This document shows, one piece after another, positions 1 through 64,000 of a DNA stretch of 64,000 bases. How positions within the stretch are numbered: the stretch's first letter is position 1; every line of letters begins with the position of its first letter. A program made the position numbers and the translations under genes. The stretch spans positions 1,671 to 65,670 of the forward strand of contig JBPOJQ010000018.1 of NCBI GenBank assembly GCA_052033375.1. Direction: 5' to 3'. Under the pieces are notes generated by a model, which saw nothing but the letters and a program-made list of their open reading frames with translations, did no database searches and was not told where the DNA came from. The stretch is from Candidatus Magasanikiibacteriota bacterium (GTDB lineage Bacteria > Patescibacteriota > Patescibacteriia > Magasanikbacterales > UBA922).

Positions 1-792
1 TTCTTTCTCTTCGAGCGCCTGCAATTGCCCCTGATTGACCGCAGACGCAAGCGCATTGGTCGTCGTGACCCACACACCCTCATAGGTGCTATGATCGAAA
101 TCTTCATCCACACAACGCTGATTGAGTGTCTGTAATTGTTCGGTAGTAAATGTCGTATCTCGTACGGCATTCAAGAGTGATATGAAATCTGTATCTGTCT
201 GGCGATACATTTTTTCAAGCTCAATAATTTCCAATTCAAATGTTTCTTCTTCGAGCATTTTCTTCTGCTTATTTCCACCACATACATGTGCGGCAAAAAA
301 ATAGGGTGAATCATATCGCTCAGAAAAAAACTGTTGTTCACCTCTCGTGACTACTGGCGGCAACTGATAGAGGTCACCAATGAGGATCATCTGCACCCCA
401 CCGAATGGTTTTCGCTTATCCCGTCCCGCTTTCCGGAGAAATATATCAATGCAATCAAATAAGTCAGCACGGACCATAGAAATCTCATCAATAACAATTG
501 CATCCAATTCACGATAGATCTTTTTCTGTTCGTCGTCTCCTCGTGGATTCTTCACGGTATCAGGAGTAGTCTCTGGGGTAAACCCAAAAAATGAATGTAT
601 TGTCTGCCCTTCCACATTCACTGCCGCAACTCCAGTCGGCGCCAATACGACAATCTTTTTCTTGGTATGATGTCGAAAATATGTAAGCAAGGTTGACTTG
701 CCAGTCCCTGCCCTACCCGTAATAAAAAGATTCGTATGGGTGTTCTCCATACGATCCAGGGCTTTCTTGAACTGTGGATTTTTATCAATCAT
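1..792 (-). CDS. PIF1/RecD-like DNA helicase, N-terminal part; gene continues past window start
   Basis: Absent from ORF track because no stop lies inside the window. My translation from ATG at 792-790 (minus): MIDKNPQFKKALDRMENTHTNLFITGRAGTGKSTLLTYF...VVLAPTGVAAVN...AIVIDEISMV; Walker A/B pattern of AAA_30 PIF1/RecD helicases. Confidence 0.6.
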   Translation of the reverse strand, partial: MIDKNPQFKKALDRMENTHTNLFITGRAGTGKSTLLTYFRHHTKKKIVVLAPTGVAAVNVEGQTIHSFFGFTPETTPDTVKNPRGDDEQKKIYRELDAIVIDEISMVRADLFDCIDIFLRKAGRDKRKPFGGVQMILIGDLYQLPPVVTRGEQQFFSERYDSPYFFAAHVCGGNKQKKMLEEETFELEIIELEKMYRQTDTDFISLLNAVRDTTFTTEQLQTLNQRCVDEDFDHSTYEGVWVTTTNALASAVNQGQLQALEEKE

Positions 793-810
793 AGCATTAC
801 TCACTGTACC

Positions 811-1341
811 CTATAAGTGATACTTTTTCAATTCCTGCTCGCGTACTCGATAATCGGGTAATATACGAGAAACTTCTTTCCAAAACTGAGCCGAATGATT
901 ATGATGTCGCAAGTGACACAATTCATGTACCACCACATAATCCCGCAAGTCTTCAGATAAAAAAATAAGTTTATAATTAAAATTCAAATTTTCTTTGGTA
1001 GAACAGCTCCCCCACCTGCTCGACGTATTCTTGATAGAAATCCGTTTGAATGAAAAACCATGTAATCCTGCAAAGTATTTCACCCGCTCAGTAAGTATTT
1101 TTTTTGCTCGGGCTTTATTCGCATGATATGAGGGTGTTGGTACGGACGCAAGATTTTGCGTCCGTACTTTTGCCAACACTCCCTCAATCCAATCGTGCTT
1201 CGTTTTTACAAATTTCTCAATCACTGATTTTGGCACCAACTTTGGTGCAGTAACGCGCACTTTGCCTTTGGAGTTTACAGACAACGTGATGCGACGCAAC
1301 CGTGCGCGTCGTTGTAGAATAAAATCGTGCATAATATTCAA
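811..1341 (-). CDS. YgjP-like metal-dependent hydrolase (DUF45/WLM, HExxH)
   Basis: 176 aa; HELCHLRHHNHS zinc-metallopeptidase motif and overall YgjP/UTP-pyrophosphatase-like layout. Confidence 0.7.
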   Translation of the reverse strand: MNIMHDFILQRRARLRRITLSVNSKGKVRVTAPKLVPKSVIEKFVKTKHDWIEGVLAKVRTQNLASVPTPSYHANKARAKKILTERVKYFAGLHGFSFKRISIKNTSSRWGSCSTKENLNFNYKLIFLSEDLRDYVVVHELCHLRHHNHSAQFWKEVSRILPDYRVREQELKKYHL

Positions 1342-1844
1342 AAAACTTTGTTTTTATTTTGAATATATTCAATTGTTTTGTTATTCTCCAAAATTTTTGG
1401 ATTATTGAGAAATTCATTCACCACAATAACAGAAAGTCTATAAAAAGGTATCAAGTTTAAGATACACAGACCGTCAATTTCTTGTATTATTCTATCTTCT
1501 AACTCACCAATACGTAAAGAAACATTTGGTACCAAAACACTATGATGAGACAAAGTATTGCGGTAATAATCGTATAGTTTATCTATTGTTTTATCATCTA
1601 ATCCTAAATTATAGTAAGTTTTATTTTTTAAGATATTAAAATGGTTTCGTACATTTCCCAGTTCAACATAAGAACCTACACTATCAACAACAGATAATAA
1701 TATTAATGCCGCCGGGTATCCATAACAACCAGGGGCTGACCAAATATTTGTATCTTTTCTAAATTCGATACAATATTTGGCAACCAGTAACATCTCCGGA
1801 AGTGACTCATTAAGCATCGACGGTATATCAGGATGTACAGCCAT
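1338..1844 (-). CDS. hypothetical protein, 4-bp overlap with ygjP-like gene
   Basis: 168-aa ORF, no recognisable motif; overlap suggests co-transcription with YgjP-like and helicase genes. Confidence 0.4.
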   Translation of the reverse strand: MAVHPDIPSMLNESLPEMLLVAKYCIEFRKDTNIWSAPGCYGYPAALILLSVVDSVGSYVELGNVRNHFNILKNKTYYNLGLDDKTIDKLYDYYRNTLSHHSVLVPNVSLRIGELEDRIIQEIDGLCILNLIPFYRLSVIVVNEFLNNPKILENNKTIEYIQNKNKVF

Positions 1845-1865
1845 TTTACTAGTATATAATGAAAA

Positions 1866-2993
1866 TTAAGCACTCTTAACCGCCTCCGCAACTCGCTCCG
1901 CCACACGCTTATCAAATACATCAGGAATGATGTTCTCTTCAGAAGGATTTTCAACGCACGAAGCAATCGCTCTCGCTGCCACAAGTTTCATTTCAGTCGT
2001 GACAGTGCGAATTCTCGCATCCAAAAGCCCTCGAAAAATTCCGGGGAAGGCAAGCACATTATTAATCTGATTTGGAAAATCACTTCTACCAGTTGCGACA
2101 ATTCGGGCTCCCCCAGCTTTTGCCTCGTCGGGCATAATTTCAGGAGTCGGATTTGCGAGTGCACAGACAATCGCATCAGTGTTCATAGTCTGAACCATTT
2201 CAGTATTCAAGACTCCTGCTTTGCTCACACCGATAAAAACATCTGCACCTGCAATTGATTCAACAAGTTTCCCTTTCACCATTTCTCGATTCGTAATTCT
2301 CGCCATCTCAATTTTCTCATCATTCAAATCTTCTCTGCCTTCATAAATAGTTCCCGCAGAATCAACGAGAATAATCGAAGTTGCTCCAGCGGCAATAAGC
2401 AGTTTTGCAATTGCAATTCCAGCCGCACCTGCGCCATTAATAACTATGTGTGCAGTCTCAATTGATTTGCCAGTAACGTTAAACGCGTTAATCAATCCAG
2501 CTAGAACAACAATTGCAGTACCATGCTGATCATCATGAAAAACTGGAATGTCCAACAGTTCGCTCAATTTTCTCTCTACCTCAAAACATCGAGGAGCAGA
2601 AATATCTTCAAGATTAATTCCACCAAATCCCGGAGAAATCCGAACCACAGTTTCAACAATTTCATCTACATTCTGCGTATTAAGTACAATAGGAAAAGCA
2701 TCAACTCCGCCAAATTCTTTGAACAAAATACATTTCCCTTCCATGACTGGAAGCCCTGCCTCAGGACCGATATTACCGAGTCCTAGTACCGCACTCCCAT
2801 CAGACACTACCGCAACCAAATTTCCTTTTCGTGTGTAGTCGTACACTTTTGACACATCGGTAGCAATTTCTTTACATGGCAAAGCAACTCCTGGAGTATA
2901 CGCAAGACTTAGTTCCTCACGATTAGTTACCGGAACACGAGAAACTATTTCTATTTTTCCTTTATATTTTTTATGAAATTCAAGTGCATCCAT
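1866..2993 (-). CDS. NAD(P)-dependent malic enzyme (small form)
   Basis: 375 aa; malic enzyme N-terminal and NAD-binding Rossmann domains (VVSDGSAVLGLGNIGPEAGLPVMEGK; GAGAAGIAIAKLL). Confidence 0.85.
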   Translation of the reverse strand: MDALEFHKKYKGKIEIVSRVPVTNREELSLAYTPGVALPCKEIATDVSKVYDYTRKGNLVAVVSDGSAVLGLGNIGPEAGLPVMEGKCILFKEFGGVDAFPIVLNTQNVDEIVETVVRISPGFGGINLEDISAPRCFEVERKLSELLDIPVFHDDQHGTAIVVLAGLINAFNVTGKSIETAHIVINGAGAAGIAIAKLLIAAGATSIILVDSAGTIYEGREDLNDEKIEMARITNREMVKGKLVESIAGADVFIGVSKAGVLNTEMVQTMNTDAIVCALANPTPEIMPDEAKAGGARIVATGRSDFPNQINNVLAFPGIFRGLLDARIRTVTTEMKLVAARAIASCVENPSEENIIPDVFDKRVAERVAEAVKSA

Positions 2994-2995
2994 AA

Positions 2996-4033
2996 TTAGC
3001 GTAAATACTTATATACATTCGCCGTATGCTCATCCGCAGTCTTTGAATAAATGACTTTTCCTGTATCAAGAGTAGTCAGGAAAAACCAATAATTATTCGG
3101 CGTAGGATGAAGTACTGCATTGATTGAGGACATACTTGGAATTGCAATAGGACCAGCCGGAAGACCTGGATACTTATATGTATTCCACGGAGAATCAATA
3201 GCTCGGTCACTAGCACTCGTAAATACACTGTCAGGAGTGCCTACTACATAATGAACACTCGAATCAGTCTGCAGTGCCCAGCCAGCATTAAGTCGTCGAA
3301 AAAATAAATCTGCAACCATCTTCCGATCTTCTTCGCTTCGCACTTCCTTTTCAATCACACTTGCAATCGTCAAAACCTCATGAACGCTCAAACCAGATTT
3401 CTGGATATCTTGTTTCAAAGTCTCAATCTGTTCCTCTCGCTCTCTAATAAATTTATCCACAATTTCAGACAAAGTAGCATTCGCAAACACATTGAATGTT
3501 TCTGGCGCCAAATATCCTTCAAGACTCACTGCTTCAGGTTTTCCTGCAAATAAAAACGTTTTTGAATCAATATGGTATTCAGGTTTTTGAAATTCCGCAG
3601 GCCGTCCCAACAATGCATACACCTCTGCTTCACGTGCAATTCCCTCTTTCTCAAAATATGCTGCAATATCACGCAGTGTTGATCCCGGAATAATAGTCAC
3701 CACTCGTTCTGCCCCAGACTTTTCTTGTGCAAGTAATCGAGCAACCTCAGCAATCGTCATAGAGGTATCAAAAACAATTGTGCCATGGGTAATTGAACGA
3801 TCGAATTTTTTCCATGCAATATATTTTTGTAAAATTGAAGCACTCGAAACTATCTGTGCATCTTCAAGGCGCTGTGCAATCGAGGCTACGCGCTCACCCT
3901 GCTCAATCGTAAAAGAAACGTCAGAGGTAAAATCAAACTTCTCAACATAAATTTTTCTATACAACACAAAACCAAAGATGCCCAAAACAAGAACGAGTAC
4001 AAATAATAGTCGTTTCACCAACACCGCATTCAT
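2996..4033 (-). CDS. mltG: endolytic murein transglycosylase MltG/YceG
   Basis: 345 aa; N-terminal TM then YceG-like domain. Confidence 0.8.
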   Translation of the reverse strand: MNAVLVKRLLFVLVLVLGIFGFVLYRKIYVEKFDFTSDVSFTIEQGERVASIAQRLEDAQIVSSASILQKYIAWKKFDRSITHGTIVFDTSMTIAEVARLLAQEKSGAERVVTIIPGSTLRDIAAYFEKEGIAREAEVYALLGRPAEFQKPEYHIDSKTFLFAGKPEAVSLEGYLAPETFNVFANATLSEIVDKFIREREEQIETLKQDIQKSGLSVHEVLTIASVIEKEVRSEEDRKMVADLFFRRLNAGWALQTDSSVHYVVGTPDSVFTSASDRAIDSPWNTYKYPGLPAGPIAIPSMSSINAVLHPTPNNYWFFLTTLDTGKVIYSKTADEHTANVYKYLR

Positions 4034-5082
4034 AAGTAATTTTCTTTACCGTCTTCTTGAAGTTTAGACAGCAATGTTTTGATTTCAGGGACCTGATCCT
4101 TATGTACCACCAAAAGCGCATCTTTGGTATTCACGACAATCATACCCTTCAGACCAATCACAGAGACCAGTTTATCTGGCTCATCATTGAAGATAAAAGA
4201 ATCACTCGATCCTATCTCGTAGGTATTACCGATCATAACTGTTTGATCGGGACTACGTTGTAATGCCTCTTTCAATGCATACAGGGTTCCCGGATCACTC
4301 CAACCCAAATCAACAGGCAACACAACTGCCTGAGATTTATCAATTTTTTCAATAATTGCATTATCAAAAGAAGAAGACAATACGCCTGGATATTCAGTTT
4401 CCAAATCACGCGATCCTTGAACCATTTGGAGCACTGCCTCGTATAATTCTTTTTGGTGTTTCTGGTATAACCCTAAAACAAAATCAATATCTGCAACAAA
4501 ATATCCTGGATTCCACTGCCACATACCCGAGTCAAACATTTCTTCACACTCAATCACATCAGGACGGTACTTCCAACCTTCAAAAGAAAACGCTCCTTCT
4601 TCAAGCTCTCTACCCACCTGAATCCAGCCTAGATTATGATTAGGGAATCGTGGTTTTTCTGCAAGAAAAATAAAACGATTACTATCTTCAGCAATCAATT
4701 CTTCAGCCCGAAGAAGAGCTGCACGAAAATTATCAGGCCGTTCCATAAAATGATCCGCCCAAAGCAAGGCAATCGTACCTGAAACCCCCTTCTGTTTGAG
4801 TCGCAAAAGTCCGAGCAATACTGCGGCTGCCAAATCTCTCCTGGCAGGCTCACTCATAACGTGATCTGGAGATATTCCTGAAATCTGTGTCTGTACCAAA
4901 TCCACATACCGACTATTAGTTGATATATAGATATGTTCGAGCCCAAACGATGAAATACGCTCTACCGCCATCTGAAGTGTAGAGGTATCATCTTTTAATT
5001 TTTCAAACTGCTTAGGCGACTTTGATCGGCTGATAGGCCATAATCTCGTCCCCGCTCCACCGGCAAAAATAAGAAAATTCAT
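4030..5082 (-). CDS. mannose-1-phosphate guanylyltransferase
   Basis: MNFLIFAGGAGTRLWPISRSKSPKQF sugar-nucleotidyltransferase signature; start moved to internal Met. Confidence 0.75.
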   Translation of the reverse strand: MNFLIFAGGAGTRLWPISRSKSPKQFEKLKDDTSTLQMAVERISSFGLEHIYISTNSRYVDLVQTQISGISPDHVMSEPARRDLAAAVLLGLLRLKQKGVSGTIALLWADHFMERPDNFRAALLRAEELIAEDSNRFIFLAEKPRFPNHNLGWIQVGRELEEGAFSFEGWKYRPDVIECEEMFDSGMWQWNPGYFVADIDFVLGLYQKHQKELYEAVLQMVQGSRDLETEYPGVLSSSFDNAIIEKIDKSQAVVLPVDLGWSDPGTLYALKEALQRSPDQTVMIGNTYEIGSSDSFIFNDEPDKLVSVIGLKGMIVVNTKDALLVVHKDQVPEIKTLLSKLQEDGKENYL

Positions 5083-5093
5083 AGACACGTACC

Positions 5094-5708
5094 TTACCAC
5101 AAGTGCGTAATTGGTTCAACAATATGGTACCAAAACCAGGGCAAGAGGAGGATAACCACATGTGCCACCACAAATCCACCCACAATATCCCTCGGATAAT
5201 GCACACCCACATATACCCGGGACACGGAAACCAGTACTGCAGAGATGTACATCACAATCACCAACCACCACGGAGTCGTAGGAATCAACAATAATATCCC
5301 CGCCAAAAGAAAAGAACCAATGGTATGATCAGAGGGGAACGATTTCCAGGTACCCACGGTATGTACCAATTGTGTACTTTCTGGAAATTCAATTCGTGGA
5401 CGCGGATGTCGAAAGATGATACCGAACAGATAACTTACAAATTCAGCGTACAAAAATGAAACAAAAAATAATTTGATATATTGAATCACCCAAAAATCAT
5501 TTCCCCAACCCAAATCGTACAATCCCAATCCAAGCACTAATCCAAGCATGACAAACACCAAAGTCTTAGCACAAAAAATCATGAATCGATCACGTTGAGG
5601 ATTTTTCCCAATAAACGAGTTGATTCTCAAAAATAATGTATGACTCCAGGATAATTTCATAAAAAAGCTCAAAATGCTAGAAAAGCAGAAAAGGCTTAGA
5701 GACTTCAA
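5094..5708 (-). CDS. PAP2-family phosphatase (membrane)
   Basis: PSDHT...SRVYVGVHYPRDIV PAP2 motifs, multiple TM segments. Confidence 0.7.
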   Translation of the reverse strand: MKSLSLFCFSSILSFFMKLSWSHTLFLRINSFIGKNPQRDRFMIFCAKTLVFVMLGLVLGLGLYDLGWGNDFWVIQYIKLFFVSFLYAEFVSYLFGIIFRHPRPRIEFPESTQLVHTVGTWKSFPSDHTIGSFLLAGILLLIPTTPWWLVIVMYISAVLVSVSRVYVGVHYPRDIVGGFVVAHVVILLLPWFWYHIVEPITHLW

Positions 5709-5744
5709 ATCAACTTTTTTGGCTTTTCAGCCATTTTAAGTCTT

Positions 5745-6851
5745 TCAAGCCTTTTTCAAAAAACGTAAATACGCCTCAACAAACTCATCCAAATCTCCGT
5801 TCAAGATTGCATCAGTATCTGCGGTCTCATGTCTCGTACGCACATCTTTTACCATTTTATATGGCTGAAGAACATATGATCTGATCTGATTCCCCCATTC
5901 AGCACTTTTGTACTCTCCACGCAGTTTCAATCGTTCCTCCTCTTCCTTTTCTTCTTGAAGCTTGAGCAATTTTGAAAGCAATACTTTCATTGCAGTTTCT
6001 TTATTCTGTAATTGTGAACGTTCATTTTGACATTGTACCACAATTCCCGTGGGTATATGCACAATACGAACAGCGGAGTACGTCGTATTGACACTCTGTC
6101 CACCTTTTCCTCCGGACATAAACGTATCAATACGCAAATCTTTTGGATCGATAGTCACCGCATCAGCACTTTCTACTTCAGGAATTACTTCAATTAGCGC
6201 AAACGACGTATGTCGCATTTGTTCTGCGTCAAACGGAGAAATTCGTACTAGTCGATGTGTACCATGCTCAGATTTCAGATGTCCGTATGCATATCGTCCC
6301 TGAACACTAAATGTGACGGATTTGATTCCAGCCTCATTCCCACGCGATTCATCAATCATCGTCGTTGACCAACCTTTCTTCTCACAATAGCGCATGACCA
6401 TGCGTAGAAGCATCTCTGCCCAGTCCTGTGCTTCAGTCCCCCCACTACCCGCGTGAATAGAAACTATTGCCCCTAGCCTGTCGTGCTTTCCATTCATTAA
6501 AACCAAAAATTCCAATTTTTCAAATTTCTTTTCAAGCTCTTCTGTCTTTGTCACTACCTCTACCTCGAATGACTCATCTGGGCTTTCAACTAAATCTTGT
6601 GCAAATAAAAAAAGATCACGAGTTTCTTTCTGAAGTGTTTCCCACGTTTCAATCTCAGATACCAAATTTTCCCGCTGTTTTGACACCTGCCCAGCTCTGA
6701 CAGGGTCTGTCCAAAATCCCGGATCTTGCATGTTTTTTTCCAGATGAACCACTTGTTCCTTAAGCTCATCAATCCGAAGAAGTTTCCAGGTTTCTGAAAC
6801 CTTTCTCTGCAATTCTCCAAGTCGGTCAATTGTGTTAGTAAGTACACTCAT
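5745..6851 (-). CDS. prfB: peptide chain release factor 2
   Basis: 368 aa; GGQ motif (SGGKGGQSVNTTYSAVRIVHIPTGIVVQCQNERSQ), SPF tripeptide; single uninterrupted frame (no +1 frameshift site). Confidence 0.85.
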   Translation of the reverse strand: MSVLTNTIDRLGELQRKVSETWKLLRIDELKEQVVHLEKNMQDPGFWTDPVRAGQVSKQRENLVSEIETWETLQKETRDLFLFAQDLVESPDESFEVEVVTKTEELEKKFEKLEFLVLMNGKHDRLGAIVSIHAGSGGTEAQDWAEMLLRMVMRYCEKKGWSTTMIDESRGNEAGIKSVTFSVQGRYAYGHLKSEHGTHRLVRISPFDAEQMRHTSFALIEVIPEVESADAVTIDPKDLRIDTFMSGGKGGQSVNTTYSAVRIVHIPTGIVVQCQNERSQLQNKETAMKVLLSKLLKLQEEKEEEERLKLRGEYKSAEWGNQIRSYVLQPYKMVKDVRTRHETADTDAILNGDLDEFVEAYLRFLKKA

Positions 6852-6957
6852 AATGTTCTAAGTTTAGCAAAAAATGAAAGAAATTCAAGCTTAAAAAATA
6901 AGTACCCTCGCAATGCCGAAGCAAATGCGAGGGTATACAGGTCAGAATCATCCAGGC

Positions 6958-7605
6958 CTATCTGAGTGCGGCGAGGAAATATTGCACATCGGAACGGAAA
7001 CAGAAATCCTCTTCCATCCGATGAAAGAGGAGAGTCCAGCCAGTGTCATTCAGATACAGACAGGGAATGAAGTGCTGTCCACCACGATTACGCAGCAGTG
7101 TGCCTGCGAAGATGATGAATCGCTGTACCCACTCCCAGCCAGTACCGAGGAGTCCGACACGAATGCGCAGAAACTCCGCATGCCAGAGCCCCAGATTTGC
7201 ATCGAGCTCGAGCGCTCGTGCACGCATCTGCTCGGAAGAACATTTTTTTTCGCCATCACGAAGGAAAGGAACGAGCTTGATCCCCTGACTGAGATCGAGG
7301 GACGGAACACTCGTAACGATTTCGAGACCATGCTTGTGAGCGATTAGGTCTTCTGGTAGAGGAAAGAACCTCCCCTCAGTGAGACACTGGAGCATTTGAA
7401 GCATGAATTCAGGATGGTAGGGGTACCCGCTATCCTGACCCAGTTGACGCTGAACTTCCCCCAGACGTCTAAGAGCAGTTTTCAGTTGATCGCCAGAGAG
7501 CTTAAAGCCCACGACAACCTCCCATGTGATCAGTCTCCGCTCGCCAACACGCCATATGTCGACAAACAAAGACTCGGTAAAGGACAGTATACAGCATGTT
7601 ACCAC
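6958..7605 (-). CDS. hypothetical protein in GC-rich islet
   Basis: 215-aa ORF in a roughly 50% GC segment (6.9-7.6 kb) that contrasts with the AT-rich flanks; no family recognised; an overlapping plus-strand ORF (6913-7347) is probably spurious. Confidence 0.25.
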   Translation of the reverse strand: MVTCCILSFTESLFVDIWRVGERRLITWEVVVGFKLSGDQLKTALRRLGEVQRQLGQDSGYPYHPEFMLQMLQCLTEGRFFPLPEDLIAHKHGLEIVTSVPSLDLSQGIKLVPFLRDGEKKCSSEQMRARALELDANLGLWHAEFLRIRVGLLGTGWEWVQRFIIFAGTLLRNRGGQHFIPCLYLNDTGWTLLFHRMEEDFCFRSDVQYFLAALR

Positions 7606-7619
7606 AGAATAAATTTTCT

Positions 7620-7660
7620 GTCAATACAAAAACTCCCCGCTTTAGACGGAGAGTAATTTT
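7620..7660 (-). terminator. rho-independent terminator hairpin (copy 1 of a repeated terminator)
   Basis: minus-strand CTCTCCG-tctaaag-CGGGGAG followed by TTTTTGTATTG, directly after the stop of the 687-aa gene; 28-nt core caatacaaaaactccccgctttagacgg is identical to 10941-10968. Confidence 0.6.
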
Positions 7661-7677
7661 TATAATGGAATAAACAA

Positions 7678-9741
7678 CTAATTTAAGGTGCCACCCACTA
7701 CATCAGGATACCCGCTCCACCGAGGCTCCATTTTTTTAAGGTCAGTAAAGGTAATATCGAGAGGTTCACCTCCATATCCTCTAGTATCATACCCCCATAC
7801 AATTCCACTATCATGTACATCCTGTATGCTTCCTTGAGCATAACGATCAGTAACATTAGAAAATGTGCCTCTAACTTCATAGAGCACAGTTTCACCATTT
7901 TGAACTACACGATTACTCATACCCCCTGCACCCAAATTATCGAATAGAACCAAATTAACAAAACCAGTATATCCAGGAGTCTGAGTCTGAAGCCTATAAA
8001 CCCCGCTTACTGCAGTAGGCACTGCATACAAAGATATACACGATCCCGTACTTACACGGCATAATTTAGTGCTCGTTACATTTGCATCAGTTGCAAGTTG
8101 TAATTTCATACTCACCAAATATGCGCTCAGCGAATCACCAAGTACATCAGTATTTACACCAGAATCTGCAGTGACCGCAAAGGTAAAAAATGTTTGCTCA
8201 CCGCCTAAAAGATTGCCATTCTGGAAAGTTGATGCAACATTAGTAACCTGAGAACCAATTGAAGTCACTATTTTGGTGTAGACATTTTCAGTGGCAACCA
8301 CATTTTGTGGCAACAGATCTACACCAGACACAACACCCATAGCGGCTGTTTGAGCATCCTTAAGTCCAAAATTAAGGCTTACATTAGAAACTGCGGCACT
8401 GCTCGTATTAGATGCCGGTCCAATACGATTAAGTCCTACTCCAATATAGAGATATTTAGTTGTATTTTTTGACACAACATGATTCAAATTTTGAAACACA
8501 ACAGTACCAAGACTTGTTGGCATAATTCCAAGTGGTATAGTCATTGCAGAATCTTTATAAATCGTAATCGAATGAAACGTATTCTTTACATCAACCAAAG
8601 AGTCTGAAGATAATATATTCAACCCTAACTGTTTTATTTTTACATCTTCCCCAGAGGCACTGAGCTGTACTCTACCTATAAGATGCTTCTGTGTACCCGC
8701 AAGCACATAGTGATCATTTCGAAGACCCGTATAATTGGTATCAATTGTAGCATTCAAGTATGTCGAAGTCGGTGTTGCTGGTGTAGACGAAGCTGCGGCC
8801 TGTGTGACCATAACAGTCCTCGCTAGTCCTCCACTAACAACCGTGACGACCGCACTTCGAGTAGAAGCTACGGCATTTGCAGTATAGGAAACAGTTAGAC
8901 TTCCATTGTTTGAGCCATTGGCAGGTACAACCGTCAACCAATCCTGATTATCACTTACGGTCCAACTACGGTTTGAACTTATAGTAATAGTATTATTACT
9001 TCCTGCACTCGCTGGAACACTCACTGTTTCAGGAGAAACGGATAAAAATGGACTGCTCGTAACAGTAGACGAAGCTGCGGCCTGTGTGACCATAACAGTC
9101 TGAGTGATCGCTCCAGCAACAATCGTAACTACCCCACTTCGGCTGGAAGCAACACTGTTAGCGGTATAAGAAATTGAAAGTGTCCCATTATTTGAACCAG
9201 TCAAAGGTGAAACAGTCAACCAATCCTGATTATCACTTACATTCCAGCTAACACTTGACGATACAGCAACAGATGCATTACTACCAGCGGTTGATGGAAC
9301 ATCAAGCGTAGTAGGAAACACTGATAATGATCCCGTAGATGGAGGTGTTGAGGTTGCTACATTTACACATGCACCCTCCACACATTGATAATTAACCCCA
9401 GTTTGACCAATATTTAACTCTCCACAATTTTTCTGCCATGTTTGAAAACCCCGTTTTTTACACACACCCTCCATTACATACGTTTTTCCTGTAGTTGGAA
9501 ACGTATAACAACGATCAGTACTCGTACCACCATTATACGTCGTTGTTGATTTTACGAATAATTGCCTTTCATCAAAAGTTGCATCGACGGGTGCATCTAA
9601 ATCTCTACACCCCTGAAATTTATTATTGGTAGTCAACGCTGGGATGAATGCAAATGCACTTGCAACAGCAAGAAAAGCAGTTGCTACTGCTAATTTGGTA
9701 TTGGTCGAAGTTTTTGTTAACGTCGAAGTCATGGTATTCAT
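7678..9741 (-). CDS. secreted/surface protein with Cys-rich N-terminal module and two tandem BACON-like beta-sandwich repeats
   Basis: 687 aa; signal peptide; two ~93-aa repeats (…DNQDWLTV…GSNNG(T/S)L(S/T)(I/V)SYTANxVAS(S/T)RS…V…TQAAASST) visible also as nt-level tandem duplication near 8.80 and 9.08 kb. Confidence 0.55.
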   Translation of the reverse strand: MNTMTSTLTKTSTNTKLAVATAFLAVASAFAFIPALTTNNKFQGCRDLDAPVDATFDERQLFVKSTTTYNGGTSTDRCYTFPTTGKTYVMEGVCKKRGFQTWQKNCGELNIGQTGVNYQCVEGACVNVATSTPPSTGSLSVFPTTLDVPSTAGSNASVAVSSSVSWNVSDNQDWLTVSPLTGSNNGTLSISYTANSVASSRSGVVTIVAGAITQTVMVTQAAASSTVTSSPFLSVSPETVSVPASAGSNNTITISSNRSWTVSDNQDWLTVVPANGSNNGSLTVSYTANAVASTRSAVVTVVSGGLARTVMVTQAAASSTPATPTSTYLNATIDTNYTGLRNDHYVLAGTQKHLIGRVQLSASGEDVKIKQLGLNILSSDSLVDVKNTFHSITIYKDSAMTIPLGIMPTSLGTVVFQNLNHVVSKNTTKYLYIGVGLNRIGPASNTSSAAVSNVSLNFGLKDAQTAAMGVVSGVDLLPQNVVATENVYTKIVTSIGSQVTNVASTFQNGNLLGGEQTFFTFAVTADSGVNTDVLGDSLSAYLVSMKLQLATDANVTSTKLCRVSTGSCISLYAVPTAVSGVYRLQTQTPGYTGFVNLVLFDNLGAGGMSNRVVQNGETVLYEVRGTFSNVTDRYAQGSIQDVHDSGIVWGYDTRGYGGEPLDITFTDLKKMEPRWSGYPDVVGGTLN

Positions 9742-9768
9742 AATTGTAATAAAAAATAAGGTTAAAAA

Positions 9769-10914
9769 TTACTTTCTTCGACTCGTAGAAAGTGTTGGTT
9801 TAATCCAATCGGTAATAATTTTTTCGATATCAGTTGCATCCACCGTAATAACCCCTTTATCGACAAGGTCATGTTCCAATGCTTCACGTTTGGAAATAAG
9901 CTGTTCTGAACCTTTACTTGCCTGTATTTTTAGATCAAGCTCTTGAATCTGTTTCCACAACTGTGCCACCTCAGGATACGCTTTAACAGCTGCTTGATAA
10001 AGAGTAATAGTAAGTGCGGGATGGAGGTGTGCGACTTTCACCATAGCAGCCGCCTCATCAATCGCATCAATAGCTTTGTCAGGAAGTTTACGATCTTTAA
10101 CCAATGTTTTAGTCAAACTCACTGCGGCCTCTAGTGCTGCATCAGTAAATTCTACTTTATGATATTCACGATATTTATCTTTAACTCCTTGTAAAATTTT
10201 TACCGCTTCTTCAGGGGTAGCCTCAGACACTTCAATAGGCTGAAATCGTCTTTCCAGACTTAGATCAGCACGAAAATACTTATCATACTCGAGAGTAGTC
10301 GTAGCTCCTACCATTTGCAAATCACCTCGTGCAAGCGCGGGTTTCAAAATATCAGATAAATTTACCGAACCTTCTGACCCTTGAGATTGAACCACCGAAT
10401 GTACTTCATCAATAAAAAGAATAATCGTACGACTAGAATTAGTAATTTCTTGTACAATTTTTTTCGCACGTTCCTCGAATTCCCCTCGATATTTGGTACC
10501 CGACATAAGTGTCGTTACATCGAGAGCCAATACGCGCTTTCCAGCCAAAGTTTCCGGAACTTCATTACGTGCAATCCGCTGAGCCAAACCCTCAACAATC
10601 GCCGTTTTCCCGACTCCTGGATCACCAATAAGGATAGCGTTATTTTTACTTCGTCTCGCAAGTACCTGAGTAAGTTTGCGAACTTCTTCTTCTCGCCCAA
10701 TCACCGGGTCAATACGACCAGCAAGAGCAAGTGCAGTAAAATCAGTGGTATATAAATTTAAAAAAGGCGTCTGATGAGACGCTGATCCGACGGACAAACC
10801 ATGTTTTGATTTTTTAACAACAAAATAAACAATACCAACAAGTATAACCCCAATGGCCAAAAATAAATTGTCGCTAATAGTAAACATAAATATGCGCAAG
10901 TATAGCACGCACAA
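9769..10914 (-). CDS. membrane-anchored ClpB/ClpA D1-like AAA+ ATPase (single NBD plus partial coiled-coil middle domain; no N-domain or D2)
   Basis: N-terminal TM (FLAIGVILVGIVYFVV), then DPVIGREEEVRKLTQVLARRSKNNAILIGDPGVGKTAIVEGLAQRI (Walker A), ILFIDEVH (Walker B), sensor and M-domain-like coiled coil; ends after about 380 aa. Confidence 0.6.
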   Translation of the reverse strand: MCVLYLRIFMFTISDNLFLAIGVILVGIVYFVVKKSKHGLSVGSASHQTPFLNLYTTDFTALALAGRIDPVIGREEEVRKLTQVLARRSKNNAILIGDPGVGKTAIVEGLAQRIARNEVPETLAGKRVLALDVTTLMSGTKYRGEFEERAKKIVQEITNSSRTIILFIDEVHSVVQSQGSEGSVNLSDILKPALARGDLQMVGATTTLEYDKYFRADLSLERRFQPIEVSEATPEEAVKILQGVKDKYREYHKVEFTDAALEAAVSLTKTLVKDRKLPDKAIDAIDEAAAMVKVAHLHPALTITLYQAAVKAYPEVAQLWKQIQELDLKIQASKGSEQLISKREALEHDLVDKGVITVDATDIEKIITDWIKPTLSTSRRK

Positions 10915-10939
10915 TAACGTCTATCAAAAAGTTATACAC

Positions 10940-10980
10940 AAAGGCAATACAAAAACTCCCCGCTTTAGACGGGGAGTTCT
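10940..10980 (-). terminator. rho-independent terminator of groEL (copy 2 of repeated terminator)
   Basis: minus-strand AACTCCCCG-tctaaag-CGGGGAGTT followed by TTTGTATTG, immediately downstream of groEL stop. Confidence 0.7.
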
Positions 10981-10999
10981 TATTTCAGATCAATCTATA

Positions 11000-12640
<1,641 letters not shown>

Positions 12641-12711
12641 TTAATTAGTATTGTGCTAATTAGAAAGCTTAATTCCCTCCCCTCTCAGGAGAGGGTTAGG
12701 GCGGTGTAATC

Positions 12712-12987
12712 CTACTCAATCACTGCAACCACATCTTCGTGGTCCAAAATCTTATGATCCTCATTATTTACTTTTACTTCTTCTCCTCCCCATTTCTTAA
12801 ACAATACTTTCATTCCAACGCTCAAATTCAATTTAGTAAGTTTTTCTCCGTTGCCAAGGGCAACGATTTCTCCTTCTGCTTTTTTCTCTTTATCCACGGT
12901 ATCTGGCAAAACAATACCAGATTTAGTTACCTCTTCCTCTTTCAGAGGTTTGACTAATACTCGGTCACCTAATGGTCTGATAGACAT
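12712..12987 (-). CDS. groS: co-chaperonin GroES
   Basis: 91 aa MSIRPLGDRVLVKPLKEEE…. Confidence 0.95.
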   Translation of the reverse strand: MSIRPLGDRVLVKPLKEEEVTKSGIVLPDTVDKEKKAEGEIVALGNGEKLTKLNLSVGMKVLFKKWGGEEVKVNNEDHKILDHEDVVAVIE

Positions 12988-13019
12988 AGTGAAATATTAT
13001 TAAGAATAATATGATACTA

Positions 13020-13046
13020 TTATCACTCCTATTTTGCGAGTGATAA
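13020..13046 (-). promoter_or_regulatory. CIRCE-like HrcA operator upstream of groES
   Basis: TTATCACTC-N9-GAGTGATAA perfect inverted repeat (consensus TTAGCACTC-N9-GAGTGCTAA) between promoter and groES start. Confidence 0.7.
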
Positions 13047-13076
13047 TTTATACTAAGATAGTAACTAGTTTTAAAA
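13047..13076 (-). promoter_or_regulatory. putative sigma70-type groESL promoter
   Basis: minus-strand TTTAAA-17 nt-TATAAAT immediately upstream of CIRCE. Confidence 0.4.
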
Positions 13077-13123
13077 TGGTTGTCAAGGGAGAATCACCCC
13101 ACTAGACATAGGGCGTGGAAACA

Positions 13124-13245
13124 AAAAGTCCGCGGCGGGAAGCAGCCTGATGCGACGACCGTAAATGAAATTCGTGATGCCTGTCAGAAGCACGAATTTC
13201 GCACAGCGTCGCTTCATGCAAATGCGTCCCGCTACGGACTCTTGG
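13124..13245. other. GC-rich rod-like structured element (candidate small ncRNA or DNA palindrome)
   Basis: nested helices: GTCCGcGGCGGG(13128-13139)/CCCGCtaCGGAC(13228-13239); GCGACG(13152-13157)/CGTCGC(13207-13212); perfect 10-bp GAAATTCGTG(13167-13176)/CACGAATTTC(13191-13200) with 14-nt loop; local GC well above genome background; no credible ORF. Confidence 0.3.
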
Positions 13246-13304
13246 TACCCCTGTACTATACGTGTGTACATCAGAGCTGTCAACGCACAATATACGACAG
13301 ATAC

Positions 13305-14645
13305 TCACGTTTTGTGGACATACTGTGGAATGCCTGTGGAGAACCTTAAAAATACGCTTAGATAAGCAAAAAAAAGTAAAATTCCCGGGTATAGAGTAAT
13401 AAGATAATGATCAAAAAAACTAATACACATAACAGGCAATACTCCACTGATTAAAAACAGTACAGAATACACCCGTGAATTACTCATTCCAAAGTACAAC
13501 AAAAGCCCAAAAGAGAATACAAAAAATAATATGCCGATATACCCCTGTTCAATCAAAATCACAAGCAATGCAACATGGACTGGCTGATACATGTATCCCG
13601 GAAGTATTGGATTATTCGCATACTGTGCATATACATACATGCCACTACCAAATCCAACTAATGGTTTTTCACGGTGCAATTCCCACGCGATTTCTATTCC
13701 CTCTTGTCTTTCGGACAACGAACGAGTTTCAGAAATAGAAACCGGGATACTACGCGTATACACAATATCGTGATACAGCATTCCAAATATCAAACCCATG
13801 ATTACTGAAGAAGCAATAAGTAAAAAAATATTCCTCATCTTATTTTTTAATGCATATAGTAAAAATCCAATGCACACAAAAACATACGCACTAATTGCTG
13901 ATCTACTTAATGTTGCAAAAAGGGTGAAAGCAGCGCATGTATGAATAACCAACAATCCAATCTTCTCTCGCTTTTTTTGTACCACACACGCATAGAGCAA
14001 CGTAAACGCGAGTATGCATACCATGTATCCGCCAAAAATATTTGGATGAGGAAATGGGCCATATGCGCGAAGCCATCGACCAATAGCGTCTGATGCTACA
14101 ATTGAAGCACCTGGATTTGATGCAATATGCTCTGTCAGCCCAAACAATGTCGAACTAAACGTTGTTTGGGTAAACCACTGAAATAACCCCAACACAATCG
14201 GCACGATACTCCCAATAATAAAAGCACGGATCCAAACATATACCGAGATACGGGACACCATAATCGTCGTGAGAATCATATACCCCTCAATCAAAAAAAG
14301 TGCTTGTCGAATAGACACATCAATATGGATCGACCAGTGCGCATTCAAAAATACATATACAGGAAATAGAAAAAACAAAAATAGCCGCAACAGCATTCTT
14401 CGTGTAGAACGCACATCCAGCGTGGTTCTCACCATACTGGATGTAAAATTAATAAAAGTCACGATGCATAGCAACCACAAGACGACCTCGCTTATATAAA
14501 AACCGAGGCTTATAAATGACGATATAAAACCATTAATACTCCCGATCTGATATATCCAGATAGTTTGCCATGGAAAAAAAATACCCCATGCGTAGATGAG
14601 AATTCGTTCAAATGGTAAAGCACGTATAGACATATATAAACACAC
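13305..14645 (-). CDS. polytopic membrane protein, O-antigen ligase/Wzy-like
   Basis: 446 aa, at least 10 TM segments, central loop with TLSRSAISAY-type motif reminiscent of Wzy_C. Confidence 0.45.
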   Translation of the reverse strand: MCLYMSIRALPFERILIYAWGIFFPWQTIWIYQIGSINGFISSFISLGFYISEVVLWLLCIVTFINFTSSMVRTTLDVRSTRRMLLRLFLFFLFPVYVFLNAHWSIHIDVSIRQALFLIEGYMILTTIMVSRISVYVWIRAFIIGSIVPIVLGLFQWFTQTTFSSTLFGLTEHIASNPGASIVASDAIGRWLRAYGPFPHPNIFGGYMVCILAFTLLYACVVQKKREKIGLLVIHTCAAFTLFATLSRSAISAYVFVCIGFLLYALKNKMRNIFLLIASSVIMGLIFGMLYHDIVYTRSIPVSISETRSLSERQEGIEIAWELHREKPLVGFGSGMYVYAQYANNPILPGYMYQPVHVALLVILIEQGYIGILFFVFSFGLLLYFGMSNSRVYSVLFLISGVLPVMCISFFDHYLITLYPGILLFFAYLSVFLRFSTGIPQYVHKT

Positions 14646-14689
14646 ACCCGCTCCTCAGAGTAATGTTGGGAGGAGTGGGATAAAAAGAA

Positions 14690-15646
14690 TCATCTCTCGA
14701 CACCCAATTTCTCCAATCGTTCATACCATGCATCTCGATACCGTATCCGCCGATCGTTCTCATGAAATTTCAAAACTGAATCATTTACCACCACCCGAGT
14801 ATCCTTTGCATGCACCAGACTGCGTGTATTATGCATTATTTTTTTTCTCTGGATACTCCGAGTAAATCGTTCAAAATAATCTCCCAGACGTCCACTAAGT
14901 AGCGACTCTACAATCCACACACTATTCCGCTTGTACTTCTGTATTGTACCCATATAGTGCAAGGTGGGTTCACTATGACGTGCGTGTGACAAAAATGGAC
15001 TGAGTAATTCACGATTCGCACGGAGAATACTATCGCTCAAATGATCGGGGTCATATACAGGAATAAGAGTACGGATCCAATATGCTAGATATATATCATC
15101 AGAAGAAATCCTGAATTTTGACAAATTTAATGCTCGGTCAGCCAAATAAAAACTCAAACAAATTCTATTTGAGATTTTCTTTTTCGTCCGTCTCAATCGA
15201 AATACAGACATGATGAGAGTGGTCCATAATCTCGCAAACCACATTCTTCCAAACGTGACAATCACCAATACATCAATATCACTATCATCATCAGCGGCAT
15301 TAAACGCAAGTGTGTTACACACAAATACTCCCCGCACAAACGGTGTTACAGAAAAAAGTCGTACTGCTTTTTTCAAATTACGCAACTTGCGCTCCATGGA
15401 CACGCTACGCTCAGTATGCACACGCACCAATGATTCCCGTCCAGACAAATGCCATAGTCCATTTGTATATGCAATTCGAGTATCAGGAAAATCTCTCGTT
15501 TTCAGAAAAAAATGTGCAAAGTCTAATTTTGGTTTTGTGGGAGCACCATGAAGATACTCAAAAAGCTCTCGATCAGTCAGTGGGTGATCAAAAATATCAA
15601 AGAAAGCGATAGTCCGGACAACTGATTGGTACAATACATCTGTCAT
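14690..15646 (-). CDS. nucleotidyltransferase-fold protein (pol-beta superfamily minimal NTase motif)
   Basis: GVFVCNTLAFNAADDDSDIDVLVIV matches G[SG]…DxD NTase signature; rest of 318 aa unassigned. Confidence 0.4.
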   Translation of the reverse strand: MTDVLYQSVVRTIAFFDIFDHPLTDRELFEYLHGAPTKPKLDFAHFFLKTRDFPDTRIAYTNGLWHLSGRESLVRVHTERSVSMERKLRNLKKAVRLFSVTPFVRGVFVCNTLAFNAADDDSDIDVLVIVTFGRMWFARLWTTLIMSVFRLRRTKKKISNRICLSFYLADRALNLSKFRISSDDIYLAYWIRTLIPVYDPDHLSDSILRANRELLSPFLSHARHSEPTLHYMGTIQKYKRNSVWIVESLLSGRLGDYFERFTRSIQRKKIMHNTRSLVHAKDTRVVVNDSVLKFHENDRRIRYRDAWYERLEKLGVER

Positions 15647-15693
15647 ACTGAAAGGTAGTGTACATGAAAGCAGTATAAAGCAACACCCCCTAA

Positions 15694-15987
15694 CTAGGGG
15701 GTGTTATCTTCGATAAATCCGAGCGTGTCTGGAGAAGTAAATGACAAAGGAGTATCTCTTTTTTCTGCTTCATCGACCACCCTATCTTCTACAATTATTC
15801 GGTCTTCCTCATAGCGTACCACCTGCTCACGCGCAATACTAACACTCCGATGCAAAAGTGAAGATACGAAATACTCGACCACCACACCTGTATCAACATC
15901 AAATGAAATATCCTTCACCTTACCCACATGCGTACCCGAGGCAGTATACACATGCATCTTCAGTAGATGTGAACATGCAAGTTTCAT
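15694..15987 (-). CDS. PRC-barrel domain protein
   Basis: 97 aa; VGKVKDISFDVDTGVVVEYFV pattern of PRC barrels. Confidence 0.45.
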   Translation of the reverse strand: MKLACSHLLKMHVYTASGTHVGKVKDISFDVDTGVVVEYFVSSLLHRSVSIAREQVVRYEEDRIIVEDRVVDEAEKRDTPLSFTSPDTLGFIEDNTP

Positions 15988-15996
15988 ATTACACTA

Positions 15997-16788
15997 TTAT
16001 GAAACAATCTTGCCTTCAATAACATCACCACCTTGTGTACCAGAAGTGGATCCGTTTGATGAAGAGCCGTCTTTTCTAAAGAGAATCCATTGTTGCACCA
16101 CAGCAAGAAGCGTGCGGAAAAACCAATATAATACTACCCCTGCAGGGAATTGAAAACCAATAATAATCGTAAGGATGGGCATCATATACAGCATCTGTTT
16201 ATTCATCATTGAAGCCATCGACTCATCTTTTGCACCCTCACCCGCATTTACCGGGGGACGCTTGGTAGTGAGCATTTTCGTCTGTACAAACTGTGCCACA
16301 CCGGCTAATACAGCGAGCACCACATTCTTTCCTGCAAGATTAAAAAAACCAAAGCTCATCGGATCGATAGAGCCTGGATTCGCAACAAACGGATAGAGTA
16401 ATTCAAATGAGGTATTTTCAAACGCATTTTTGAATACATAAAACAACGCAAGAAAAATAGGAATCTGTACAAGAACAGGAAGACACGAACCGAATGGATT
16501 AATATTGTGCTCTTTATACAATTTCATGGTTTCCGCAGCCAATTTCTGCTGATCATCTTTGTATTCTTTCTTCAATTTTTCGAGTTTTGGCTGCATATCA
16601 GCCATTACTTTCTGAGCACGGATAGATTTGTTATTCAACGGATACAAAATGAGTTGAAATAAAATAGTCATCAACAAAATTGCAATACCAACATCCCCCA
16701 CCAAATTATAAAACCAGACAAATAAATTGAATATCGGCTGATAAATAATGGTCGTAAAAAATTCCTTCATAGTTAAAATATAGTTCAT
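15997..16788 (-). CDS. yidC: membrane protein insertase YidC (short form)
   Basis: 263 aa; conserved FGSCLPVLVQIPIFLALFYVF region and 5 TM segments. Confidence 0.85.
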   Translation of the reverse strand: MNYILTMKEFFTTIIYQPIFNLFVWFYNLVGDVGIAILLMTILFQLILYPLNNKSIRAQKVMADMQPKLEKLKKEYKDDQQKLAAETMKLYKEHNINPFGSCLPVLVQIPIFLALFYVFKNAFENTSFELLYPFVANPGSIDPMSFGFFNLAGKNVVLAVLAGVAQFVQTKMLTTKRPPVNAGEGAKDESMASMMNKQMLYMMPILTIIIGFQFPAGVVLYWFFRTLLAVVQQWILFRKDGSSSNGSTSGTQGGDVIEGKIVS

Positions 16789-16899
16789 TATGCGCTGAGT
16801 ATACCACGAAAAAACAGTCTAATCAAGTACTCAACCAGATACAAACATACACCGCTTTCACGGTGTATGTTAATTTCATATCAAATCTTCATTCGAGCA

Positions 16900-18165
16900 T
16901 TACTCCTCTGTCGGTGTTACTGTTTTCTCTTCATGATCAGACTGTTGACTGTCTTCTGAGACCACTTCAATCGCCTGTGGCGCTTCTACGATTTCTCCAT
17001 CACTCACTGCGACCTGAGTTCCATCTTTTTCAACTACTTTAATTTTCCAGCCTGTAAGCTCAGCGGCAAGACGGACATTCTGTCCTCCACGTCCAATAGC
17101 AAGAGAAAATTGATCTGACTCTACTTTTACAATTGCCTGTTTTTCAGGCTCACTCAATTCCACACTTGAGACCTTCGCAGGAGAAAGCGCAGCTTTAATA
17201 TACGTTTCTGCATTGTCATTATAGAGAATCACATCGATCTTTTCTCCACCGAGTTCATCAATAATGGTTGTGATTCTACTTCCACGCTGCCCAACACACG
17301 ATCCGATTGGATCAATTGATTCATCATCAGTTGCGACAGCCACCTTTGAACGACTTCCGGGATCACGTGCAATACCTTTGATCACCACTTCACCCTGGGC
17401 AATCTCTGGAATTTCTTGTTCAAAGACAAACGATACCATACGCTTATCTTTTCGTGACAAAATAATCTCAGGACCACGAATACCAAGAGCTACTGATGAT
17501 ACATAAAATTTCATGCGTGCACCCAGTGTATAGCGTTCACGGAAGACAGTCTCACTTTGTGGCAAAATACCGGTAATTTTCCCGAGGTCAATGACATATC
17601 CCCCTGTGTGTCTATCACGACGCTGCACAACACCCTGCACAATATGGCCTTCCTGTTTTTTGAAATCTTCAAATACGGTACTGCGTTCAGCTTCACGGAG
17701 CTTCTGTATAATCACCTGTTTTGCAGTCTGAGCAGCCATGCGACCAAAATCTCCAGGCACCTCAAGATCAATTTTCAAGATATCTCCAAGCTTCGCACTC
17801 TTTTTATGTTCTTTTGCTTGAGTGATCATGATTTGAGTCTTTGGGTTAAATCGCACCAAATCTGCAATCTCTTCTTCACTCAAATCACGACCCTCTTTTC
17901 GCACCTCTTCGCGTCGACGCGCGAGTTCTTCCTGATCATGAAGCAATGTTTCTTCAGAAATATCTTCGACCACTTCTTTTTCATCCCAGACCTTCATATC
18001 ACCTGTTTCTGGGTCAAAAATAACCTGAATATTTTGTTGTTTATTCCCGAAATCTTTACGATATGCAGCACCAAGTGCACTTTGTAATGCCTCCATAACC
18101 ACATCGAATTGGAGACCTTTTTCCTCACAAATATACTGGATACTCTTACTAATTTCTGACGACAT
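16900..18165 (-). CDS. nusA: transcription termination/antitermination factor NusA
   Basis: 421 aa; N-terminal domain, S1 and two KH domains. Confidence 0.9.
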   Translation of the reverse strand: MSSEISKSIQYICEEKGLQFDVVMEALQSALGAAYRKDFGNKQQNIQVIFDPETGDMKVWDEKEVVEDISEETLLHDQEELARRREEVRKEGRDLSEEEIADLVRFNPKTQIMITQAKEHKKSAKLGDILKIDLEVPGDFGRMAAQTAKQVIIQKLREAERSTVFEDFKKQEGHIVQGVVQRRDRHTGGYVIDLGKITGILPQSETVFRERYTLGARMKFYVSSVALGIRGPEIILSRKDKRMVSFVFEQEIPEIAQGEVVIKGIARDPGSRSKVAVATDDESIDPIGSCVGQRGSRITTIIDELGGEKIDVILYNDNAETYIKAALSPAKVSSVELSEPEKQAIVKVESDQFSLAIGRGGQNVRLAAELTGWKIKVVEKDGTQVAVSDGEIVEAPQAIEVVSEDSQQSDHEEKTVTPTEE

Positions 18166-18289
18166 ACTACGTACAATTAATTAAAATAATTTTGAGTTTA
18201 AAAAAAGCAGCATTTGATGATGCTACTTACATAAATAATGTTACCACAAAAGCAAATATTTGTCAAGAATTGGACATTCAGAAAACAAA

Positions 18290-18691
18290 CTATTGTATTA
18301 GTTCATAATGATAGATTTTGTGTGCAGGAAACTCGCCATACACACTCACCTGTTCAAACTGTATCGGAGTGTGTTCACTATCAATTCCATATTCAATACA
18401 ATAAGCCTCTGCTCCACACAACATGTGTAGCTGCTTCTTCTTTCCTACAGACCGCTCAGCGCTCCCATCATCATTCGATCGATATTTTACTTCGATAAAG
18501 CATAGGGTTCGTCCAAAATACGATTTAGTGTGCCAAGCAACAATATCAATTTCACCAAAACGCTTTGAAAAATTACGCCCAACAATGTCATACCCGTGAT
18601 GTGACAAAAAATCAGCAGCTATCTGTTCACCACAATTTCCCTTATATCGTGCCCCTCCCTGACGAGACATATCAGCCACGAAACAAAACAA
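18290..18691 (-). CDS. YraN-family (UPF0102) endonuclease
   Basis: GEQIAADFL…GYDIVGRN…GEIDIVAW…LCFIEVKYR pattern. Confidence 0.75.
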   Translation of the reverse strand: MFCFVADMSRQGGARYKGNCGEQIAADFLSHHGYDIVGRNFSKRFGEIDIVAWHTKSYFGRTLCFIEVKYRSNDDGSAERSVGKKKQLHMLCGAEAYCIEYGIDSEHTPIQFEQVSVYGEFPAHKIYHYELIQ

Positions 18692-19223
18692 TTACCCGAT
18701 GATACGGTCCAATAGTGGAATCCTCCTGAATTCCAAACCCATTCTTGCGCCCCCATGTAATGATCTCTGAAAAATCAACCATATGGCCATCCGCAGGACC
18801 AAGCACAGACAATTTTCGCATCCAGTCAGTAATAATAATCCTCCCCTTCTCCTTGAGAACCCGAGCAGCTTCTGCAAGCGGAATATCGTATGACTCAAAA
18901 TGGAATAAGACATTAATAAAAAAGGCAGTATCCAATGTTTTTTCAGGAATTGCGAGTCCTTGTTTTAGACCCAAATCAGCCCACACAGTTTCGACATTAT
19001 GAATCGCCTCAGTCGCTGCACGTTTTCGGACTGAATCAAGTACATCTTTCAAAATATCAACAGCATAGACCACACCTCGTTCCCCGACCACCTTAGAGGC
19101 AGGAAATACGATATGCCCAGTACGTCCACACCCGAGATCGGCAATGTGCATACCCTCAGTTGTCTGAGCTTTAGAAAGAAGTGCATGCGGGTCAATCAAA
19201 TGATTTCCGGTGTGATACGTCAT
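18672..19223 (-). CDS. class I SAM-dependent methyltransferase
   Basis: motif I IADLGCGRTG, VVYAVDI; 183 aa. Confidence 0.7.
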   Translation of the reverse strand: MTYHTGNHLIDPHALLSKAQTTEGMHIADLGCGRTGHIVFPASKVVGERGVVYAVDILKDVLDSVRKRAATEAIHNVETVWADLGLKQGLAIPEKTLDTAFFINVLFHFESYDIPLAEAARVLKEKGRIIITDWMRKLSVLGPADGHMVDFSEIITWGRKNGFGIQEDSTIGPYHRVIVLFRG

Positions 19224-19283
19224 AAAAAAGTCTATAAAATCTGAAAGTCTATCTAGTATTGTATGTACGTTATAACTTTCTGA

Positions 19284-19556
19284 CTACTGTGCGCCACCAA
19301 TAAATAATTTTCCAAAAATTCCAATTAAAATTTCGCCTAATGCCCCAGTCATAGCAAGCACTGAACCTATAATAAATAATAGTCCAAGCATTTTATACAT
19401 TAGCCGTGTTCCCCCTCCACCAAATTTTGCTTCAGCCCAATCACTGTATCCAAAATTCTCAACAAACCATTGCGTCTTTATTACCATAGATGACCCAAGC
19501 GCAATTACCAAAATGCCCAAGAAATATGCCATACTCTCACAAAATTCATTACTCAA
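19284..19556 (-). CDS. small membrane protein, hypothetical
   Basis: 90 aa, two hydrophobic helices; no family recognised. Confidence 0.35.
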   Translation of the reverse strand: MSNEFCESMAYFLGILVIALGSSMVIKTQWFVENFGYSDWAEAKFGGGGTRLMYKMLGLLFIIGSVLAMTGALGEILIGIFGKLFIGGAQ

Positions 19557-21123
19557 AAATTACCGGTACTGAATACGCATATTCATGCTCAGGTAAACCA
19601 GACGGATTATCTTTGATAAAAGAAATTATACCTGTCGAAGTCGTGGGCATGGTCACCTGAGATACGGTAACAGAAAAAGGCACATATTCAGTCGTCATCC
19701 AGTCTGCACCTGCCTCTGCGATTCCACGACCGACTACAACACCACTATTATCAGTCACGACTACAGGAAAACTTGCCTCAAAAAACATTGTTCCCCGAGC
19801 TTTTCCAGTAAAAATAATTGACGGTTGAGAAAAATCATATCGATAGGGCTCGGCTAATGAACCAAAGTCGACATCTACCAACGGTTCGACCGGAGATGGT
19901 GTGTCAGTAGTACTAAAAACTCGATAAATTACCCCCGCGTGATCATCGCTCACAAACAATGATCCATTCATGAACTTGAGGTCGACCGGGCGCCCCACTG
20001 CTTTATTGTGAGCAGTAAGCCAACCATCAATAAACAACTCTTCACCGACAATTCCTCCCTTTGCATCAAGCATAATACGAACAATTGAGTAACCTGTAGG
20101 CACACTGCGATTCCACGAGCCATGGTACGCTACGAGTAAATCAAGCCAATACTCTTCAGGCCAAAAACTCTCTTCTGGAATAAACGCGAGCCCAAGCGGA
20201 GCCACATGTGCAGGAAGGTCATACGTACTTGCAGCAGTTGTTGCACATGGATCCATAACGTATGTTTTGGAATCAAAATTAACATCATGAATCCTGTTTC
20301 CATAACATATTGGCCACCCATAATTCTTTCCCTCTTCAATAATATTAAGCTCATCAGGAGGAATATGATCACCTAATAAATCTCGCCCCATTTCAGTAGC
20401 CCATATTTTTCCATCGACCGGATTAGTCGCCATAAACACTGAATTCCGAAGGCCTGCGGCATAAGGAGTCAATTCCCACACACCGTCTTTATTCTCTAAT
20501 TTCTGAATTGTTGCTCGAATACTTGATTCCTCATAACACACATTGCATGAAGAACCAATAGAAACGAGTATCTGCCCGTCAGGAGTATAGGCAAGCGTAC
20601 GAGAAGAGTGCGGAGCAGACTCGACGGTCAAATCAACTAATTTTACAATATTCTCAGATGGAATACTCGCGGGTTCAGTAGAGCCCTCTATATAAGAAAT
20701 TGATACCAATGAAATTTTTGTTTCTTCCGCAATATAGAGGGTATCAGGTGACATGTAATCAAATAATAGCCCATGGGGATTAGTGAGTTGAGAAAGTACA
20801 TCAATAGTTTTCTCAGCTTTTCCGTCACGCACGACAACTACAGAAATTTTTCCTTCTTTGGGACGCGAAACCCATATATTTCCATATCGATCAAAAGCAA
20901 TTACCCGAGCTCCAGAAAGATTCTCGGCAAATACCTCAATATCAAAACCGGGAGGAAGTTTCAATGGATTATCTGCAGGAATATCTATCACTCCGGTAAT
21001 TGGATACGGAGGATCACTAATTGCAGGCCCTACCCCTCGAAGATGCTTATAATAAAAAATTCCAATAAAAATACTAAAACCAAGCGCCAGAAGTATAGGG
21101 ACAATAATAAAAATTTTTTTCAT
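19549..21123 (-). CDS. PQQ-dependent sugar (glucose/sorbosone) dehydrogenase-like beta-propeller protein, membrane anchored
   Basis: start moved to MKKIFIIVPILL (TM anchor); GFDIEVFAENLSGARVIAFDRYGNIWVSRPKEGKISVV and repeated propeller blades typical of the GSDH family. Confidence 0.55.
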   Translation of the reverse strand: MKKIFIIVPILLALGFSIFIGIFYYKHLRGVGPAISDPPYPITGVIDIPADNPLKLPPGFDIEVFAENLSGARVIAFDRYGNIWVSRPKEGKISVVVVRDGKAEKTIDVLSQLTNPHGLLFDYMSPDTLYIAEETKISLVSISYIEGSTEPASIPSENIVKLVDLTVESAPHSSRTLAYTPDGQILVSIGSSCNVCYEESSIRATIQKLENKDGVWELTPYAAGLRNSVFMATNPVDGKIWATEMGRDLLGDHIPPDELNIIEEGKNYGWPICYGNRIHDVNFDSKTYVMDPCATTAASTYDLPAHVAPLGLAFIPEESFWPEEYWLDLLVAYHGSWNRSVPTGYSIVRIMLDAKGGIVGEELFIDGWLTAHNKAVGRPVDLKFMNGSLFVSDDHAGVIYRVFSTTDTPSPVEPLVDVDFGSLAEPYRYDFSQPSIIFTGKARGTMFFEASFPVVVTDNSGVVVGRGIAEAGADWMTTEYVPFSVTVSQVTMPTTSTGIISFIKDNPSGLPEHEYAYSVPVIFE

Positions 21124-21127
21124 ATAC

Positions 21128-21886
21128 TTACATTTCAGAGATAAAGCGTCGCAGTGCTCGACCCACAAAAAATGTAGTGGTAGCACGTGCAGAGAAATGT
21201 CCTCCTGTTCGAACAAGCCGACGTGTGCACGGAACTGCACCAAGAAATTTTTCTACTGCATGATATGACACTATCATATCATCTTTTGCATGTATAATAC
21301 ATATTTTCTTTGGACTATACTCTTGAAGGTGTGTAATAGGATTAAAAAACTGATCATCAGCCCCAAGTCGATCAAAATCAGAATCTGAAAAACGATACGC
21401 TTCTCCAAACATAGTATGTATATACTCACGCAAATCAGATAGCGGTTGTCGAGGTCGATACAATTCCTCTTTCCAATCAATCACAGGCGAAACTACCACA
21501 GCTTTATCTACTTCAGGATGAAGAGACGCAAGGAGAGCTGCGGCACCACCAAAACTAGCACCAATAACAGTCACATGTGTCACGTGTAATTCAAAATTTT
21601 TCTGTGGTAATGGTACTGAAATGCCGTTTTTAAGTATCCGAGCGACTTCTAGAATATCATCCGTGGGATCATGATCAAGAAATTTTCCAGCGCTCTCCCA
21701 TGTACCTTTATATCGTGGATGAAACACCCAAAAACCATGTTTTGACCAATACTCAAGTACACGCCTTTTTGAAGGGACGCTAGGCAAACCGTCGCATACC
21801 ACAATAGCATGATCACTTTTCCCACTACGCGGGGGAAGAAATTCAGTGACAATGTCAGTATTAATGCGGAGTCGTAGTGGTTTCAT
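21128..21886 (-). CDS. alpha/beta hydrolase (esterase/dienelactone hydrolase-like)
   Basis: GxSxG nucleophile elbow VIGASFGGAAALL; start moved to MKPLRL preceded by GGAGGG RBS. Confidence 0.65.
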   Translation of the reverse strand: MKPLRLRINTDIVTEFLPPRSGKSDHAIVVCDGLPSVPSKRRVLEYWSKHGFWVFHPRYKGTWESAGKFLDHDPTDDILEVARILKNGISVPLPQKNFELHVTHVTVIGASFGGAAALLASLHPEVDKAVVVSPVIDWKEELYRPRQPLSDLREYIHTMFGEAYRFSDSDFDRLGADDQFFNPITHLQEYSPKKICIIHAKDDMIVSYHAVEKFLGAVPCTRRLVRTGGHFSARATTTFFVGRALRRFISEM

Positions 21887-21946
21887 ATATTTTCTTTTCC
21901 CTCCACTCTTAGGGGAAGGAAGGGTGGGGTTCATCGAAAAAATTAA

Positions 21947-22408
21947 CTATATACGGCTTACCAAAATTTTCTCAAGCTCAATACTAAAAATTTTCTTTAA
22001 TTTCTCCAATTCCTCAGGCGAAGGTTTTTGATTCTCAGCTGAACGTAGATCTTTATCTATCTGCCATATTGGCTTATTAGGGAGTAGATCGTCAGAGTGT
22101 CTAGGAAAAATATGCCAATGCAAATGTGGATCTCCATTACCCAAAAGTTCATAATTCAATTTTTTGGGTTTGAATGCACAGTAAACAGCTTCTGCGACAA
22201 TACTCATCTCTTCCAAAAATTGTTTCTTAAAGTTAGTCTCTAATTCATGTAATTCAAATACATGCTCCTTACACAGAAAAAGTGCGTACCCCCTAAAAAA
22301 TTGATGGTCACCAAGAACCACATATCCCGTTTCAAGTTCTTTCACAAACCAGGGATTGGTGTTGTTCTTAATTAAATCAATTCGTACACAAATCAAGCAA
22401 CTATCCAT
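21947..22408 (-). CDS. HIT-family hydrolase
   Basis: histidine triad GDPHLHWHIFPR. Confidence 0.75.
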   Translation of the reverse strand: MDSCLICVRIDLIKNNTNPWFVKELETGYVVLGDHQFFRGYALFLCKEHVFELHELETNFKKQFLEEMSIVAEAVYCAFKPKKLNYELLGNGDPHLHWHIFPRHSDDLLPNKPIWQIDKDLRSAENQKPSPEELEKLKKIFSIELEKILVSRI

Positions 22409-22417
22409 AGTAATAAT

Positions 22418-23182
22418 TTATGTCCGCAATCTCCAACCTATGGAAAACAATCTCCACACCAATCCTCCAAATAGAAGTATAAGGCCGATAATAACACACC
22501 AACCAATGAGAGCACTCCCCTCTCTAATTCCGACCATTGCATACCGCAGTCCGTCCACAAAATAAAAAAACGGATTAAATTTCACAAAGATCTGTATCTT
22601 CTCCGGAAGCATGGTAACAGAATTGAACACTCCCCCAAGAAAAGTAAGTGGAGTAATAACAAATACACTTAATACTGAGAGCTGTTCAAAATTCTGCGCC
22701 CACAATGCAACAAGGAGTCCAAGAAGAGAAAAAATAATCGAAACAGCAATCGTATATAGAAGAAATAATCCAAGATGAGTAATGGTCGCTGCACTAAAAA
22801 TAAGTGCAATCACATATACACCTATCCCGACAATCACTCCGCGCGCCACGCCACCAATCACATAGCCGACAATCATTTCAAAATGTGATAACGGTGCAAC
22901 CAATATCTCCTCAATATGTTTTGCAAAACGCTGAAAATACAATGATGACGATGTTTGTGCAAAAGAAGAACCAATCAGATTGAGCATGAGAATTCCAGGC
23001 AATACAAAATCAATATAGGCAACCCCGGCAATAAGATCGATGTTACTCCCTACCACTACTCCAAAAATGAGGATATAGAGAAGTGCATTAATCCATGGCG
23101 ACAGAAGCGTCTGGATATATACCCGAAACGATCGCTGTATTTCTCGCTCAATAAATGTTTGAAGGCCGATAATATTCATCAT
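22418..23182 (-). CDS. ABC-2 type transporter permease
   Basis: 254 aa, 6 TM, ABC-2 family layout, adjacent to ABC ATPase. Confidence 0.7.
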   Translation of the reverse strand: MMNIIGLQTFIEREIQRSFRVYIQTLLSPWINALLYILIFGVVVGSNIDLIAGVAYIDFVLPGILMLNLIGSSFAQTSSSLYFQRFAKHIEEILVAPLSHFEMIVGYVIGGVARGVIVGIGVYVIALIFSAATITHLGLFLLYTIAVSIIFSLLGLLVALWAQNFEQLSVLSVFVITPLTFLGGVFNSVTMLPEKIQIFVKFNPFFYFVDGLRYAMVGIREGSALIGWCVIIGLILLFGGLVWRLFSIGWRLRT

Positions 23183-23191
23183 AATAGGAAG

Positions 23192-23914
23192 TTATTTTTT
23201 CTTTGCAGTGAGCGAAAGAAACTTCGCTTCAAGACTACTGCCATCTTTTACAAAGTCAGACTTGGGTGCATCAGCAATAATTTTTCCACCATCGATAATA
23301 GCAACACGTTGGCAAAGTTCTTCCACCTCTTCTAGATAATGAGAAGTAAACATAATAGTTTTGCCAGCAGCATTAATTTTTTTCAAATACTCCCACAATT
23401 CAAGCCGAAGTTCTACATCAACTCCCGCAGTTGGTTCATCAAGAATCAAAAGCTTTGGATCATGAATCATGGCACGTGCAAGGAGTACCCGACGCTTGAG
23501 TCCACCAGAAAGCTGCATGAACGTTTTCTCTTTATGCGGCTCCAAATCAAGGATATTAAAAAGTTCCTTAATTCGATTTTTCCGTTGCTCTTTGGTCATT
23601 CCATAATACCCACCCACATACCACAATATTTTCTCTGCAGAAGCAAAAATATCCATATTAAATTCCTGCGGAGCAAGCCCTACCAGCATTCTAGCTTCCC
23701 GATACTCTTTTTCAACATCTTTATCAAACACTTTAATCGTCCCAGATGTAATCCGACCAATACCAGTAATGGCGCTGATCGTTGTGGTTTTTCCCGCCCC
23801 ATTTCTCCCCAAAAAACCAAAAAAGTCGCCAGGTTCAACAGTCAGAGAAATATCATTGACCGCAACGGTCTCTCCGTATTTCTTGGTAAAATGTGTTATC
23901 TCAAGTGCATGCAT
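23192..23914 (-). CDS. ABC transporter ATP-binding protein
   Basis: Walker A GRNGAGKTT, signature LSGGLKRRV, Walker B LLILDEPTAGVD. Confidence 0.85.
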   Translation of the reverse strand: MHALEITHFTKKYGETVAVNDISLTVEPGDFFGFLGRNGAGKTTTISAITGIGRITSGTIKVFDKDVEKEYREARMLVGLAPQEFNMDIFASAEKILWYVGGYYGMTKEQRKNRIKELFNILDLEPHKEKTFMQLSGGLKRRVLLARAMIHDPKLLILDEPTAGVDVELRLELWEYLKKINAAGKTIMFTSHYLEEVEELCQRVAIIDGGKIIADAPKSDFVKDGSSLEAKFLSLTAKKK

Positions 23915-23999
23915 ACAGCAAAATCAAAAATAAGAACAATATTACTAATTGTAACACTAAAATTAGCTTTAATCAAGCTTAAAATATATAAAAAATGCC

Positions 24000-24719
24000 T
24001 TATAAATTAACCATTGCCCGGATCAGTTTCTGAGAAGAAATATCGACTCGATATGATTTTTCAGGATGCCACTGTACTGCATAGATTGGATAACTTTCAT
24101 GTTCGATAGCCTCAATAATTCCATCCGAACTTCGAGCAGAAATTTTCAACCCGTTCCCCAAATTCTTTACACTCTGATTATGAAACGAATTTACCATCAT
24201 TTCAGAAGTACCAGAGAAAATACGGGATAAAAATGAATTCGATTCAATCATGATAGGGTGAAGCAATTTCTCAATATCTTCTTTGGGTTGACGATGCCCA
24301 AAAGTTCCAGGCACATCATGATGCAGATTCTGATAGAGTGACCCTCCAAAAAATACATTGATCACTTGTAATCCTCGGCATATTCCAAATACTGGTTTTC
24401 GAAGTTCAATAGCAGCCTCAAGCAAACCAAATTCAATATCGTCGCGACAAGAATATGTCTGCACAGTATCATATCGCACTTCTTCACCATATCGAGTAGT
24501 CTGTACATCATGGCCACCAGTGAGAACTATGATATCAACCATTGCGACCATGGCCCGAAGTTCTTCTAATGAAAAGGTAAGGGCTGGAACTACAACAGGT
24601 AGCGCCCCTTCGGCATGAAATGGATAGACTTTATAATCCTGCACAATAACCGAGGGAAGCCCGAATACTTTTTCAGGTTCGACTTCATTATGATGAGAGG
24701 TAATAAGAATTTTTTTCAT
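24000..24719 (-). CDS. class I glutamine amidotransferase / gamma-glutamyl-GABA hydrolase-like (peptidase C26)
   Basis: GICRGLQ catalytic Cys context and WHPE motif. Confidence 0.7.
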   Translation of the reverse strand: MKKILITSHHNEVEPEKVFGLPSVIVQDYKVYPFHAEGALPVVVPALTFSLEELRAMVAMVDIIVLTGGHDVQTTRYGEEVRYDTVQTYSCRDDIEFGLLEAAIELRKPVFGICRGLQVINVFFGGSLYQNLHHDVPGTFGHRQPKEDIEKLLHPIMIESNSFLSRIFSGTSEMMVNSFHNQSVKNLGNGLKISARSSDGIIEAIEHESYPIYAVQWHPEKSYRVDISSQKLIRAMVNL

Positions 24720-24885
24720 ACATAAAAAAGAAAAAGCGGCTACTACAAGCCAACAAACTCAAAAAAGAATATCAATAAATAATCGTTATGTCAAAAAAAT
24801 AAACTTGACTGATGTATAGATATTTGGTTAAGTAAAAAGCGGTATTTCACACAAAGTGGACTTCAACCGTCACGGAGGAACACAC

Positions 24886-25521
24886 ATGAAAAACCAACCT
24901 GGTACTAAGTCGAAAACTCAAACTGCTCCTGGTCGAGACAAAGAGGACGAACTCATCTCAAGGTGGAAGCAGGGTGCGTCAAAAGCTTTCAAGGACATGT
25001 ACCGACATTTCCAGAGTTACGTGCTCACGATCGCGATGAGGGTGGTCAACAACCCCGAAAGATCCTGGGACGTGATGCAGGAAGTCTTCCTGAAGATTCA
25101 CCGCTATGGTGATCATTTCGAAGAAGGGACCAATTTCCGAGCATGGATCAGACGGATCACCATCAACACTTCGATCAGTGCTCTGAAAAAAAGCAAAGCT
25201 GATGCACTGAAGAACGAAGAGTACGACGAGCGTCTTCACCGAAACCAGAAAACAGAGACATACTCAGTCGACACGATTCCTGATGCAGCGCTCGAGAACA
25301 AGGAGCTGAACAGCGCAATCCAGGCCGAACTTGATCGACTGCCGCCCGAACGCAAGGAATTGATCGTGCTCTGTGACTGGGAAGGGCTTTCATACCAGGA
25401 GGCAGCGGACAAAACCGGCACCAAAATCGGCACCGTGATGTCTCGCCTCTTCCGAGCCAGGAAAGAAATGATCGAGCGACTCATCAAAAAGCTCGACGAA
25501 TACCCGGGCCACCCGGGGTAA
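24886..25521 (+). CDS. ECF-type RNA polymerase sigma-70 family factor (GC-rich, probably acquired)
   Basis: region 2 (FLKIHRYGDHFEEGTNFRAWIRRITIN) and region 4 HTH (LSYQEAADKTGTKIGTVMSRLFRARKEM); start placed at MKNQ with GGAGGA RBS 5 nt upstream; local GC about 50%. Confidence 0.8.
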   Translation: MKNQPGTKSKTQTAPGRDKEDELISRWKQGASKAFKDMYRHFQSYVLTIAMRVVNNPERSWDVMQEVFLKIHRYGDHFEEGTNFRAWIRRITINTSISALKKSKADALKNEEYDERLHRNQKTETYSVDTIPDAALENKELNSAIQAELDRLPPERKELIVLCDWEGLSYQEAADKTGTKIGTVMSRLFRARKEMIERLIKKLDEYPGHPG

Positions 25522-25613
25522 CGCAAGATGGAGAAAACATGCAGATTCGAGGCACCGAGCGCCTTGAAAGACGGCCTGCAGACCAGCAAATTCATCGGAG
25601 CGTGCCGTCGCTC

Positions 25614-25653
25614 CATCACCAAAAAAACATCAGATATTTCTGGTGTTTTTTTG
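25614..25653 (+). terminator. intrinsic terminator after sigma-factor gene
   Basis: CATCAGA-tatt-TCTGGTG hairpin (one G-U) followed by TTTTTTTG. Confidence 0.5.
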
Positions 25654-25677
25654 TACATATATTATGTGAAAATACGA

Positions 25678-26220
25678 TTATCGCACAAAACATTTTCTAC
25701 ATAAGGGCTCATAGGTGAACGTCCCATCATCTGGAATAACCGGCGGCATTCCCCCCATCAGAGGGGTGCCCTGCATATACACCTGCGTATACACTGCAGT
25801 AAAATTCTTACAGTCATTACACACCGCCCGCTTATATTTCACCTCATGGGGACCGAGCTCAAATAATTTTTTGGTCATGTCAAATAACTCTCCTCGATAA
25901 TCAGTATCAAGTCCGGATACAATCACATCAGTCCCCCGTGACAAAAGCTCGCCAATATAGTGAGCATCACTTGGCTCAAACATATGTATCTCGTCAATTC
26001 CCACCAGAGACAAATCTTCGTTCAAAATTTCTTGAAGAGATTGTATTTTCTTTGCATGAATAAACAGTCCGCTTCGAGATTCGATTCCCGTATCACGCAC
26101 ATTTCGCAGAGGCTGATACAGCGCAAATTTCGACATCGTATACTGAAGCGGTGAAAAATGACTAATAAGGTCAAAGGATTTTCCGCTCTTCATGGGACCA
26201 AGAATAAGGGTGAGGTGCAT
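25678..26220 (-). CDS. tdk: thymidine kinase
   Basis: MHLTLILGPMKSGKSFDL P-loop, C-terminal zinc ribbon CNDC…CRKC. Confidence 0.85.
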   Translation of the reverse strand: MHLTLILGPMKSGKSFDLISHFSPLQYTMSKFALYQPLRNVRDTGIESRSGLFIHAKKIQSLQEILNEDLSLVGIDEIHMFEPSDAHYIGELLSRGTDVIVSGLDTDYRGELFDMTKKLFELGPHEVKYKRAVCNDCKNFTAVYTQVYMQGTPLMGGMPPVIPDDGTFTYEPLCRKCFVR

Positions 26221-26273
26221 AGCGTATTGAGTTTAAAAAAAGCACACTGATAGTGTACCATGCAGTTTAAAAA

Positions 26274-26308
26274 TAAAAAAAGCCCCCACGAATGGGGGGA
26301 TTTTTTTA
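26274..26308 (-). terminator. bidirectional intrinsic terminator
   Basis: A-run, GCCCCCA-cgaat-GGGGGG, T-run. Confidence 0.6.
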
Positions 26309-26503
26309 TTCTGCTTCGGTGGTCTCTTCAGGTTTCTTCGGTTCATCCAAAACAGGTTTCTTCTCCTCAGCTTCTACTACATGTGTCATATGCTTCAATA
26401 CAATTGTCTGTCGTTTCAATAGGATAATCGATATACCCATTGGATTGTACAGCTGAATAATATCTTTAGTAACCATACTCCCATTAGAGAGTACTGTCAA
26501 CAA
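26306..26503 (-). CDS. small hypothetical protein
   Basis: 65-aa ORF with its own downstream terminator; acidic C-terminus. Confidence 0.3.
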   Translation of the reverse strand: MLTVLSNGSMVTKDIIQLYNPMGISIILLKRQTIVLKHMTHVVEAEEKKPVLDEPKKPEETTEAE

Positions 26504-26522
26504 AAATCAACAGAAGAACAAT

Positions 26523-27293
26523 CTAACTTTTGGGAGGCAGTGGAATAAACACACTCGTCTGCCTTTTGTATGCTGCAAAATCAGGATGTTGCTCCATTTT
26601 TTTCTCAAGCATGGGTACACCAGAAACTTTGAGAATGAGGGTGGTAATCACTATAGGACCAATAATTCCATACCAGCCATATACAGAATTAAACGTGATG
26701 AGCCATATACCCCACCACTGAGTAACTTCACCAAAATAATTAGGGTGTCTCGTATATCGCCACAAACCAGATTTCATGAGAAGCCCTTTATTTCGTGGAT
26801 CTCGCATAAATGTTCCCAACTGCGCATCACCTACAGACTCAAAAAAGAAACCAATCCCCCAAATCAATATACCTATACACTCGATAAACCCAAAAATAGA
26901 CGTGCCTGGATGCGCATTGAATAATACCACCGGAAATATAATCAGATACAACAAAAAACCCTGCAATAGATACACTTGAGCGTAGGATCGAAGATAAAAC
27001 CACTTCCCCCATTCTTTTCGCCATGCAAGATATCGGTAATCTTCGGTTTTGCCCTTATTTCGTGCATGGATATGCCACGCGAGTCGGACGCCCCAGATTG
27101 TTATTAGTACCCCAATAACAAGACTGGATATAGCAGAGGTGTCTGATACTGCAACAGAAACCCACGTCAGAAGCACAAACCCCAATCCCCACGCAATATC
27201 AGCGACATCATTTCTTTTTTTCAAAACCGAAATACCAAACCATACCGTCATGTACACCAACAATATGAAACCAAGCATCAAATAATAATTCAT
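26523..27293 (-). CDS. DUF1295 / steroid-5-alpha-reductase–ICMT-like membrane protein
   Basis: NDVADIAWG and [12 protein letters not shown] motifs. Confidence 0.6.
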
Positions 27294-27721
27294 ACACTCA
27301 TTTTACTAGCAATAAGGTAGACAATCACTCCGACTGAAGCTGATAATACAGCACCCCACACGAGATCAACGATCGTTACATTGAGAGGCCAATCTCTGAT
27401 AGTAGCAAGATTAGTCAAATCATAGGTAGCATACGTAATCAGACCAAACAATGCTCCATATACCAATGCATGCGCCCATGATCCTTTTGCAAGCGCGGGG
27501 GAGATAACGAACACTACCAATCCAAAGATAAACAGCAGGTAGAATATAATTGCAGCAACCCAATTAATATGTGTTTTCATAAGAAAACCTAGGTGCTCAC
27601 GATAAAAATTTTTTGCGACCAGCCCGAGCCATACCATATCGATAGCAAAAAAGACCGGCAATGCGATAGCGTATAATTTGATAAGCATATACATCAATAA
27701 TAAAGATACTACAGACATCAT
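27290..27721 (-). CDS. integral membrane protein (DUF2177-like), overlaps DUF1295 gene by 4 bp
   Basis: 143 aa, 4 TM; pairing with DUF1295 is a common arrangement. Confidence 0.4.
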
Positions 27722-27757
27722 ATCAAAAAATCGCCATATAAGCGATTTTTTGTATTT

Positions 27758-28174
27758 TTATTTTTTATTCGCTTCAGCCGCAGCTTTCTCATCCATATAG
27801 AACACTTCCCACACATGTCCATCAAGATCGTGAAAATCTCTCGAATACATCCAGCCATAATCCTGCGCAGGCACAGGTTCGACTCCACCAGCTCCAAGCG
27901 CTTTTTCAAGTAAAGCATCCACCTCTTCTCTACTACCGACAGAAAAAGCATTCAATACTTCCACATGCGTATGTGCATCAATGATTTCTTTTTTAGTAAA
28001 ATCCTTAAACCTCTTTTCTACCAAAAGCATGGCAAATATATTGTCACCAATAATCATGCAGGTTGCATTCTCATCCGTGAATTGTGGGTTGAAGGTAAAA
28101 CCAAGCTGAGTAAAAAAATCAATTGATTTTTGAAGATCTGTAACCGCTAAATTAACAAATATTTGCTTAATCAT
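27758..28174 (-). CDS. VOC/glyoxalase-bleomycin resistance family protein
   Basis: start moved to MIKQIFVNLAV; paired beta-alpha-beta-beta-beta modules. Confidence 0.65.
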   Translation of the reverse strand: MIKQIFVNLAVTDLQKSIDFFTQLGFTFNPQFTDENATCMIIGDNIFAMLLVEKRFKDFTKKEIIDAHTHVEVLNAFSVGSREEVDALLEKALGAGGVEPVPAQDYGWMYSRDFHDLDGHVWEVFYMDEKAAAEANKK

Positions 28175-28184
28175 ATAGTCAAAA

Positions 28185-28589
28185 TTAAGAATTGAGCTTT
28201 TTATCTGCAAAAATTGCTCGGTATTTATCCCAATACGCATACCCAAGATATGCAGTAAGAATACTTACAATAACTCCAGTTACTACATATAGAGGTGCTA
28301 CCGTTCCATTATATACAATGACCCCAACACAGATTGGTGCGAGGAATAACAATGCGAGCGCAGGCAAAAAACCCAAAATAAGCATAATACCCACTACAAC
28401 CTCAGTTGTTTTAATCAATTGAAAAATTCCCATATCCCACAGTTGCATCATAGTCGGAGCCATAAGGGCTGGTACATTCTTCATTTCAGGCCCGGCCGCA
28501 ATTCCACTGATTCCGCTAAAAAGAATAAACAAACCAAGGAGTATTCTAACACTAACCACTAATGTGCGATTACGAAAATTCATAATCAA
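28185..28589 (-). CDS. DoxX-family membrane protein
   Basis: 134 aa, 4 TM, RILLGLFILFSGISG…. Confidence 0.55.
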   Translation of the reverse strand: MIMNFRNRTLVVSVRILLGLFILFSGISGIAAGPEMKNVPALMAPTMMQLWDMGIFQLIKTTEVVVGIMLILGFLPALALLFLAPICVGVIVYNGTVAPLYVVTGVIVSILTAYLGYAYWDKYRAIFADKKLNS

Positions 28590-28674
28590 TAATTAAAATT
28601 AATACTTACACTACTGTAATATAGAATAACTGTTTACACAAGGCTGTATACTATATGTATATAGAAACACTATA

Positions 28675-29106
28675 TTGTCCAAAAAAAACAACTGTGATAC
28701 GATGGACCATATCTATACAACTATGAATGAACCAATTACCATAATTCATCAATCAGAAAAAATTATTATCAAAATTGCAGGCTCGCTGACTGACGACCGA
28801 CTCGGCCTACTCAAAAAAAACATCACAGATGGTGAGGCATTGATTAAGCATGCATCGGAAAAACAGGGTAAAAAAATCAATATACTCCTCGACCTTACAG
28901 AATTCGATGGTACCTACGATATGGGTGCCATGGAACTCATGGTGCAATTCGGAAAAAATAATAGACACTTTATTGAAAAAACTGCAGTATTTGGTGGCTC
29001 AGCGAAAGCTAATTTGATTGGAAAAAGCACGGCAGCATTGACCGGCAGAGAGAATATCAAATTCTTCACAACACAAGCAGAAGCCGAAAGCTGGCTCGAA
29101 AGATAG
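28675..29106 (+). CDS. hypothetical protein, possibly STAS/SpoIIAA-like fold
   Basis: 143 aa; C-terminal …FFTTQAEAESWLER typical of STAS-domain ends; weak. Confidence 0.35.
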   Translation: MSKKNNCDTMDHIYTTMNEPITIIHQSEKIIIKIAGSLTDDRLGLLKKNITDGEALIKHASEKQGKKINILLDLTEFDGTYDMGAMELMVQFGKNNRHFIEKTAVFGGSAKANLIGKSTAALTGRENIKFFTTQAEAESWLER

Positions 29107-29172
29107 ATAAGTGAACTACTATTAACTCATCTATCCTACTCTCGAAGCGGATACCTGAGACTGTAATAATAT

Positions 29173-29198
29173 AAAAACTGGGTATTACCCAGTTTTTT
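29173..29198. terminator. bidirectional intrinsic terminator closing the RT–ABC–PLD operon
   Basis: AAAAACTGGG-tatta-CCCAGTTTTTT. Confidence 0.65.
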
Positions 29199-29428
29199 CG
29201 AATCAAGCACCAAACGTCTTATTACGTGTACGCTTCCCCACAGCGACCGGATCTCGAAAGACTCTTGGAGGAGAATTTAATTTTCGAGTATCAAAAGAAT
29301 GCCCCAATTTTTGTGGAATATCAGTCTTCTGACCTTCTTTCTTTAGCGTATCGAGATAACCTTTATACCATTTTTTCATATATACGTGTAATTATAATCA
29401 GCCCGAACATCAAAACATGATACCAATA

Positions 29429-30736
29429 TTACTTCGCTTTGTCAAGATTCAAATCAAAAGTTTGTTTGAAAGATTGTGTAATATACGGAATATCACTAAT
29501 CATAATTGACTCATTATTATTAAAAAAACCATTCGTGCTCCAATTATTAGTTCCAAATGCTGCAATAGTACGATCGATCAATAACAAGTGGTGATGGAGG
29601 AAAGAATTAATATCTGTTTCATTGAACACGTCCCGAATTTCAATATTTCGTTTGTAATCAGTAAACACCTGTAAATTGTCCAGGGTATATAAGTCTTTCT
29701 GGGTAGTCAGCCATGGGAATGCAGAATCAGCTACAGAATAATTAGAATCATCAGTAAGTATAGTCAGCGGCAAACCTTCTTTACTTTTTTCAATAAAGGC
29801 CCGGGCAATAGTGCTGTCAGTCAAATTCCAAATCAAAACCTCAATTATTTTTTTAGCCTCAGTAATGAGACGTACAAAACGTGTACGCACACTTGTCATA
29901 TTCGTCGGAGCGGGTGTAAACCAAATTTCTATAAAGCCTTCCGGATAATTAAATAATGCAACATATGGATTACGTTCAGCCAAAGAACCTCCCGTATATA
30001 TACGATTGAATTCTCTACCAAATACCTCAATAATTTCAGGACGAGTGGTTTCTAATACAAAGCTTGGATCATACTTCTCCTGAAGAGAGGTGAAATTATA
30101 CGAACCGAAAAAAAGTTTTGCTGAAGCAAAATTTCGGTCAATGATGATGAACTTATGATGCATCGATCCCAGTGTGCCCTCAGCTCCTGCGTCTACACGC
30201 AATATATTTTGGGGTGGATTATAAAAAACCAAATCATGTGCTGCTTTCCGCTTCTCACTCAAAAGTAATTTAACCTCGACTCCACGTTGGGCAGCGCGAT
30301 AGAGTGCATCGCGTATCAATGGATGATCTATCGAATACACTGCCAACTCGATTTGTACGTCTGCGTCGTCTATCGCATCAATAATCAGAGATGAAAGATG
30401 TGTATTCCCAAAATCAGTATTAAAATATACATGTCCCGAAAACGATTCGGTGACTTGCATAGTCTGTGCAGGTACAAAAACTGAATCCCGAGATGGAATA
30501 TCTGTCGATACTACACGAGAATCCTGTGGTAATGCATACTCAACAATCTCCTGATCATGTGAACGTGTGAACACAAATATACCCACCAATGCGCATGCAA
30601 AAAATAATAAAAATATCGGAATAAACCAAACAAAAAAACGAGAAGTTGTGTGCGGAGGATCAAAGGATGGGTCTAATTTTGGTGCTAAGTTCATGCTGTT
30701 GGGTATAAGGTAAAAAATCATTGGCAGTATTCGCAA
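29429..30736 (-). CDS. phospholipase D (HKD) superfamily protein with N-terminal TM anchor
   Basis: first HKD: HHKFIIIDRNFASAKLFFGSYNFT; second degenerate HKD: HHHLLLIDRTIAAFGTNNWS; TM helix FVWFIPIFLLFFACALVGIFVF; 5' end overlaps upstream gene by 35-77 nt depending on start. Confidence 0.75.
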   Translation of the reverse strand: MRILPMIFYLIPNSMNLAPKLDPSFDPPHTTSRFFVWFIPIFLLFFACALVGIFVFTRSHDQEIVEYALPQDSRVVSTDIPSRDSVFVPAQTMQVTESFSGHVYFNTDFGNTHLSSLIIDAIDDADVQIELAVYSIDHPLIRDALYRAAQRGVEVKLLLSEKRKAAHDLVFYNPPQNILRVDAGAEGTLGSMHHKFIIIDRNFASAKLFFGSYNFTSLQEKYDPSFVLETTRPEIIEVFGREFNRIYTGGSLAERNPYVALFNYPEGFIEIWFTPAPTNMTSVRTRFVRLITEAKKIIEVLIWNLTDSTIARAFIEKSKEGLPLTILTDDSNYSVADSAFPWLTTQKDLYTLDNLQVFTDYKRNIEIRDVFNETDINSFLHHHLLLIDRTIAAFGTNNWSTNGFFNNNESIMISDIPYITQSFKQTFDLNLDKAK

Positions 30737-32417
30737 ATACCAACATGATCGACGTCGGAAGTGCCTGTCCCAATATGCGTATCATATCAATAATACGAGG
30801 ATATTGTAAATCAAGCCAAAAATTATCAATAACCAACACCGGTCGACCGGTGACCAACGAATGAAGTGCATGCAATGCAAAGGCCTGTAATGGATTTCTA
30901 AGTACGGTGTCCGCAGATACAGTATAATTTCCATCGGCCGACACAAGATCCACAATGGAAGGATAGCGATTCATGATACGAAGTGCCTCGGCAAATTCTT
31001 CAGTCGTAATACGGTCTCTTAATTTTCCCATCACGCACTCCATGAGCGTGCGATCAGTCCGAAAATTAGGATCAAAAAAATACACATCACCACACACACT
31101 CTGCCATGCCGTAAATTCAAATCGTTTGGCATCCACAGTGACTTTTATTGCACGCGGATTGTACGCCGTAACGCCAGCAAATAATCGTGCCAACGCAGTC
31201 TTGCCAGTCATATTTGACCCAAAAAATAATACACGGTCACCTGGATTAAAGCCAAAACGGATGTTTCTATGATATGACCCCTCTGAAAAAAGTTTGGTCT
31301 TATGGCTATAAAATCCGAGACTTTTTTCTCTCAGACTACAGGTGGTATCTGCGGTGAGATGCGCACTCGATTGAAAGACAGTCAAAGAAATACCCAACCG
31401 AGCAGGAAATATATAGAGCCCCATTCGCATGGACTCATGTAGCGCACGAGAAAAATAAATAAGTAACAATATGAATAAAAATCGTTCACCACTATCCCCT
31501 GTTCCTAAAAAAGAAAAAAATATTGTAGGAAAAAAATGACTACAAATAGATACGACGACCAAAAAGATAAACACCATCTTGAAACCGAGACGCATCCAAA
31601 TATCTCGACGTATACGGAAAAAAGAATCAAACAGTACCAGTTTATCGAACTTACTGAGAACCGAATCTTGTTGTCGAAATATATTCAAAAAACTAATATT
31701 AGTAGTATTGATATCCATTTCTCTGATAATCTGCGAATAAAACGTAACCTCTTGCGACACATACAATCGTGACACTGCATACCCACCGAAAAATAAAAGT
31801 GCTGACACTAGCACAAATACACCTACAACAGAAAAAACATGGTACTGACTAATTGTTGAAATCAACACTACAATTCCCAAATACATCAACCAGCGCCAGA
31901 ACCCAAAAAAAGTATTAGATACACCAAGGGTAGCAAGTGGCAAATGATAAGAAATCTTTGCAATGAGATTTGCGTGTGTATCTGAAGAAAAATACCTAGA
32001 TGAACGTCCAAGAAAATGCTTAAAAATACGTCGCCTAATGCTATTCGTGAACAGAACCACGAATAACCGTTCATATTTGATGGCAAAAAAAGAATTAACT
32101 AAAAATATACCAATAAGCACTAAAAATAATAATACAAAATGTGTAGACAACCAGAGGCGCGTCCCATCCGAAATCTGATCACGGCTAAAAATAATCAACG
32201 CAGACTCAATAATACCCTGAGAAAACAGTAGCAGTAGTAAGCCGATAATCAACACGCGATGTTTTTTTAAAAAATCACGAAGAAACTGATAATGTTCGCG
32301 AGTAAATAACACATTTCTCCATTCACGACTCTCTTTTTTCGCCAATCTAAGAAGCCGCGCCTGTTCCCGAATCTGTGTACTAAACATAGTAAGATACTCT
32401 ATGTGTATTATTCTCAA
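30660..32417 (-). CDS. ABC-transporter-like fused TMD-NBD protein with degenerate signature and Walker B motifs
   Basis: about 6 TM helices then Walker A GSNMTGKTALARLFAG; LSGGQ replaced by NPLQAF; Walker B VLVIDNF (D-N instead of D-E); start overlaps RT stop (ATGA). Confidence 0.55.
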   Translation of the reverse strand: MRIIHIEYLTMFSTQIREQARLLRLAKKESREWRNVLFTREHYQFLRDFLKKHRVLIIGLLLLLFSQGIIESALIIFSRDQISDGTRLWLSTHFVLLFLVLIGIFLVNSFFAIKYERLFVVLFTNSIRRRIFKHFLGRSSRYFSSDTHANLIAKISYHLPLATLGVSNTFFGFWRWLMYLGIVVLISTISQYHVFSVVGVFVLVSALLFFGGYAVSRLYVSQEVTFYSQIIREMDINTTNISFLNIFRQQDSVLSKFDKLVLFDSFFRIRRDIWMRLGFKMVFIFLVVVSICSHFFPTIFFSFLGTGDSGERFLFILLLIYFSRALHESMRMGLYIFPARLGISLTVFQSSAHLTADTTCSLREKSLGFYSHKTKLFSEGSYHRNIRFGFNPGDRVLFFGSNMTGKTALARLFAGVTAYNPRAIKVTVDAKRFEFTAWQSVCGDVYFFDPNFRTDRTLMECVMGKLRDRITTEEFAEALRIMNRYPSIVDLVSADGNYTVSADTVLRNPLQAFALHALHSLVTGRPVLVIDNFWLDLQYPRIIDMIRILGQALPTSIMLVFANTANDFLPYTQQHELSTKIRPIL

Positions 32418-33634
32418 TTTCGTTCATAATGAAAATTCTTATAATGCTGATAAAATGAGACAATACCAAATTCAGCAATCTCGTTCTTTAATAAGCGTCG
32501 ATGTTGCGGAGAATACTGTCCATAGTAAAACTCAGTAAGAATATGAAAAAAATGCTCAGAAACCACGCGTATCTGAGTAACGTCATTCACCTGCGATTTA
32601 TTCTTAACAATCTCCTGAAATCGAGTATTAAAATTTTTGTATTTACTGCGCATGATATTTTTGAGAATACGTTTTTTCTTTGTTTCTGACTCATGTTTAT
32701 AAAGCAGTAAACTTTTCCACTCGGACTCAATACGGGTGATAAAACTATCTTCAAGACTAATACGCCCATTCGAAAACCGATATCCCAAAAAAGAAAAAGT
32801 GTCTCGGGAAGATCCAATGAACAATTTATCAAAATTAAGCTTCAAGCCTCTCATGTGCAACCTGGCCTGTATGTCCTTCTCTATAACTTTCAATTTTTCA
32901 AGATTTGAATCAACGAGCGCCAAATCATCACCTACACGTATATAAAACTCTACTTGTCTAGCATACAAAAAATCAAGATCAGAGAGATATATATTAGCAA
33001 ACAAAGCAATCAATGGTACACCCTGTACAATTCCGTGGGGTAATTGCTGTATAGTATGACCGTCGTATACACGAGTAAAAACAAACAATTTTAGTATCTC
33101 CAATGTGTGACGATCGGAAAATAATGTGGCCAATTTTTCAACCAAATATTCACGATCAATTAAACTCGAATAATTATGTAAATCCACCACAAGACAATGA
33201 TCAGAAGTAAACCGCCTACGATATCGACGCGCAAAAAGATATGATGCGGTATGCGGAGGTTTACCGGGACGATATGAGAAAAGACGATCAGAAAAACTGC
33301 GTTCAAAAACTGGTAACACCACTCGGTAAATTGCCTGCGCTTTGATTCGTTCCTTGAGTGTATAAATAAAAATCTCACGGGTTTTAGACGGATTATTTTT
33401 CTTTGGAATATGCAACAAAATAGCAGGTTCGATGACTTTTGTATGTATCAATTCATCCTGGATACGGCTCAACAGATCAGTCGAATCAACCTCATAATCC
33501 AATATTTTTTTGTGATCAATGCCGTAATATCGGGACTCCTTACTTTCTTTCGCAAATTTTTGGACAATCTCCAAATATGCAGCCTCCAAATTATCTTTGG
33601 ATATGATTTCTCTAAACATACAATATACAATCAT
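32414..33634 (-). CDS. stand-alone reverse transcriptase (RT domains 1-7 plus about 100-aa C-terminal extension)
   Basis: NLEAAYLEI (RT0/1), SYRPGKPPHTA (RT2), HGIVQGVPLIALFANIYLSDLD (RT4), EFYIRVGDDLALV (motif C with VGDD instead of YADD), LKLNFDKLFIGSSRDTFSFLGYRF (RT7). Confidence 0.8.
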   Translation of the reverse strand: MIVYCMFREIISKDNLEAAYLEIVQKFAKESKESRYYGIDHKKILDYEVDSTDLLSRIQDELIHTKVIEPAILLHIPKKNNPSKTREIFIYTLKERIKAQAIYRVVLPVFERSFSDRLFSYRPGKPPHTASYLFARRYRRRFTSDHCLVVDLHNYSSLIDREYLVEKLATLFSDRHTLEILKLFVFTRVYDGHTIQQLPHGIVQGVPLIALFANIYLSDLDFLYARQVEFYIRVGDDLALVDSNLEKLKVIEKDIQARLHMRGLKLNFDKLFIGSSRDTFSFLGYRFSNGRISLEDSFITRIESEWKSLLLYKHESETKKKRILKNIMRSKYKNFNTRFQEIVKNKSQVNDVTQIRVVSEHFFHILTEFYYGQYSPQHRRLLKNEIAEFGIVSFYQHYKNFHYERN

Positions 33635-33731
33635 CCCCTAATATATCTGACAGATTTCTATCAAATATTGATTATTTCCATTGAGGTCTTCCTTCGCTTA
33701 ATACCGAAGTTCTTTTCCTAAAATCGTCGAC

Positions 33732-33772
33732 ATTTCATGAAAGCTAATGCCGATAGCTATGTATTTCATGAA
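33732..33772 (-). promoter_or_regulatory. palindromic leader element upstream of RT
   Basis: two copies of the self-complementary octamer TTCATGAA (33734-33741, 33765-33772) flanking inner palindrome AGCTA-atgccga-TAGCT. Confidence 0.3.
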
Positions 33773-33952
33773 CCCAGACGACTGCTGGCATCCTGTTATG
33801 ACAAGTGTTAGGGAATGATTGTACAGAGTACGTTATATAAGATAATACAACTAGTATACCGTGAAGTCTCTATATCTGCCAACTCAATATTCAAAAATGA
33901 ACGATGCCACACCCACCTATCCGAAAATAGAGCAGGTGTGGACATCAGTCAG

Positions 33953-34360
33953 CTATGCGCCGAGGGCGCACGCGAAACGAATCTCTTCATCAGTCGCACG
34001 ACGGACGCAGGCGAGGAGGGCATTGACCCATTCCACGCACACGTATGACTCACCGGGGACAAGCCCCTTCGGCGCGAACATACGACACGGACGACGATGC
34101 GAATTCTTGAAGTAGAAGTAAGCCTCACCGAGCCGAGGACGACGGCCCCGATCCTGGAAGATCGGGTAGAAGACCGGAGTATTCGGAAACTGAGAGGCAT
34201 TCACACTGGGAAACGCACGGGCCTCGGGCGGGAGGAGGAACACACGACCCTTAGCAAAAAGGACCGAGGGGGACCAACTCGACGGAGGCACAGGACGGAG
34301 ACCATTATTCCCATCAGTCTGGATCGCCACCCCGGGATTATCTTCCGGATGACACAGCAT
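33953..34360 (-). other. GC-rich block upstream of RT: either orphan 135-aa ORF or structured ncRNA
   Basis: about 58% GC versus 38% background; open in several frames on both strands; minus-strand ORF MLCHPEDNPG… has G-rich RBS (AAGGGGGG-7 nt-ATG) 44 nt downstream of predicted TSS but no recognisable family. Confidence 0.3.
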
Positions 34361-34404
34361 ACAGAAACCCCCCTTGCACAGCCACGCTGGTGATTCAGCG
34401 AGAC

Positions 34405-34440
34405 CAACACAAGATAGATGAAAAAGATGATATTGTCAAG
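34405..34440 (-). promoter_or_regulatory. near-consensus sigma70 promoter firing into the GC-rich block toward the RT
   Basis: minus-strand TTGACA (34434-34439) – 17 nt – TATCTT (34411-34416). Confidence 0.5.
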
Positions 34441-34480
34441 AATAAAAAATAAAAAAGTGACCCAAGTAAATCACTTTTTA
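34441..34480 (-). terminator. intrinsic terminator of ydeI-like gene
   Basis: AAAAAGTGA-cccaagtaaa-TCACTTTTT then T-run on minus strand. Confidence 0.5.
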
Positions 34481-34516
34481 TTCCCCATGTGATGCACAAA
34501 AAACGAAAAAATCACC

Positions 34517-34765
34517 TCAGCGATGCGGACACCCGGCCCAACAACACGGTCGACGCATTCCACCTGCAAGTTTCGAAAGTGCCTTCTCAATACGAATATC
34601 TCTCGTCTCCTGTTTTTTACCAGATGTAACCCAACAAATCCACTCGTTCTTCGCGAGTGGTGTGATGTCGTCCCACACAGCCCGTGCCTTGGGTACAGAA
34701 ATCAAGGCCTTTCGTAAATCTGCTGGAACTTGATGCACCATACGAGTAGTGACTTTTTTATTCAT
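34517..34765 (-). CDS. YdeI/OmpD-associated family (DUF1801-like) small protein, GC-rich
   Basis: start at MNKKVTT; C-terminal KNEWICWVTSGKKQETRDIRIEKALSKLAGG typical of this family. Confidence 0.5.
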   Translation of the reverse strand: MNKKVTTRMVHQVPADLRKALISVPKARAVWDDITPLAKNEWICWVTSGKKQETRDIRIEKALSKLAGGMRRPCCWAGCPHR

Positions 34766-34842
34766 AATCAAATAGTTTATTTTGAAAAAGTATATCATAA
34801 TCCAAACCAACTATTCCAGCACAAAAACACTATATTTTCATG

Positions 34843-34886
34843 GCTCCACGTGGTGGACGATGTTCGAACGTATTTTATGGAAAATA
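34843..34886 (-). repeat. 44-bp cassette R1 copy 1 (putative shared promoter/operator)
   Basis: gctccacgtggtggacgatgttcgaacgtattttatggaaaata identical to 36678-36721; contains palindromes CCACGTGG and GTTCGAAC and TAAAAT; about 80-120 nt upstream of ydeI-like start. Confidence 0.6.
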
Positions 34887-35008
34887 CAAATTAAATTTCC
34901 TACATATAAACAAAAACAACCCATCTATATGAGTTGTTTTATGTATTGGCCGACGATTCTGGTACGTCGGCCGGGTAACCTTGCCAAATCCTTGGCAAGA
35001 GGACAGAA

Positions 35009-35443
35009 CTATGGCTGCGACACAAGCACTGCTTTTGGCCAGTTCACGAGAACAGCTCCCGTGATGACGAGCACCAGTCCGATGGTCTTCATAGGAGTCA
35101 TACTACCATTCTCCATCAGGTAGTGAACTACCGAAGCAACGAGCTGGGCCACGAGCAGCACCACAAAGAGGGGTGCTAGATCTTGAGGCGGTGTTGACGC
35201 CAACACGTAGTTGAACATGATCAGAGCGACACCCGCTGTGACACCTGCAGCGATCGCGAACCCCAGACGAGCACCGCTGATCGTGATGCCGTTGTACACG
35301 GCGACCGGCATGACGACACAGAAACAGACTATGGTGAAGGCTGCTGCCGCATTCGTACCGCTCATGCGGCTCATATTCATGAAGATGGGCCACACGCCGA
35401 ACAGCAGGCCGGCGATAATGGTAAGCAATAATCCGGAACTCAT
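35009..35443 (-). CDS. small DMT/EamA-like 4-TM membrane protein, GC-rich
   Basis: 144 aa, four hydrophobic helices, Ala/Val-rich. Confidence 0.4.
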   Translation of the reverse strand: MSSGLLLTIIAGLLFGVWPIFMNMSRMSGTNAAAAFTIVCFCVVMPVAVYNGITISGARLGFAIAAGVTAGVALIMFNYVLASTPPQDLAPLFVVLLVAQLVASVVHYLMENGSMTPMKTIGLVLVITGAVLVNWPKAVLVSQP

Positions 35444-35568
35444 GTGAATCTCCCTTGCTCAGTTTCCAGCACTGATGAGGCCGCCGACAATTCGACGAGC
35501 TCATGTAGTTACAGAAGAAAAAAAAGAATAGCACTAAAATGCTATTCTTGTCAACGCTCCATACATAA

Positions 35569-36222
35569 TTATTTTTCGCCATTCCACTCTTGAAAAAATC
35601 TCTCCAGATATTGTTCCATAAAAATATGTCGCTCCGTTGCAATTTTTTTCGCGGTTTCCGTATTCATCAAATCTTTCAACAAAAGAAGTTTTTCATAAAA
35701 ATGATTTATTGCACTCCCGTCATTACTTTTATATTCATCTTTGGTCATGTTAGGTTTGAACTTTTTGTCTGGGTTATAAATCTCTCTCCCTTTACTTCCC
35801 CCATAGGTAAAACATCGAGCAATCCCCATTGCACCCATTGCATCTAGTCTATCAGCATCCTGAACAATTTTCCCCTCAATAGATTTCATTTTATTTTCGT
35901 GCACATTTCCCTTAAAAGAAACGTGATTCACAATATGCACAACTTTTTCAATGACTTCCGGATCACAATTACATTTTTCCAGCCATTCACCAGCAGTTTT
36001 TCCACCAATCTCTTCATCTCCATTATGAAACTTATAATCTGCAATATCATGCAACAGTGCGCCAAGTTCCACAATAAATAAATCCGCCTTTTCACCCTCA
36101 GCAATCAACTTCGCATTATTCCAAACTCTCTGAATATGCCACCAATCATGCCCAGATCCTTCTCCACTCAACACCTGTTTCACATGTTGCTTAGTTGCTT
36201 CAATAATTTCTTCTTTTGTCAT
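35569..36222 (-). CDS. HD-domain phosphohydrolase (YpgQ-like)
   Basis: H…HD motif (WWHIQRV…LGALLHDIADYK), D…DRLDAMGA. Confidence 0.75.
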   Translation of the reverse strand: MTKEEIIEATKQHVKQVLSGEGSGHDWWHIQRVWNNAKLIAEGEKADLFIVELGALLHDIADYKFHNGDEEIGGKTAGEWLEKCNCDPEVIEKVVHIVNHVSFKGNVHENKMKSIEGKIVQDADRLDAMGAMGIARCFTYGGSKGREIYNPDKKFKPNMTKDEYKSNDGSAINHFYEKLLLLKDLMNTETAKKIATERHIFMEQYLERFFQEWNGEK

Positions 36223-36237
36223 AATAAAAAATATAAA

Positions 36238-36573
36238 CTAAGAAGTCTTTTTCCACTGCCCATCAATAAAGTCTGCGACATTATGACCGCCAACAGGAAA
36301 ACTGTCCGCATCATAAAAAACAACGTTAATAACACTGTTTAAAGCTGATCCTTCTTTATACTTACCCGCTCTCATATAGGTGTATTCTGATGTAGTACCG
36401 TCTTCCTCAGTAGTAGTAAGTTCTAATAAATAAAGACCCTTTTCATCTTCACGTCTTCTCGTTTCTTTATATTCTTTTTCTCCAATTATTTCTTTAACAA
36501 TCGAAACTACTTCTTCTGGCGAAGGGATATATTCTCTGCTTCCTTCATAACCACTTGGACCTGTTTCAGACAT
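36238..36573 (-). CDS. hypothetical acidic protein
   Basis: 111 aa, co-directional and 16 nt upstream of HD gene. Confidence 0.35.
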   Translation of the reverse strand: MSETGPSGYEGSREYIPSPEEVVSIVKEIIGEKEYKETRRREDEKGLYLLELTTTEEDGTTSEYTYMRAGKYKEGSALNSVINVVFYDADSFPVGGHNVADFIDGQWKKTS

Positions 36574-36643
36574 AGTACATGAATAAATAAATTAACCTGA
36601 TGTAAATGTATCACACCAACTTAAAATAAAATATACGCTAAAA

Positions 36644-36682
36644 AAATAATGACTCAATATAGCCATTATTTTAAGTCGCTCC
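36644..36682 (-). terminator. terminator hairpin R2 copy 1 (after methyltransferase gene)
   Basis: AAAATAATGaCT-caatat-AGCCATTATTTT plus T-run on minus strand; 36/40 identical to 37394-37433. Confidence 0.5.
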
Positions 36683-36721
36683 ACGTGGTGGACGATGTTC
36701 GAACGTATTTTATGGAAAATA
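36678..36721 (-). repeat. 44-bp cassette R1 copy 2, upstream of hyp–HD–EamA-like operon
   Basis: identical to 34843-34886. Confidence 0.6.
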
Positions 36722-36744
36722 GACTAAGTATGCTCGATAAATAG

Positions 36745-37344
36745 CTATATCTTCTGCAAAACAATTGTAAACCACTTCTGCCCTCGTAGCTCATGAGTAT
36801 CTTCAAATATAGTCTTATATTTATCACCAGCTAATTCTTTTATAATTTCCGGATTATACAAATAGTAAGTCCTCGTACCAAACTCATCTGTTTTAGTTAG
36901 CTCACGATAGTCATCATATTTCAATGAAATATAAAAAACACCTTTCTCATTCAACCCATGATGTGCTTTCTCTAATACGCTTCGCACACTTTCTTTGTTT
37001 GAGTGTAGAAGGGAAGCAAAAGAAAAAATTAAATCTAAACCCATTGGAAAAACATAGTTTTCAATATCCACAACTTCAAACTTTCCCTCTGGAACGTATT
37101 CACAAGCAAGTGCGATCATTGCTTCTGAAATATCTACGCCAAGGTAATTATGAGAGTATGTAAGTATTTCTTTAGCGTCCCTTCCATTACCACAGCCAAT
37201 TTCAAAAACGAAAGGACTTTTCTTTTCAACAAACGAAAACCCTCTTTCGATGTCATCGGTGCGAGCACCGATATTATTGAATTTTTCTGCCATTGCAGAA
37301 GCTGTGGCGTTATAAGTATTTATTGTTTGAACTTTTTTATTCAT
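36745..37344 (-). CDS. class I SAM-dependent methyltransferase
   Basis: motif I VFEIGCGNGRDAKEIL. Confidence 0.7.
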   Translation of the reverse strand: MNKKVQTINTYNATASAMAEKFNNIGARTDDIERGFSFVEKKSPFVFEIGCGNGRDAKEILTYSHNYLGVDISEAMIALACEYVPEGKFEVVDIENYVFPMGLDLIFSFASLLHSNKESVRSVLEKAHHGLNEKGVFYISLKYDDYRELTKTDEFGTRTYYLYNPEIIKELAGDKYKTIFEDTHELRGQKWFTIVLQKI

Positions 37345-37393
37345 ATGGATGCGTAATAAGTTAATGAAATAATACCATGGGCTATATAAAAAT

Positions 37394-37433
37394 AAAATAA
37401 TGGCTCAATGTAGCCATTATTTTACTTCGCTCC
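37394..37433 (-). terminator. terminator hairpin R2 copy 2 immediately 3' of tRNA-Asn
   Basis: AAAATAATGGCT-caatgt-AGCCATTATTTT then ATTTTTAT. Confidence 0.5.
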
Positions 37434-37501
37434 TCGACCAGGATTCGAACCTGGAACCTACTGGTTAACAGCCAGCCGTTCTACCATTGAACTATCGAGG
37501 A
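37430..37501 (-). tRNA. tRNA-Asn (GTT)
   Basis: cloverleaf: acceptor TCCTCGA/TCGAGGA, D-arm GTTC-AATGGTA-GAAC, anticodon loop CTGTTAA, T-arm CCAGG-TTCGAAT-CCTGG. Confidence 0.85.
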
Positions 37502-37663
37502 ATATGGGAGAATAAAAATCCCGCTTATCGCGGGTATTCATGTTATTCTTTATGCACACGAAAACCCGATTACTCTGGAAAGTAATTATTGCGATTATTA
37601 TTGTTATTCAAGCAGGTTTTCATAGCTCATACGTTATACCACGGACAAAACCCCACTGTCAAG

Positions 37664-37701
37664 AAACAAAAAAACACCCCCATACGGGAGGTATTTTTTT
37701 G
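37664..37701. terminator. bidirectional intrinsic terminator
   Basis: A-run, CCCCCATACGGGAGG hairpin, T-run. Confidence 0.5.
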
Positions 37702-37714
37702 TTCTAAAAAATAT

Positions 37715-38437
37715 CTACTTCACCCCAAACGACGCACGGACAGTTGCCATCACCTCTTTTTCAATACTTGACGTATCATAGGAACCGTAATCAGAAACTT
37801 CAATTGAATTTGGTGCAAGCACTTGCACCACTCCTTGACTTGCAGAACTAAGGGCTCCTACGCGAGAACCGCTACTTTCAGCAATTTTTTCTGCTCGAGC
37901 TTTTGCGTCAATTACTGCGTCCGAAAGAAGACTTACCCGAAGGTCAGCGAGCTTGGTGTAATAATATTCAGGAGGGAAAGTAGACATGACTGAGCCAAGA
38001 GAAACCTGTGTTTGAATCTTTTTTGAAAGACTGGTTACACTTTCAATATCGCTCGATTCAACAGTCAACGTCTGGCGTACAGTATATCGACGTGGAGCAT
38101 TCGAATCATAGCCATATTCCTGTTCAGTAAACATTGACGAAATCGTAATTGCTGAAGATGGAATGCTGTGATCGACAATCTCTGCCTGGACCACAGTCAC
38201 ATCACGGCTCAATCCCGCATATGCCTGACTGAGTTCAGATGCACTCACCGTGCGCGAAAGTTGAATGGTCCATTTGACCAAATCAGATGTAACCGAAGTC
38301 TTCGCTGATCCAGTAACCGAAAGAATACCTGGATTTGCTACCCGAGAAGCATAGAAAAAAATCGAAAAAACCAGGGAGGCTACCACCATCCCGACAGCGA
38401 TTACTCTTCCTCCTTGTACAGAAATTTGTTCTGACAT
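37715..38437 (-). CDS. SIMPL (DUF541) domain protein
   Basis: 240 aa, N-terminal TM, SIMPL-like pattern. Confidence 0.6.
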   Translation of the reverse strand: MSEQISVQGGRVIAVGMVVASLVFSIFFYASRVANPGILSVTGSAKTSVTSDLVKWTIQLSRTVSASELSQAYAGLSRDVTVVQAEIVDHSIPSSAITISSMFTEQEYGYDSNAPRRYTVRQTLTVESSDIESVTSLSKKIQTQVSLGSVMSTFPPEYYYTKLADLRVSLLSDAVIDAKARAEKIAESSGSRVGALSSASQGVVQVLAPNSIEVSDYGSYDTSSIEKEVMATVRASFGVK

Positions 38438-38453
38438 ATATCTTAGGGTTATA

Positions 38454-38897
38454 TTAATTATATTTTTTATGAAAAATAAACCTGTCCAATCCCCACACCT
38501 CTCCTACGCGCATCGTAAAAAAAAGTAACAAAACCAATGAATATATAATATGTTCATCGACAATCAACGCATGTGAATTGGGATAAGGAAAATCAAGTGC
38601 CGCCATATAGTATAGGAACATAAGCACCACACCCGGGATTGTACTCCATCTCACCAACAAACCCAAAACCAATGATACACCAAGAAGTGTGAGTCCCCAT
38701 GCATTAATAAAATTAACTATGGGTAACACGACGGGATGAAGAAACAGTTCATAGAGCCACACAAAATTCTTCGTTCCCTTGATGTAACCTTCTGCTGACC
38801 ATGCCGGATCAAGTACTTTTGTAATCCCTGCATAAAACATAAACCACCCCATCGTAACGCGAAGAACTACCAATGAAATTTTTTGACGATGTGTCAT
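38454..38897 (-). CDS. DoxX-like membrane protein
   Basis: start at MTHRQKISLVVLRVTMGWFMFYAGITK; 4 TM. Confidence 0.5.
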   Translation of the reverse strand: MTHRQKISLVVLRVTMGWFMFYAGITKVLDPAWSAEGYIKGTKNFVWLYELFLHPVVLPIVNFINAWGLTLLGVSLVLGLLVRWSTIPGVVLMFLYYMAALDFPYPNSHALIVDEHIIYSLVLLLFFTMRVGEVWGLDRFIFHKKYN

Positions 38898-39017
38898 AGT
38901 GTGGTGGTTACATACACAACTCTCCCTTAGTAAGGGAGAGTTGGTAGGGGTCAAGATACATACTTCTTAATCTCTGCCGATCATCCCCCAATCAAGGGGA
39001 AAATCGATTGACGACAC

Positions 39018-40004
39018 TTATCTAATACCAATCATTTTCCGTACATCACCCATGGTAGCCTCTGCTATAACTGTGGCACGCTCCATTCCACTTGTCAATA
39101 TACTCGCAACTTCATCATGCCCCTGCATGAGCTCGTCTCGACGAGTTCGAAAATCTGAAAAATGATCCCCAATAGCTCTACCTAATTCACTCTTCAAATC
39201 TCCATACCGAATCGACCCATCTTTTTCTGCTTTCACAAATTGTGCATGCACTTTTTTATCTCCAAAAATCTTGAGTAGTCCAAGCAGATTCTCAACTCCT
39301 GGTGAATGTGCCCCACCTTCAGTCGCAGTCACCGCTTTCTTTAATTTCTTCTCAATCACTGCCGGCTCATCTGCAAGCTCAATCACATGACCTTCACCAA
39401 GTGATTTGCTCATTTTTTTCATTGGCTCAAGCAGACTCATAATTTTTGGAGTTTCAGTAAACACTGGCTTCACTGGAGAAAAATACGTGCCATAATGTTT
39501 ATTAAACCAGCGTACAATATCATTCGTAAGTTCCGCGTGCTGGGTCTGATCCTGACCTACAGGTACCGCATTCGCACGATAGAGCAAAATGTCGGCAGCC
39601 ATGAGTGTAGGATACGTAAAAAGTCCGACATTAATATTTTTATTCTGACTCTGTGACTTATCTTTGAACTGAGTCATGCGCTCAAGCTCAGCAATCGGGG
39701 TGACGCAATTAAAAATCCATCCCAATTCAGTGTGTTGTGGTATGTGAGATTGGACAAAGAATGTAGATTTTTTTGGATCAATTCCAGCCGCCAATAATTC
39801 TGACGCTGTGCGAAGAATTTGAGCCTTCCGTTCATCCGCACTTCTTGTGCCCGTAAGTGAGTGTAAGTCGGCAATAAAAAAATAACAGTCATATTTTCCT
39901 GAATTCTGCAGATCCACCCAATTTTTTACCGCCCCCAAATAATTTCCAATATGCAGATTTCCAGTTGGCTGGATACCAGACACAATCACCGGTCGTTTTG
40001 CCAT
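39018..40004 (-). CDS. trpS: tryptophan–tRNA ligase
   Basis: HIGN and KMSKS motifs; MAKRPVIVSGIQPTGNLHIGNYLG. Confidence 0.9.
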   Translation of the reverse strand: MAKRPVIVSGIQPTGNLHIGNYLGAVKNWVDLQNSGKYDCYFFIADLHSLTGTRSADERKAQILRTASELLAAGIDPKKSTFFVQSHIPQHTELGWIFNCVTPIAELERMTQFKDKSQSQNKNINVGLFTYPTLMAADILLYRANAVPVGQDQTQHAELTNDIVRWFNKHYGTYFSPVKPVFTETPKIMSLLEPMKKMSKSLGEGHVIELADEPAVIEKKLKKAVTATEGGAHSPGVENLLGLLKIFGDKKVHAQFVKAEKDGSIRYGDLKSELGRAIGDHFSDFRTRRDELMQGHDEVASILTSGMERATVIAEATMGDVRKMIGIR

Positions 40005-40081
40005 ACTAATTACTAGTTAAGATAAATCAAGTGTACTATAATCACCTATTGTTTTCAACAAGAAATGACGCATAAGGTGGC

Positions 40082-40119
40082 GTATAGCGAGTCGAGGTTT
40101 CATACCCGACTCGCTATAC
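40082..40119. other. 13-bp perfect-stem hairpin upstream of trpS promoter
   Basis: GTATAGCGAGTCG-12 nt-CGACTCGCTATAC; directly downstream of the 93-aa ORF stop on minus strand. Confidence 0.5.
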
Positions 40120-40125
40120 CAGTGC

Positions 40126-40407
40126 TCATCTACTACGCGAAACCCACGAAATCACCACCCGCTTCCCTCCATCAGGCAGTGTCGTCAGCGTAATCGAATG
40201 TGAGTGAAAAAAATCAACATGTACCCCCCTTTCAAAATAGTCCTCGAGGACCCCCTGAATCTCCCGCGTCATATCCGATGCATCGATCATCAGCTCGACT
40301 TCTTGAATCGTGCCGAGCATCATGATGAGCCATGTATTCAGAACAGCGTGAATCTGCGTAGCCGTGAAGCCCTGCGCACGCATGTGAAACCGAGAACCTA
40401 TACCCAT
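40126..40407 (-). CDS. hypothetical protein in GC-rich islet
   Basis: 93 aa, GC about 52%; no family recognised. Confidence 0.3.
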   Translation of the reverse strand: MGIGSRFHMRAQGFTATQIHAVLNTWLIMMLGTIQEVELMIDASDMTREIQGVLEDYFERGVHVDFFHSHSITLTTLPDGGKRVVISWVSRSR

Positions 40408-40479
40408 GATGTTTCCCTCTCTAGAAAGAACACAGCCCCGTAATTGGTGCGCTGAGCTCTACATGCGAAATTCACATAG

Positions 40480-40524
40480 AGAGCTCAAAACAAAACTCCT
40501 CTCTGGCATAGCTGAGAGGAGTTT
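40480..40524 (-). terminator. intrinsic terminator downstream of aminotransferase gene
   Basis: AACTCCTCTC-10 nt-GAGAGGAGTT then TTTGTTTTG on minus strand. Confidence 0.55.
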
Positions 40525-40655
40525 GAATGAAGAAGGGATAACGACAAACTAAACACCAGAGCTATGCATAGAGCTATTCCAAAACCAATAAGTTCTAAAA
40601 AATGATATTGATGGTTTCATAGTGTTCCTAACAATAATACACCATATATAATTCG

Positions 40656-41825
40656 TCAAATCTCCTTGTGGAAAAAATTAGCTAATGCCCTCAATCCACC
40701 TACCGTTTCTTCTTTATTTCCACCATATGAAAGGCGCACATATCCTTCATGCCCAAATGCACTTCCAGGGACTGTAGCAACTCCAGTTTCGCTCAAAACT
40801 CTCTCCGACCAAACTTCAGAATACTCATTTGTTGAACCAAAAATAGTAAGCGGTAAAAAAACATACAGTCCAGAAGCAGGCGTTTCAATTCCTGCACGAA
40901 ATAGTTCGTTGATCAAACCTACGCACATATCTCTCCGAAATTTAAATTCTCGATTAATCAAGGGACAAATATCAGTCCGATGTTTGAGTCCTTCTACGAG
41001 CGCCCATTGACTAATAGTCGAGACCCCACTCACACTCTGACTGAGTAATGCGGTAACTTTTTTTAATATTTCTACATTGCCTGCAAGCATTCCGATACGC
41101 CAACCCGTCATACCAAAATTCTTTGATGCACTCTGTATGACATACACACTGTCCTGAAATTCTTTGAACGAACCACAGGAAACAAATTCTCCTTCATATA
41201 CGAGTCCACTATACACCTCATCCGAAATGACAATAATGTGTTTCTCTCTCGCCCATTCAAGAATTTTTTGCAACTCATCTCGGGTATACAAAACACCCGT
41301 AGGATTTGACGCAGTATTCAATATTAAAACTCTAATCTGCGGTGAATATACAGCTTCAAGCGCTTCAAGATTCACTTTCCAATTATTCTGAGGCTGTGTT
41401 GCGACAAACCTGGGAACACCCCCAAAAATACTAACAATTGCGGGATACGACACCCAATAAGGAGACATGACCAGAACTTCATCACCTGGCTCAAGTAGGG
41501 TTTGTAGCAAAAAAAATATCGCACTTTTTCCTCCGGGAGTAATCACAATGTTTTGAGAAATATACGAACACCCATATGATTCAGATAACCATGTGGCAAC
41601 TGCGGTTCGTAATTCAGGAATACCCCCGGCAGGAGGATAGGATGTTTTATCTTCATCAATTGCATGCTTTGCCGCGTCTCTAATAATGTGTGGAGTTTCA
41701 ATAACAGGTTCCCCCACACTCAAGTTATAAATCGTCCTACCTTCACCTCTGAGCTTCTGAGCTAGTGCATTGATTCTAATAGTTGGTGATTCGGGAATAG
41801 TGAATGGCATAAAAAAGTTATCCAA
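40656..41825 (-). CDS. PLP-dependent aminotransferase class I/II
   Basis: SASKNFGMTGWRIG lysine-PLP motif, 389 aa. Confidence 0.8.
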   Translation of the reverse strand: MDNFFMPFTIPESPTIRINALAQKLRGEGRTIYNLSVGEPVIETPHIIRDAAKHAIDEDKTSYPPAGGIPELRTAVATWLSESYGCSYISQNIVITPGGKSAIFFLLQTLLEPGDEVLVMSPYWVSYPAIVSIFGGVPRFVATQPQNNWKVNLEALEAVYSPQIRVLILNTASNPTGVLYTRDELQKILEWAREKHIIVISDEVYSGLVYEGEFVSCGSFKEFQDSVYVIQSASKNFGMTGWRIGMLAGNVEILKKVTALLSQSVSGVSTISQWALVEGLKHRTDICPLINREFKFRRDMCVGLINELFRAGIETPASGLYVFLPLTIFGSTNEYSEVWSERVLSETGVATVPGSAFGHEGYVRLSYGGNKEETVGGLRALANFFHKEI

Positions 41826-41854
41826 AAGCCCTCAGTATGAGGGCTTTTAGTGTA

Positions 41855-43723
41855 TTACACTTCAATGACTACTGGCAAGATCATTGGACGTTTTTCAGTT
41901 TTGCCGAGCACATACTGTCCAATTTTATCCCGAATATCATTCTTGATCTGATTCGTATCCGCCCAACTCTTTGGGTCTGATTCAGTGACCATCTTCTTCA
42001 CACGATTTCGAATTTCTTCAATTAAATCCCGGTTATCTTTAAGGAATACAAATCCACGTGAAATAATATCAGGGTTCTGGATGAGCGCACCAGATTTCGC
42101 ATTGATCGTGGTGATGACAACAAGCATGCCGTCTTCCGCCAATACTTGACGATCACGGAGTACAATACTCTGGCTATCACTAATCCCCAATCCATCGACA
42201 AACACATAATCACTCGGAACTTTTTTGCTAAGCATTTTTGCTCCCTGCGGAGTCACTTCAATAACCGATCCATTATCCGGAACAAAAATCTTATCTTTAT
42301 CAAACCCATGAGAAATTGCCAATTTGCGAGCTTCTTTGAGGAAATAATGATTCGCATACACTGGAATAAAGTATGTGGGCTGTACTTGCGTAAGTACATC
42401 GCGAATATCCTGACGAGTCGCATGACCAGAGACATGCACATCCATCAATTGTCCATGAATGACATTATCACACTGACGATACATATTATCTTTCAATCGC
42501 TGAATCGAGCGTTCATTTCCGGGGATAATCGATGATGAAAAGACTACCGTATCACTTGGCTTCAAAGTGATTATTTTATGTTGTTTGTTTACAATACGCA
42601 TGAGCACTGCATTTTCTTCTCCTTGCGCGCCAGTACAAATAACTACAATACGATTATCAGGATAGTCATCAACTTTCTTCACATCAATCAATACTTCTGG
42701 CTTAACTTTAATATATCCCAATTTCTTAGCCATCTCGACATTCACCTTCATACTGTATCCATCAAGCGCGACTTTCTTTCCCAATTTTTCAGCAGCATCC
42801 AGTACCCACCGAATACGCTCCAACTGCGAAGAAAAAGTACCGATAATAATACGTCCAGGAGCAGATGACATGATGCTCTGAAGATTGTTATACATCTCTT
42901 CATAACTTTTTCCTCGAAACTCATGTACGACACCTAGACTTTCAAGCATCAAAACAGTCGGTTTCTGTAATTTACGTAATGGAGTGTAGTCAAGTGTAGG
43001 CTTGCCTTCTTTATCCCGATCAAGTGTCCAATCTCCTGGATGTATTGCTGAGCCAGCAGGGGTTTCAACAATTACACCAACAGCATCCATAATGGAGTGT
43101 TCAACTTGAAAAAACTTAATCGTAAAGGCACCAAACTTTAGCACATCATCAATACCTTTGATACGGATCGTTTTTAATTTTCCAGCACTGCCTTTTCGAT
43201 AATCTTCTTGCTTGTGCTTGACCAATGCAAGTGTCAAATCACGACCGACAATAACAGGATTTCCCAATTGTTCAAGCAATATAGGCGCAGCTCCAATATG
43301 ATCCAAATGTCCGTGACTGAAGATAACGGCGCGAATATTTTTCTTTTTATCCTGAAGATATTTGGTATTAGGCACAATATAGTCGATACCTGGCATGTCT
43401 TCTTCAGGAAATTGAATACCCATATCAAGTATGATGATATCATCACCATACTCAAAGATAGTCATATTTCGTCCGACTTCCTCACATCCGCCAATTGGAA
43501 TAATGCGAAGCGCATGGGGATTTTTTTCATACCCTCCCTCTTCGCGTCGAAATGAATTAAATTTACCGGAATTAACGGTTCGCACGCCTCGAGATTGAGG
43601 ACGTCCATGCGATCGTGAAGAACCAGTGCGTGAGGTTCGTGAACCAAATCCTCCGCTCCGACCACTTCTTCGTGTGTTCTGTGCGCTCTGCGCGCTCTGT
43701 GCATTCATCATACAAATAAACAA
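41855..43723 (-). CDS. rnj: ribonuclease J
   Basis: metallo-beta-lactamase HGHLDHIG plus beta-CASP; Arg/Ser/Gly-rich N-terminal extension. Confidence 0.9.
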   Translation of the reverse strand: MFICMMNAQSAQSAQNTRRSGRSGGFGSRTSRTGSSRSHGRPQSRGVRTVNSGKFNSFRREEGGYEKNPHALRIIPIGGCEEVGRNMTIFEYGDDIIILDMGIQFPEEDMPGIDYIVPNTKYLQDKKKNIRAVIFSHGHLDHIGAAPILLEQLGNPVIVGRDLTLALVKHKQEDYRKGSAGKLKTIRIKGIDDVLKFGAFTIKFFQVEHSIMDAVGVIVETPAGSAIHPGDWTLDRDKEGKPTLDYTPLRKLQKPTVLMLESLGVVHEFRGKSYEEMYNNLQSIMSSAPGRIIIGTFSSQLERIRWVLDAAEKLGKKVALDGYSMKVNVEMAKKLGYIKVKPEVLIDVKKVDDYPDNRIVVICTGAQGEENAVLMRIVNKQHKIITLKPSDTVVFSSSIIPGNERSIQRLKDNMYRQCDNVIHGQLMDVHVSGHATRQDIRDVLTQVQPTYFIPVYANHYFLKEARKLAISHGFDKDKIFVPDNGSVIEVTPQGAKMLSKKVPSDYVFVDGLGISDSQSIVLRDRQVLAEDGMLVVITTINAKSGALIQNPDIISRGFVFLKDNRDLIEEIRNRVKKMVTESDPKSWADTNQIKNDIRDKIGQYVLGKTEKRPMILPVVIEV

Positions 43724-43792
43724 TATTACATTAAATCATGTCACATGAAGTAATACGTACTGACGCTAATATGCGCCATATATACGAGATAA

Positions 43793-43898
43793 TAAACTCA
43801 AAACGTAAAACCCAAAAGTCAAAACTATACCTAAAAACTAAAAGTTTTAAAGTCGAAAATTCAAATCTGTAATTTTGAACTTTAAGTTTTGAGTTTAT
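43793..43898. repeat. AT-rich 105-bp imperfect palindrome with perfect 13-bp terminal inverted repeats
   Basis: ATAAACTCAAAAC (43793-43806) … GTTTTGAGTTTAT (43886-43898) plus nested inner inverted repeats; lies between tRNA-Leu 3' end and rnj start. Confidence 0.45.
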
Positions 43899-43905
43899 CA
43901 ATTCG

Positions 43906-43988
43906 TGCCGATGGTGGGACTCGAACCCACAAGCCTATTCAGCATGCGCACCTGAAGCGCACGTGTCTACCAATTTCACCACATCGGC
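43906..43988 (-). tRNA. tRNA-Leu (CAG), long variable arm
   Basis: GCCGATG acceptor, anticodon stem TGCGC/GCGCA with loop TTCAGGT, T-arm GTGGG-TTCGAGT-CCCAC. Confidence 0.8.
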
Positions 43989-44087
43989 GTGTTGTTATCT
44001 TGATACATCTACTTCCGCCAGAGACGAATCAGACTGTGACAAAAAGTTCATCAGATACGTGTATTAATATTACACACCCAGAACCCC

Positions 44088-46106
44088 TCAATCCTTAGTC
44101 CCCCATACCTTCTTTTCCTGGACATACCAATCCAAAATATTGGCAAAACGATCAGAAGGTTTTGAAATTCGTTCAACCCCAAACCCCTTGATTTCATCCG
44201 TTAAAGCATACGTATATGTCGGGGTGTAGAGAAAAACCGCAGGCACATCAGTTACTAGTGTATGTGAAAAATCAGTATACAAACGAGTCAATTCATCCGT
44301 ACTCGTAGAAACACGCGCCTTCTCAAGTATCTGATCAAGCGATTTATTTGAGTATTGCGATAAATTCAACCCAGGATATCCTATCTGACTTGAATGCCAG
44401 AAGGGATATTGATCAGGGTCACTTCCAATAATAATTCCATACAAGAGCATGTCATAATTACGTGACCGCAAAACCTCCCGGGTAATATCTTGAGGATCGA
44501 CCAATCGAGTGGTCATGCGTATTCCTATTTCTTGAAAATATCCGGCAAGTATATCAGCAATCTTTGAATACTCCGGTGTGGCGGCGGTAACCAATTCAAA
44601 ACCAATCACATTTTTTTTATCACTACCCTTTTTATGTCGATAAAATAACTGTGCAGGATTGAGTTCGCGATCTAATTCCTGTCCGACAATATCCCGAATT
44701 ACTTCTTCATTAGGGAGAGTACTAGTCACACTGTCTGCAACACGTTCCGAAATCACCGTAGAGGTAGCAGCGGTCGTCGATGTAGTACTCTGTAATTTTT
44801 CTTGTGAAATGCGCTCAGCAACCCTCGCTTCAAGTAACATCGAACGATAATCAGCAGCTGACACGCGTTCATATATTTTATCAAGCGCGGCATTTGCATC
44901 TTCAACTGAAAATATAGTAGTAGTGGAAGATTCTGAAAATCCAGGAAAACCTGGTAACAGCGGGCCTGACATAATACGCGCTTCATTATCAAGCACATCA
45001 GACACAATACGTTCTTTATCAATTGCAAAAGATAATGCAGTTCGGATATTTTTATCTTTCAAAATTTCATTTTTTTGATTAAAGAAAAGCGCAGTATATT
45101 GGGGAAGCTCGAGAGTATTCAATACAATATGCTTGCGTTTCACTTTTTCACGATATTCATACGGAACAAATGAAATACCATCAATTTTTTGTTCACGGAG
45201 CGCAGTGATAATTCCTTGTGGACCATCATAATCACTAAAAAATTGAAAAATAAATTCTTTTAGATACGGAGGATTTCGATAAAAATCTGAAAAACGTTTC
45301 AGCTCAATTGATTCCACAAATCCATCTGAATTTTTTACTAAACGACTAAATTGAAATCGTCCAGTTCCAATCGGTTGCAAATTTCTCTGCGCGAGACGAA
45401 TTTGTGACGCAGGTATTCCCGCCCATACATGTTTCGGAAGTATTCCAACTGTGAGAGTTGAAAGAAACGATGGAAAAGCTTCTTCCAACGTAAATGAAAC
45501 CGTATAAGTATCTCGTGCCTCAACCGTCACTTTCTGAAAAGTAACTCGCAATGGACTCCCTACCTCGGGATCTTGAATGAGTTCAAATGTGTGCACTACA
45601 TCTTCTGCGGTAAAAGGTTCACCATCATGCCAATGGACATCCTGCTTTAGCTCAAAAATATACGTCTTACTATCTTCACTCACATCATACTTTACAGCAA
45701 GCTCAGGAACTAATCGTCGTGTAGCATCATAACGTAAGAGCCCTGAATACACGAGAGAAACAACATCTTCATCCACTTCATTGAGTGATGAAAATAATGG
45801 ATTCAACGATTGAGGAGTACCAATCACACCTTCACGATAAGTACCTGCTACTTTGGGGACAGTAACTCGATACTCATCCGCAACAACAGCACCAATAAAA
45901 CCAAGTGAGCAAACAAAAACTAATACCGCACCCCAAAAGACAATACGTTCACGTATTGAAAGCACATGTCCAATCTGAAACAGTTGACGAGGTGTAGGAA
46001 AACGACGATTCCGAAGACGCGAAAGCAGAGTTACATCATGCGACGGACGTGAATTACGTTTCCTAATCCCCCCTCGTACTGCCTTTGTATTCTTTAAAAA
46101 AGGCAC
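44088..46106 (-). CDS. ABC transporter substrate-binding protein family 5 (peptide/nickel type), membrane anchored
   Basis: 672 aa, TM anchor, SBP_bac_5 core (KYDVSEDSKTYIFELKQDVHWHDGEPFTAEDVVHTFE). Confidence 0.75.
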   Translation of the reverse strand: MPFLKNTKAVRGGIRKRNSRPSHDVTLLSRLRNRRFPTPRQLFQIGHVLSIRERIVFWGAVLVFVCSLGFIGAVVADEYRVTVPKVAGTYREGVIGTPQSLNPLFSSLNEVDEDVVSLVYSGLLRYDATRRLVPELAVKYDVSEDSKTYIFELKQDVHWHDGEPFTAEDVVHTFELIQDPEVGSPLRVTFQKVTVEARDTYTVSFTLEEAFPSFLSTLTVGILPKHVWAGIPASQIRLAQRNLQPIGTGRFQFSRLVKNSDGFVESIELKRFSDFYRNPPYLKEFIFQFFSDYDGPQGIITALREQKIDGISFVPYEYREKVKRKHIVLNTLELPQYTALFFNQKNEILKDKNIRTALSFAIDKERIVSDVLDNEARIMSGPLLPGFPGFSESSTTTIFSVEDANAALDKIYERVSAADYRSMLLEARVAERISQEKLQSTTSTTAATSTVISERVADSVTSTLPNEEVIRDIVGQELDRELNPAQLFYRHKKGSDKKNVIGFELVTAATPEYSKIADILAGYFQEIGIRMTTRLVDPQDITREVLRSRNYDMLLYGIIIGSDPDQYPFWHSSQIGYPGLNLSQYSNKSLDQILEKARVSTSTDELTRLYTDFSHTLVTDVPAVFLYTPTYTYALTDEIKGFGVERISKPSDRFANILDWYVQEKKVWGTKD

Positions 46107-46142
46107 ACCAAAGAAAGAAGTTTAAGACCCATCTAAATAAAA

Positions 46143-46361
46143 CTAGACGATCAGATTAACGAGAGCAATAGCAAAACACAAAATTGAGAGAGCAATAGTG
46201 ATATTGAATAACACACGATCTACACCACGACGAGTAGTATATACACCGGTAGTGCCTCCAAATGCACTTCCAATACCAGTCCCTTTCTGTTGAAGCAATA
46301 TTGCAATAACGAGCAACGCGGCTATGACAAGATGAGCAATTGAAAGTATGGTCGAAATCAT
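46143..46361 (-). CDS. secG: preprotein translocase subunit SecG
   Basis: 72 aa, two TM with Gly-rich loop. Confidence 0.65.
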   Translation of the reverse strand: MISTILSIAHLVIAALLVIAILLQQKGTGIGSAFGGTTGVYTTRRGVDRVLFNITIALSILCFAIALVNLIV

Positions 46362-46523
46362 ATATGCATGTTCTACTAGAAGTATATCAGAATAAATACA
46401 AAGAGAAAAACTGTATATCGTAGTCTACCAAAAATAGTCAAGGCTGTCAAGAATACAAAAAAGCACAGGCCTTGGTAAAAATGATTAAAAAATGCTATAC
46501 TACGCCTACTTATATAGGTATCT

Positions 46524-47246
46524 ATGTCTACCAAAAACATAAAAATACTCGGATACATACTCCTCACAGTTACCGGTATAGTACTCATGGTTTTCATCTG
46601 TTACTTTGTGTACTACACGTGGCAGTTAAAATACGGCTCCCCAGAAACCCTAAGAACACTCACGCGCACACTCGACGGTGGCTTTACCAAACAGACAGAT
46701 ACTGATGCACCCACATTCAGGGCTGATTATAAATCATTTATCCGATCTCACAATCCGACAATTGGTGCAGCCGATGCGCCAGTGACAATTATCATGTTTA
46801 TAGATTTTGAATGCCCCTACTGCCAATCAAGTTTCCCCGTATTCAAAGAAGTGATGGACTCATTTGGGGATGGAATACGCGTCGTTTTCAAACATTTCCC
46901 TATTGAAACCCTGCATCCCAACGCGCGACAAGCGGCCGAAGCCAGCATGTGTGCAAAAGAACAAGATAAATTCTGGAAATTTTACGACCGAGCATTTAGT
47001 GTGAAAAGGCTTGACGAATCCTCACTTTACACGTATGCTGTCGAATCAGGTTTGAATACAGTGGCATTCGATGCATGTCTGAAAGACAAAAAATACAGTC
47101 GATCCATAGACCAAGACCTTGCAGACGGTATAGAACTAGGAATACGTGGTACCCCTACCTATAGTATTAATGGACAATTTGTAGAGGGAGTAGCCACACT
47201 CGATGAATGGAAAAAAATCCTATTAGACATTTTGAATCAAACATAA
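46524..47246 (+). CDS. DsbA-like thiol:disulfide oxidoreductase, TM anchored
   Basis: FECPYCQ CxxC active site, thioredoxin fold. Confidence 0.7.
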   Translation: MSTKNIKILGYILLTVTGIVLMVFICYFVYYTWQLKYGSPETLRTLTRTLDGGFTKQTDTDAPTFRADYKSFIRSHNPTIGAADAPVTIIMFIDFECPYCQSSFPVFKEVMDSFGDGIRVVFKHFPIETLHPNARQAAEASMCAKEQDKFWKFYDRAFSVKRLDESSLYTYAVESGLNTVAFDACLKDKKYSRSIDQDLADGIELGIRGTPTYSINGQFVEGVATLDEWKKILLDILNQT

Positions 47247-47269
47247 TCATCTCCTTATCCTCACACGCT

Positions 47270-48757
47270 ATGAAAAAAGCCTTTTTCATTCTCGTACTTG
47301 TTGCATGGATGCTCCCAATCTCTTCTCATGCACAAATCGACCAGCGATGTTGGATTGAAGAAGACTGCTACCGTGCACGACAAACATATCTCAATCTATC
47401 AGAACAAGAAGCACGAAATCCAAAAGCTTTCAGACAAGACGACACTACTAGACAATTATGTAAAGGTGATATAGATGCTTCTGGTAAAAAAATAGGGTTT
47501 TGTCTCCCGGCAACTACCGCAAAAACAAAAATTGCAATCGGCGGACAGACAGAGTTCACAGGATTGACCGAGTTTGTCGCATTTATCTACAAATATGGCA
47601 TGGGCGTTGCGAGCGTTCTTTCAGTTCTCGTACTTATTTTTGCAGGTGTCCAGTGGATTATCTCAGGTGGAAATGCCGAGGCAATCAGTAGCGCAAAACA
47701 CAAAATCGTAGGCGCAGTAATCGGACTCGTTATCCTGGCCGCAGCATATACCATTCTATATACTGTCAATCCTGATCTGGTGAATTTGCGCCCGCCAAAT
47801 GCATGGATGATCAATACACAAAAAATTTCTAATCCTTACTGCAGTAATTTAAACCCAGGAAACAAAATTTCAAAAAATCCTTCAAATGAAACCGGACAAA
47901 AAATAAGTGACGAGCAAAAAAAAGCTGGATTCTCCGCATTATCAACCAATGACTGGGTCACGGTCACATCCACAGAGAACAACACAACCCCTATTGCACC
48001 ACCAGCGCATTGCGGACAGGACTATTATGTGCAAAATACGGGTGCACTTACATGCCAGGGATCAGCATGTCCAGCAGGTAACGTATGTTATGACAAAAAT
48101 AAATCCGGCAAACCGGGATGTTTTCGAGCAAATATCGCAGGTAAAATATCGAGTGGAAATTTACTTGATAATGCCCTTGCAAGTACTATTGGTATCCTTA
48201 GACAAGTAGTCAATACCACGTTAAATGAAGGGTGGGACGGTCCAACATGGGCTAATGAACCAGAAATTTATAGCGTATGTAATGATGGTAATTATGACAA
48301 CCTATCGACGGAAGGAAACGATCCAGATGATGCAGTATCTGATCTGACACAATCATATTATATCACCACATCCGATAGTGAAATCGAAGAGCATGTACAA
48401 CGATGCGAAAGTAATGGGGGTTTTAAGGGTTTTGTTCTATCTCTTGATATGGATGAAGCAGGAGACCCTGTTGATGAGCGACATTTTATAGGCAGAAAAG
48501 GTACAAATGGAATCGATTTAGGAGACAAGGCAAAGGTAAAAGCAGACTGTGTCCTGAGTATTATTAAATCAGATTACTTTATTTCAGAGGCAGAACTAAA
48601 ACAAGGAATACCTCTAGATGTAGACGTAGCATTCATCTATGATATTGATAATAACGACGAAGACCAAAATTTAGGAAGAATGTTCCATTATGGGCACCTA
48701 AAAAATTTCTTTATCGAGGACAACACCAATAATCAAGCGTACCAAAAATGTATATGA
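47270..48757 (+). CDS. Cys-rich secreted/surface protein with central TM hairpin (VirB2/TrbC-like topology)
   Basis: signal peptide [22 protein letters not shown]; two central TM helices; more than 20 Cys in predicted extracytoplasmic domains; no family recognised. Confidence 0.4.
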
Positions 48758-51627
48758 AACATGAGTCAATCAAAATAGTGAACGCCCGCGTACATAATCT
48801 CAAAAATGTATCGCTTGAAATTCCAAAAAATAAACTGGTGGTAATCACTGGATTATCCGGATCTGGAAAATCGTCTCTCGCATTTGATACCATCTATGCC
48901 GAAGGACAACGTCGATATGCGGAAAGTCTCAATGCCTACGCCAGACAATTCATGGATATGCAAGATAAGCCTGATGCAGACGAAATATCAGGACTCTCCC
49001 CCACCATTGCCATTAATCAGAGAAATACTACCCAAAACCCACGCTCAACCGTGGGTACAACAACTGAAATTTATGATTACCTCCGATTACTCTTCGCGCG
49101 TATCGGAGTACAATGGTGCCCAGCATGCAACATCCCTGTTTCTTCACACAAACCAGGAACAATCATTGAACGAATCCGCACCCTTACAAAAAAAACTCCA
49201 AATGCACTCCTACTCTCCCCGATCATCCGACAAGAAATAATCACTAATAAAGAACTAAAACACCGTGTAGAAAAAACAGGATATCCCTCCATACGACTAA
49301 ACGGAGTTGAAACCTCAGTAAAACAACTCTCTTCAGTCTCCCTGAACCCTGCGTACAAATATGATGTTGAGGTAATCATTGGTGAATTAAAAAATATTGT
49401 AAAAGAATCATTTGCAAAGCATGTCCTCAAAGCACTTGATTTTTCAAATGGACATATAGTCGTCTACGATCCTGAAGCAGATACGGAAATATCTTTTTCA
49501 CAAATTCCAGTATGTAATTCATGCAAACGGACATTTTCGCATATCGAACCACGATCATTTAGTTTCAATAGTCCGTATGGCGCATGTCCACGCTGTACCG
49601 GACTAGGAAAAACACTCGAAGTAGATCCAGAGCTGGTTATTCCAAACCAAAAACTTACCGTTGAGGAGGGAGCAATCCAACCATGGACTCGATTAGTCGG
49701 AAACAACACAGGACTCATGGAAATTCTAACTGAAGTCGCCCACACACATGGATTCTCACTCGCTCGACCAATTGAAGAACTTCCACAATCAACAATGGAT
49801 ATTATCCTCTACGGTACAGATGGACAAGAGTATGTCGTCAAAGGAAGAAAAACAACATATGAAGGAGTAATTCCAAATCTAACTGCACGATACATCGAAA
49901 CCAAATCAGAATACGTAAAAAAAGAAATCGAAGTATACATGCGAGAAAAGCCTTGTTCAGTATGTGAGACCAAACGACTAAAAGAAGATAGTCTAAACAT
50001 CAAAATTTCTGATTATTCAATTGCAGACATAGCAGAAATGAGCCTCGAAGAATCATACGAAATTTTCAAATCACTCGAAAATCAAGGAAGTGGGCTTGCA
50101 AAAAAACTAAACTCGGATGAACGAAGTGTTGCAAAACCAATCGCACTTGAAATCAGACGAAGAATTGAACATCTTATTGATGTAGGACTCGCCTATCTTA
50201 CACTCGACCGATCATTGAATACACTCTCAGGTGGTGAATCTCAGCGTGTACGGCTCTCAACACAGCTCTCAGCAGGTCTGTCCGGTCTTATCTACATCCT
50301 CGATGAACCATCAATCGGATTACACCCCAAAGACAACGGACGACTCATCAATACACTTATTTCACTTCGTGACGCAGGAAATACAGTAATTGTAGTTGAA
50401 CATGATAAGGCTATCATGAAAGCCGCAGACTATCTGATCGATATTGGTCCTGGTGCAGGAGAGTACGGCGGAGAGATTATGGCGGCAGGCACTCCTGATA
50501 AAGTCATCAAATCAGACAAATCACTCACTGGTCGATATCTTTCAAACGCAGAAGAAATCAAAGCTCCTGGTAAACCACGTAAAGGAAGTGGTAAAAAGCT
50601 TACCATTCTTGGTGCCAAAGCAAATAATCTCAAAAATATTGATGTTGAAATCCCGCTTGCCATGTTTGTAAGTATTACTGGTGTATCTGGATCTGGAAAA
50701 TCAACACTCATCTTGGACATTCTCGGCAAATCACTCGAGAAAAAATTCTACCGTGCAAAAGATGAGCCAGGTGCACATGATGATATCAAAGGATTATCGC
50801 ATATCGACAAAGTAATCGCAATTGACCAGACCCCCATTGGAAGAACTCCTCGAAGTAATCCAGTAACCTACACGGGCATATTCACGATGATTCGAGATCT
50901 GTATGCCGAACTCCCAGAATCAAAATTACGTGGATACAGTGCAGGAACATTTAGTTTCAATGTAAAAGGTGATGGTCGTTGTGAAGCCTGCGGTGGAGAA
51001 GGATACGTGACCATCCCCATGCATTTCTTGAATGATGTATTTGTAGAATGTAGTGAATGTCATGGAACACGCTACACAAGAGATGTGCTTGAAATTCATT
51101 ATAAAGAAAAAAATATTGCAGAAGTCTTGAAGATGACCGTAGAAGAAGCTTTTAAATTTTTCCAAGGAAAACAACCAATCACTGACAAACTCCAAATTCT
51201 TCGAAATGTAGGATTGGGGTATGTCCAGCTCGGGCAGCCAGCCACCACTCTTTCAGGAGGAGAAGCACAGAGAATTAAGCTCGCAACTGAACTCTCACGC
51301 CGCTCAACAGGCAAGACCATATATATTTTGGATGAACCTTCGACTGGTCTTCATTTTGAAGACATCAAAAAACTGCTTCATGTACTGAACCAGTTGGTAG
51401 ACAAAGGAAACACGATACTCGTAATCGAACACAACCTTGATATTATCAAATGTTCAGACTGGATCATTGATTTGGGTCCAGGCGGTGGAAAACATGGCGG
51501 ACAAGTGGTCGCCTCAGGAACACCTGAGCAGGTAATCAAAGCAAAAAATAGCCTCACTGGCGAGTACCTCAAGCTCGAGCTTGCAGCAGCAGGTAAAAAG
51601 GAGAAGGGTAAAAGCAAAAAGAAATAG
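48748..51627 (+). CDS. uvrA: excinuclease ABC subunit A
   Basis: 959 aa, two ABC modules, zinc fingers. Confidence 0.95.
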
Positions 51628-51635
51628 AAACGTTC

Positions 51636-51665
51636 CTCCCCTCTTAGGGGAGGACAGGTGGGATT
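51636..51665. terminator. GC-rich hairpin between uvrA and rplS (convergent)
   Basis: CCTCCCCT-ctta-GGGGAGG. Confidence 0.45.
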
Positions 51666-51739
51666 AAGGGTCGGAGAGTAAATTTATCTTTCATATTTCC
51701 ACCAATAAAAAAATCCGCCAATAAGGCGGATTTTTTAAA

Positions 51740-52084
51740 TTACTTTTTTTCTTCAGTTCCTTTTACTTTTACTTCTTTCAATTTTTTCTTATATTCACGT
51801 AAGAAGTAAGGTCGAGACTTTCGTACATGCATCGCGCGTACGAGTTCAATCTTTTCTACTACTGGGGAATTGATTGGAAAAATCTTCTCTACCCCAACAC
51901 CGTCTGATACTTTTCGGACAGTGATCGTAGCTCCAGCTTCAGTTCCGTGCTTGAGAGCAAGAACAATTCCTTCGAAGATCTGAATACGTTCTTTTTCTTC
52001 TCCTTTGGTATTCAATTCTTTGATTTTTTGATGAACTTTTACGATCATCCCTGATTTAACTTCATGTCTGATATCTGCTGACAT
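51740..52084 (-). CDS. rplS: 50S ribosomal protein L19
   Basis: start at MSADIRHEVK; typical L19 core. Confidence 0.85.
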   Translation of the reverse strand: MSADIRHEVKSGMIVKVHQKIKELNTKGEEKERIQIFEGIVLALKHGTEAGATITVRKVSDGVGVEKIFPINSPVVEKIELVRAMHVRKSRPYFLREYKKKLKEVKVKGTEEKK

Positions 52085-52160
52085 AGATAAAAATTTAATC
52101 GAGAGGTTGGACACTATTTGTACACCAACATCGTATATAATATGTAGTGGCAACACTGTA

Positions 52161-52736
52161 CTATATCGCCTCTTTTTTGTCAAGAATCGCCTCTATAAGC
52201 TGGGAGACAGTTGCATCAAATCTTCCTTGTTCATTCACAATCTGAAGGTCATAGATACCAGCCTCAGCAATCTGCTGCTTTGCAATCAAAAGCCGTTCAT
52301 CCACCTCTTCACGAGTGAGCCCTCCTCGAGCAACAATCCGATCACGAAGAACATCAAGATTCTCAGGCATAAGAAAAATAGCCACATGAGGAATATGCAG
52401 CCGATCAAACGCCCGTTTACCATTGATCTCTACCTGAGTATACACAACATCATAATTCAACAATGTGCGTTCAAGTACACTCTTTTCAGTCCCATAATAA
52501 TTACCTGCATACACATTGTATTCTACAAATTCATCCCGAGAAATTTTTTCCTTAAACTCTGATTCGGAAACAAAATGATAATCAACCCCTTCAACATTAC
52601 CGGGACGTGGAGGACGAGACGTTGTTGTGAGACAACGAGAAGAATTGGGGATGCGTTCAGTTAATGCACGAATGACCGAATCTTTGCCCCCGCCAGAAGG
52701 AGAGGAAATAACGACCAGCAATCCCTTTTGTCTCAT
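52161..52736 (-). CDS. gmk: guanylate kinase
   Basis: P-loop SSPSGGGKDS, TTTSRPPRPGNVEGVDYHFVS, GNYYGT. Confidence 0.8.
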   Translation of the reverse strand: MRQKGLLVVISSPSGGGKDSVIRALTERIPNSSRCLTTTSRPPRPGNVEGVDYHFVSESEFKEKISRDEFVEYNVYAGNYYGTEKSVLERTLLNYDVVYTQVEINGKRAFDRLHIPHVAIFLMPENLDVLRDRIVARGGLTREEVDERLLIAKQQIAEAGIYDLQIVNEQGRFDATVSQLIEAILDKKEAI

Positions 52737-52745
52737 ACAATATAC

Positions 52746-53708
52746 TTAGGTTAGAGTTTCAAGATACGCAGTGAGCTCTTCAGGAAGTGGCGCCTCATAA
52801 CACACTCTCTCGTCTGTAAGGGTAGTGAAACACAACTTTGAAGCATGGAGGAATAATCGTCCAAGTATCGGATCATTCTTTTTAAAATATCCTTTCTGAT
52901 AATACAACATGTCCCCCACCACCGGATGATTAAAGGCATACATATGGACACGAATCTGATGCGTACGCCCAGTATGAAGTCGTACTGAAAGCAAAGTGTA
53001 GCGCGCAAAACGTTTTAACACATCAAATTCAGTCAAAGCATCTTTCCCACTTCTGTCTTGTGTGACATTTCGAAGTGTCATCTGAGTATTTGGTCGAGCA
53101 ATCATCTTCCCTTCTTGACCACGATCAATAATAAAATTAATAGTACCATGCTCAGCTGCAGGCGAGCCGTATACCAATACAATATAATTCTTCTCAATAG
53201 AACGATGCTTAAACTGTTCTTTCAAATGTTCGAACATCTGCTGAGTCCGTGCAACAACCAATACCCCAGAAGCTTCCTTATCCAATCGATGTACAATACC
53301 AGGGCGAATAGTTGAATCACCTATCGCTGCGATCTCAGGGTAAGCTGACACAATCCATGAGGCAAGTGTCACTTTTTCACGTGCTTCGGTAGGATGTACA
53401 ATCAAACCAGCAGGTTTCATAATAACCAGATACTCTGGGTCTTCATGAATAACACGTATCTTTTCAAACAATTCCTCTGATTCTTCAGCGATAACCTCTG
53501 GTGTTTTTTCAACCTCTGGAACTTCTTGCATCTCAATCCTGTCTCCTTCTTGTACTCGATACGAGGATTTGGAGCAACGTGCACCATTCACTACAACAAG
53601 ACCTCGATCAATTGATCGCTGGACCAATGTGCGCGTACCAAATCCACTCTCTGCAAGAAAAGCATCAATTCTCTTTTTTGTTAGTTGTTCAGGGACTGTA
53701 ATAATCAT
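52746..53708 (-). CDS. RluA-family pseudouridine synthase (RluD-like, S4 domain)
   Basis: HRLDKEASGVLVVART catalytic motif. Confidence 0.8.
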   Translation of the reverse strand: MIITVPEQLTKKRIDAFLAESGFGTRTLVQRSIDRGLVVVNGARCSKSSYRVQEGDRIEMQEVPEVEKTPEVIAEESEELFEKIRVIHEDPEYLVIMKPAGLIVHPTEAREKVTLASWIVSAYPEIAAIGDSTIRPGIVHRLDKEASGVLVVARTQQMFEHLKEQFKHRSIEKNYIVLVYGSPAAEHGTINFIIDRGQEGKMIARPNTQMTLRNVTQDRSGKDALTEFDVLKRFARYTLLSVRLHTGRTHQIRVHMYAFNHPVVGDMLYYQKGYFKKNDPILGRLFLHASKLCFTTLTDERVCYEAPLPEELTAYLETLT

Positions 53709-53782
53709 AGTAATTTAATCTGTAAAACCGAATGCTCCCATACTTTATAGACTTTTTGACTTTCGACTTTTTACTATATAAG

Positions 53783-53856
53783 TAGGCCTGGATGGACTCG
53801 AACCATCGACCCCAACGTTATAAGCGTTGTGCTCTAACCACCTGAGCTACAGGCCC
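53783..53856 (-). tRNA. tRNA-Ile (TAT anticodon)
   Basis: GGGCCTG-TA-GCTC-AGGTGGTTA-GAGC; anticodon stem CAACG/CGTTG, loop CTTATAA; T-arm GATGG-TTCGAGT-CCATC. Confidence 0.7.
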
Positions 53857-54025
53857 ATTTATGTAATTTCAATCCAATTTTCCAGCCCCCAGCCCATCCA
53901 CCGCACAGACCCAAAAAAGTGTGGAGGAGATAGAGACCTGTATGTAAATGAATCCATCCTAACAAAAAAAGGACGTAAAATCAAGCGCTTGAGAAAAACA
54001 AATTATTGGTATATACTATTTTCAT

Positions 54026-54751
54026 ATGACTGATTCAAAATATAATTTTATCGTAAACAAGGCTCGAGAACTCATGAAATTGTCAAAAGACCCAATTCAT
54101 GACCTCTCTCACGTAGAGCGCGTGGTAGAAAATGTAAAAAAAATTGCACCTTCACTCAATCTTACCAAAGAAGAAACAGATGCAATCGAGCTGGCTGCGT
54201 GGTGGCACGATGTGGCACGCGTACTCACCAAACAACCATCATTCGTCTGGATGGCATGTATTGATGATGCACTCTCAGCACTTATGCTCTGTTTGCATAG
54301 TATACGATACAGATTCTGGAGACAAAGCGGCGGAATAGCTACAAAATTGATACTATCAAAAACATTTGCGACTGGCGCGGTATTCACCAAAATATTACTC
54401 TCAAAAAAAGAACGAATAATGATGCATGTGCTACGGGACGCAGATCAACTCGATGTTATGAATGTAGAACGTCTAGCACGTGTATGCGAGCTTTCAAAAA
54501 CTTCAAAGAAATATTTCTGGGGACTACAATGCCTGATATTCTACAACACACGCGAATCCGCATTACAAATGAAAACAAGTATTGCAAATGCATATTTGGC
54601 GGAATCAGTAGAAAGAATTTATGAGTGGATATGCGAACACCGAAATGAACCATCATATGTAAACTTCTTCGGACATGAGTGGATCGATAATGCAATTCAA
54701 AAATTTGCAAAATTGCGTCAGAAACTTTCTCCTGTAAAAGAAATTTTATAA
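54026..54751 (+). CDS. HD-domain phosphohydrolase
   Basis: HDLSHVERV…AAWWHDVARV HD motif. Confidence 0.7.
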   Translation: MTDSKYNFIVNKARELMKLSKDPIHDLSHVERVVENVKKIAPSLNLTKEETDAIELAAWWHDVARVLTKQPSFVWMACIDDALSALMLCLHSIRYRFWRQSGGIATKLILSKTFATGAVFTKILLSKKERIMMHVLRDADQLDVMNVERLARVCELSKTSKKYFWGLQCLIFYNTRESALQMKTSIANAYLAESVERIYEWICEHRNEPSYVNFFGHEWIDNAIQKFAKLRQKLSPVKEIL

Positions 54752-54759
54752 CAATAACA

Positions 54760-54785
54760 AAAGAAGCGAATAGCTTCTTTTTTGT
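54760..54785 (+). terminator. intrinsic terminator
   Basis: AGAAGC-gaat-AGCTTCT then TTTTTTG. Confidence 0.5.
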
Positions 54786-55085
54786 TTTATCGAAAAAAAA
54801 TAAATAAAAAAACATACACACTAAAAAAATAAATAAAAAAACTCAAAAAAGTTATTCACAGGTAAAAACAAAAAAAACTCATTTTCTATTCAACAAAACA
54901 TAAAAAAACAGTATACTTGTTTACAAAGGTCGTTTATATTTGCAAATAAGTTTTTTTACATCGATGCTTGTCATGTAAAAACATTTGCACTTTCGTATTC
55001 ACGTGACACTTTGGTGTGCACCATGGTCACATCATCATTAACAAATACGAAAATCCTAAATTTAGAGAGGAGGTGTACAATACGT

Positions 55086-55208
55086 ATGCCAGCAAAAAGA
55101 AAAAAGGCAGCAGCTAAGAGAAAACCAGCAGCTAAGAAACGCAAGGTAGCTCGAAAGCCAGCTAAGCGCAAAACTGCAAAACGCAAAACTGCAAAGAGAA
55201 AAAAGTAA
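55086..55208 (+). CDS. small lysine/alanine-rich histone H1-like DNA-binding protein
   Basis: MPAKRKKAAAKRKPAAKKRKVARKPAKRKTAKRKTAKRKK; GGAGG RBS 14 nt upstream; follows a 170-bp A-tract-rich spacer. Confidence 0.5.
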   Translation: MPAKRKKAAAKRKPAAKKRKVARKPAKRKTAKRKTAKRKK

Positions 55209-55220
55209 ATTCTCTTACAT

Positions 55221-55247
55221 AAAAAATCCCCTACACGGGGATTTTTT
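55221..55247. terminator. bidirectional intrinsic terminator
   Basis: AAAAAA-TCCCC-tacac-GGGGA-TTTTTT. Confidence 0.7.
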
Positions 55248-55261
55248 ATGTATACACTATA

Positions 55262-56575
55262 TTATTCCAGATGAAGACTAGATTGAATTGAAAATCCTTT
55301 TGATTCCCCCTCGGTAAAAACACTAACTCTACCAAATTCTCCATCATACCCAGGACGAATAAAAATAGTTCCAGCACGAACACGACCAATCGCCTCAGCA
55401 AGAACAGTATTGGATGCATGTGCAATCTCATCAAGTGTTGCTGTAATCAAAATATGAAACTCGGTCCCTACTCGCTGTATGAGAGACGCATACTCGCCTT
55501 GCACTTTTTTTGAATTAACTCCGACCTCATACACATCCGCAATAATCTCTGGAAGTGGAACCAGTGATTTGAAAGGAATACGTTTTGCTTGTAACGCAAT
55601 CTTTTTTGCTTCATCGATACTACGATCAGCCAATTCATGCACGCGATGTTCGACCCCAATGGTCATCTGCTTGCCACACACAGGGCACACGCCCTTTCGC
55701 CTCTGAGTCTCCTCGGGTGCACAATAAAATACACAATCCTTATGCCCATCATAATGGTATTTACCTTCTTCAGGATAAAATTCAATTGTATAAGAAAATC
55801 TTTTATCATCTCGGTCTTCGATAATACGAAATAATTCATCATAGGTAATAGCATCAACAGAATCAAAAGAAAGCGCATTTGCCTCACGCCCCAGTTTCTG
55901 CAGACTATGTGCATCCGAGCTCGATATCAACGAAATATTGTCTAAATGTGACCAGCGCCAATTCATAAGCGGATTACTCGAAAGCCCTGTCTCAATGGCC
56001 CGAATGTGTGGCGTCAAATCTTCAAATGCCTCATCGAGTGAGTCATACCCGCCTTTTGAACCAAAAATCCCAAACCAGGGCGTCCATGCGTGTGCTGGTA
56101 TCATCTTCATACGTGGATCAATCTCAAGCATCAACTCAAGAATCTGCTTTGAGGTAAGTCCAATAATCGGTCGCCCATCAGAACGTATGTTGAACCCACG
56201 ATCTTCAAGAGTTTTATTAAACTTCTCAGTAACTTCTAAATTTGGAGAGAAAACGAGCAGATGCACCCGGCGTGTCTGGTCTCCATGCTTTTTGATTGAG
56301 GCAATCTCTGTCCCAATAATAAACCGAGTATTACTTTCATGATTTTTAAGCTTGTATACCCCTTCCACATCTTCTACAAGCTCGGTTTTCATATGTTCAA
56401 ACCATTTGGGATGGGTAAAATCGCTCGTAACCATGATATCGATCCCGCGAACCTCACAGGCTTGTGCAATTTTTGGCAACTCCAAATCCTTCGAACACGC
56501 TCGAGAATATTTTGAATGTGAATGAAGATCGACAATCTGCTCAATCATAAAAAACCTAATTCTTCTTACAATCAC
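55262..56575 (-). CDS. PHP-domain protein, endonuclease Q-like (TIGR00375-type) with zinc ribbon
   Basis: N-terminal IVDLHSHSKYSRACSK… PHP motif resembling archaeal EndoQ; C-terminal CPVCGKQ…H Zn-binding cluster. Confidence 0.5.
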   Translation of the reverse strand: MIVRRIRFFMIEQIVDLHSHSKYSRACSKDLELPKIAQACEVRGIDIMVTSDFTHPKWFEHMKTELVEDVEGVYKLKNHESNTRFIIGTEIASIKKHGDQTRRVHLLVFSPNLEVTEKFNKTLEDRGFNIRSDGRPIIGLTSKQILELMLEIDPRMKMIPAHAWTPWFGIFGSKGGYDSLDEAFEDLTPHIRAIETGLSSNPLMNWRWSHLDNISLISSSDAHSLQKLGREANALSFDSVDAITYDELFRIIEDRDDKRFSYTIEFYPEEGKYHYDGHKDCVFYCAPEETQRRKGVCPVCGKQMTIGVEHRVHELADRSIDEAKKIALQAKRIPFKSLVPLPEIIADVYEVGVNSKKVQGEYASLIQRVGTEFHILITATLDEIAHASNTVLAEAIGRVRAGTIFIRPGYDGEFGRVSVFTEGESKGFSIQSSLHLE

Positions 56576-56587
56576 TCCTACAACACA

Positions 56588-56869
56588 CTACGCACACGAT
56601 GACAAATGTAAACAGACATGAAAAATTTTATCAACTACCTGATTAATATCTGTTTCAATCTGGTATGGGGTAAACGTAAGTACGGTTACATCTTGACCTA
56701 ATAGCCAGGGATTTCGATTATCCGAATAGTCGCATGCAGAATCTTGCTCAAGAATGATGATCGCAAGACGAAGTTCATGACAATATAAATCAGCGACACA
56801 TGCACCTACAGTATATTGCGGTTTAAATATATATCTAAAATCTCTCCGTATAAGCTCCTCCAAAAGCAT
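56588..56869 (-). CDS. DUF559 (Vsr-like endonuclease fold) protein
   Basis: VADLYCHELRLAIIILEQDS…LGQDVTVLTFTPYQI pattern. Confidence 0.45.
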   Translation of the reverse strand: MLLEELIRRDFRYIFKPQYTVGACVADLYCHELRLAIIILEQDSACDYSDNRNPWLLGQDVTVLTFTPYQIETDINQVVDKIFHVCLHLSSCA

Positions 56870-56905
56870 ATGATGATTTTATTACCTATACACACTATAT
56901 ACTTT

Positions 56906-57649
56906 TTACCCGATATATTCAATCTCATCATCGTCGAGTCTCCGTATACCCACGTCATGGGTGCGCTCTTCATAAATATGTGCGAGTAACCCAGGAATCC
57001 TGCCGATCAAAAAAATAGTGTTACCCAACTGAGCAGGAACACCCATGTCGAGAAGTATTGCAGCAACCGCACCATCAATATTAAGTGGAAGTGGTTTTGA
57101 AGAAACCGCATGTAATTCTTTTTGAACAATACCTGCAAATTTACAGTATGTACCAAGAATTTTTTGTTTCTTTGCAATATCAAAAAGTGTCACAGAACGT
57201 GGGTCAACTGTGGTAAAAACCTTATGCCCATATCCTGGTATTCTCACCTTCTGTGCTTTCAGCTCTCGTATCTTTGCGGTGATATCTTTGCTCGTAATAT
57301 TGTCAGAAAAAAACTTCATCGCACCATCGACTGCCATTCCATGGCGCTCACCAAATCCCAAAATTCCTGCAGCAAGAGAGGTGTGTACAGGATTCCCTGC
57401 CGAAGCTGACACACGTGCGTTCAGAGCAGATGAAGTGCCAGGACCATGATCAATTACACTGACTAATAGAGCATTACACATCGCCTCTTCATTCTTCCTC
57501 GGCAACCGTCCGCACAATAGAAAAAAAATAGTTGCAACAAATGATTGTTTTTTCATCAATGATTCAAGTGTTTTTCCTCGAATAACCTCTTTATCATCTC
57601 TAATCTGTGTAATCGACGTTTTAAATTTCATACAAACAAATTTAAACAA
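56906..57649 (-). CDS. citrate-synthase-fold protein (citryl-CoA lyase-like, short form)
   Basis: 247 aa; IPGYGHKVFTTVDPR matches citrate synthase/ACL C-domain GHxV motif; too short for full citrate synthase; 8-nt overlap with upstream SucD-like gene. Confidence 0.55.
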   Translation of the reverse strand: MFKFVCMKFKTSITQIRDDKEVIRGKTLESLMKKQSFVATIFFLLCGRLPRKNEEAMCNALLVSVIDHGPGTSSALNARVSASAGNPVHTSLAAGILGFGERHGMAVDGAMKFFSDNITSKDITAKIRELKAQKVRIPGYGHKVFTTVDPRSVTLFDIAKKQKILGTYCKFAGIVQKELHAVSSKPLPLNIDGAVAAILLDMGVPAQLGNTIFLIGRIPGLLAHIYEERTHDVGIRRLDDDEIEYIG

Positions 57650-58538
57650 ATGGTTTTATTAACTCAACCAAATCTTCGTATCGCTCAGCAATATGTACTC
57701 CAACTCCCTTGAGAGCTGATTCCTTCTCTAGAACACCTTTTCCACGCTCGACAATAGCACCCGCATGTCCAACATTCATTCCTTCAGGAAAAATACTCGC
57801 AAACTTTCCTCCTATATATATAGCAAGCGGCTTAGTATATCCACCATTCCTAATCAAATCAACAATTTCAAACTCATATGACCCGCCATGTTCACCAAAA
57901 ATAATCACTGCTTTTGTCTGAACATCCTGTTCAAATAATGAAAGTAAATCAGCATACGTAGTGCCCATTAATAAATCTCCACCGACATGTACCGCGCTGC
58001 TTTGACCAAGCCCTGCTTTCCGTACCTGCCAAGAAAGTTCGTTGGTCATACCGCCCGAACGAGAAATAATTCCTACAGGGCCCGGTGTAAAAATCTGATC
58101 CGCCTGGATTTTAGGCCCCCCGACCACACCAATGCGCCCGACCCCCGGAGTAATATACCCAAGAGAACTTGGCCCAATAATGCTAATATTTTTTTCTTTT
58201 GCAGCAGCAATGCAATATGCAGTATCTTTGATCGGAATACGCTCCACAATTGCATTAATCTGAACAATTCCGGCATCAATTGCTTCAAGTATTGCCGACT
58301 TTGCTGCAAACGGAGGAACAAAAACTGTCGTCACTGAAATATCAGGATATACGGCAAGTGCTTCGGTAATATTATTAAATACAGGAACTCCATCTATCTG
58401 TTCTCCACCCTTACCCGGGCGAACTCCACCAACAACAGTAGTCCCATACTCTCTCATTGCAACTGATGCTTTTTGTCCTTCTTTTCCTGTAATGCCTTGA
58501 ATCAATACATTAGTTGTAGGCGAAAGTAAAATTCCCAT
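57642..58538 (-). CDS. succinyl-CoA synthetase alpha-subunit-like CoA-binding protein
   Basis: CoA-binding Rossmann (IQGITGKEGQ), phosphohistidine loop GHAGAIV. Confidence 0.8.
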   Translation of the reverse strand: MGILLSPTTNVLIQGITGKEGQKASVAMREYGTTVVGGVRPGKGGEQIDGVPVFNNITEALAVYPDISVTTVFVPPFAAKSAILEAIDAGIVQINAIVERIPIKDTAYCIAAAKEKNISIIGPSSLGYITPGVGRIGVVGGPKIQADQIFTPGPVGIISRSGGMTNELSWQVRKAGLGQSSAVHVGGDLLMGTTYADLLSLFEQDVQTKAVIIFGEHGGSYEFEIVDLIRNGGYTKPLAIYIGGKFASIFPEGMNVGHAGAIVERGKGVLEKESALKGVGVHIAERYEDLVELIKPFV

Positions 58539-58581
58539 ATATTTATTTTTGTGTCACATCCTCTATATACCACGATGCTTT

Positions 58582-59526
58582 TTACCATTTACCAGAGGCT
58601 CCGCCACCACCAGACGACCCGCCGCCAAATCCACCAAATCCCCCACCAGACGATGAGCTTCCTCCGCCGCCAAATCCACCAAATCCACCTCCCTTAGGTC
58701 GTTTGTTATTTTTTTCTTTTCGAATGATGTCCTCAACTTTATTTCTAAAACGAGAAAAAGAAGCCGCTCGTGAAATCACCCAGTCAATGACGCCGCCAAT
58801 AATTGCGCCAACAATACCGATCAGAATCCAAGAACTAGTAAGCGCCCCGACAAATGAACCAACCAAACCACCGATAATTGAACCACCTACCACAGATTTT
58901 GATCGGGACATCTCCATAAACAACCGAGAAAATATCGTCCACCCGACAAATCCAAAAATACCCACAATAATCACTGCCATGATGCCGCCGACAACTCCAC
59001 TGTCGCTTGCAGAGGTACTAAGGGATGCGCCATATTCACCCTCCACTGCCTGAACAATAGCAATAGTTGCCTCATCAATACCTTCACTATATCTATTCTC
59101 TTTAAACGCAGGAATCAATATATCATCAATAATCAACGAAGATTCGATATCGGTCAATGCACCCTCAAGTCCATACCCCACCTCAATACGCACCTCTCGT
59201 TCATTCGGGGCGACCAATAACAACACGCCATTGTCCTGTTTTGCTTTTCCAATCCCCCAATATTCAAACAATCCAATCGCATATTCTTCAATTGAAAGAC
59301 CTTCCAATGTCGATACAACCGCGACCGCAATTTCACTCGTAGAAGTTGCCTCCAGTGCACTCAAGCGTGTGGAGATACGCGCTTCAGTTGTATCATCAAT
59401 AACACCCGCATAGTCAGTGACAAATCCCGCAGGTTGCGGATACTCGACAGGAGCTGCATTAACGGGAAAAAACCATGCAAACGAAAAAATAATACTCAAT
59501 GCGCATGCATATAAAATTCGTCGCAT
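58582..59526 (-). CDS. TPM-domain (TLP18.3/MOLO-1) protein with Gly-rich C-terminus
   Basis: FVTDYAGVIDD…DNGVLLLVAPNEREVRIEVGYGLEG. Confidence 0.7.
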   Translation of the reverse strand: MRRILYACALSIIFSFAWFFPVNAAPVEYPQPAGFVTDYAGVIDDTTEARISTRLSALEATSTSEIAVAVVSTLEGLSIEEYAIGLFEYWGIGKAKQDNGVLLLVAPNEREVRIEVGYGLEGALTDIESSLIIDDILIPAFKENRYSEGIDEATIAIVQAVEGEYGASLSTSASDSGVVGGIMAVIIVGIFGFVGWTIFSRLFMEMSRSKSVVGGSIIGGLVGSFVGALTSSWILIGIVGAIIGGVIDWVISRAASFSRFRNKVEDIIRKEKNNKRPKGGGFGGFGGGGSSSSGGGFGGFGGGSSGGGGASGKW

Positions 59527-59535
59527 AGTGAAAAA

Positions 59536-60132
59536 TTATGATCCACTATTAAAGTCAACTTTGGGAGGAGTGTTCGCGCCCTCGGTAGCCGAGAATAATT
59601 GTCTTTCTCTATCAAATCCAAATAGTGAGACAAAGAACACGCCTGGAATACCTTTGGCTTTTATATTATAAGAACGTACCACTTCATTAAAGCGCATACG
59701 CTCAGTTGAAATGCGATTTTCGGTTCCTTCAAGTTCAGTCTGAAGAGCCAAGAAATTTTGATTTGCTTTGAGATCCGGATATGCTTCGAAAGATACAAGC
59801 AATCGTGAAAGCGCCCCACTCAGCTCTCCCTGACTTTGTTGAAATTGCTGAAATGCTTCAGGGTTACTCAATAATTCTGGTGAGAGAGTTACCTGCGTTG
59901 CCTTTGCACGTGCTTCAATCACATCACGCAAAGTCGACTTTTCATAATTTGCCGCCCCCTGAACAGTAGAAACGATATTAGGAATAAGATCCATTCTACG
60001 CTGATATTGATTCTCTACCTGACCCCATGCAGTCGAAACATTCTCGTCCAGACGAACAAATGAATTATATGTCCCCACGAGCCACATTACGATGACTACG
60101 AGGATTCCTCCACCAATGAGCCATGACTTCAT
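59536..60132 (-). CDS. lemA: LemA-family protein
   Basis: TM then WGQVENQYQRRMDLIPN. Confidence 0.8.
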   Translation of the reverse strand: MKSWLIGGGILVVIVMWLVGTYNSFVRLDENVSTAWGQVENQYQRRMDLIPNIVSTVQGAANYEKSTLRDVIEARAKATQVTLSPELLSNPEAFQQFQQSQGELSGALSRLLVSFEAYPDLKANQNFLALQTELEGTENRISTERMRFNEVVRSYNIKAKGIPGVFFVSLFGFDRERQLFSATEGANTPPKVDFNSGS

Positions 60133-60281
60133 ACGTATGAAGATAAGAATAAAAAGATAAATTACGTATCTATAATACTATACTATTTAGCAAAATTTGC
60201 ATAGTAGAACCTTGTAAAAAGGTCCAATACATGATATAACCTCTCTACTACTTAGAATCCATTAAATCAAATTGTAAAAAT

Positions 60282-60644
60282 ATGTTGACCAAACGTTACC
60301 ACTGGATTTTCGATGCAGAAAATGTACCAAATGATGTCGGTACTGATACAGTACTGGTCGAAAAAGCTCTAAGAGATATAGCTGAGTTATGTGGCATGAC
60401 AATCGTAGGTGGCCCCCTCGTGCTTCGAGGAGTGCCTGAAAATCCTGGTGTTACAGGAATTTGTGTAGTTGATTTCTCTCATATATCCATACACACGTTC
60501 TCAAATCCAGGCGAAGTGTGTATTGATGTGTTTTCATGCAAACCTTTTGATCCAGAATTGATTCACGATTATCTCAAAAAGACATTTCAAGTAGAAAATA
60601 CAGATGCAGTTTATTTTGAAGTAAAATACCCTGGAGAAAAGTAA
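60282..60644 (+). CDS. speH: S-adenosylmethionine decarboxylase proenzyme (small bacterial type)
   Basis: VVDFSHISIHTF self-processing serine motif. Confidence 0.7.
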   Translation: MLTKRYHWIFDAENVPNDVGTDTVLVEKALRDIAELCGMTIVGGPLVLRGVPENPGVTGICVVDFSHISIHTFSNPGEVCIDVFSCKPFDPELIHDYLKKTFQVENTDAVYFEVKYPGEK

Positions 60645-60645
60645 T

Positions 60646-61809
60646 CTACACAACCATTCGTGCAAGAATACCAGCTGTTTCAGACATACTGGTTTCTTTT
60701 CCAAATAATTTCATATTAAGGTTATTTCGCAGGGCACACTCTCGCATCAATTCCATTCCTTCCACTTCATACGGACCTGCTCGGCGTACCACGATTGGAT
60801 ATGTCGGCTTGATTTCATCTAGTGCATCCACAATTCCATTAAACGTTTCCTTCACATTGGTAAAATTCGCAACCCCACCCGCGATCCAGAGTCCTCGAAG
60901 TCCTGGTTTTGATAATACAATTTTTGCTAGATCTCGTACTTTTTCCCGAGGCGGATTTCCTGAATATTCAGTATAATTTGCAGGTTTTAGTCCAGTTTTG
61001 ATAAGCGCATCCATATTTGCAATACTCGCTCCCCCGCCTGAGAATAAAATCGCAATGTCTCCATCCATTTCAATATATTTCCCCGCAGTACCACGATAAT
61101 AATCTTCGCCCGCATCAATTGCCGTCACTTCTTTCTCCCGATCAGTCGGCAATCTCCCCATCATAGTACGCGCTTCGAAATTTTTCCATGATTCATGACG
61201 GTAAAAAGCGTCATCATCAAGCGCCACTTTTGCATCAGCTGCAATCCACTTGTTCGCAGTAGTTTTAACCAATGGATTAATTTCAACCTGGCGTGCATCT
61301 TCCCCTAGAAAACAATTCCATAATTCCTGCGCAAACGGAATATCTGCAAAACCTAGCTTTTCTTGCCTGACATCAAGCAATTCTTTTCGAATATCTCTTT
61401 CAGGAACATCTTCAATATCTACTCCACCCTTTGCAGAATACACTAGTACAGGCTGTCGAGCCTGACTATCATAACTGATTGATATATAATGTTCTTCTGC
61501 GATTGCTAATTTTTCCTCAATTCGAATAGCCGCGACATATTGCCCTCGAACCTGCATCTGAAATATCTCTTCGCATGCTTTTTGTACGGACGCAAAATTT
61601 TGCGTACCTGCATCAATTGAACAAAATCGTATTGCATTATTTTTTCCTCGTTTTCCAGATAATACCTGAGCTTTTACGACAACTTCCCCCACCCCGAGTG
61701 TGGTATACGCATCGAGAACATTTTCTCCGCGTCGAACCACAACACCTTTTGGTACTGCAATTCCATGTGAGGCAAACAATTCTTTTCCTTCAAATTCGTA
61801 GAGGTTCAT
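60646..61809 (-). CDS. succinyl-CoA synthetase beta-subunit-like ATP-grasp protein
   Basis: MNLYEFEGKELFASHGIAVPKG, ATP-grasp and ligase-CoA domains. Confidence 0.8.
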   Translation of the reverse strand: MNLYEFEGKELFASHGIAVPKGVVVRRGENVLDAYTTLGVGEVVVKAQVLSGKRGKNNAIRFCSIDAGTQNFASVQKACEEIFQMQVRGQYVAAIRIEEKLAIAEEHYISISYDSQARQPVLVYSAKGGVDIEDVPERDIRKELLDVRQEKLGFADIPFAQELWNCFLGEDARQVEINPLVKTTANKWIAADAKVALDDDAFYRHESWKNFEARTMMGRLPTDREKEVTAIDAGEDYYRGTAGKYIEMDGDIAILFSGGGASIANMDALIKTGLKPANYTEYSGNPPREKVRDLAKIVLSKPGLRGLWIAGGVANFTNVKETFNGIVDALDEIKPTYPIVVRRAGPYEVEGMELMRECALRNNLNMKLFGKETSMSETAGILARMVV

Positions 61810-61816
61810 AGAGTGT

Positions 61817-62209
61817 TTAATTAGAGATGTAATAACACCTACTCAAAAAAGTTTCGCCCCCTTTATGTGCAGTATAAATTCCCACAGGTATATTAAAATA
61901 AGTATACGCTCTCACATAATCCGTATTTACTACGTCAACGCGCTGAATACCTAATTCAGTAAGAGGCCTGCCCATCATACGACCAAAATCCCCAAGAAAA
62001 GTGTCATCTAAAGTACCAATTACCTCACAATCAGTAAGTGAGCGATTACTTGTAGTAACTATGAAATCAAACCCCCACCTCACAATTCGTGCTCCACGAA
62101 AAGCAGAAATTGAAATAGATAAAAAGGTAAAAGAATATACAAGTGCAAAAATAACTAACGTCCATTTAATTATTTTTCTTCCGCTGTTATTACTTTTGAC
62201 TGAACTCAT
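61817..62209 (-). CDS. hypothetical membrane-anchored protein
   Basis: 130 aa, N-terminal TM. Confidence 0.3.
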   Translation of the reverse strand: MSSVKSNNSGRKIIKWTLVIFALVYSFTFLSISISAFRGARIVRWGFDFIVTTSNRSLTDCEVIGTLDDTFLGDFGRMMGRPLTELGIQRVDVVNTDYVRAYTYFNIPVGIYTAHKGGETFLSRCYYISN

Positions 62210-62853
62210 AAAGAAATATTAGATTCTAAAACGATACGTTCTCCACTCACTGGCTGATCAAATTCTAGTCTTACCGCAGCAAGAGCAAGAGCTCCTGCCT
62301 GATATGTAGCTTTCGATCCATACTTATGATCACCAACGAGAGGATGTCCGATATGCGCAAATTGCGCACGAATCTGATGAGAGCGTCCAGTCTTAAGCTC
62401 AATCTCGATTATCGTATTTTGTTCTTTCAATCCAATTACCTTATACGACAATTCAGCTTCTTTTGCGTCCCTATATGGCGCATCGTATACGGTTACAAAA
62501 TTTTTTTCAGTATCTTTCAAAAGATAGTTAATGAGAGTTCCTTTTTGTTTTTCAAGTTTCCCTTCAACCAGTGCATGGTAAATTTTTTTCACTGTATGCA
62601 TTCGAAATTGTTCGCTCAATCGAGAAGCACCTTTGCTCGTCTTACCAAAAATCACAATTCCAGCTACCGGACGATCAAGACGATGAATGAGACCAAGAAA
62701 AACTGCGCCAGGTTTCTGGTATTTTTCTTTCAGATACTCTTTGACCATGTCCATAAGACTTACGTCACCTGATTCATCTCCCTGCACTGGAATACGTGCT
62801 TCCTTCCATACAGCGATCACATGATTGTCTTCGTAGAGAATACGTAAATTCAT
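62206..62853 (-). CDS. RluA-family pseudouridine synthase
   Basis: HRLDRPVAGIVIFGKT catalytic Asp motif. Confidence 0.8.
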   Translation of the reverse strand: MNLRILYEDNHVIAVWKEARIPVQGDESGDVSLMDMVKEYLKEKYQKPGAVFLGLIHRLDRPVAGIVIFGKTSKGASRLSEQFRMHTVKKIYHALVEGKLEKQKGTLINYLLKDTEKNFVTVYDAPYRDAKEAELSYKVIGLKEQNTIIEIELKTGRSHQIRAQFAHIGHPLVGDHKYGSKATYQAGALALAAVRLEFDQPVSGERIVLESNISL

Positions 62854-63434
62854 ACCTGTTCAGTAAATAAACGATCATCCAACCATTTTTTAGGATTATT
62901 CCTAATATACAGTCGAATTCGATGTAATTCAAATTCATTACGAATGACATGATCATAATATCGGGATTGCCATTCAAATTCAATACCCGCATTACGGGCA
63001 TATTTCGTAACCCCGATTTTATATCCACGAATGATTGATGGAATATTTTTTGATTGCATACCAAATTTATTTGGTTGCCAATCATTTTTTTGGGATTCCA
63101 TAATCCACACAATACCATGAACATGGTTGGGCATTACCACGAATTCGTCCAATTCCACAAATGGGAAATGCACGGGTATTTCCTGCCAACAACCCAATGC
63201 CTGTTTACCGATTTCCGTCATCCGTAGGGACGCAAAATATTGCGTCCCTACTACCCCACACGTTTCTGCGTCATTTACAATATTTTGCGCCCCAACGGAT
63301 ATTGACCCAAAATAATTCACCCGATTTTTCGTACAAATGGTAATAAAATACGCCCACGACGCACCATAATCCCATTTTTGCCACCGCGTCGTATCATTTC
63401 GATATCGATTCCGAAATAAACCCCCCTTCGACAT
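62850..63434 (-). CDS. IS200-like HuH (Y1) transposase-family protein, apparently domesticated
   Basis: HuH motif NHVHGIVWI and catalytic-Tyr region WQSRYYDHVIRNEFELHRIRLYIRNNP; 4-nt overlap with rluA-like and 6-nt gap to rlmI-like gene; no flanking inverted repeats. Confidence 0.6.
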   Translation of the reverse strand: MSKGGLFRNRYRNDTTRWQKWDYGASWAYFITICTKNRVNYFGSISVGAQNIVNDAETCGVVGTQYFASLRMTEIGKQALGCWQEIPVHFPFVELDEFVVMPNHVHGIVWIMESQKNDWQPNKFGMQSKNIPSIIRGYKIGVTKYARNAGIEFEWQSRYYDHVIRNEFELHRIRLYIRNNPKKWLDDRLFTEQV

Positions 63435-63440
63435 ATTGAT

Positions 63441-64000
63441 TTAATCACCAAACCACCGTGAAAATATTCCGCAGGGCAATAATTTTCCTGATTTTGATTC
63501 TTCAATCGCGAGCTCGCCTTTTTCAAAACTTCCACCAAACTTCTCCAACAACTGCTTCAGATTATTTTCATACGCAATCGATGAATATCCTGATGCATAT
63601 CCGTTAATCAAAAAAAATACTGGCTTGTCTGATAAAATTTCAGTACACAATTTCAGAAGCTCAGGCAAATCATCTTCAATTTTCCACAATTCTTTTTTCG
63701 GTCCATGTCCGAATGCAGGCGGATCAAGTAAAATTCCATCATATCTGTTTCCTCGTTTAATTTCTCGTTTTACAAATACCCGAGCATCATCAAGAATCCA
63801 CCGTATTGGTTTGTCTTCTAGCCCTGAAGCTTTTGCATTATCTTTGCCCCACTGAATTGCAACTTTCGACCCGTCCACATGCACCACAGAGGCACCAGCC
63901 TGAGCAGCTGCAAGAGAGGCTCCCCCTGTATAACCAAACAAATTCAAAATATTCACATCTCGTTTTGCTTGGGTAATTTTTTCTCTCATCCAATCCCAAT
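63441..64000 (-). CDS. SAM-dependent rRNA methyltransferase (RlmI/RlmK-like), C-terminal part; N-terminus beyond window
   Basis: GYTGGASLAAA motif I, DPPAF motif IV; reading frame stays open upstream of first Met to the window end. Confidence 0.6.
   Translation of the reverse strand, partial: WDWMREKITQAKRDVNILNLFGYTGGASLAAAQAGASVVHVDGSKVAIQWGKDNAKASGLEDKPIRWILDDARVFVKREIKRGNRYDGILLDPPAFGHGPKKELWKIEDDLPELLKLCTEILSDKPVFFLINGYASGYSSIAYENNLKQLLEKFGGSFEKGELAIEESKSGKLLPCGIFSRWFGD

What the first reader, a model, noticed from the sequence alone, without database searches (positions are those of the whole stretch)
29429..33634. Three-gene operon: stand-alone reverse transcriptase, degenerate fused ABC (TMD-NBD) protein, membrane-anchored PLD/HKD protein
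Seen in sequence. A 406-aa RT with all seven RT blocks but a VGDD catalytic box and a 100-aa C-terminal extension. Its stop overlaps (ATGA) the start of a 585-aa six-TM plus NBD protein whose ABC signature and Walker B are degenerate (NPLQAF, VLVIDNF). That gene's end is overlapped by a 435-aa PLD-family protein with two HKD motifs (the second is an HxH variant) and an N-terminal TM. The unit has a promoter-bearing upstream region and a bidirectional terminator at 29173-29198. I do not recall a described retron, Abi or DRT/UG system with this partner set. RTs coupled to ATPase and nuclease effectors are the hallmark of anti-phage retroelement systems, and PLD nucleases are recurrent defence effectors. 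The RT has host-like GC, so it is not obviously a recent transfer. Alternative reading: the RT is an orphan and ABC plus PLD act in lipid or cardiolipin export.
Basis: partly seen in the sequence, partly recalled or inferred. Interest (0 to 1): 0.85.

Follow-up and report, generated by a model that had tools for sequence, protein, structure and literature searches.

The report
RNA-guided reverse transcriptase membrane module
A small group of ultra-small (CPR/Patescibacteria) bacteria carries a strictly conserved, apparently undescribed unit of a folded non-coding RNA, an active reverse transcriptase, an ABC-exporter-like membrane protein lacking most ATP-hydrolysis motifs and a nuclease-like enzyme predicted to face outside the cell; its function is unknown.

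Summary
In every related locus with enough DNA downstream of the RT gene (62 of 66 RT-anchored loci held, some of them the same contig fetched twice; the other 4 are cut by a contig end), the RT gene is followed on the same strand by the ABC-like gene and then the PLD gene. RT identity to the window across these loci is 33-83%. Three look-ups started from PLD or ABC relatives found the same trio.

A ~205-nt pseudoknotted RNA (33828..33623, minus strand) lies directly 5' of the RT gene. It has strong covariation, no Rfam match, and tandem copies in five loci.

- **RT:** group II intron-like, with invariant catalytic residues. It is not an intron, retron or DGR.
- **ABC-like protein:** predicted full MsbA-type exporter fold. 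It keeps Walker A and the Walker B aspartate, but the catalytic Glu is Asn and the Q-loop Gln, signature and H-switch are missing.
- **PLD:** HKD plus a conserved HxH variant, nuclease-like. Charge bias predicts N-in, catalytic domain outside.

Flanks are unrelated ordinary genes with no defence-island signal. I found no paper describing the unit.

My best guess (about 0.4) is an RT-ncRNA-controlled membrane effector used against phages. The main rival is nucleic-acid traffic across the membrane. I rate it a new variant of a known kind.

The parts
33853..33882 (-). Promoter-like site: TTGGCA, 18-nt spacer, TATACT
   Evidence: Consensus scan. This is a pattern match only: the region has no more such matches than shuffled sequence. 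A TATACT or TATAAT box lies at a similar place in several homologous loci in alignment A2 (by eye).
33623..33828 (-). Conserved structured non-coding RNA, about 205 nt. Closing helix P1: 33822-33808 with 33641-33627. P2 hairpin: 33805-33802 with 33795-33792. Pseudoknot: 33791-33786 with loop 33752-33747. Helix B: 33782-33777 with 33728-33723. Helix C: 33772-33764 with 33742-33734. Hairpin D: 33758-33754 with 33746-33742. Variable hairpin E: 33709-33705 with 33696-33692. Conserved single strand CCUCAAUGGAAAUAAUCA: 33686-33669. Hairpin F: 33668-33658 with 33653-33643.
   Evidence: RNAalifold found compensatory changes in 25 of 30 predicted pairs. My 47-pair structure is 87.9% paired, against 74% in shuffles and 33-46% when partners are slid. 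Covariance model R1 scores 148.5 bits here. The pseudoknot was not part of the model, yet it is 99.6% paired with 6 of 6 pairs compensatory in 40 sequences. The MFE fold of the window sequence alone gives the same nested helices. No Rfam family matches.
32414..33619 (-). [quoted passage not shown]
   Evidence: RVT_1 at 52 bits. group_II_RT_mat at 118 bits, below its cut-off of 300. The family profile scores highest against solved group II RTs at 107-118 bits. Residues D151, G235, D236 and D237 and the other RT-block residues are invariant in 38 sequences.
30660..32387 (-). ABC-exporter-like half-transporter (six TM helices plus NBD), 575 aa from the conserved ATG (the longest ORF starts at the TTG at 32417). 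The NBD lacks the catalytic Glu, Q-loop Gln, signature and H-switch.
   Evidence: AlphaFold model with pLDDT 84. Foldseek matches MsbA, TM287/288, TAP and PglK at TM 0.65-0.71. Motif conservation. The family is isolated: 87 clusters at E <= 1e-30 among 1.84 billion representatives.
29429..30694 (-). PLD-superfamily two-domain phosphodiesterase with an N-terminal signal-anchor helix, 421 aa from the conserved ATG (the longest ORF starts at 30736). First motif HxK(x)4D, second motif HxH(x)4D.
   Evidence: PLDc_2 at 115 bits. NucT at 70 bits and cardiolipin synthase at only 26 bits, both below their cut-offs. Sequence matches to Nuc, Zucchini and NucT. AlphaFold model with pLDDT 90; fold matches to a bacterial PLD, vaccinia F13 and PLD3/PLD4. 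Charge bias predicts N-in, C-out: 4.9 K/R before the helix against 2.1 after, with more before than after in 49 of 57 members.
29173..29197 (-). Terminator-like hairpin after the PLD gene, an 11-bp palindromic stem flanked by A and T runs
   Evidence: and (inverted repeat I7 arm). This is a pattern match only.

Best explanation
This is a self-contained four-part module confined to Patescibacteria (CPR). [quoted passage not shown]

**Shown**
- The four parts are inherited together, in one order, with overlapping or adjacent genes.
- The RT catalytic residues are invariant.
- The RNA has a conserved, covarying pseudoknotted core.
- The nucleotide-binding domain keeps the P-loop and the Walker B Asp. 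It lacks the catalytic Glu, Q-loop Gln, signature and H-switch.

**Inferred mechanism**
- The RT binds its upstream RNA and may copy part of it, as retron, DRT2 and DRT9 RTs do.
- This RNP docks on the cytoplasmic, non-hydrolysing nucleotide-binding domain of the ABC-like protein.
- A change in RNP or cDNA state, most plausibly caused by phage infection, switches the membrane pair.
- The exporter-fold protein then presents substrate (membrane lipid, or nucleic acid at the entry site) to the outward-facing PLD. The result is either a block on infection or death of the infected cell.

The confidence given is for the defence function. I put the existence of the four-part module at about 0.95.
For: - **Strict linkage.** RT, then ABC-like, then PLD in all 62 sufficiently long loci of the 66 RT-anchored loci held, at 33-83% RT identity to the window. 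The same trio appears in 3 of 3 reverse look-ups.
- **RNA.** It lies directly 5' of the RT in 43 of 59 loci by nhmmer. The most divergent clade carries a sequence-divergent version with the same pseudoknot core, 93.4% paired with 21 of 24 pairs compensatory. A 22-nt RNA motif occurs 4 times in 241 million metagenome records, each time directly upstream of an RT family gene followed by the ABC-like gene; PLD follows where the stored DNA reaches that far, in 2 of the 4. Tandem RNA copies occur in five loci.
- **RT.** The active site is invariant.
- **Population pattern, as seen for defence genes.** The family is rare (58 loci among 185,579 species genomes, although the scan needed one peptide pattern; 87 ABC-like clusters). 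Flanks vary. Some genomes hold 2-3 paralogues that are 42-64% identical.
- **Isolated context hints.** One locus has a KAP NTPase and a DUF4268 protein nearby. Another is flanked by IS200-like transposases.
- **Base rate (established knowledge).** Domesticated RT plus ncRNA plus effector systems that have been characterised (retrons, DRT2, DRT3, DRT9, DRT10/UG17 with SLATT) are anti-phage. Membrane effectors are common among them (PMC9226505, PMC8632793).
Against: - No recognisable defence genes recur next to the module. Among 128 neighbouring proteins, at most 4 hit any PADLOC family, and those are generic helicase models. Pfam shows no functional theme.
- Many copies sit among housekeeping genes such as FtsH, L32, NusB, RNase III, PNPase and NrdD.
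- The PLD catalytic domain is predicted to be outside the cell. It therefore cannot cut cytoplasmic phage DNA or an RT product unless that product is exported.
- The nucleotide-binding domain probably cannot hydrolyse ATP, so active lipid flipping would need another energy source.
- No experiment or transcript data exist for any step.
Confidence: 0.4

Rival explanations
1. The module moves nucleic acid across the membrane rather than acting as an immune system. In the export version, the RT copies its RNA into cDNA, the product passes through the exporter-fold protein and the surface PLD nuclease trims or releases it. In the import version, the surface PLD nuclease (like NucT or NucA in competence) processes host RNA or DNA, the ABC-like protein is the conduit, and polymerisation by the RT on the incoming strand supplies the pulling force that the dead ATPase cannot. 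This would serve the scavenging, episymbiotic lifestyle of CPR bacteria.
For: - Topology: RT and RNA inside, a transporter fold across the membrane, a nuclease-like PLD outside.
- At sequence level the PLD is closest to the nucleases Nuc, NucT and Zucchini. At fold level it resembles PLD3/PLD4, which are type II membrane-anchored exonucleases acting on single-stranded nucleic acid.
- The NBD lacks the hydrolysis residues, so another energy source is needed.
- Conserved Arg-rich segments lie in the cytoplasmic extensions of TM helices 5 and 6 (FRVRRD, SRxxxESLR). Their position is read from the model's secondary structure.
- The module is confined to CPR and often sits among housekeeping genes. 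Thymidine kinase or NrdD lie nearby in some loci.
- In L018 the RNA and RT are interleaved with type IV pilin-like genes.
Against: - No ABC exporter-fold protein is known to carry nucleic acid (my knowledge).
- The module is rare and patchy within CPR, which is odd for a core nutritional function.
- The nucleotide-metabolism neighbours are not consistent: thymidine kinase occurs in 6 of 60 loci, all related by synteny.
- It offers no reason why a dedicated structured RNA would be needed for import.
Confidence: 0.25
2. The upstream RNA is only a cis-regulatory leader: a riboswitch, or an autoregulatory RT-binding site like domain IVa of group II introns. It is neither a template nor an RNP partner. 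The RT would then have a template-independent or repair-type role, while the ABC-like and PLD proteins remodel or salvage envelope lipids.
For: - The RNA lies in the 5' leader, with no terminator between it and the RT gene.
- The 3' arm of P1 (GGGGAUGAUU) ends a few nucleotides before the RT start codon in most loci, so folding could affect translation.
- Group II intron RTs repress their own translation by binding DIVa (established knowledge).
- The closest folds of the ABC-like protein are the lipid and lipid-linked-oligosaccharide flippases MsbA and PglK.
- PLD-fold relatives include PssA and PLD1/2.
Against: - Two or three complete tandem copies occur in five loci. In L008 the last copy ends about 50-70 nt before the RT start, and in L018 the RNA is 2 kb from the RT.
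- The purine run lies 15 or more nt from the AUG, which is far for a Shine-Dalgarno sequence (sequence).
- The RNA is found only with this RT family.
- The RT active site is invariant, which argues for a polymerase function tied to the operon.
- Cardiolipin-synthase models score far below their cut-offs.
Confidence: 0.15
3. The module is a selfish or formerly mobile retroelement: a degenerate group II intron, or a new retrotransposon that carries two passenger genes.
For: - The RT is closest to mobile group II intron RTs.
- There are several copies per genome.
- IS200-like genes flank one copy.
Against: - No group II ribozyme domains were found, by Rfam at gathering and at E <= 10.
- The RT gene is followed at once by the ABC-like gene, not by domains V-VI.
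- No terminal repeats or target duplications were seen.
- Copies within one genome are only 42-64% identical, which means old duplication rather than recent transposition.
- There is only one hit in 2.9 million IMG/VR viral contigs and none in GenBank phages.
Confidence: 0.03

Closest known systems
Group II intron reverse transcriptases/maturases (GsI-IIC RT, E. rectale and R. intestinalis RTs, LtrA)
   Same: These are the best sequence matches: 107-118 bits with the family profile and TIGR04416 at 118 bits. The N-terminal extension, RT blocks 1-7 and the group II-style QGxP block 4 are shared.
   Different: No intron RNA domains are present. There is no GIIM/maturase Pfam match and no D/En domain. 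The catalytic box is R[VIL]GDD rather than YADD. The score is far below the equivalog cut-off of 300. The gene is fixed in an operon with two membrane proteins.
Domesticated group II-like RTs (the G2L lineage including G2L4, and RT-Cas1)
   Same: A free-standing RT of group II ancestry without an intron. Cas6-RT-Cas1 scores 102 bits, nearly as high as the intron RTs.
   Different: G2L4 scores only 40 bits. There are no cas genes. G2L4 works alone in DNA repair, with no partner RNA or membrane proteins (10.1101/2022.03.14.484287). The G2L neighbourhood described in the review is a Que/YaaA cassette, not ABC plus PLD (PMC8632793).
Retrons, including retron-Septu types (RT + msr/msd + PtuA ABC-type ATPase + PtuB nuclease) and retrons with transmembrane effectors
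   Same: The logic is the same: a structured ncRNA directly 5' of the RT, closed by a long-range helix like a1/a2, plus an ATPase-like protein and a nuclease-like protein as partners.
   Different: The RT lineage differs: Ec86 scores 33 bits. There is no VTG motif (0 of 60) or NAxxH motif (1 of 60), and no conserved G after the 5' arm. The ATPase here is a membrane exporter fold lacking the hydrolysis motifs. The nuclease-like protein is predicted to be extracytoplasmic.
UG/DRT defence RTs (UG26; UG17/DRT10 with SLATT; DRT2 and DRT9 with ncRNA)
   Same: The PADLOC UG26 model scores 113 bits and UG17 scores 86 bits. These RTs also pair with an ncRNA or a membrane effector.
   Different: A generic RT model (130 bits) and the group II model score as high or higher. 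The UG26 partner is a Vsr-like endonuclease in some members (PMC9226505), which is absent here. Solved DRT2 scores 53 bits and a 499-aa RT that I take to be DRT9 scores 62 bits. A DRT2-style never-ending ORF is not supported.
Type IV ABC exporters (MsbA, TM287/288, TAP, PglK)
   Same: The predicted full-length fold matches at TM 0.65-0.71 over about 570 residues. Walker A and the Walker B Asp are kept.
   Different: Identity is 12-16%. The catalytic Glu is Asn, the Q-loop Gln is Asp, and there is no LSGGQ and no H-switch, in a protein encoded by a single gene. Both sites of a homodimer would therefore be degenerate, unlike heterodimers with one degenerate site. Canonical ABC proteins reach at most about 57 bits against the family profile.
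PLD-superfamily nucleases and PLD3/PLD4 (Nuc, NucT, Zucchini/MitoPLD)
   Same: HKD chemistry. Sequence matches to Nuc, Zucchini and NucT. The two-lobed fold and the predicted type II membrane anchor with the catalytic domain on the non-cytoplasmic side resemble PLD3/4.
   Different: The second motif has His in place of Lys, invariantly. Identity to solved structures is 13-18%. The substrate is untested.

Membership tests
Mobile group II intron | Ribozyme domains I-VI flanking the RT ORF | tested here: not met
   Rfam (which includes Intron_gpII and the group-II-D1D4 models) found nothing in the window at gathering score, and nothing relevant in 33500-34700 at E <= 10. The ABC-like gene starts 26 nt after the RT stop.
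Mobile group II intron | RT with a maturase (X/GIIM) domain, scoring as equivalog | tested here: not met
   TIGR04416 scores 118.5 bits against a cut-off of 300. There is no GIIM Pfam match at E <= 0.1.
Retron | Retron-type RT (VTG and NAxxH motifs; retron RT models) | tested here: not met
   VTG is found in 0 of 60 members and NAxxH in 1 of 60. The PADLOC retron RT_II-A model scores 18 bits. Ec86 scores 33 bits against 118 for group II RTs.
Retron | msr/msd RNA with a1/a2 repeats and a branching G; msDNA production | tested here: inconclusive
   A closing helix like a1/a2 exists. No conserved G follows the 5' arm. msDNA cannot be tested with these tools.
Diversity-generating retroelement | Template repeat and variable repeat pair near the RT, plus Avd | tested here: not met
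   No direct repeat longer than 44 nt lies within 10 kb. The RNA region has no repeat anywhere in the 64-kb window. The 328-aa RT of entry 8ub7, which I take from memory to be the Bordetella phage DGR RT, scores 52 bits against 118 for group II RTs. Block 4 is QGxP rather than the DGR-type motif (the motif comparison is from my knowledge).
UG26 / UG-Abi defence RTs | Best match to the UG26 profile and its described context | tested here: inconclusive
   UG26 scores 113 bits, but a generic RT model scores 130 and the group II model 118. No Vsr-like partner is present. No phylogenetic placement was done.
ABC transporter (type IV exporter) | Six-helix exporter transmembrane fold plus a nucleotide-binding domain | tested here: met
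   AlphaFold model with pLDDT 84, TM 0.71 to MsbA. This rests on a predicted structure.
ABC transporter (type IV exporter) | Catalytic motifs: Walker A, Q-loop, LSGGQ signature, Walker B Asp-Glu, H-switch | tested here: not met
   Walker A (GxxxSGKT) and the Walker B Asp are kept. The Glu is Asn (at least 90%), the Q-loop Gln is Asp, and no signature or H-switch is present. Pfam ABC_tran scores 18.7 bits against a cut-off of 25.
PLD superfamily | Two HxK(x)4D motifs on a two-lobed PLD fold | tested here: met
   PLDc_2 scores 115 bits. The first motif is canonical. The second is HxH(x)4D, invariant in 53 sequences. The fold matches PLDs. The second motif is a variant, so catalysis is untested.
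Cardiolipin synthase | Equivalog-level match to bacterial Cls | tested here: not met
   TIGR04265 scores 26 bits against a cut-off of 290. PRK12452 scores 15 bits against 787.
Anti-phage defence system (generic) | Enrichment next to known defence genes | tested here: not met
   Among 128 neighbouring proteins from about 50 loci, at most 4 hit any PADLOC family, and those are generic helicase models. PADLOC's coverage of CPR genomes is probably poor.
Anti-phage defence system (generic) | Protection against phage on expression | not testable with these tools
   This needs an experiment.

The most novel reading that the evidence does not exclude
A reverse transcriptase that works at the membrane as part of a translocation machine. 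With its dedicated pseudoknotted RNA, it docks on an ABC-exporter scaffold lacking ATP-hydrolysis motifs, and DNA polymerisation drives nucleic acid across the membrane to or from a surface PLD nuclease. This could mean cDNA secretion, or RT-powered uptake of host RNA or DNA, in episymbiotic CPR bacteria.
Probability: 0.15. Interest if true: 0.95.

Novelty: new variant of a known kind. Interest (0 to 1): 0.78.

Why it matters
[quoted passage not shown] The partners, an ABC exporter fold lacking hydrolysis motifs and an outward-facing PLD, were not found with any RT system in the papers I could search.
- **A clue to CPR biology.** CPR bacteria have tiny genomes and few recognised defence systems, yet some keep two or three diverged copies of this 4.5-kb unit, which suggests strong selection. 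If it is a defence system, it would extend the RT-ncRNA immune theme to the membrane and the cell surface. If it moves nucleic acid, it would be a new way for reverse transcription to act at a membrane, relevant to how episymbionts exchange material with their hosts.
- **Possible tools.** The RT and its RNA are compact (401 aa plus about 200 nt) and could interest people building RT-based methods.

Tried and rejected
- **GC-rich stretch 33950-34400 as the RT's RNA partner.** Rejected. It has no Rfam hit, its fold z-score is 0.18, its ORFs have no Pfam hit, and it is absent from the 83%-identity relatives.
- **DGR.** Rejected. There are no template or variable repeats.
- **Intact group II intron.** Rejected.
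- **DRT2-like rolling-circle 'never-ending ORF' across the P1-enclosed RNA.** Not supported. Lengths are spread over all residues mod 3 (10, 13 and 17 sequences), and almost no sequence has a stop-free frame.
- **Conserved flanking genes or a defence island.** None found. The best recurrent neighbour is present in 11 of 60 loci and is specific to one subclade.
- **Phage-borne element.** One IMG/VR contig only, and no family member in GenBank phages.
- **Second covariance model from a broader alignment.** I used nhmmer and a separate MAFFT alignment for the divergent clade instead.
- **Shine-Dalgarno sequestration by P1.** Left open. The purine run lies about 15-20 nt from the AUG, so I do not claim it.

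Full report
**1. Observation**

The minus strand of the window holds three consecutive ORFs:
- 33634..32414, 406 aa;
- 32417..30660, 585 aa;
- 30736..29429, 435 aa.

Pfam gives RVT_1 for the first (52 bits). For the second it gives ABC_membrane and ABC_tran, both below the curated cut-offs. For the third it gives PLDc_2 (115 bits, two stretches).

A terminator-like hairpin lies at 29197..29173, and a promoter-like site TTGGCA-18-TATACT lies at 33882..33853.

Comparison with homologues moves three boundaries:
- The RT starts at the ATG at 33619. An ATG occupies the equivalent position in most homologous loci, and the database entry P0001 has 401 aa.
- The RT stop overlaps a TTG (TTGA, not ATGA). 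The conserved ABC start is the ATG at 32387.
- The PLD starts at the ATG at 30694.

**2. The trio is a conserved unit**

RT homologues number 136 clusters at 90% identity. Every one that carries a taxon label is from Patescibacteria, such as Magasanikbacteria and Falkowbacteria.

- Six context look-ups at 36-74% RT identity all show RT, then a protein of about 570 aa, then PLDc_2, with differing flanks.
- A scan of one genome per species returned 58 loci.
- phmmer on their ORFs shows that all 62 of the 66 RT-anchored loci held that have enough downstream DNA carry the ABC-like and PLD genes after the RT. They are on the same strand and overlap or abut. A few of these loci are the same contig fetched by two tools. 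The 4 without a complete trio are cut by a contig end.
- Starting instead from two PLD relatives and one ABC relative gives the same trio in 3 of 3 cases.
- The ABC-like family is tiny and isolated. It has 87 clusters at E <= 1e-30 among 1.84 billion representatives, and canonical ABC proteins reach at most about 57 bits.
- The PLD family shows a sharp score gap, from 182 to 84 bits, to the next relatives.
- Several genomes hold two or three copies whose RTs are 42-64% identical. These are old paralogues, not recent transposition.

**3. A fourth part: a structured RNA**

Nucleotide similarity extends about 200 nt upstream of the RT start, even in loci whose RTs are only 55-58% identical to the window's.

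Evidence that this is a structured RNA:
- An alignment shows conserved blocks and covarying arms.
- RNAalifold predicts 30 pairs, 25 of them with compensatory changes.
- A hand-built 47-pair structure has a closing helix P1, hairpins, a nested B-C-D stack, and a pseudoknot between the strand 5' of helix B and the loop of hairpin D. It is 87.9% paired, against 74% in column shuffles and 33-46% when partners are slid by one to three columns.
- A covariance model built without the pseudoknot finds the element directly 5' of the RT in the window (33828..33623, 148.5 bits) and in most loci.
- On that model-based alignment of 40 sequences, the pseudoknot is 99.6% paired and all six pairs show double changes. 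The counts differ from pair to pair, which points to several independent events.

Distribution of the RNA:
- nhmmer finds it in 43 of 59 loci.
- The most divergent RT clade looks different in sequence, but a plain MAFFT alignment shows the same B-C-D-pseudoknot core, 93.4% paired with 21 of 24 pairs compensatory.
- Two or three complete tandem copies precede the RT in L008, L019, L027, L037 and L066.
- In L018 the RNA lies 2 kb upstream, separated from the RT by two pilin-like genes.
- A 22-nt motif of the RNA occurs four times in 241 million metagenome records. Each time it lies directly upstream of an RT family gene followed by the ABC-like gene. PLD follows in the two loci whose stored DNA extends that far.
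- Rfam has no match.
- The GC-rich stretch at 33950-34400, which I first suspected, is not conserved and is not part of the unit.

**4. The proteins**

*RT.*
- The family profile matches solved group II intron RTs best (107-118 bits). Next come Cas6-RT-Cas1 (102), LtrA (66), a 499-aa RT that is probably DRT9 (62), DRT2 (53), G2L4 (40) and retron Ec86 (33).
- NCBIfam's group II model scores 118 bits against a cut-off of 300. PADLOC gives a generic RT model 130 bits, UG26 113 bits and an RT-Cas1 model 98 bits.
- The catalytic Asp of block 3, the GDD of block 5 and the other block residues are invariant in 38 sequences. The box is R[VIL]GDD in 60 of 60 members.
- There are no intron domains, no retron motifs and no DGR repeats.

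*ABC-like protein.*
- The AlphaFold model (pLDDT 84) is a full type IV exporter half-transporter, with TM about 0.7 to MsbA, TM287/288, TAP and PglK at 12-16% identity.
- Across the family the P-loop (GxxxSGKT) and the Walker B Asp are conserved. The catalytic Glu is Asn, the Q-loop Gln is Asp, and the LSGGQ signature and H-switch are absent.
- With a single gene, both sites of a homodimer would be non-hydrolytic. That is an inference.

*PLD.*
- The first motif is a canonical HxK(x)4D followed by GSYNFT. The second is an invariant HxH(x)4D followed by GTNNWS.
- Sequence relatives are the nucleases Nuc, NucT and Zucchini. Cardiolipin-synthase models score far below their cut-offs.
- The model (pLDDT 90) matches a bacterial PLD, vaccinia F13 and PLD3/PLD4.
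- The single N-terminal helix is preceded by 4.9 K/R residues on average and followed by 2.1, with more before than after in 49 of 57 members. The positive-inside rule therefore places the catalytic domain outside the cell, as in PLD3/PLD4. This is a prediction.

**5. Context**

- No flanking gene is conserved. The best recurrent neighbour, a secreted protein of about 197 aa that follows the PLD gene, is limited to one subclade (11 of 60 loci).
- Among 128 neighbouring proteins, PADLOC gives at most four hits to any family, and those are generic helicase models. Pfam shows no theme.
- Some copies lie among housekeeping genes. One lies near a KAP NTPase and one lies between IS200-like genes.
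- Only one of 2.9 million IMG/VR contigs carries the RT, together with the RNA. No GenBank phage carries a family member.

**6. Interpretation**

What is shown is a self-contained, co-inherited unit of promoter, pseudoknotted RNA, active G2L-type RT, exporter-fold protein with a degenerate NBD, and a PLD predicted to face outward. It is confined to CPR bacteria.

How it works is inferred.

I put the most weight (about 0.4) on an RT-ncRNA sensor or regulator that controls a membrane effector pair in phage defence. The reasons are the base rate of characterised RT-ncRNA-effector systems, the rarity and patchiness of the unit, the diverged paralogues and the variable flanks. The absence of any defence neighbourhood and the outside-facing PLD count against this.

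The main rival (about 0.25) is nucleic-acid traffic across the membrane, with RT polymerisation standing in for the lost ATPase.

A leader-only role for the RNA, with a lipid function for the membrane pair, gets about 0.15. A selfish element gets about 0.03. The remainder is unassigned.

**7. Novelty**

Full-text searches found no paper describing an RT with ABC and PLD partners, or this RNA. I searched three papers for the relevant terms: the UG/Abi survey (PMC9226505), the prokaryotic RT review (PMC8632793) and the myRT paper (PMC8934634). None mentions it.

I rate it a new variant of a known kind: a domesticated RT plus ncRNA plus effectors, with an unprecedented partner set and topology.

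Noticed in passing
window 33950-34400: A GC-rich stretch (about 47-55% against a background near 40%) lies between the OmdA-like gene and the RT promoter. Its ORFs have no Pfam hit, there is no Rfam hit, it has no excess folding energy, and it is absent from the 83%-identity relatives L009 and L010. Its origin is unknown.
   Followed up: partly
window 34843-34886 and 36678-36721: A 44-nt perfect direct repeat flanks a 1.8-kb segment holding an EamA-like gene, an HD-domain gene and a 111-aa gene. The same sequence is also duplicated in L009 (752-796 and 1149-1193).
   Followed up: no
window 53782-53856: A tRNA-Ile with anticodon UAU (ARAGORN). From my knowledge this is an uncommon way for bacteria to read AUA.
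   Followed up: no
L018 3809-7007: Three tandem type IV pilin-like paralogues. The RT-associated RNA (4820-4997) sits between the first and second, so here the RNA is 2 kb from the RT gene.
   Followed up: partly
L008 7137-7952; L019 6519-6999; L027 6635-7013; L037 924-1509; L066 6405-6987: Two or three complete tandem copies of the structured RNA lie upstream of the RT gene.
   Followed up: partly
L037-L041, L043, L048, L049, L057, L066, L072 (about 4.1-4.3 kb after the RT start): In the subclade whose RTs are 36-40% identical to the window's, a secreted or anchored protein of about 197 aa with repeated NNDYxxW segments follows the PLD gene on the same strand. It has no Pfam family. Cupredoxin-like genes often come next.
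   Followed up: partly
L022, L023, L025, L044 (directly after PLD); window 24856-25521: An ECF-like sigma-70 factor gene lies directly downstream of the PLD gene in several Falkowbacteria-like loci. In the window it lies 4 kb away on the other strand. This may be no more than synteny.
   Followed up: no
L073 3324-5029: In an abundant organism (its PLD protein is listed in 85 blocks of the collection) the ABC-like gene is called as two ORFs of 210 and 352 aa. This could be a frameshift, a pseudogene or an assembly error.
   Followed up: no
window 62888-63055 (-): A weak match to the RNA model (20 bits, E about 0.09) with no RT gene nearby. It is probably noise.
   Followed up: no
L059 (MAG labelled Omnitrophica), L063 (MAG labelled Flavobacteriaceae): Two cassette-bearing contigs come from MAGs with non-CPR labels. 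L063 is nearly identical to L062 in the aligned region upstream of the RT. Mis-binning and horizontal transfer were not distinguished.
   Followed up: no

What the first reader, a model, noticed from the sequence alone, without database searches (positions are those of the whole stretch)
33860..34440. GC-rich 550-bp block with a near-consensus promoter immediately upstream of the RT: candidate RT-associated ncRNA or orphan gene
Local GC is about 58% versus about 38% for the genome, and the block is open in multiple frames on both strands, which is typical of GC-rich non-coding or structured RNA. On the RT strand there is TTGACA-17-TATCTT (34439-34411) firing into the block right after the ydeI-like terminator. 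The only protein-like frame (135 aa, G-rich RBS) has no recognisable family. Defence RTs (DRT2/9, retrons) use a structured ncRNA template encoded 5' of the RT in the same transcript, and this block plus the 230-nt palindrome-rich leader (33732-33772) would fit that layout. Alternatively it is part of a GC-rich horizontally acquired island that continues through the ydeI-like and EamA-like genes to about 35.45 kb.
Basis: partly seen in the sequence, partly recalled or inferred. Interest (0 to 1): 0.65.

Follow-up and report, generated by a model that had tools for sequence, protein, structure and literature searches.

The report
GC-rich gene; RT RNA lies beside
The GC-rich block is an ordinary but very rare small protein-coding gene unrelated to the reverse transcriptase, while the real RT-linked structured RNA is the AT-rich, pseudoknotted ~210-nt leader next to it, conserved across many candidate-phyla-radiation bacteria and in no RNA catalogue searched.

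Summary
The GC anomaly is real. Window 33905-34400 is 58-59% GC in a 40.6% GC genome, the highest 500-nt window of the 64 kb.

It is not an RT-associated RNA. It is a 135-aa protein gene (33953..34360, minus strand) with its own promoter-like site, SD and hairpin. Homologues exist (56% and 46% identity, same length), dN/dS is about 0.45, and the predicted beta-barrel core is confident. Its fold energy equals that of shuffled sequence (z -0.8). None of 48 homologous RT loci carries it, and a relative that has the OmdA-ORF135 pair lacks the RT module.

The conserved RT-linked element is the 36% GC leader 33622..33835 (minus strand):
- Fold z is -7.3.
- A covariance model finds it directly before the RT in 27 of 48 loci.
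- 49 of 56 pairs show compensatory changes.
- A pseudoknot that was not modelled also covaries.
- Its 16-bp closing helix covers the RT ribosome-binding region.

Leader, group-II-like RT (motif C xGDD), ABC-like membrane ATPase and PLD nuclease form a conserved module in Patescibacteria. Neither Rfam 15 nor the papers searched describe it.

Its "orphan gene" alternative is correct.

The parts
33905..34400 (.). GC-rich block (58-59% GC), the finding itself
   Evidence: Composition profiles. It is the highest-GC 500-nt window of the 64 kb.
33953..34360 (-). ORF135: a 135-aa protein gene of a rare unannotated family, with a disordered N-terminus (1-29), a small beta-barrel and a C-terminal helix. 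It fills the GC-rich block.
   Evidence: Homologues P0121 (56% identity, E 6e-30) and P0122 (E 1.5e-23), plus three weaker ones. dN/dS is 0.42-0.49 and codon position 3 is the least conserved. The AF2 core has pLDDT 83-94. No Pfam, NCBIfam, PADLOC, PHROGs, PDB or BFVD match.
34411..34439 (-).
   Evidence: This is a consensus match only. It lies just after the OmdA terminator-like hairpin.
34368..34373 (-). Shine-Dalgarno-like GGGGGG, 7 nt before the ORF135 ATG
   Evidence: Read from the sequence.
33907..33941 (-). Hairpin CCACACC...GGTGTGG 12 nt after the ORF135 stop codon. It is terminator-like, with an imperfect U tract.
   Evidence: Read from the sequence. The terminator scan did not call it.
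34517..34810 (-). OmdA/YdeI-like gene, the conserved upstream partner of ORF135
   Evidence: Pfam PF13376, E 2.6e-18. An OmdA gene precedes the ORF135 homologue in L049, L050, L051 and L053.
33853..33882 (-). Promoter-like site TTGGCA-18-TATACT of the leader/RT transcript. The -10 box is conserved in homologous loci.
   Evidence: TATACT/TATGCT aligns in the window and L001-L007.
33622..33835 (-). Structured leader RNA of the RT (36% GC): 5' tail, helices P1-P7 and a pseudoknot. This is the real RT-associated RNA.
   Evidence: MFE z -7.27. RNAalifold on an unfitted MAFFT alignment: 23 of 45 pairs compensatory. CM R1 matches it before the RT in 27 of 48 loci. 92.8% of cells paired against 38-48% when slid, and 49 of 56 pairs compensatory. 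No Rfam hit at E<=1.
33808..33823 (-). P1 5' strand, UACAAUCAUUCCCUAA
   Evidence: 13 of 16 P1 pairs show changes on both sides.
33626..33641 (-). P1 3' strand, UUAGGGGAUGAUUGUA. It covers the purine-rich ribosome-binding region and the upstream ATG (33634), and ends 6 nt before the annotated RT start (33619).
   Evidence: The NCBI protein P0001 is 401 aa, which corresponds to a start at 33619.
33786..33791 (-). Pseudoknot 5' strand (AUGCCA; AUGCCG in relatives)
33747..33752 (-). Pseudoknot 3' strand (CGGCAU, in the P5 loop)
   Evidence: 99.4% paired against 19-51% when slid. Four covarying variants. The pseudoknot was not part of the CM.
32414..33634 (-). Reverse transcriptase (401 aa from 33619, or 406 aa from 33634). 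Group-II-intron-like, free-standing, with motif C RVGDD.
   Evidence: RVT_1, E 9e-14. TIGR04416 118 bits against a cut-off of 300. The PDB profile search gives GsI-IIC RT as best hit, 115 bits. xGDD is invariant in 38 homologues.
30660..32417 (-). ABC-transporter-like membrane protein with a divergent ATPase domain. It overlaps the RT stop by 4 nt.
   Evidence: Weak ABC_membrane and ABC_tran hits. It follows the RT in all 48 loci.
29429..30736 (-). PLD-family (HKD) nuclease-like protein, the third gene of the module
   Evidence: PLDc_2, E 2.7e-33; NucT- and DrmC-like hits. Present in 46 of 48 loci; in the other two the contig ends first.

Best explanation
The GC-rich block is a small protein-coding gene, ORF135 (33953..34360, minus strand). 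It appears to be an independent transcription unit, with a promoter-like site, a strong SD and a hairpin after the stop codon. It is the downstream partner of the OmdA/YdeI-like gene and sits in a variable cargo region between tRNA-Asn and the RT module.

Its product has a disordered N-terminus followed by a small OB/S1-like beta-barrel and a C-terminal helix. I infer, with low confidence, a small soluble binding protein that works with OmdA. The high GC, including GC3 of 0.6-0.8, is a trait of the whole gene family inside roughly 40% GC genomes. It most likely marks a cassette that moves horizontally among these genomes.

The block is not part of the reverse-transcriptase system. The RT-associated RNA is the adjacent AT-rich leader (33622..33835), which has its own conserved promoter-like site. 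It folds into a 16-bp closing helix P1, six further helices and a pseudoknot.

P1 buries the RT ribosome-binding region. I infer that the RT binds this RNA. That would autoregulate RT translation, as group II intron RTs do at DIVa, and would use the RNA as scaffold or template for cDNA synthesis, as in DRT2, DRT9, DRT10 and retrons. The co-conserved ABC-like membrane ATPase and PLD nuclease would be the effectors.

Shown: the block is coding, the block is not linked to the RT, the RNA structure and its linkage to the RT, and the conservation of the operon. Inferred: every functional step.
For: Block is a coding gene.
- Exhaustive HMMER finds same-length homologues with a conserved N-terminus and conserved motifs.
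- dN/dS is 0.42-0.49 and position 3 is the least conserved.
- AF2 gives pLDDT 83-94 over residues 30-135.
- SD and promoter-like site are present.
- MFE z is only -0.83.

Block is not RT-linked.
- No blastn, nhmmer, tblastn or tblastx match in 48 RT loci.
- L001 has the leader (91% identical) and the RT (83% identical) but no GC-rich block.
- L052 and L053 have OmdA and the ORF135 homologue, then continue at window 29382. The whole module from 29429 to about 33880 is absent there.
- No RT is seen next to any ORF135 homologue.

GC richness is a family trait. The genes are 61-64% GC with GC3 0.70-0.82, in contigs of 39-46% GC.

Leader.
- MFE z is -7.27.
- Covariation is seen on an alignment not fitted to the structure.
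- The CM finds it in 27 of 48 loci. In 25 of them the match ends at or within about 15 nt of the RT match start.
- 92.8% of cells are paired, and 49 of 56 pairs show compensatory changes.
- The pseudoknot, which was not modelled, covaries.
- In L010 the leader is followed by a terminator and two pilin genes before the RT, so there it can be made as a stand-alone RNA.

RT, ABC-like and PLD genes occur together in 46 of 48 loci.
Against: No expression data exist for either unit. The ORF135 family is tiny, with 5 credible relatives, so selection estimates are noisy and dS is saturated (above 1). The hairpin after ORF135 has no clean U tract, so read-through from the ORF135 promoter into the leader cannot be excluded.

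The covariation counts come from a CM-fitted alignment, which favours the model. Searches are not affected by this.

The leader could be purely cis-regulatory. No template, priming site or cDNA product is identifiable from sequence. In L025-L027 the P1-like helix ends about 35 nt before the start codon, so occlusion of the ribosome-binding region is not universal. Some loci (L016, and the RT-proximal copy in L011) lack the P3-P5 domain.
Confidence: 0.85

Rival explanations
1. The GC-rich block is a long structured ncRNA, or an RT template, transcribed from the 34439 promoter and read through into the RT. It would be analogous to DRT2 or DRT9 ncRNAs or to retron msr-msd.
For: It lies 5' of the RT on the same strand and follows a near-consensus promoter-like site. 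It is GC-rich and open in several frames. The hairpin after ORF135 is not a textbook terminator.
Against: It is absent from all 48 homologous RT loci. Its folding energy equals that of shuffles (z -0.83). It is conserved as a protein with the codon-position pattern of a coding gene. Its homologues occur without an RT. A conserved promoter-like site and the true structured RNA lie downstream of it.
Confidence: 0.03
2. The block is a decaying fragment of horizontally acquired GC-rich DNA, a pseudogene with no present function.
For: The composition is foreign. GC3 in the window copy (0.61) is lower than in its relatives (0.70-0.82), as expected for amelioration. An open frame of this length occurs in 5.6% of shuffles. 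The surrounding hotspot holds other GC-rich inserts, one of which (L003) has no recognisable gene.
Against: The ORF is intact, with the same length and N-terminus as homologues at 43-56% identity. dN/dS is below 0.5. The predicted fold is confident. SD and promoter-like site are retained. Synteny with OmdA is conserved in four other contigs.
Confidence: 0.07
3. The leader is only a cis-acting 5' UTR, a riboswitch or protein-binding translational operator that controls the RT-ABC-PLD operon. It is not a template or scaffold for reverse transcription.
For: P1 pairs the ribosome-binding region and the upstream ATG with the 5' end of the RNA. The leader is contiguous with the RT in almost all loci. 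A pseudoknotted multi-helix fold of about 200 nt is typical of riboswitches. Group II intron RTs autoregulate through an RNA site that holds their own RBS (established knowledge; Singh et al. 2002, cited from memory).
Against: In L010 the leader is followed by a terminator and is separated from the RT by 2 kb, yet it scores best in its clade. L011 carries two copies. In L025-L027 the P1-like helix does not reach the start codon. All characterised stand-alone bacterial RTs with a conserved 5' structured RNA use it as template or scaffold (PMC9226505; bioRxiv 10.64898/2026.04.29.721553).
Confidence: 0.3
4. The GC richness of ORF135 is itself selected, because the locus has a second function at the RNA or DNA level, for example an antisense transcript or ORF, or a recombination or recognition site.
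For: GC3 is 0.56-0.82 in every family member, in genomes of about 40% GC, even though the proteins have diverged by about 50%. No homologue was found in any GC-rich genome. The exact antisense frame is fully open in L049, L052 and L055.
Against: Open antisense frames are expected at high GC3. There is no excess RNA folding on either strand. Neighbouring cargo genes in the same hotspots are also GC-rich (EamA 55% in the window, PNP in L002, a 108-aa ORF in L052). That pattern fits repeated import from GC-rich donors better.
Confidence: 0.05

Closest known systems
DRT2 (UG2), DRT9 (UG28) and DRT10 (UG17): stand-alone RT with a structured ncRNA, plus a membrane effector in DRT10
   Same: A structured RNA of about 200 nt lies immediately 5' of a stand-alone RT and has its own promoter. 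A basal closing stem is present, as described for DRT10. In DRT10 a membrane protein is the third component. PADLOC gives weak RT similarity (UG17 86 bits, Drt9 60, Drt2 38).
   Different: By the best hits, the RT belongs to the group-II-like lineage and not to UG/Abi class 2. The RNA has no Rfam match. The partners are an ABC-like ATPase and a PLD nuclease, not SLATT. No template motif or cDNA product is known. The hosts are Patescibacteria. None of this applies to the GC-rich block.
Group II intron RT (IEP) and its high-affinity RNA site DIVa
   Same: The closest sequence relatives of the RT are group II intron RTs (GsI-IIC RT 115 bits; TIGR04416 118 bits). As at DIVa, the RT's own ribosome-binding region is part of a helix in its cognate RNA. 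This suggests translational autoregulation.
   Different: No intron RNA is present. There is no Rfam group-II D1-D4 or domain V/VI hit at E<=1. There is no room 3' of the RT, because the next gene overlaps its stop codon. The score is far below the equivalog cut-off (118 against 300). Motif C is xGDD, not YADD.
Retron msr-msd ncRNA
   Same: The RNA lies 5' of the RT and is closed by a long helix between its two ends (P1, 16 bp). This resembles the a1/a2 repeats.
   Different: The RT is not of the retron clade (Ec86 RT 32 bits). No conserved branching G follows the 5' strand of the closing helix (alignment). The 3' strand of P1 overlaps the RT initiation region.
G2L (group II intron-like) free-standing RTs such as G2L4
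   Same: A free-standing RT related to group II RTs, with no intron RNA and domesticated into a chromosomal operon. This matches the description of G2L RTs in PMC8632793.
   Different: Similarity to G2L4 is only distant (38 bits). G2L4 has no reported cognate structured RNA and no ABC or PLD partners. Motif C is xGDD, against YIDD in G2L4.
For ORF135: small OB, S1, IF1 or TRAM-like beta-barrel proteins
   Same: The predicted all-beta barrel with a terminal helix gives weak Foldseek hits to eIF2alpha S1, IF1A, NfeD-C and TRAM domains.
   Different: No hit is significant (best E 0.25 in PDB and 0.098 in BFVD; TM at most 0.31). There is no sequence-family match in four HMM libraries. Membership of any of these folds is not established.

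Membership tests
RT-associated ncRNA (as claimed for the GC-rich block) | The element is conserved next to homologous RTs | tested here: not met
   No blastn, nhmmer, tblastx or tblastn match to the block in 48 RT loci. L001 lacks any GC-rich block.
RT-associated ncRNA (as claimed for the GC-rich block) | Stable or conserved secondary structure beyond what the composition gives | tested here: not met
   MFE z is -0.83 on the RT strand and -0.89 on the other strand, the same as a GC-rich coding control.
Protein-coding gene (ORF135) | Homologues conserved at the protein level under purifying selection | tested here: met
   P0121 (E 6e-30) and P0122 (E 1.5e-23) have the same length. dN/dS is 0.42-0.49 and identity at codon positions 1/2/3 is 0.61/0.62/0.45. 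AF2 core pLDDT is 83-94.
RT-associated structured RNA (leader 33622-33835) | Conserved position next to the RT, and base-pair covariation | tested here: met
   CM hits end at the RT start in 25 of 48 loci; two further loci carry the RNA, L010 2 kb upstream and L041 about 10 nt upstream of the RT match start. 49 of 56 pairs are compensatory. 23 of 45 pairs are compensatory on an unfitted alignment. The pseudoknot covaries.
Any Rfam 15 family | A covariance-model match | tested here: not met
   No match at E<=1 in 30000-37000 on either strand.
Group II intron | Intron RNA domains I-VI flanking the RT ORF | tested here: not met
   No Rfam group-II hits. The ABC-like gene overlaps the RT stop codon, which leaves no 3' domain V/VI.
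Group II intron | RT/maturase equivalog (TIGR04416) | tested here: not met
   118.5 bits against a cut-off of 300.
DRT2 (UG2) | RT matches the Drt2 equivalog | tested here: not met
   NF041746 scores 35 bits against a cut-off of 390. PADLOC Drt2 scores 38 bits.
DRT9 (UG28) / DRT10 (UG17) / UG26 | RT is a member of the group, with a full-length, high-scoring HMM match | tested here: inconclusive
   UG26 113 bits, UG17 86, Drt9 60. All are partial and weaker than a generic RT model at 130 bits. The usual partners (YcjD endonuclease for UG26, SLATT for UG17) are absent from the operon.
UG38 (the CPR-borne UG group of Mestre et al. 2022) | RT clusters with UG38 | not tested
   No UG38 model appeared among the 25 listed PADLOC hits. 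No reference sequence was at hand. PMC9226505 places UG38 in CPR genomes.
Retron | Retron-clade RT, and a branching G after the a2 repeat | tested here: not met
   Ec86 RT scores 32 bits, against 115 for group II RTs. No conserved G follows the P1 5' strand.
Diversity-generating retroelement | A template repeat/variable repeat pair near the RT | tested here: not met
   The repeat scan of the whole window reported no copy of any part of 33600-34450 beyond one 30-42 nt, 74-77% complementary AT-rich match at each edge. Self-blastn found none.

The most novel reading that the evidence does not exclude
The leader, the RT, the ABC-like ATPase and the PLD nuclease form a previously undescribed RT-based system, widespread in Patescibacteria. 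In it, a group-II-like RT with an RdRP-like xGDD active site uses its own pseudoknotted leader as scaffold or template, and a membrane ATPase and a nuclease act as effectors. The module is itself a gain/loss cassette, since a close relative lacks it. Separately, ORF135 would belong to a GC-rich gene family endemic to AT-rich CPR genomes, and its composition would be maintained for a reason that is not yet understood.
Probability: 0.4. Interest if true: 0.75.

Novelty: new variant of a known kind. Interest (0 to 1): 0.5.

Why it matters
For the flagged block the result is sobering. A striking GC island next to an RT turns out to be an unrelated small cargo gene. Composition and multi-frame openness alone should not be read as a sign of structured RNA.

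The follow-up does reveal something useful: a well-supported new structured RNA. It has seven helices and a covarying pseudoknot, is about 210 nt long, and is tied to a conserved three-gene RT module in at least 48 species-level Patescibacteria genomes. It is absent from Rfam 15 and from the papers I could search.

RT-plus-ncRNA systems (retrons, DRT2, DRT9, DRT10) have each yielded a new mechanism of cDNA synthesis and new tools. A group-II-like RT with an invariant xGDD motif, a cognate RNA that hides its own ribosome-binding site, and membrane and nuclease partners is a concrete candidate that can be tested in a heterologous host. It comes from a lineage that cannot be cultured.

Tried and rejected
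- Rfam scan of 30000-37000 at E<=1: nothing.
- blastn of the block against plasmid and phage collections: nothing.
- Word-indexed protein search with the stop-to-stop 160-aa frame: nothing. Only the exhaustive HMMER search found relatives. A profile search then added no members beyond four already known.
- DGR hypothesis (TR/VR pair): rejected, because no repeat of the region exists.
- Group II intron remnant hypothesis for the block (domains I-III upstream of an intron ORF): rejected. There are no Rfam hits, there is no space for domains V/VI, and the block is coding.
- A CxxCH motif (CMLCH) spans the ORF135 start in the extended frame. I considered a truncated cytochrome c and dropped the idea, because homologues start at the same Met and lack the motif.
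The 20 most distant loci were therefore examined only with MFE z-scores. Twelve of the 20 have z <= -4, and they show recurrent motifs of other leader types.
- Literature searches for this RT system or RNA in CPR genomes found no description.
Full report
**1. The observation**

The window is 40.6% GC. Every 200-nt window between 33900 and 34399 is 59% GC, while the flanks are 32-44%. A finer profile puts the edges at about 33905 and 34400. Among all 500-nt windows of the 64 kb (mean 40.6%, sd 3.6%), the one starting at 33901 is the maximum, at 58.4%.

The promoter-like TTGACA-17-TATCTT at 34439-34411 on the minus strand exists. So do the 135-codon ORF 33953..34360 on the minus strand and the open frames on both strands. 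Openness by itself is weak evidence. The plus strand is only 13.9% T, and 5.6% of shuffles reach the observed 158-codon open stretch.

**2. What the block is**

*2.1 First searches.* Pfam, NCBIfam and PADLOC give nothing for ORF135. A word-indexed search of 5.8 billion proteins also gives nothing.

*2.2 Homologues.* An exhaustive HMMER search of 1.84 billion cluster representatives finds seven hits.
- Two are strong and of the same length: P0121 (140 aa, 56% identity, E 6e-30) and P0122 (145 aa, E 1.5e-23).
- Three are weaker but align well: P0123, P0125 and P0126.
- They share the N-terminal Met region and several motifs: FLLP..AR..PS.NA..P.TP, FYFK, RMFAP.G..PG and ACVR.AT.EE.

*2.3 Selection.* Codon alignments give dN/dS of 0.42-0.49 for the three closest pairs. 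Nucleotide identity is 0.61, 0.62 and 0.45 at codon positions 1, 2 and 3. That is the signature of a coding sequence.

*2.4 Predicted structure.* AlphaFold2 with this six-sequence alignment predicts residues 30-135 at pLDDT 83-94. The fold is an all-beta barrel followed by a C-terminal helix. Foldseek against PDB and BFVD, and PHROGs, give no significant match. Only faint OB/S1/IF1-like hits appear.

*2.5 Gene signals.* The ORF fills the GC-rich block. It has GGGGGG 7 nt before its ATG and a hairpin 12 nt after its stop codon.

*2.6 RNA folding.* The block folds no better than dinucleotide shuffles: z is -0.83 on the RT strand and -0.89 on the other. This matches a GC-rich coding control, the EamA gene, at z -0.2.

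The block is therefore a protein gene of a very rare, unannotated family.

**3. Is the block linked to the RT?**

The RT (RVT_1) has more than 120 homologues in Patescibacteria. I fetched 48 species-level genomic loci.

*3.1 The block is missing from RT loci.* blastn and nhmmer with the 886 nt upstream of the RT match only its last 200 nt or so, window 33635-33841:
- L001 at 91% identity
- L002 at 84%
- L003 at 80%
- L004-L008 more weakly

The block itself has no blastn, tblastx or tblastn match in any RT locus. L001 (RT 83% identical) has no GC-rich stretch upstream at all. L002 has a different GC-rich insert, a PNP_UDP_1 phosphorylase gene on the opposite strand. L003 has yet another insert.

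*3.2 ORF135 homologues occur without an RT.* They lie in seven contigs, L049-L055.
- In L049, L050, L051 and L053 an OmdA/YdeI gene precedes them, as in the window.
- No RT is seen next to any of them.
- L052 and L053 are decisive. Their DNA aligns to the window through OmdA and ORF135 (34786-33983) and then resumes at window 29382-29205. That relative lacks the whole stretch from the leader promoter to the PLD stop codon (about 33880-29429).

ORF135 therefore exists without the RT, and the RT exists without ORF135.

**4. The GC richness**

In every contig but one, the ORF135-family gene is far richer in GC than its surroundings. The genes are 61-64% GC with GC3 of 0.70-0.82, while the contigs are 39-46% GC. 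The exception is L054 (gene 50%, rest 45%, GC3 0.56). The window copy has GC3 of 0.61.

No member was found in a GC-rich genome. Other cargo in the same region is also GC-rich:
- EamA in the window, 55% GC with GC3 0.67
- the PNP gene in L002
- a 108-aa ORF in L052

The simplest reading is repeated import of foreign cassettes into a hotspot. Why this family stays GC-rich despite about 50% protein divergence is unexplained.

**5. The hotspot**

tRNA-Asn lies at 37429-37501 on the minus strand. Copies of a 45-80 nt unit occur at 37391-37436, 36640-36721 and 34828-34886. The unit consists of a tRNA-3'-half-like sequence, in two of the three copies followed by a terminator hairpin. The same unit separates single cargo genes in L049 and L051. 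This looks like serial integration at the tRNA gene. OmdA-ORF135 follows the last copy.

**6. What is RT-linked: the leader**

*6.1 First evidence of structure.* The conserved 200 nt directly upstream of the RT align with obvious compensatory changes. RNAalifold on a plain MAFFT alignment of 10 loci predicts 45 pairs, and 23 of them have changes on both sides. The window sequence 33835..33622 folds with z = -7.27.

*6.2 Covariance model.* I built a model with seven helices. It matches the window and 27 of the 48 loci over its full length, at E from 1e-58 to 6e-6. In 25 of them the match ends at or within about 15 nt of the RT match start.

*6.3 Covariation on the 29-sequence alignment.*
- 92.8% of cells are paired, against 38-48% when partners are slid by 1-3 columns.
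- 49 of 56 pairs show compensatory changes.
- The covariation score is 0.596, against 0.08-0.12 in the slid controls.
- This alignment is fitted to the model, which favours these numbers.

*6.4 Pseudoknot.* The pseudoknot was not in the model, so it is an independent test. AUGCCG (33791-33786) pairs with the P5 loop CGGCAU (33752-33747). It appears as four covarying variants:
- AUGCCG / CGGCAU
- AUAUUA / UAAUAU
- AUAUCA / UGAUAU
- GUGUUA / UAACAC

99.4% of cells are paired, against 19-51% when slid, and 5 of 6 pairs are compensatory.

*6.5 P1 and the RT start.* The 16-bp closing helix P1 pairs 33823-33808 with 33641-33626. The latter is the purine-rich stretch UUAGGGGAUGAUUGUA. It ends 6 nt before the annotated RT start (33619; the NCBI protein is 401 aa) and contains the alternative ATG at 33634.

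*6.6 Promoter.* A promoter-like TTGGCA-18-TATACT (33882-33853) lies between ORF135 and the leader. Its -10 box is conserved in relatives.

*6.7 Novelty of the RNA.* Rfam 15 has no match at E<=1.

*6.8 The other 20 loci.* In 12 of them the 235 nt upstream of the RT fold with z <= -4, using mononucleotide shuffles. They show other recurrent motifs, for example hairpins with CCGUUUGG or CCGUUAAGG loops. The RNA therefore seems to diversify along with the RT.

**7. The module**

An ABC-like membrane protein with a divergent ATPase follows the RT in all 48 loci. A PLD/HKD nuclease-like protein follows that in 46 loci; the other two contigs end first.

By profile search against PDB sequences, the RT family scores:

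| PDB relative | bits |
|---|---|
| GsI-IIC RT (group II intron) | 115 |
| Cas6-RT-Cas1 | 99 |
| a 499-aa RNA-dependent DNA polymerase (9ioa) | 58 |
| DRT2 | 50 |
| G2L4 | 38 |
| Ec86 retron RT | 32 |

The RT is far below the group II equivalog cut-off (118 bits against 300). No intron RNA is present. Motif C is invariably R[VILC]GDD rather than YxDD in 38 homologues.

**8. Mechanism**

Shown:
- ORF135 is a coding gene that is not linked to the RT.
- The leader is a conserved pseudoknotted RNA attached to the RT gene.
- P1 covers the RT initiation region.
- The leader, the RT, the ABC-like protein and the PLD protein form a conserved module that can be gained or lost.

Inferred, by analogy with two known cases. 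The first is group II intron RTs binding DIVa, which holds their own RBS (from memory: Singh et al. 2002). The second is the ncRNAs of DRT2, DRT9 and DRT10 (PMC9226505; bioRxiv 10.64898/2026.04.29.721553). On this basis the RT would bind the leader. That would limit its own translation and would use the RNA as scaffold or template. The membrane ATPase and the nuclease would be effectors.

Two observations favour a role beyond cis regulation.
- In L010 the leader is followed by an intrinsic terminator and two pilin genes before the RT, yet it keeps the best score of its clade.
- L011 has two copies of the leader.

A purely cis-regulatory role remains a serious rival (about 0.3).

**9. Comparison and novelty**

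The block belongs to no RNA family and to no annotated protein family. It is an ordinary, though rare, cargo gene.

The leader-RT module works like the known RT-plus-5'-ncRNA systems. It fails the membership tests for retrons, group II introns and DRT2. The tests for DRT9, DRT10 and UG26 are inconclusive. I found no description of it in Rfam or in the paper library.

I rate the whole as a new variant of a known kind. Interest is low for the block itself and moderate to high for the adjacent RNA and its module.

Noticed in passing
window 29429-33882; L052:461-1195, L053: The whole module (leader, RT, ABC-like gene, PLD gene; about 4.45 kb) is missing in a related genome. That genome keeps OmdA-ORF135 on one side and the sequence homologous to window 29382-29205 on the other, and has a GC-rich 108-aa ORF in its place. 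The RT module is therefore itself a gain/loss cassette.
   Followed up: partly
window 32414-33634 (RT residues 231-237): Motif C of this RT family is invariably R[V/I/L/C]GDD in 38 homologues, instead of the Y-x-DD of other RTs. Two homologues even carry precomputed Pfam RdRP hits (PF00680, PF04196).
   Followed up: partly
window 34828-34886, 36640-36721, 37391-37436 (tRNA-Asn 37429-37501): Three copies of a tRNA-3'-half-like unit (two followed by a terminator hairpin), including a 44-nt exact repeat, delimit single-gene or few-gene cassettes (methyltransferase; the 111-aa gene, HD and EamA). The same unit separates cargo genes in L049 and L051. This looks like a tandem integration array at tRNA-Asn. 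No integrase was seen.
   Followed up: partly
L010:3814-6017: The leader RNA is followed by a 7-codon remnant of the RT start, an intrinsic terminator and two tandem type-IV-pilin-like genes. The RT starts 2 kb further on, without a leader.
   Followed up: partly
L011:5511-5704 and 5814-6000; L016, L037: L011 has two tandem leader copies. The RT-proximal copy lacks the P3-P5 domain and so lacks the pseudoknot. L016 lacks that domain too, and so may L037, although L037 contains masked Ns.
   Followed up: no
window 34517-34810 and 33953-34360, compared with L053: The adjacent genes diverge very unequally between the window and L053. OmdA is 93% identical at the protein level, while ORF135 is only 56% identical. 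This suggests allelic replacement or fast evolution of ORF135.
   Followed up: no
L029-L048, about 235 nt upstream of the RT: Distant RT clades have other strongly folding leaders (z down to -8.8). They carry recurrent hairpins with CCGUUUGG or CCGUUAAGG loops and a GCUAAUGCCGG motif. These are probably two further RNA types related to the window's leader.
   Followed up: partly
L002:4795-5682; L003:5400-5750; window 35009-35443: Other GC-rich inserts sit in the same variable region: a PNP_UDP_1 phosphorylase gene (L002), a 350-nt block with no recognisable gene (L003), and the EamA-like gene in the window (55% GC, GC3 0.67).
   Followed up: partly
window 8783-9045 and 9065-9327: Two adjacent 263-nt direct repeats, 71% identical. 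They were not examined.
   Followed up: no
L001, L002, L004-L006 and other record titles: Many MAG records that carry this Patescibacteria-type locus are titled 'uncultured Gammaproteobacteria bacterium'. This is probably a mislabelling at deposition.
   Followed up: no
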